A DNA stretch of 17,423 nt from Pseudobacteriovorax sp. (GTDB lineage: Bacteria; Bdellovibrionota_B; Oligoflexia; Oligoflexales; Oligoflexaceae), in the NCBI GenBank assembly GCA_050293845.1, contig JBNKNM010000110.1, positions 1 to 17,423 of the forward strand, read 5' to 3'. The translations under genes were made by a program, and so were the position numbers. Below, piece by piece: positions 1 through 17,423 of this stretch (its first letter is position 1; the number at the start of each line of letters is the position of its first letter). The notes below the pieces were generated by a model that worked only from the letters and a program-made list of their open reading frames with translations, had not been told where the DNA came from and made no database searches.

Positions 1-3000
1 AACGCTCAGTTTACAGCTAACGAGTCCTTAGACAGCTCCTTTTACTTTGAATTTAATGAGGCTAATACTGGCTTTTTGAAAAGTATTGATAACGGTCAGG
101 GCCTTACTCATACATTTGTCTACGAAAGAATTGCGCCTGCAATAGGCCAGATCCACCGACCAGTAGTCCTTGCCTCTATGAAAACTCACAGCCAGGGAGA
201 GGGCCAAAAAGAGATATTCTTTAACTACAACAAGCCAAATTTCAGTGCGAAGAATCAAAGACTCCTTGGATTTAATGCGGTTGTTAGTGAGACCAATAAT
301 GGCACCATAAGTCAGTCAAATGAAGTCAATGAAGATCGCAGGCTAAAGGTGATAAAAAAAGATATTTTTGATAAGGTTTCAACCACCACCAGCACTATAG
401 AGTATTCTTATGCAAATATAGCCTTTGATAGTCTTAGCTTTGAGCTAATGCATAATGAAAAAGCTTACTTCAGTAAGGGTGGGGATAAGAGCTTTTCGAC
501 AACAAAGTCCCTCAGCTATGACGGCATTTGTGCTAGTACAGCCAAGAACATCTTTGAAGATTCATCTTTAACCATAAGTAAAAAATATTTTGACCATAGG
601 GACTGGACTGACTACCCCCACTGCCTTGATTCCGAAGTCATCTGGTCAGGCAGTCATCAAGACGCTTCTTTAGACTTTGCACATCACATTAAAAAACTAA
701 GAAATTCCCAAGGACAAGTTGAAAACTTATTATTAAAAGTAGGAACTGGGGAACATTTAGCCCAAGTGATGGGATATGACGCTACATCGTCAAGGCTTTC
801 TGATATTAAAAATGCAGACGGCTCTACCTTTCACTTTGACTATGATAATAATTTTGAATACTTGCGTAGTGTGAATAAGAATAACCTCTCACAACTAGAA
901 AGCCATAGCTATGACCAAGTATTGGATCGTGTGTTAACAATGCGCACTGCTAGAGGTAACCAGTATTATTCAGAAACATTTGGATTTGACCATCTGGGGC
1001 GCTTAGTTGAAAGTTCCGACAGTATGAATACATCATCTTCGCCGGTTACAAAATATAGCTACAGGTTTGGATCACAACTAATGCCTGCATTTGTACGCTC
1101 TCAGACCCTTTTTAACTCCTCATATGAGGACGAGATCCTGCTGACCAGCCCAACATCTAACTCTGCAACAAGCTTAAAAAAAGGAGCATCGGGCTACTAT
1201 CTGGCAAGCAGAAAGACTAAGAATATTAATACCCTCAAGGAGGAGATAAAAGTTTCCGATAAGATTTTTTCTGATCCCTTTTCTTTGCAGCATATTTCAG
1301 ACTACGAAGATCGAAATGTTACTCAAAACTGGCCTACGAAGCTGTTCCCCGTGAGTAAATCACAAACAAATTGGCATAGTAATATTGAGGAAAACCTTGA
1401 TGTTTCTTATAATATTGCAGGCGACTACTTAAGTAGGACGGAGCAGACAAACTCTTCATTTACGAAAAATTGGCTTACGAATTCACACAATAAGCCGGCC
1501 TACTACCTCGACGAGCATCAAAACTTATACCAATACAAATATGACGCATTAGGCCGTCTACGAAGGATTGTTTTACCTTCTGGAACGAACCAAACCGTTG
1601 ACTATAATAACTATGGTGAGGTGGTGAAAATTTCTCGTGATCAGGTGGGCTCAATTACTTTCACCTACGATGAAACGACAAGACTTCTTAGGGAAAAATC
1701 CTTTTTTGATGTTAACGGTGATTTAGATAGGCTGGAATCCTTCAGTTACGATTCCTATGGCCGCATTGATAGCATTAATTACCTCAAGGGCCAAGACAGC
1801 ATCAGCCATAATTATTTTTATGATGGCAGGAACACAAAAAATCCCAACCAAGTTAATGGACAACAGGACTTTCTTACTGCTGTTGCCGGGAAGGATTTTG
1901 AAAAAAGATTTGTCTTTTATCCTGATGGTAGCATGAAAGAAAATGAGCTTTGGATAGAGAATGTCCTTAGTCTCACAGAAACAATGTCCTATTATCCAAA
2001 CCATAGTCTCAAATCTCATAATGTTATTGATCATGTGAATGGCTACAGCTACGAACTAGCATACCGATATAACGATCTTGGTCAGTTATCAGATTTTAAC
2101 GTTGCTGGAACTCAGTTAACAGTACTTTATGATGATTATGGCCGCTTATGGTCCGTAAAAAGTATTGATGGTCAAGGCTACGAATTTTTTTATGATGCCT
2201 ATACTAAAGCTAAGGACGGTTTTAATGCTGATAAGAAAAGCTATTCGTGGCGATTTAATAGGCGTGGTTTAGTAGAATCTGAAAATTTCGAACTAAACCT
2301 CAGTGAAAATACTAGAAACTATAGCTATGATAATCGTGGCTTTTTGGAATTATCACAAGATAAATACTCTACGTTTAACTATAGCTATAACCATGATGGA
2401 CTTCCAACAAGTTTTAATGAGAGATTACCAGAGGCCAATTTTAAAACTGATACTTCGGGTAGAGTAGTTTCAATAGACAATAGAACATTTGAATACGGCT
2501 CCATGGGTAGGTTACGAAAGGTTTTAACGGATAAAGAAGTCCTTGAGGATTATGTTTACGATGAAAATCGTTATTTGTTATTCAAAAAGAACAAAGCTGG
2601 AATCAGGACTATCTTTGCGGGGCCTATTGTTATTTCTGAGGTAGAGGGAACTTGGCATAAGATTACAGTTCAGGGCCAGGTAATCGGTTTCATACAAAAT
2701 GGCGTTTTTAGTTTTGGATTCTTCGATCAGAGAGGAACCAAACTAGAAGCCATTAGCGATCAGCAGATTACACCTTTTGGGTATGCAAGTAACAGCAAAG
2801 ACAATTTTTTTCAATATACTGGTCAAAGCACACATTTTTCTTCTGGGCTAGTGAGTATGGGAAAAAGGTTTTATGCTCCTAAAATTGGTAGGTTTACTAC
2901 TCCTGATCCATTGTTTCTTAGTTCTCCTGATGGTTGTGTTGAGAGTCCTATTGAATGTGGGCTATTTTCATATGCCAAAAACAACCCCATAACTTATACT

Positions 3001-3624
3001 GATCCGTCAGGAACTATAGCTGACGATAGTATCGGTCCGCTTAGTAAGCCATTTGAAAATCAGGAAGAAGCTGCTGCATATCGTCATAATATGGGCGCAT
3101 TTATGACTATAGCTGCAGATACTATGGAAGATTTAAAGCCACTTCCTGATCTATTAGGGCTTGGAGCTCTATTAAGACATTCAGGAAGAACTCTTTTAAA
3201 ATCTTCTATTAATGCAACGGAGGAACTGTCTAGTGCTTCAACTTCAAAAATAGTAAATTTTGCTAAATCGCTTCAAGGTGGAGATCTATACACAGGTGTA
3301 GACAAATTTAGAGAAATTACATTAAAAAAAGGGACTGTTATTTTTGGCGGTACACCAGGTCAATCAAATTTCTACACAACAGCAAAAGCGCTTCAAAACT
3401 CAAGCTACAATGCAAAGGAACTTTTTCAAGGATTGCAGGTCGCTAGTCATAAAGACTTTGGATTTAGACCTGGCATGACAGCATATAGAGTTAAGGAAAA
3501 TACTTCAGCGGCTTTTGGAAGAGCTTTAGAAAATCAAAGATTTGGTGAGGGTGGGTTTCCACAGATAGTAATTAAAGATTATGAAAAATATCTAGAGCCA
3601 ATTTATTCAGTTAGATTAGATTAG
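1..3624 (+). CDS. Rhs/YD-repeat polymorphic toxin, 5'-truncated, with C-terminal toxin domain
   Basis: Frame 1 has no stop from base 1 (NAQFTANES...), so the true start lies upstream of the window. Many YD repeats (YKYDALGRL, YDSYGRI, YDDYGRL, YDNRG). Rhs core motifs RFYAPKIGRFTTPDP and YAKNNPITYTDPSG (DPSG at 3001-3012), followed by a ~200-aa variable tail. Confidence 0.95.
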   Translation, partial: NAQFTANESLDSSFYFEFNEANTGFLKSIDNGQGLTHTFVYERIAPAIGQIHRPVVLASMKTHSQGEGQKEIFFNYNKPNFSAKNQRLLGFNAVVSETNNGTISQSNEVNEDRRLKVIKKDIFDKVSTTTSTIEYSYANIAFDSLSFELMHNEKAYFSKGGDKSFSTTKSLSYDGICASTAKNIFEDSSLTISKKYFDHRDWTDYPHCLDSEVIWSGSHQDASLDFAHHIKKLRNSQGQVENLLLKVGTGEHLAQVMGYDATSSRLSDIKNADGSTFHFDYDNNFEYLRSVNKNNLSQLESHSYDQVLDRVLTMRTARGNQYYSETFGFDHLGRLVESSDSMNTSSSPVTKYSYRFGSQLMPAFVRSQTLFNSSYEDEILLTSPTSNSATSLKKGASGYYLASRKTKNINTLKEEIKVSDKIFSDPFSLQHISDYEDRNVTQNWPTKLFPVSKSQTNWHSNIEENLDVSYNIAGDYLSRTEQTNSSFTKNWLTNSHNKPAYYLDEHQNLYQYKYDALGRLRRIVLPSGTNQTVDYNNYGEVVKISRDQVGSITFTYDETTRLLREKSFFDVNGDLDRLESFSYDSYGRIDSINYLKGQDSISHNYFYDGRNTKNPNQVNGQQDFLTAVAGKDFEKRFVFYPDGSMKENELWIENVLSLTETMSYYPNHSLKSHNVIDHVNGYSYELAYRYNDLGQLSDFNVAGTQLTVLYDDYGRLWSVKSIDGQGYEFFYDAYTKAKDGFNADKKSYSWRFNRRGLVESENFELNLSENTRNYSYDNRGFLELSQDKYSTFNYSYNHDGLPTSFNERLPEANFKTDTSGRVVSIDNRTFEYGSMGRLRKVLTDKEVLEDYVYDENRYLLFKKNKAGIRTIFAGPIVISEVEGTWHKITVQGQVIGFIQNGVFSFGFFDQRGTKLEAISDQQITPFGYASNSKDNFFQYTGQSTHFSSGLVSMGKRFYAPKIGRFTTPDPLFLSSPDGCVESPIECGLFSYAKNNPITYTDPSGTIADDSIGPLSKPFENQEEAAAYRHNMGAFMTIAADTMEDLKPLPDLLGLGALLRHSGRTLLKSSINATEELSSASTSKIVNFAKSLQGGDLYTGVDKFREITLKKGTVIFGGTPGQSNFYTTAKALQNSSYNAKELFQGLQVASHKDFGFRPGMTAYRVKENTSAAFGRALENQRFGEGGFPQIVIKDYEKYLEPIYSVRLD

Positions 3625-3630
3625 ATTAGA
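3611..3630 (+). repeat. (TTAGA)x4 tandem repeat across the Rhs stop codon
   Basis: Read directly: ttaga ttaga ttaga ttaga. Confidence 0.9.
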
Positions 3631-3638
3631 AGGGAATT

Positions 3639-4052
3639 ATGATTTCGATACCGATAAATGAAGAAATTTCCATTTCATCAGAACTTTCTGAACAAGAATT
3701 TTTGAACTCTGAATTTGGTCAACATTCTGATAGAGGAGCTAATGACAAAGATAAAATTCACTTTTACTCGACAAAAAGATTTTCTCTTTTTGGAATAAAG
3801 GTTTCATGTAACATTTTATTTAGTAATGGAAAGATCTACTACTGCCAGTTTATTCCTTATATAGAAGGGGCATCTTGGTCTAATCTATGTACAGAACAAA
3901 CGAATTCTACTTTAGAAATATTGAAAGAAAAATTGGAACAGCAATTCTCCATTTCTATTCCATACAAATCAAAAACAGAAAGAATTTATCTACATCATGA
4001 ACAAAAGGATTGGACGCGATCATTAGCAATACAATTTCAAAATAGTCTTTAG
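3639..4052 (+). CDS. Putative cognate immunity protein of the Rhs toxin (137 aa)
   Basis: Small ORF 14 bp downstream of the toxin stop, same strand, with an AAGGGA RBS-like site. This is the canonical toxin-immunity arrangement; function is inferred from position. Confidence 0.7.
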   Translation: MISIPINEEISISSELSEQEFLNSEFGQHSDRGANDKDKIHFYSTKRFSLFGIKVSCNILFSNGKIYYCQFIPYIEGASWSNLCTEQTNSTLEILKEKLEQQFSISIPYKSKTERIYLHHEQKDWTRSLAIQFQNSL

Positions 4053-4147
4053 ATGGCCAAAAGTTTAAAATTTAGTATTCAACAAAAACATCTAAAATGA
4101 AGTCCGAAAAGGGAAATAGTAGGAAGCCCTCAAAAGTACTAGGCTAC

Positions 4148-4585
4148 TTATTTCCCATCTTCTTCCGCGATTTCTTTTTCTACTTCTAGATCAAGCTCTT
4201 TCTTAGCTTCATCAGACAGATAAGATGCATAGATCCCAACTATACTCCTCATAAAAAACTCACCGACAGCGGGTTGAATTGTAGCTAAGGCTTTTTTCCA
4301 CTTTTCATATTTTTGCTCTACTGAATCGTTAGGAGCTACCAGAACAGCAATATAAGAGCATCCTTCTCTAAATTCAGGGTAATAGCCAAAATCTTCTTCA
4401 CTTACGAATTTCGGTTTCAAGGTTCCCTGTAGATAAGCCCCTAGTTTTTTTTCCGCATTAATATCATTTGAATCAAAGAAAACGGCGCTTAACTTCGCAA
4501 TTATTTTTTTAGCATGTCTAGGTGACTTAAACAAATTTTTGGGAAAGATAAAATCAGGAGAGGGGTATATTCTATCGTCTGGCAT
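4148..4585 (-). CDS. Hypothetical protein (~145 aa)
   Basis: Long ORF; the ATG at 4585 is preceded by GGAG and is preferred over the TTG at 4597. No recognisable motif. Confidence 0.65.
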   Translation of the reverse strand: MPDDRIYPSPDFIFPKNLFKSPRHAKKIIAKLSAVFFDSNDINAEKKLGAYLQGTLKPKFVSEEDFGYYPEFREGCSYIAVLVAPNDSVEQKYEKWKKALATIQPAVGEFFMRSIVGIYASYLSDEAKKELDLEVEKEIAEEDGK

Positions 4586-4666
4586 ATGTAACTCCAAGAA
4601 GGCGTACTTTTGTCTAGATTTTACAAGAATAGCGTAGATTTAGCTAGTGTCAAATGATACCTAAAC

Positions 4667-5089
4667 TTATAACTTTATCTGTTTTAGCTTTTTAGCACAA
4701 TAAATGAGATACATTTTTTCATTTTCATCTAGGTACTTATCCAGACGCTTCCATTCTACATCAGATTCCCTGGTATAGTCTCTCAGGCAATACTTCATAA
4801 AATCTTCTAATAATTGCTTAGGTGGCCTTTGAGTTATCAATAAGATAGTTTTAACAACTTGCTTTGCCGTTAGCTTATGGCCATAGATAATACCGTTCAT
4901 CCTTTTCAAGGAAAAAATTTTTGCCAGCCGTTCGTTATTACCCCTCAACGATAACTCTCTTAAGAGATCAATCAACACATTTATTATCATAGTGCTACCG
5001 ACTAACTGGATTTGGCTCTGTTCATCAAGAATACACCTAACTTCAACTACTAGCTTTGATAGCAAGTTTTGAAAATCAGAATCATTCAA
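4667..5089 (-). CDS. Hypothetical protein (140 aa)
   Basis: TTG start preceded by GGAGG; helical-looking sequence with no recognisable family. Confidence 0.65.
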   Translation of the reverse strand: MNDSDFQNLLSKLVVEVRCILDEQSQIQLVGSTMIINVLIDLLRELSLRGNNERLAKIFSLKRMNGIIYGHKLTAKQVVKTILLITQRPPKQLLEDFMKYCLRDYTRESDVEWKRLDKYLDENEKMYLIYCAKKLKQIKL

Positions 5090-5147
5090 AGGAAATCCTC
5101 CGAGATAGAGTGATCAATCAATGTAAATGATATATGAGAATACAAGT

Positions 5148-5453
5148 CTATTTAGTAAATTTTCGGCTTTCAAGATTGCCTGTAAATATATTCAACTTTA
5201 GTTCAAAGCCGTTCCATGTTTTGCATACAACCTTATCTCTCACTATCTTAAAGCCAACAAATGTATCCGATTTCGAGGTTAATTCTGTTTCCCATAATTT
5301 ATTAGAATTCACATCTACAGCATAAATTCTTGACATTCCTTCGAGACACTCTCGAATCAGAATAATTTTAAATTCCTCTGTCTGAGCTATCATTGAATTA
5401 GGATAAGATTTTTCCATTTCATTCATCCTTAGTATCATCCTATTTTCTAGCAC
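5148..5453 (-). CDS. Small beta-rich protein, possible orphan immunity protein
   Basis: GTG start with GAGGTG RBS. The pattern IYAVD..N.LWE...TWNGFE..LN..TG..ESRKFTK resembles small proteins recalled from positions next to polymorphic toxins (not searched). Confidence 0.6.
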   Translation of the reverse strand: MLENRMILRMNEMEKSYPNSMIAQTEEFKIILIRECLEGMSRIYAVDVNSNKLWETELTSKSDTFVGFKIVRDKVVCKTWNGFELKLNIFTGNLESRKFTK

Positions 5454-5614
5454 CTAAACACCTCACTATCAATGCCAAAAAAAAATAATAATTGTACTAT
5501 TAGTGTAATCTTTATATGACATTGCGCACTTGCTACTCATTTTATTATTTAAAGTTTTAAACTTGAAAATAAGCATGAATCGGCAATATATTATGTTTAC
5601 TTCATGATCATCAA

Positions 5615-6205
5615 TTGCACTATTGGTGTAAAATAGAAAGGATAGTGACTTTGTATTTCATAAATATCAACGATATTAATACTAAAAAAATAAACGAGGG
5701 AAAGCGATACGATTTTGGAGATGGCCCTGAGATGGTTCTTGCGGTTTCAGTACTTAAAAACCAAGATCGAATATGGATTAAGACTGAGAAAAGGGAGCTG
5801 CTATATAGATGTAGTGGTGAAATCATTGGGTCAGCCGACTACGTAAAGAGAGTAATAATAGCAGAAGACGATCCTGAATTATCCGCAACCCTTCATCACT
5901 TGATTGGCTTGTTTGAAACCTGTTTTATTCCGCATGTAGTTAGCAATGGTCTAGATGCATTAAACCTTTTTCATGAAGTAGGAGCAAACTTAATCGTGAC
6001 GGACCATATAATGCCTATACTTAATGGAGAATCTTTAATAGAAATCATAAGAGCAACTAACGTAAAAGTTCCCATAATCCTAATTTCAGTTGATAAAGAG
6101 ACTGTTCACAAGTTTAATGATCGGTTAGATTCCAATCTATACTGCCTATTAAAACCGTTTAAAACCACTGAATTAGAAAAGATTGTAGAAGGTATTTTTA
6201 TATGA
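5615..6205 (+). CDS. Response regulator receiver (REC) protein with N-terminal extension; start uncertain
   Basis: REC motifs IIAEDD, IVTDHIMP (phosphoacceptor Asp), ILIS and LLKPF. A possible alternative GTG start lies at 5645. Confidence 0.85.
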   Translation: MHYWCKIERIVTLYFININDINTKKINEGKRYDFGDGPEMVLAVSVLKNQDRIWIKTEKRELLYRCSGEIIGSADYVKRVIIAEDDPELSATLHHLIGLFETCFIPHVVSNGLDALNLFHEVGANLIVTDHIMPILNGESLIEIIRATNVKVPIILISVDKETVHKFNDRLDSNLYCLLKPFKTTELEKIVEGIFI

Positions 6206-6438
6206 AAGAAAAAATCATAGAATTTTTGAGTATTCATAACTTCTCACAAAGGGAGTCAGAAATATTTCGAGAAATTTTGTTGGGTGAATCGACAGACGCA
6301 AAAACAATCGCCAAAAAGTTTGGAATAAGCGCAAATACCGTCAGGATTCATTGCAAGAATATAAATTCTAGACTGGGAACTGATAGTAAGTCAAACGCTA
6401 TGCAAATATTTATTAGATATCTGAATCATAGTATTTGA
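6202..6438 (+). CDS. Stand-alone LuxR/GerE-type HTH regulator
   Basis: FSQRESEIF...KTIAKKFGISANTVRIHCKNINSRLG is a LuxR C-terminal HTH signature; ATGA overlap with the REC gene. Confidence 0.9.
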   Translation: MKEKIIEFLSIHNFSQRESEIFREILLGESTDAKTIAKKFGISANTVRIHCKNINSRLGTDSKSNAMQIFIRYLNHSI

Positions 6439-6470
6439 CGGGTGTTTAGGCTCTCGTCATAACAACTGCA

Positions 6471-6992
6471 TTAGTCAGAAGGGGGATTTCTTTTAAAATT
6501 TAATTGCTCAATTGTTTTTTGAATTTCCGAATCTATATAGTCTGAAGGGTTGATTTTTTCAAGATTCTCAAGAAACTTTTTATAGTCCGCTTTATTAGGC
6601 TTAATTCCAATAAGAGTAGAAATATCTTCAACCAACATCCTAAGTCCAATTTCGGTCATCGGGATCTTCTTAAAGTTAAAATTAGTTGGAAACTTTACCG
6701 CTTTCTCTTCTCTCATTAAAAGAAAACATGCTGAATTTATGTTTCTTTTATCTATTAATATATTGAACAATTCTGAGGGTGTTTTTTGCGGATTTAACAT
6801 AACATATATATCTGCTTGATAAAAAATGATCACACTCGAAATCATTTCGGCCAATGCCTTTGTACTCCCGGTACCTGCTTCGAGATGATTAAAAAGCGAG
6901 CTATTAAATACTTTACTAAAAAATGAGCTTATCTCAAAAGCTATACTGAGGTCATCCAGCTCGCTTAGAATAAAAGTATTTTTATGCTGCAT
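6471..6992 (-). CDS. Hypothetical protein (173 aa)
   Basis: Long ORF with GGAG upstream of the ATG; no recognised motif. Confidence 0.65.
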   Translation of the reverse strand: MQHKNTFILSELDDLSIAFEISSFFSKVFNSSLFNHLEAGTGSTKALAEMISSVIIFYQADIYVMLNPQKTPSELFNILIDKRNINSACFLLMREEKAVKFPTNFNFKKIPMTEIGLRMLVEDISTLIGIKPNKADYKKFLENLEKINPSDYIDSEIQKTIEQLNFKRNPPSD

Positions 6993-7177
6993 CTGAATTG
7001 CTCCGTTTAAATGATTTTGCGCACTGTTATGACACTATAATGACATAAAACACGATATTATATTGCACAAAATAATCCAACTCTTTCTATTTTTAACTGT
7101 CCTAATGCGTAGTATTTTAATCTGATTGAATAAATTGAACGGTGGTTTAATTTATTTACAATTTGGATATTCCTACA

Positions 7178-7726
7178 TTATTCGTTTGATCTATCGTATT
7201 TATGTATCCAATCAGCCATATAATCCTCATCACTTAGCCGAGGTTCGATGCAATATCTATTATACGCAAAGCCGTGTAAAAGACAAAACAGCTCTACTCT
7301 ATACTCAGAGGGTTTATGATAGCCGCATTCCCATTTATTCCAGGTTGACCAAGAAGCTCCTGGGATCATCTTAGCTGCTTCTGCTACCGTTAATCCTGCG
7401 CGTTTTCGCATAGCTTTAACTCGCTTTCTATAAAAATCTACTTGTAGGTCGTTTAATGGTATTGGACGCCCTCCTCTTCTAAAACGTTTTATACCCTTGT
7501 TTTCGAGATTATATTCGTCGAAATTTAACCCAGCCTTCAGACAAACAATATATATGATGGTGTCGTCAATTCTTGTTTCACCATGCTTCCAACGATACCA
7601 GCTAGCTTTGGCAGTATAAGGAAGAAAATCCTTAAGAAATTCGGTCGAAACTGAGTGACCACACTTTATTTCCAAAGTCGATAGTGTTTCAAAAATGATG
7701 TTTTTCTCATTTTTTGTCAATTCCAT
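7178..7726 (-). CDS. XRE/Cro (KorC-like) transcriptional regulator, apparently with two tandem HTH units
   Basis: C-terminal VKAMRKRAGLTVAEAAKMIPGASWSTWNKWECG..PS..VELFCLLHG. The N-terminal KASWYRWKHGETRIDD...IVCLKAG looks like a second unit. GAGGG RBS. Confidence 0.8.
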   Translation of the reverse strand: MELTKNEKNIIFETLSTLEIKCGHSVSTEFLKDFLPYTAKASWYRWKHGETRIDDTIIYIVCLKAGLNFDEYNLENKGIKRFRRGGRPIPLNDLQVDFYRKRVKAMRKRAGLTVAEAAKMIPGASWSTWNKWECGYHKPSEYRVELFCLLHGFAYNRYCIEPRLSDEDYMADWIHKYDRSNE

Positions 7727-7791
7727 TAAGCTATCCCTCTAATGACTACTAACAATTCAAGAAGATGCAAAAATAATTCATTCTATAAATA

Positions 7792-7925
7792 ATCCGTATT
7801 ATATCCTTGACGGTACCCATGGGTCCCGCTAATAAAATAAAGTCTCAACCGCAAAGGGCAAATAGCCTAGGTAGCAAAGGAGAGAACACAGGTTAAATTT
7901 CCGGGGAGATCCGATCTTTTTTTTA
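7792..7925 (+). repeat. ~135-bp repeat, copy 1 (promoter plus putative sRNA), inverted relative to 10189-10324
   Basis: Manual alignment to the reverse complement of 10189-10324: near-identical 5' block, diverged ~25-nt middle, a 36-nt identical block (7878-7913), then a T-run. Confidence 0.95.
7807..7835 (+). promoter_or_regulatory. sigma70-like promoter P1 with palindromic operator
   Basis: TTGACG-17 bp-TAATAA. GGTACCCATGGGTCCC (7812-7827) covers the spacer and is one mismatch from a perfect palindrome. Confidence 0.65.
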
Positions 7926-8102
7926 AAAGGCACACATACCTCGATGTCATATTAAAATATACGAAATATCATTCCTAGACATACTAAGATTCATCAATTA
8001 TTCATGAAACTATTTTACCACCTCCTTTGCATGTATAAAATATAGAATATAACACGAATTTTATCAACAAAAATAAAGATAATAATACGGACTATTTTTT
8101 AT

Positions 8103-8131
8103 TTGACGGTACCATCGTATCCCGCTAACTT
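8103..8131 (+). promoter_or_regulatory. sigma70-like promoter P3, third member of the same promoter family
   Basis: TTGACG-17 bp-TAACTT, sharing TTGACGGTACC....TCCCGCTAA with P1 and P2; it lies upstream of the DUF3560 operon. Confidence 0.7.
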
Positions 8132-8194
8132 CTAATTATCGGTTAGGGAAAAGTCCTTCTCTAAAAGAAAAATCAAAAAACAAGGAGAGTTATA

Positions 8195-8339
8195 ATGTTC
8201 CATTAAAGGAATACGGGTTTTTAACTTAATACATGCAACAATGTGGGACGATGCACAGCGAGACTGGGTTAATGGGTTAGTAGAATCTCTAAGCGAAGAT
8301 AATCCCGATTGGGATTTTGAATACCGCAAAACTAAGTAA
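8195..8339 (+). pseudogene. Frameshifted small ORF (about 47 aa if repaired)
   Basis: Strong RBS AAGGAG then ATG TTC CAT TAA. Removing one base joins the ATG to the open frame IKGIRVFNLIHATMWDDAQRDWVNGLVESLSEDNPDWDFEYRKTK*. Confidence 0.45.
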
Positions 8340-8379
8340 ACCAACAATCAATTATAGATAGAATTAAGGAGGCCAAAAA

Positions 8380-8688
8380 ATGGTCAATGGGAAAGTGCGT
8401 TCAAAGGATGACATAGTAAAATTAGCGGAAGCCTTAAAGCAATCAGTCTCTAACTACCTTTGGTTTAAATCATATTATAGTAAGTATCCAAGCGAATATG
8501 CCACTCATAAGCTAAAGGAATCAGAAGATAGAATTATCTTAATTTTAGGTTCCTGGTACAGTGATATCAATCTAAAAATGACCACCCGAAGACGTGAACT
8601 TGTAATTGATATTCATCTTAACCTAGTAGCTAAAAAATCTCTGCAAACGATCTATATCACTCCGCAGGAATTACAGAAAAAAATATAG
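8380..8688 (+). CDS. Hypothetical protein (102 aa)
   Basis: AAGGAGG RBS before the ATG; intact ORF. Confidence 0.8.
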   Translation: MVNGKVRSKDDIVKLAEALKQSVSNYLWFKSYYSKYPSEYATHKLKESEDRIILILGSWYSDINLKMTTRRRELVIDIHLNLVAKKSLQTIYITPQELQKKI

Positions 8689-8699
8689 GAAATTTTTTC

Positions 8700-8807
8700 A
8701 TGACAACAAGTATAGATGATCAAAAATCAATTTTTAGTGAGATAGGGCAAGAAGTAAAAAAGATAATCGTTAAACTAAAAATAAAGAGATGGGGTGAGTT
8801 AAATTAA
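8700..8807 (+). CDS. Micropeptide A (35 aa) MTTSIDDQKSIFSEIGQEVKKIIVKLKIKRWGELN
   Basis: AGGA RBS; ungapped similarity to the 9735-9833 peptide (13/29 identical) with synonymous codon differences. Confidence 0.7.
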   Translation: MTTSIDDQKSIFSEIGQEVKKIIVKLKIKRWGELN

Positions 8808-8862
8808 ATCATTTAGTAACAACAATTTTATTTCCACATAAGTATCAAGGAAGAAAACTATC

Positions 8863-9663
8863 ATGAATTATTATGAAGAAAAAAAAGAAGCCAAAAAAGA
8901 ACGATACACGCGTTACGCTAAAAATGCACAATCAAGAAGTGATGCCGCTTGTGAGAAAGCTAAACAAATTAGTAGCTATATACCTTTTGGGCAGCCGATA
9001 CTAGTGGGCCATCACTCAGAAAAACGTCATAGAGCCGATATAAATCGAATTGATAATAATATGCGAAAGTCGGTAAAAGAGCAAGAAAAGTCAGACTATT
9101 GGACAAACAGAGCTGAGGCAGTTGATAGCGATTATCAAATAAACTCAGACGATCCTGAGGCAATTACTAAGTTAGAGGCAAAAGTAAAAAATTTGTTAGA
9201 TTCAAATGAAAAGAGCAAGGCTTTCAATAAAAGACTGGCGAAATGGAAAACCTGGGAAAATTTAAAATGTAGTGAAGAAAAAGACTTAATAGCCTATGTG
9301 GAAAGAAAACGTAAATACTACGCTTTACCTCCTGACTCCTTAAGATGTTATTACCTTGATACTTCTAGGAATACTCAAGAAGTGAGACGATTGAAAGGTA
9401 GAATTTCTGGACTAAAAAAAGCTGATACATTTCAACCCTATTCAGTTGGTGGTATAAATGTAAGGTTAGAAGAGGGTCAGATAAGGATATACTTCCCAGG
9501 TAAGCCCAATGAGGAAATTAGAACAGTACTAAAGAAAACATTTAACTTTAAATTTAGCAGATGGTCAATCGCATGGGTACGAAAATTTACACCGTCCACA
9601 TCCGGATATTTTTTAAAAGAATTGCGCGAATATATAGAAAGCCTAGATGATAAGTGTATTTGA
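8863..9663 (+). CDS. DUF3560 domain protein (associated with plasmid/ICE leading regions)
   Basis: Hallmark IPFGQPILVGHHSEKRHR and INSDDPEAI.KL motifs; C-terminal IYFPGKPNEEIR..LK...FKFS....AW segment; AAGGA RBS. Confidence 0.9.
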   Translation: MNYYEEKKEAKKERYTRYAKNAQSRSDAACEKAKQISSYIPFGQPILVGHHSEKRHRADINRIDNNMRKSVKEQEKSDYWTNRAEAVDSDYQINSDDPEAITKLEAKVKNLLDSNEKSKAFNKRLAKWKTWENLKCSEEKDLIAYVERKRKYYALPPDSLRCYYLDTSRNTQEVRRLKGRISGLKKADTFQPYSVGGINVRLEEGQIRIYFPGKPNEEIRTVLKKTFNFKFSRWSIAWVRKFTPSTSGYFLKELREYIESLDDKCI

Positions 9664-9734
9664 GAATAAAGATGCTACTCATATATTCATAACATAACAC
9701 TAGCAAGCAATTTAGTATAATGGAGTTTTTTAAT

Positions 9735-9833
9735 ATGACAGCTAAACTCAGCAATCAAATGTTATTATTTCAAGAAGTGAAAGAGGATGTGAAAAAGGAA
9801 GTAATCAAGCTTAAAATTAAGGTTAAACAATAG
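9735..9833 (+). CDS. Micropeptide B (32 aa) MTAKLSNQMLLFQEVKEDVKKEVIKLKIKVKQ
   Basis: GGAG RBS; paralogous to the 8700-8807 peptide. Confidence 0.7.
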   Translation: MTAKLSNQMLLFQEVKEDVKKEVIKLKIKVKQ

Positions 9834-9850
9834 GGCTTTCTGGCCCTTTT
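9832..9850 (+). terminator. Short intrinsic-terminator-like hairpin
   Basis: AGGGC-tttctg-GCCCT followed by T residues, right at the micropeptide B stop. Confidence 0.4.
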
Positions 9851-9864
9851 ATAGGAGATAAAAG

Positions 9865-9951
9865 ATGACATTTTCCGGAACAAATTATAAAGGTGACATG
9901 AACCTCAAGGAAATTGCTAAAAGAGTTCGACAAGAAATAAAAGCGGCGTGA
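9865..9951 (+). pseudogene. Truncated ORF resembling the N-terminus of polyvalent-protein-associated (LPD29-like) proteins
   Basis: AGGAG RBS; MTFSGTNYKGDMNLKEIAKRVRQEIKAA* stops after 28 aa. The G.NY...L.KEIAKRVR..IK pattern is recalled from such proteins (not searched). Confidence 0.4.
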
Positions 9952-10021
9952 AGAAAGGTCGAGGATTCTAGCTGAAAAAGAAAAGGTGTTAAATGGATCT
10001 TTCGATTGATCAATAATTTTC

Positions 10022-10055
10022 TGAGTATCTCAGTTTTACTAAATTGAGATGCTCA
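10022..10055 (+). terminator. 15-bp hairpin, probable terminator or processing structure at the end of the + operon
   Basis: TGAGTATCTCAGTTT-tact-AAATTGAGATGCTCA; both non-Watson-Crick pairs are G-U on the + strand. Confidence 0.55.
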
Positions 10056-10188
10056 TGCTTTAAGGATAGTATTTAATTAATCACTTAGGAGAATGATATG
10101 TTGAACACCAGTTAATTTGATTTTTATATGAGCCTTACGGCAAGCTTTTTTAAATGACCCATGTGGTCGCCGAGAAGTGCGCGCTCCA

Positions 10189-10324
10189 TAAAAAAAAGAG
10201 CGGATCTCCCCGGAAATTTAACCTGTGTTCTCTCCTGTGCAAAATCCAAGTTATTTACTTTTAGCGGTTGAGACATTATTTTTTTAGCGGGACCCATAGG
10301 TACCGTCAAGGATATATTTCGGAT
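10189..10324 (-). repeat. ~135-bp repeat, copy 2 (promoter P2 at 10281-10309 plus putative sRNA)
   Basis: The reverse complement reads CTTGACGGTACCTATGGGTCCCGCTAAAAAAATAATGTCTCAACCGC...AGGAGAGAACACAGGTTAAATTTCCGGGGAGATCCGCTCTTTTTTTT, matching copy 1. Confidence 0.95.
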
Positions 10325-10335
10325 CTATATTAACG

Positions 10336-10569
10336 TTAGCTAAATCTTATGAAAGTTGAAAGTATACCTGCTTTAGAGACTACACCTACTTTACCATTAA
10401 TATTTTTTACATGAATACGTATTGTATTAGTAGAAATTCCAAGTAAATCTGCTAAAGCCTTCGCACTAACGGTACCCGAAATCATTTCAGAGAGTACCGT
10501 TGTTTCCCTTTTACTCAATCCATATTCCTCAGAAAATTTATCTATTTTTGAAACAATTTGTTCAGTCAT
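10336..10569 (-). CDS. Stand-alone LuxR/GerE-type HTH regulator (paralog of 6202-6438)
   Basis: LSKRETTVL...KALADLLGISTNTIRIHVKNINGKVG; AAGGAG RBS. Confidence 0.9.
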   Translation of the reverse strand: MTEQIVSKIDKFSEEYGLSKRETTVLSEMISGTVSAKALADLLGISTNTIRIHVKNINGKVGVVSKAGILSTFIRFS

Positions 10570-10788
10570 CTTCGTCTCCTTTCAAACATTTCGCCTTTTA
10601 TTAGCAAACCCTTTTGGCTAAGTCAATATGAATTACTCTATTTCTACAATTTTGTTCAACATTTTTATGATACTAATGATCCTAAAAAGACCGTTTCATC
10701 ATAAAAATACGGATTGATATTCTCGTTATAGCCATGAAATAATACGTTTGGCATAATTCTCTTTCTTACTTGCACAGGGCGAGAGGTC

Positions 10789-10902
10789 ATGAAAGTAAAG
10801 CTTAAAATTAAGCCTCAAAAGCCTTTAGCGATTGACCCTCTTACCCTTATTGATATTGCCAAGGCCATTGACCTGAGCAAGAAAAAGGCGAAGAAGGGGT
10901 AA
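10789..10902 (+). CDS. Micropeptide C (37 aa) MKVKLKIKPQKPLAIDPLTLIDIAKAIDLSKKKAKKG
   Basis: GAGAGG just upstream of the ATG; shares KLKIK with peptides A and B and the 15-nt AAGCTTAAAATTAAG with B. Confidence 0.55.
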   Translation: MKVKLKIKPQKPLAIDPLTLIDIAKAIDLSKKKAKKG

Positions 10903-11359
10903 TAAGATCGACTCGCAGCATGGTTCTCCACAAAAAAGTGGAAAACCAAATTAGTCATAGTTGTATTCCTCTTTCATACATATCTTATTGAAATCATAAG
11001 CTCGGCGCAGAATTGCGCCCAGTGGTTTAATTGTTAACTGCGACATATTTTACTGAAGGAAAATTTTCCCTGAGTGCCCCATCGATACAACGACCCAGAA
11101 AATTCTCTAACTATTTATGGTTTAGTAGGGGTACCAAATAGAACTTCCAATGAATAAAGCATATTACAAAATTCTCTTCTAAACCTGTTGACTATTAGGC
11201 AAGCATTATGTTTTCCTAGGTCTGAACCTCAGGATTCAAAGCCTGAATGGAGTTGAAGAACAACTGAGGTTCACTCTTCACTGCTGAGTGGCGATACTTC
11301 TAAAATGCGTTTCTAAAAACTGAATATTTTTATTGGTCATTGCAAAATAGGAGCATCTA

Positions 11360-12547
11360 ATGACTGAATTTTCTAATGAGTCACTATCAGTGATTCTGGG
11401 CCTTAATGATGGTGATCTTAAGCACCGAGCTGACTGCACATTGAAAGCTTTCGATGAAGCGTCAAAAATCGTTACTGAATGTCTTGATCAAGTTAGATTT
11501 AGACTCAAACAAGCGCATGATGATAACGAATTTATCCGCGATGTATGGGAACTAACCTATTATGATGAGCTGAATTTCGAGTCGAGCAAGTCTACGTCTC
11601 ATGCTATTACTTTTGACTTGGAAAAAAAGAATTTTTTTGCAAAGCCGAGGTCCTGGTGTGGGCTTCCCGATAATCCACACCTAAAATATGATCATGTACT
11701 ACATGAACGAGAGTATCACATCGGAGAACTACCTCTAAAGCTAAAGGCGTTTGCGGTTAATGGACTGTGGAGTTATCTTGGAGATGTCTTACCCACTTCA
11801 GTTTTTAAAAGTAAGCTCGTAGATAGGGCCAATGAGATGCTAGATAAGGTGGAATTCAATAAGCCTCCACTTTCTAATTCTACAAGCTTTTCGATGTTGA
11901 AAAGTCAAATGGAACATCTTTTCGAAACTGGAAAGTTAAATGTTGAATGCTTTGAAGATACCGAGGAGGTCTTACCAAGAAGTCTAAACATTTTTAAAAA
12001 TATTTCACAGGCAAACGAACAACTTACTACCAATGAGCCCAACCTTAATAAATTGGGACAGGCAGCTATTGATTTCGATTTTGAGCTTGAGCTAATGGTT
12101 GCCAACAAAATTGAACTACTTTTTAATAAATACTCAGGATTGTTAGCCCAGGGTCAGTTTAATCTTGAAAAAATGTCAGTGCGGGCTAAGGACGGATTGA
12201 TTAAGATTCAGTCAACAGATGATGATGAATATAAACTTCCTGAGCAATTCACTAGCCATTTTAAGATTTTAGTAAAAAAGCTGAACAGTGGAAAGGTGGA
12301 CTACATAGTCGGGTCTTTTTTAAACGAGATCGCTGACAGAGTCCGTAAGTGCAGCTATGACTTTGATGACGATGAGGAAGAAGCCAAGAACCCTACAATC
12401 TTATATGTCCTCAATGAAGAGAAGGAGGTTGTTGAAAAAGCAATCGAGTTGGCAAAGGATCAAAATGTCATTGATCAAATTGCTGATCAAGGTCTTGCAA
12501 TTGGTCAATTCATGGCAGATTTTAGTCGAGCTGTCTTAGCGCGATAA
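11360..12547 (+). CDS. Hypothetical acidic protein (395 aa), no recognisable family
   Basis: Long ORF with AGGAG RBS. Confidence 0.85.
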   Translation: MTEFSNESLSVILGLNDGDLKHRADCTLKAFDEASKIVTECLDQVRFRLKQAHDDNEFIRDVWELTYYDELNFESSKSTSHAITFDLEKKNFFAKPRSWCGLPDNPHLKYDHVLHEREYHIGELPLKLKAFAVNGLWSYLGDVLPTSVFKSKLVDRANEMLDKVEFNKPPLSNSTSFSMLKSQMEHLFETGKLNVECFEDTEEVLPRSLNIFKNISQANEQLTTNEPNLNKLGQAAIDFDFELELMVANKIELLFNKYSGLLAQGQFNLEKMSVRAKDGLIKIQSTDDDEYKLPEQFTSHFKILVKKLNSGKVDYIVGSFLNEIADRVRKCSYDFDDDEEEAKNPTILYVLNEEKEVVEKAIELAKDQNVIDQIADQGLAIGQFMADFSRAVLAR

Positions 12548-12600
12548 CCTAATTCGCCATTGTCCCTCGCAATAAATACTGCTAATTGTATTAAAGTATA

Positions 12601-12694
12601 CCTGGGTGCAAAAGCAGGCCCTTCGTTGGTCAGCCTCGGCGAAGTTAGCATGCTTAGCCCCTGGTTCGATCTTTTCCAGGTGAGCAGGCTCAGG
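12601..12694 (+). other. GC-rich multi-branch (cloverleaf-like) structured element
   Basis: Pairings 12601-07/12688-94, 12621-28/12637-44, 12651-56/12681-86 and 12660-64/12676-80; the wobble pairs are G-U on the + strand. Confidence 0.45.
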
Positions 12695-12768
12695 AAAATG
12701 TAAACATTTTTAATCAATGATTTCAGCATGTTTACCTGTAAACATTGTAAACGGTCCAGAGTAACGGT
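12695..12768. repeat. Cluster of GTAAAC motifs in both orientations
   Basis: TGTAAACAT 12699, ATGTTTAC 12728, TGTAAACAT 12737, TGTAAAC 12746 and a degenerate GTAACGGT 12761. Confidence 0.7.
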
Positions 12769-12919
12769 GTCATTGGTAATAGGAAAAAAATGATACTATG
12801 TCGAGATTCATAACGAAATCAGAATTAGACCGCGTTGCAACAGTACAGTTGAAGTCTTCGATTGGAAGACGTTATTTTTCCATAGCGTTTATTTTTCTAT
12901 TTGGGAGCACCAATAATAT

Positions 12920-13060
12920 TTACTGGTCCGGCAGCTCCTCTAGCTCGATATCAACCATGTCCAGCAGCACCCTTTGAAGCTCCTTGTTATCTGTATGGCT
13001 TTCTAGTTGTTGTTTGATGCCCTCAATTATGCCCCAGTCGCGTTCGGTAATTTCCATCAT
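12920..13060 (-). CDS. Small acidic protein (46 aa) MMEITERDWGIIEGIKQQLESHTDNKELQRVLLDMVDIELEELPDQ
   Basis: AAGGAG RBS (the second ATG at 13057 is better spaced); divergent from the SRAP gene; below the ORF-track cutoff. Confidence 0.6.
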   Translation of the reverse strand: MMEITERDWGIIEGIKQQLESHTDNKELQRVLLDMVDIELEELPDQ

Positions 13061-13148
13061 ATGCTCCTTTTTAGTTGGAGCTTGGTTTTATGGCTAGTGG
13101 TGAATCATTGCCAGTGACATCTTGTAAAAATCGCACAGGAGATAAAAA

Positions 13149-13928
13149 ATGTGTTTTTCTGTGTATGTCAGACAAGACTTCGAAAATTTAGAAATAGAAT
13201 ACGATGCCGATACCAATTTTGGCAAATGGAATAGGTTAATCGTCACACAGGCAAAGCTTCCAGACGAAGATAGTAGAATTTTCGCTAATTATTATGCACC
13301 TGTGATCACTTACATTGACAATAAAAAAGTTATCGAACCGATGCGCTATAGCTGCTATTCACCGAGCTATATGACTGAAGCACAAGTAAAAAAACTTTCA
13401 ACATTTAACGCGCGTCGAGATTCTCTACAAAAAAGATTTTGGTCTGAAGCATTCGGAGTAAACCACGGAATCATAGTACTGAAAGGATTCTACGAATGGG
13501 TCGCCGTTAAAGATCTAGTGAAAACAGGTGTTGTTACTATTGATCAAATAAGAGCCAAATTTGAACAGGAATCCGAGGAAAGAAAACAAAAAATTCTTAG
13601 CCAAGGTAAAAAATATGCTCCTACGAAAACTGAGTTAAAAGATCCCATATTTCGAAACATCATAATTGAGTTTAGACCAGATATTAGCGAGGATCTTGTT
13701 GTACCTGTTATCTATAACACAAATAAGGAGGGGACAGATTATGGTTTTGCTATAATCACAGATGAGCCTACTCCTGAAATCCAAGCTGCTGGCCATGATC
13801 GAATGCCTATAAATCTTAGTCGGAATGCTATTGAGGATTGGTTGCATCCGCAAGGCAAATCCTTTGAACAAATTGATTTATTATTTGATGTGAAAGAGAA
13901 AGAAAAATTTTCATATAAAATTGCCTAA
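13149..13928 (+). CDS. SOS response-associated peptidase (SRAP, YedK/HMCES family; abasic-site processing)
   Basis: N-terminal Met-Cys, TFNARRDSL, GFYEW (Glu) and GHDRMPI (His); adjacent to umuDC. Confidence 0.92.
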   Translation: MCFSVYVRQDFENLEIEYDADTNFGKWNRLIVTQAKLPDEDSRIFANYYAPVITYIDNKKVIEPMRYSCYSPSYMTEAQVKKLSTFNARRDSLQKRFWSEAFGVNHGIIVLKGFYEWVAVKDLVKTGVVTIDQIRAKFEQESEERKQKILSQGKKYAPTKTELKDPIFRNIIIEFRPDISEDLVVPVIYNTNKEGTDYGFAIITDEPTPEIQAAGHDRMPINLSRNAIEDWLHPQGKSFEQIDLLFDVKEKEKFSYKIA

Positions 13929-15193
13929 CTACATTTCACAATCAGAAGATCTTCCCATTTTGTCGTGTAGTAAGGGGAATGTAACTTACTAGCCATTTTC
14001 CAGCTTTGGTCCGTACCACAAGACCCAATACGAATCATATCTCGATAATAATTTCGATTAATTTCATCAATTGTAGTCATGATCTTTCGTTCCTTATCAT
14101 ACCTCACTGGATCGTCAAAAATGCCAAATTGAATTCGAGACATTGGACTGATATCGCTAAGCATTACTATTGCTTTTTTGTACTCTATTCCTTTTTTGAA
14201 AATAGCTTTCAAAGCCCTTAATCCAGCTTGAGTAAGGGCAATTGTGGAATTAGTGGCTGTAAGTAATTTAACAGTCGCAGGTCGAGAATAATACTGTCTG
14301 ACTTGCTTATGAGGGTTTGTGTGAATAATGACCGTTAGTGTTAGGCAAACACTGTTTTGCTGACGCAACTTTTCTGCTGCTCGTGTAACATACTGAGAAA
14401 CTGCTTCCTCCAAGTCTGCAAGGCTAAAAACAGGCCTGCCGAATGATCTGGAACTAATAATTTGCTTTTTGGCCACGACATCTTCAAGAGGAAGACATGA
14501 AACACCTTTAATTTCTTCTTGAATACGGTGACCAACAATCGTAAGAAGGCGCTGGACTAATGTCGGGTCCGCATCACGTAACTGGGAAGCAGTATAGATC
14601 CCGTAACTTTTAAGCTTCTCAGCCGATTTACTGCCGATTCCCCAGATGTCGCCCACTAGAAATTTCGAAAGAGCTTCTTCTCGGATATCAGGATCATATA
14701 GATTAAAAACTCCCGATTCTATTTTTGATTTTTTGGCAATTTTATTGGCGATCTTAGCGAGCACTTTAGTCGGTCCCAGGCCGATACAAGTCGGGATTCC
14801 TACCTCCTGCAAAACTGCTTTTCGAATTTTGCTTGCGTATTCATTAAAATCATCTGTAGGGCAGTTCTCTAATCGTAGAAAGGCTTCATCTATCGAGTAG
14901 ACTTCAAGATCCGGTGACCACTCACCGAGGATATTCATTACACGAGAGGAAATATCACCATAGAGCGTGTAATTGGAAGAAAACACGCTAATATTGTTTC
15001 TATGAATTACATCCTTGATATGGTGATATGGGGCTCCCATTTTAATTCCAATGGCTTTCGCTTCATCAGACCGAGAAATTGTACAACCATCGTTGTTACT
15101 GAGAACGATAACTGGTCTATTCTTAAGATCTGGTTTAAAAAGCCGCTCGCAAGATACATAGAAGGAGTTGCAGTCAACAAGGGCAAAAATCAT
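13925..15193 (-). CDS. umuC: Y-family DNA polymerase V catalytic subunit
   Basis: ALVDCNSFYVSCE, VLSNNDGC, FSSNYTLYGDIS, YSIDEAF, SRSFG and a C-terminal SP.YTT.W.DL motif. Confidence 0.97.
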   Translation of the reverse strand: MIFALVDCNSFYVSCERLFKPDLKNRPVIVLSNNDGCTISRSDEAKAIGIKMGAPYHHIKDVIHRNNISVFSSNYTLYGDISSRVMNILGEWSPDLEVYSIDEAFLRLENCPTDDFNEYASKIRKAVLQEVGIPTCIGLGPTKVLAKIANKIAKKSKIESGVFNLYDPDIREEALSKFLVGDIWGIGSKSAEKLKSYGIYTASQLRDADPTLVQRLLTIVGHRIQEEIKGVSCLPLEDVVAKKQIISSRSFGRPVFSLADLEEAVSQYVTRAAEKLRQQNSVCLTLTVIIHTNPHKQVRQYYSRPATVKLLTATNSTIALTQAGLRALKAIFKKGIEYKKAIVMLSDISPMSRIQFGIFDDPVRYDKERKIMTTIDEINRNYYRDMIRIGSCGTDQSWKMASKLHSPYYTTKWEDLLIVKCS

Positions 15194-15615
15194 TATTCTT
15201 GCCTATAGATGGAGAAAGTAACAACACCGAACAGTTCGAATTCTTGTTCGTCATCTATAAATATAGCAGGGAATGATTTATTTTCAGCTCGAAGCTCTAT
15301 TCTACTTCCAAAGCGAAAGTACCGCTTAACCACGAATTCTCCGTCAAGGATGGCAAGGACTATTGATCCATTCTTAGGTGTTAGGGAGCGATCAACTACC
15401 AGGATATCGCCATTATGGATATTTGCTCCGGTCATAGAGGTACCACTGGCTCTCACGAGAAATGTTGACGCAGGCTTCTTTATAATCAACTCGTTCAGAT
15501 CTAGGGGCTTCTGAAGGTAGTCAAAGGCTGGACTTGGAAAGCCGCAAGATACGGGGTTTTCATAAAATGGTAGTGATATCTTCGCCTTAATGCCAGGTTT
15601 CTGCAGGGTTTGCAT
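15193..15615 (-). CDS. umuD: DNA polymerase V subunit UmuD (S24 peptidase)
   Basis: VSCGFPSPA autocleavage site, GTSM (catalytic Ser) and FVVKR (catalytic Lys); 1-bp overlap with umuC. Confidence 0.95.
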   Translation of the reverse strand: MQTLQKPGIKAKISLPFYENPVSCGFPSPAFDYLQKPLDLNELIIKKPASTFLVRASGTSMTGANIHNGDILVVDRSLTPKNGSIVLAILDGEFVVKRYFRFGSRIELRAENKSFPAIFIDDEQEFELFGVVTFSIYRQE

Positions 15616-15627
15616 CGTGTCTCCTTA

Positions 15628-15670
15628 TACCATACATAATTATGGTAATTGGGTGGAGGCTTGGTGTCAA
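15628..15670 (-). promoter_or_regulatory. umuDC promoter with a palindromic operator over the -10
   Basis: TTGACA (15665-70)-17 bp-TACCAT (15642-47); inverted repeat TACCATA-N6-TATGGTA at 15628-15647. Confidence 0.7.
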
Positions 15671-15709
15671 TATTGGGTTTGGGTGAGGTATCTTGATACA
15701 ATTGCTATA

Positions 15710-16555
15710 TTAATGATTTCTCCAATCGTCAACATAGTGATTAGACTTTCCCAGATTACAGTCTTCACAAAGGACTTGAAGATTTTCAATATCAAGTTCA
15801 AATTCGGGATATAAACTCCGTGGCTTTATGTGATCGACATGTACTGTTTTACTGGAGCCACCACAGGCAGCACAGACTCTTCCATATTTCCTTATTACTG
15901 AATATCTCAGTTGTCTCCATTCCCTTGACTTGTAGAAATTATTAGAAGTATTTGAAAAATTTTCTGAAACTCTACTGTTTATGTGCTCGTTGGCAACTAT
16001 ATCACTTGGAATTTTACTCGAAGCTAAATTGTTTATGGAATTTTTTTGTCCCTCTTTTACCGGAGCTAAGATAAAGGAATACAAAGAAAGAAAAAGTGTC
16101 TTGAATATTTTTCCGATAAACCTTAAAGACTTACCAATAATTAACACTGATATTTCGCCAATAAAACTTGCTATTACAGAAATAGAAAAATAGATATAAT
16201 ATTTTACCGACTGAGGTAAAGCGTTAATTTGATCTACGATTCCCAGTACAATGCCAACTATAGATATTGATAATAAAGCTCTGCTAAATGATTCACAATG
16301 ATATGAATATTTTTTTGCTGTTAATGAAATAGTTATCTTCATTGTCAACAAACTTAAAGTCAACACCATGAAAAAAGGATGAATTGAGTTTAGCCACTGC
16401 AATATTGAAATAAATGCATATATGAATAAAGGTGTACTTAAAAATACACAGCATCTAAAAACCAATTTAAATACCCACCCAGTAACTCCACTTATTTGGA
16501 CTCGGTATTGGCTAAAAATCAAAGAAGCTATAAAACGCACAATTGTTGAAGCCAT
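15710..16555 (-). CDS. Membrane-anchored HNH endonuclease
   Basis: N-terminal ~160 aa with several hydrophobic helices; C-terminal FYKSREWRQLRY...CAACG...HVDHIKPRS...LQVLCEDCNLGKSN; GGAG RBS. Confidence 0.9.
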   Translation of the reverse strand: MASTIVRFIASLIFSQYRVQISGVTGWVFKLVFRCCVFLSTPLFIYAFISILQWLNSIHPFFMVLTLSLLTMKITISLTAKKYSYHCESFSRALLSISIVGIVLGIVDQINALPQSVKYYIYFSISVIASFIGEISVLIIGKSLRFIGKIFKTLFLSLYSFILAPVKEGQKNSINNLASSKIPSDIVANEHINSRVSENFSNTSNNFYKSREWRQLRYSVIRKYGRVCAACGGSSKTVHVDHIKPRSLYPEFELDIENLQVLCEDCNLGKSNHYVDDWRNH

Positions 16556-16899
16556 TACTCCACGTCTCCATTTGATTTGAATTCATACTAAAAACAATGC
16601 AAAAATAGACTTTGTTTTATCTTAATATTCATATCGATAGAATAAGATAAATCACTCATTTATTATGACCTATAGTGAAAATGGTTTGAGCTTGTCGCTT
16701 TTTAATTTATTTTTTGAGTGAGGTCTTGAAGTCAACATTGATTTCGTGAATAGCTTGTTTTAATCAGACTAAGTCCAAAGTTATGGTTGCAGCAAAATCG
16801 TTTTATATATTAACTTAGCTTTAGAGAGAGGTCACATTAGCATGTTCCTCAATCATAATATTAAGTATCATTTTATTTACGAAAGATGCTGGTAGATTA

Positions 16900-17404
16900 A
16901 TGATTTTAGCAGTTGATTTAGATTACCACGAATCATCAGCTACAGTGGCTGGTATCAGCTTTGATGAATGGGATGATGAAGAATCAAATGAGATACACGT
17001 TTCCTACATGGAAGGGGTTGCCGACTACATTCCTGGTAGCTTTTATAAAAGAGAGCTACCGTGTATCTTATCGCTTCTCCGTGAACATAAGCTTAATCCA
17101 GATATTATCGTTATTGATGGGTATGTGTACCTTGATGGAGTGAGTGAGCCAGGTCTGGGAAAATAAATACCTTTATGATGCCTTAGAGGCTAAGGTTGCC
17201 ATAATTGGAGTCGCTAAGTGTGCTTTTAAAGGTATATATGATCAGTTTGCATTGTAAAGGGGGAAAAGTAAAAACCCACTATATGTAACATCTGTAGGAA
17301 TTAATATAAGCGAAGCACAAAAATCGATACAATTAGTGCATGGAAAATTTAGAAACCCGACCTTACACAAGAAGGTCGATCAAGTTTGTCGAGAAAAACA
17401 CTAA
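16900..17404 (+). pseudogene. nfi: Endonuclease V (deoxyinosine 3'-endonuclease) pseudogene
   Basis: ILAVD, YIPGSFYKRELP, IVIDGYV and PGLG motifs. A 4-bp duplication (AAAT AAAT, 17161-68) causes a frameshift; the continuation YLYDAL..VAIIGVAK...RGKSKNPLYVT...HGKFRNPTL.KKVD has an in-frame TAA at 17255-57. Confidence 0.9.
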
Positions 17405-17423
17405 CACTTTCCTTTAATTGACA

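Follow-up and report, generated by a model that had tools for sequence, protein, structure and literature searches.

Several proteins that work with the bacterial sliding clamp DnaN, including Pol II, Pol IV, UmuC, Hda and MutS, carry a QL[SD]LF-type motif, which in Hda lies within the first dozen residues. Small proteins of mobile DNA have also been connected with replication factors: the prophage smORF protein YqaH is reported to act on DnaA (bioRxiv 10.1101/2020.11.18.388090) and MuC of phage Mu to use the beta clamp (PMC12867686). Here we analyzed two short genes, pepA and pepB, located in a 17,423-nt stretch of DNA (hereafter the window) from an Oligoflexia genome. Their products resemble the DnaN clients in having a Q-x-x-[LI]-F pentapeptide near a terminus, as in Hda. 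They differ from them in that the pentapeptides are off the strict consensus and lie in a predicted helix rather than in a disordered tail, and in that each product comprises 32-35 aa in all, without any other domain. Like YqaH and MuC, they are small proteins of mobile DNA encoded by short, operon-embedded ORFs, although there is no sequence similarity. The reported partners of YqaH and MuC are experimental, whereas pepA and pepB, in comparison with these proteins as well as with the DnaN clients, are known from sequence alone. A replication-factor target of the kind reported for YqaH and MuC would suit the idea of an initial annotation of this DNA, in which the two peptides were proposed to be clamp competitors or adaptors.

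Table 1. Features of the pepA-pepB module, other features of the window and the host dnaN gene.
Feature	Position	Strand	Description
Aca2_YdiL/HTH_31 gene	7178-7726	opposite strand, divergent	domain E 2.4e-5
Inverted repeat, left arm	7792..7925	.	repeat pairs I1 + I2, 88% and 96% complementary
ORF102	8380..8688	+	102 aa; first long gene of the + strand operon; strong AAGGAGG upstream
pepA small protein gene	8700..8807	+	35 aa, MTTSIDDQKSIFSEIGQEVKKIIVKLKIKRWGELN; stop in range; first start codon of the open frame; Shine-Dalgarno AGGA 8687-8690, 9 nt upstream, overlapping the TAG stop of ORF 8380-8688
DUF3560 gene	8863..9663	+	266 aa, between pepA and pepB; PF12083, E 1.5e-41; Shine-Dalgarno AAGGAAG 8847-8853, 9 nt upstream of the start
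pepB small protein gene	9735..9833	+	32 aa, MTAKLSNQMLLFQEVKEDVKKEVIKLKIKVKQ; stop in range; Shine-Dalgarno GGAG 9722-9725, 9 nt upstream of ATG 9735; further in-frame ATG at 9720 (5 extra residues)
Hairpin AGGGC-loop-GCCCT	9832..9847	+	short, G+C; overlaps the pepB stop codon; then TTTTAT
ORF 9865-9951	9865..9951	+	28 aa; AGGAG site
Inverted repeat, right arm	10189..10324	.	87% identity to the left arm (BLASTN)
Second small-protein family, window copy	10789-10902		MKKPLKLKIKKPLAIDPLTLLDIAKAID...
Host dnaN gene	L021:694-1809	minus	

The initial annotation had described two ORFs flanking a DUF3560 gene, and both are present at those positions (Table 1). Its description of them as unannotated holds for pepA, the product of which is absent from the protein collection, and fails for pepB: the exact 32-aa product is present there, in an entry sourced from NCBI, and is called as a gene in the NCBI record.

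When pepA and pepB were aligned without gaps, 13 of 29 residues were identical and 21 of 29 positive (BLASTP, E 2e-8 for a single pairwise comparison), which reproduces the alignment given in the initial annotation, and the alignment begins exactly at M1-T2. Across the six-frame translation of the entire 6.68-Mb genome, the sole non-self match of pepA was pepB (E 0.012). The DNA identity between the two genes is 17, 22 and 11 of 29 at codon positions 1, 2 and 3, respectively; the flanks, kept in register, agree at 7-11 of 30 per codon position, which is the random level of unrelated sequences. Synonymous sites are saturated, with a pS of 0.88 vs a pN of 0.32. The 37 base differences were also placed randomly, and 0 of 20,000 placements reached the observed BLOSUM62 score of 73, with 0.44% giving 13 identities and the frame staying open in just 21%. 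Both copies have stops in the other two frames of the DNA alignment. The same codon is used for eight of the 13 identical residues and a different codon for five; within KLKIK, the synonymous differences at three of five positions that had been noted previously were confirmed (K25, L26 and I28). Eight of the 13 invariant residues belong to the C-terminal VKK...KLKIK part, and conservative substitutions are spread over all 29 aligned residues. A low-depth variant from a different run within the study, 8726 A>G, changes K9 synonymously from AAA to AAG. Because of the codon-position identities, the saturated synonymous sites and the permutations that never attain the observed score, the likeness is placed at the level of protein. 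Judged from these comparisons, pepA and pepB are an old pair of protein-coding paralogues, in which the amino-acid sequence has been conserved and the DNA has not; codon-position identities, permutations and pS/pN all support the protein-level selection that had been proposed for them. As the family consists of two members from one genome, conservation of individual residues is weakly sampled.

Searches for relatives covered genomes, proteins, structures and profile libraries. In six-frame translations of 60 relatives, the best non-self match of pepA and pepB had an E-value of 0.0073 and covered 16 residues inside a 926-aa frame, and among 131 genomes of the phylum, the own genome included, the two having a match at E <= 0.01 were the own genome and the one with this same 16-residue partial match. 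A search of 1,835,955,588 representative proteins returned one match, pepB itself, and there was no usable match for the peptides in the ESM Atlas. Querying with a DUF3560 alignment gave 531 relatives, and 80 of these were retained as foreign loci, while a single DUF3560 protein query gave no related loci. An HMM built from the peptide pair had a best E-value of 0.41 against 9,861 six-frame segments from the 80 foreign DUF3560 loci and the C25 paralogue, and of 0.4 against 243 other stored proteins, from which the three peptide translations were excluded. The back-translated pattern F-x-E...VKK...KLKIK had 0 matches in JGI viral contigs and three in JGI metagenome contigs, all of the same 24-aa frame; this frame stops within the pattern, so the three matches are attributed to chance. 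Just two sub-threshold chance matches were obtained with Pfam (E 0.029 and 0.046), and zero profile matches with PHROGs, NCBIfam and PADLOC. The statement in the initial annotation that no such family has been described is supported by the protein, structure-atlas and profile-library searches. The best reading of these sequence searches is that pepA and pepB encode genuine lineage-restricted orphan mini-proteins, with relatives found nowhere else searched.

The genomic context is that of an accessory element. ORF102, pepA, the DUF3560 gene, pepB and a truncated ORF follow one another on the + strand within the 2.26 kb between two inverted-repeat arms of ~134 nt, and the G+C content of this stretch is 36% vs 41% for the genome. 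BLASTN detected a third copy of the inverted repeat on contig C337, and the right arm together with C337:359-659 extends the repeat to about 300 nt. On other contigs, a different cargo of 1,394 nt is found between the same flanks. Module DNA was detected in one of 26 genomes searched, which was the own genome. The umuDC genes are 4 kb from the module in the same window, and the peptides accompany neither umuDC nor DUF3560 at any other locus searched. We considered whether the inverted-repeat element could be a structured RNA or an attC-like hairpin and rejected this (fold z 0.66 and 0.42, no Rfam match).

The AF2 model of the DUF3560 protein (pLDDT 92.8) begins with a long helical hairpin. Foldseek detected nothing in the PDB at E <= 0.001, and the VIA wide comparison returned generic helical-hairpin matches alone (Z up to 9.7, residues 1-92), with no functional lead. 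The genome has another DUF3560 copy, on C25 (63% identical), where the peptides are absent. ORF102 is present in the protein collection and had no Pfam, PHROG, PADLOC or NCBIfam match. ORF 9865-9951, for which Pfam gave no match at E <= 10, appears to be what is left of a longer gene truncated after its start, and it may resemble the beginning of a polyvalent-protein domain. Fusion of pepA and DUF3560 by frameshifting was rejected because there is no overlap between the frames: the end of pepA is at 8807, and the DUF3560 open frame (273 aa) starts, by our reckoning, ~7 codons before its ATG. An A AAA AAG string is present at V19-K21, from which the -1 frame reaches stops within 5-8 codons.

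Each peptide is predicted to form one alpha-helix of about 30 residues. In the AF2 model of pepA, based on an alignment of two sequences, a single helix spans residues 5-34 with a pLDDT of 92.3 (84 in the first 10-residue block); isolated short peptides often come out as helices in modelling. Positions 5, 12, 15, 19, 23 and 26, F12 included, make up a heptad-like hydrophobic seam. The local helical hydrophobic moment is 0.5-0.69 across residues 9-21, and over the whole core it is not above that of shuffled sequences, 30-42% of which equal it. The last ~10 residues alternate between hydrophobic residues and Lys, and for them an amphipathic strand gives a higher score (0.5-0.86) than a helix does. 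The N-terminal half is neutral to acidic, with a net charge of -3 and -1 in the two peptides, the C-terminal half is lysine-rich with a net charge of +5 in both, and no uncharged hydrophobic run exceeds 3-4 residues, with charged residues along the entire peptides. From this shape and the genomic context alone, we tentatively infer that pepA and pepB may be stand-alone mini-proteins of helical form, encoded in the operon of a mobile cassette and acting through a binding partner, an interpretation to which we give somewhat less than even credence. The two would stay in the cytoplasm as separate mini-proteins, and the hydrophobic seam of the helix would be laid against the partner protein. This could be a second copy of the peptide (in an antiparallel acid-to-base pair), a protein encoded elsewhere in the operon or one of the host, and contact with nucleic acid or an acidic surface would then be made by the basic tail. 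The peptides would be small modulators or adaptors carried in by the mobile cassette, and the sliding clamp is one candidate partner among several.

The initial annotation had favored the clamp specifically, with Q8-x-x-[IL]11-F12 docking in the hydrophobic cleft of DnaN so that the peptides compete with, or recruit, clients such as UmuC. Both peptides fit Q-x-x-[LI]-F, with Q8 and F12 invariant and I/L11 conservative in the two sequences available, and the motif is close to the N-terminus, after a polar stretch. In addition, the UmuC of the window, encoded within the nearby umuDC genes, has QFGIF at residues 355-359 of 422, as had been claimed; we take this to be its clamp motif from knowledge of E. 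coli UmuC, and Q-x-x-I-F is therefore plausibly in use in this lineage. However, the loose pattern is common, occurring in 1.75% of 14,341 ATG ORFs of 28-40 aa in this genome (its frequency in peptides of this size is about 1.2-1.8%, and in long ORFs ~0.012 are expected for every 31 positions), and the motif was chosen post hoc. Neither QKSIF nor QMLLF satisfies the strict QL[SD]LF. Clamp-binding peptides bind in extended form, whereas here the motif falls within a predicted helix (pLDDT 92), with F12 as one of the heptad-seam residues; a short peptide can adopt another conformation once bound. Most of the invariant residues are C-terminal, and the lysine-rich half is better conserved than the motif. 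The association with umuDC or DUF3560 was, moreover, seen at no other locus searched, and the vicinity of the module contains no LexA-type box comparable to the perfect palindrome that precedes umuD. The umuD-type palindrome occurs without mismatch at 15628-15647 alone, the other 10 of 11 matches having 3 mismatches (8.4 matches expected), and the Bdellovibrio-type TTACN3GTAA, which we assumed as the SOS box in the scan, gave 6 one-mismatch matches vs 9.6 expected. A predicted complex of DnaN (alignment of 49) with the peptide (alignment of 2) had a score of 0.01 and a mark of 0.32, and counts neither for nor against. Overall, docking on DnaN appears quite unlikely. An elaboration in which pepA and pepB would be two-part clamp effectors, with an Hda-like N-terminal Q-x-x-[IL]-F hook on DnaN and a lysine-rich helix along the DNA threaded in the ring, appears very unlikely.

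Alternatively, pepA and pepB may be translated leader ORFs acting mainly in cis, in which translation of the peptide, with a possible slowdown in its lysine-rich end, would determine how the next gene is translated or terminated. pepA precedes DUF3560 and pepB precedes the 9865 ORF on the same strand, with gaps of 31-55 nt. The best-conserved part is near the C-terminus, where conservation of arrest peptides is also found. A small hairpin sits on the pepB stop codon; the scanner reported it for the - strand alone (9847-9832), and the + strand assignment is our own reading of the sequence. It appears with 5-6 bp in the RNA fold, which has a z of -0.30 vs shuffles. However, no alternative RNA structure joins either ORF to the downstream ribosome site (z 0.48, -0.30, 1.09 and 1.47 vs shuffles for 8760-8875, 9790-9880, 8660-8760 and 9690-9790, respectively), the downstream genes possess good Shine-Dalgarno sites of their own, and conservative substitutions occur along all 29 residues rather than at the end alone. 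Upstream DNA sufficient for inspection was available for 76 foreign DUF3560 loci; at 33 of these, an ATG ORF of 20-60 aa ends near the DUF3560 start, but just 4 of these 33 ORFs have an SD-like site and 0 resemble pepA or pepB. We consider a leader function unlikely. A riboregulator was rejected, there being no Rfam match and no fold around either ORF better than those of shuffled sequences. The peptides could also be anti-defence or other host-directed inhibitors, for example anti-restriction or anti-CRISPR-like, under the control of the divergent Aca2/YdiL-like HTH gene: their small size, orphan status, fast evolution and place in a mobile cassette would suit this, and DUF3560 genes are reported to be common on plasmids (PMC6965323). 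On the other hand, no module gene matched PADLOC or another family, and 32-35 aa is below the size of typical known inhibitors. In a typical acr-aca operon the aca HTH gene lies downstream in the same direction, whereas the HTH gene here has the reverse orientation and is separated by ~650 nt from the module's first + strand gene; such a role is rather improbable. For membrane-active cationic peptides, either the toxin of a type I-like pair or bacteriocin-like, one can point to the whole-peptide net charges of +2 and +4 and to the alternating hydrophobic/Lys C-terminus with its strand moment of up to 0.86. This seems highly improbable, as the peptides have an acidic N-terminal half and lack both a hydrophobic stretch of transmembrane length (about 18-20 residues) and a signal or leader sequence, antisense promoters or RNAs are not conspicuous (14 promoter-like sites vs 9.5 expected), and no export or immunity genes are recognizable in the module. 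Finally, short ORFs are frequent in an A+T-rich region such as this and pepA has no call in the public record, which would be compatible with a repeated DNA or RNA element open in one frame by chance. This last reading is disfavored and, in our view, extremely improbable: third codon positions are at random level (11/29) and second positions at 22/29, permutations never attain the observed protein similarity, the flanks are unrelated, and there is neither an Rfam match nor a significant RNA fold.

A second small-protein family is present in the same genome. Like pepA and pepB, its members are 32-42 aa long, lysine-rich and lineage-restricted and contain KLKIK, and the window copy has an exact 15-nt stretch in common with pepB. 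Its KLKIK is N-terminal, whereas that of pepA and pepB is near the C-terminus, and the remaining sequence is unrelated. Since KLKIK occurs in 37 places in the six-frame translation of the genome, the link of this family to pepB may be due to chance.

If clamp binding were true, pepA and pepB would represent a minimal natural clamp ligand and, at 32-35 residues, would be among the smallest natural protein ligands of the clamp; as two-part effectors, they could let a cassette next to umuDC retain the clamp, obstruct it or pass it on while the cassette establishes itself or translesion synthesis takes place. For now, they constitute an orphan family of uncultured Oligoflexia, one of whose two genes, pepA, is missing from the public protein set, and are better regarded as an entry for the small-protein catalogue than as a new system. 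They illustrate that two very short genes can be recognized as real from one genome by means of a paralogue pair with saturated synonymous sites, and they belong to the small proteins encoded by mobile elements, a class that is rich in inhibitors and adaptors of the host's machinery and has been little explored.

Encoded on either side of a DUF3560 gene, the peptides pepA and pepB align without gaps, as the initial annotation had described, with 13 of 29 residues identical and 21 of 29 similar (BLASTP of the single pair, E 2e-8). When the entire genome was searched in six frames, pepB was the sole non-self match of pepA (E 0.012). DNA identity between the two was 17 of 29 at the first codon position, 22 at the second and 11 at the third, and their flanks, compared in register, matched at 7-11 of 30 per codon position, which is the random level. 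Different codons are used at 5 of the 13 identical residues, and the synonymous differences earlier noted at three of the five KLKIK codons are among them. When the 37 observed base differences were placed randomly on pepA in 20,000 trials, none attained the BLOSUM62 score of 73 seen in the real pair, 13 identities were obtained in 0.44% of placements, and the frame was open in only 21%. The remaining two frames of the DNA alignment have stops in both copies, and a Nei-Gojobori count gave a saturated pS of 0.88 against a pN of 0.32. Taken together, the codon-position, permutation and pS/pN results show that the two copies arose by an old duplication and have since preserved their amino-acid sequence, which confirms the protein-level selection that had been proposed.

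Each peptide has its own Shine-Dalgarno site: AGGA at 8687-8690 for pepA, 9 nt upstream and overlapping the ORF102 stop, and GGAG at 9722-9725 for pepB, 9 nt upstream of the ATG; the DUF3560 gene has AAGGAAG with the same 9-nt spacing. On this comparative evidence pepA and pepB are genuine small proteins under selection, each with its own translation start, within the operon of a mobile cassette. Their status as coding genes is well supported, and it is hardly credible that they are not genes at all. The claim that they were unannotated holds for pepA, which is absent from the public protein collection, and fails for pepB, whose exact 32-aa sequence is present there with NCBI as its source.

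Features of the peptide module and related loci (window positions unless another contig of the assembly, C plus number, is named)
Feature	Location	Strand	Remarks
HTH protein, Aca2/YdiL-like domain	7178-7726		Divergent from module
Inverted repeat arms, ~134 nt	7792-7925 and 10189-10324		87% identical
ORF102, 102 aa	8380-8688	+	Precedes pepA
pepA, 35 aa	8700-8807	+	8700 is the earliest start codon in its open frame
DUF3560 gene, 266 aa	8863-9663	+	PF12083, E 1.5e-41; pepA and pepB on either side
pepB, 32 aa	9735-9833	+	ATG at 9735
28-aa ORF	9865-9951	+	Abrupt stop after pepB; read as truncated gene start
Small LuxR/GerE gene	10336-10569		
Second mini-protein family, six further copies	C246:430-552, C266:1124-1759, C216:109-201, C252:6636-6746, C4:41193-41297, C327:2890-2973	C252 and C327 copies -	

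In the searches made, the pair is an orphan restricted to its lineage. Neither peptide had an above-threshold match in Pfam, PHROGs, NCBIfam or PADLOC, consistent with the earlier statement that no such family has been described. An HMMER search of 1.84 billion representative proteins recovered nothing but pepB itself, and the ESM Atlas gave no usable match. A profile of the pair found nothing credible among 60 relatives or in 130 further genomes from the phylum, where the single match (E 0.007) covered 16 residues within a 926-aa frame. The back-translated pattern of conserved residues matched three JGI metagenome contigs, each with a 24-aa frame stopping within the pattern, and no viral contigs.

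DUF3560 as such occurs widely, with 3,164 of 3,569 candidate proteins matching at E <= 0.001, the closest protein outside the source genome being just 46% identical. Among 9,861 frames from 80 foreign DUF3560 loci taken with their 1.5-kb flanks, none was peptide-like (best E 0.41). In 33 of the 76 foreign loci with adequate upstream DNA, an ATG ORF of 20-60 aa terminates close to where DUF3560 begins; only 4 of these ORFs have an SD-like site, and none resembles pepA or pepB. The second DUF3560 copy of the source genome, 63% identical and on contig C25, also lacks the peptides. Since they are absent from the foreign loci and from the C25 copy, pepA and pepB are not general companions of DUF3560. 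The C25 gene and two downstream ORFs are apparently bracketed by an inverted repeat of other sequence, inferred because the same 34-37-aa translation occurs on both strands, at about 1254-1358 (+) and 3209-3322 (-). In the literature we found incidental mentions of DUF3560 only, one source reporting about 1,000 plasmids that carry the gene (PMC6965323).

The gene string ORF102, pepA, DUF3560, pepB and 28-aa ORF lies on the + strand, in the 2.26 kb separating the inverted-repeat arms. A third repeat copy is found on contig C337 (359-659), and this copy, like the right arm, reaches about 300 nt. The right-arm repeat (10157-10338) had a word depth of 56-71 vs 9.4 in the unique part (6-7x). In metagenome contigs from the same study's runs, the flanks 8095-8173 and 10021-10190 are retained with a different 1,394-nt cargo between them. 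The inverted repeat, its word depth and the alternative cargo suggest an exchangeable cassette system. Of 26 genomes searched, only the source genome yielded the module DNA, which was not found in the same-genus genome. The bracketing repeat had no Rfam match and no significant fold. Within its 300 nt, behind an AGGAG, lies a five-codon mini-ORF, MLNTS (10098-10115, +; about 430-450 on C337), which both copies retain although three of its codons have changed synonymously (TTG/TTA, ACC/ACT, AGT/AGC). The module also contains apparent gene remnants, namely the 28-aa ORF and, at 8186-8197 behind a GGAGA site, ATG TTC CAT TAA, where loose ends of other contigs run on into a longer gene start.

The genome's DnaN shares 77% identity with its counterpart in a Pseudobacteriovorax MAG, with further matches named Oligoflexus or Oligoflexales, so the host is an Oligoflexia bacterium. 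G+C is 36% in the window (17,423 nt) vs 41% in the assembly (6.68 Mb, 741 contigs). The window also holds an SRAP gene, umuC, umuD, an HNH gene and, at its left end, an RHS-repeat protein. A NarL-type regulator seems to have been split, or frameshifted, into two ORFs with a 4-nt overlap, one for the response-regulator receiver domain (5615-6205) and one for the GerE/LuxR HTH domain (6202-6438). Just upstream of umuD, a perfect 20-nt palindrome, TACCATACATAATTATGGTA (15628-15647), is probably this lineage's LexA box, with CCAT-N8-ATGG as a variant form of CTGT-N8-ACAG; nothing similar was found near the peptide module. A 37-aa ORF at 10789-10902 (+), MKVKLKIKPQKPLAIDPLTLIDIAKAID..., is a member of a second mini-protein family confined to the lineage, which also includes four database proteins of 32-42 aa. 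Of the six further copies, one reads through into a 212-aa ORF in the same frame and another is apparently frameshifted; in the window and in C246 the ORF is divergent, beside a small LuxR/GerE gene. It has KLKIK and an exact 15-nt stretch (9807-9821 = 10798-10812) in common with pepB.

AF2, with pepB as the only alignment row, modeled pepA as a single helix over residues 5-34 (pLDDT 92.3). Hydrophobic positions 5, 12, 15, 19, 23 and 26 recur in both peptides, and helical amphipathicity is seen over residues 9-21 (local moment 0.5-0.69). Over the last ten residues, hydrophobic residues alternate with Lys, a pattern that fits an amphipathic strand (0.5-0.86) better than a helix. Net charge is -3 and -1 in the N-terminal halves and +5 in both C-terminal halves, and VKK...KLKIK holds 8 of the 13 invariant residues. 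The most likely mechanism, which we infer from predicted shape and context, is that pepA and pepB are helical mini-proteins whose hydrophobic seam would dock on a partner, possibly another peptide copy, a further protein of the operon or one of the host. Contact of the lysine-rich tail with nucleic acid or an acidic surface would then make the peptide a small modulator or adaptor that travels with the cassette.

The initial annotation instead read QKSIF and QMLLF as motifs binding the DnaN clamp. In favor of this reading, Q8 and F12 are invariant in the pair, the motif is close to the N-terminus, and the UmuC encoded in the window does carry QFGIF, as had been noted, at residues 355-359 of 422, roughly where the clamp motif lies in E. 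coli UmuC. However, both peptides fit only the loose Q-x-x-[LI]-F. Of the 14,341 ATG ORFs of 28-40 aa in the genome, 1.75% contain this pattern, and in long ORFs it has a frequency of about 0.012 per 31 residues. The motif was noticed after the fact, and its presence in both peptides counts as one event because they are homologous. It also lies inside the confidently predicted helix, where F12 belongs to the hydrophobic seam, so its conservation is explained without the clamp; conservation is strongest in the basic half, and a two-member pair offers no family for a conservation test. We consider DnaN binding improbable. One of the two closest functional analogies is with clamp-motif clients such as Hda, which carries its motif in the first dozen residues; the peptides are candidate members of that class. 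The other is with small mobile-element proteins aimed at replication factors, as reported for prophage YqaH, which acts on DnaA (bioRxiv 10.1101/2020.11.18.388090), and phage Mu MuC, which works with the clamp (PMC12867686).

Alternatively, pepA and pepB could be cis-acting leader ORFs, as their position would allow, but there is no coupling structure: RNA around them had no fold better than shuffles and the window had no Rfam match, and we regard this role as unlikely. A function as anti-defence inhibitors is improbable, to the same degree as clamp binding, and membrane activity is less probable still, with no hydrophobic stretch of transmembrane length in either peptide. With seam docking as the preferred reading, pepA and pepB are genuine but of an ordinary kind, a pair of small proteins restricted to one lineage and located in a mobile island.
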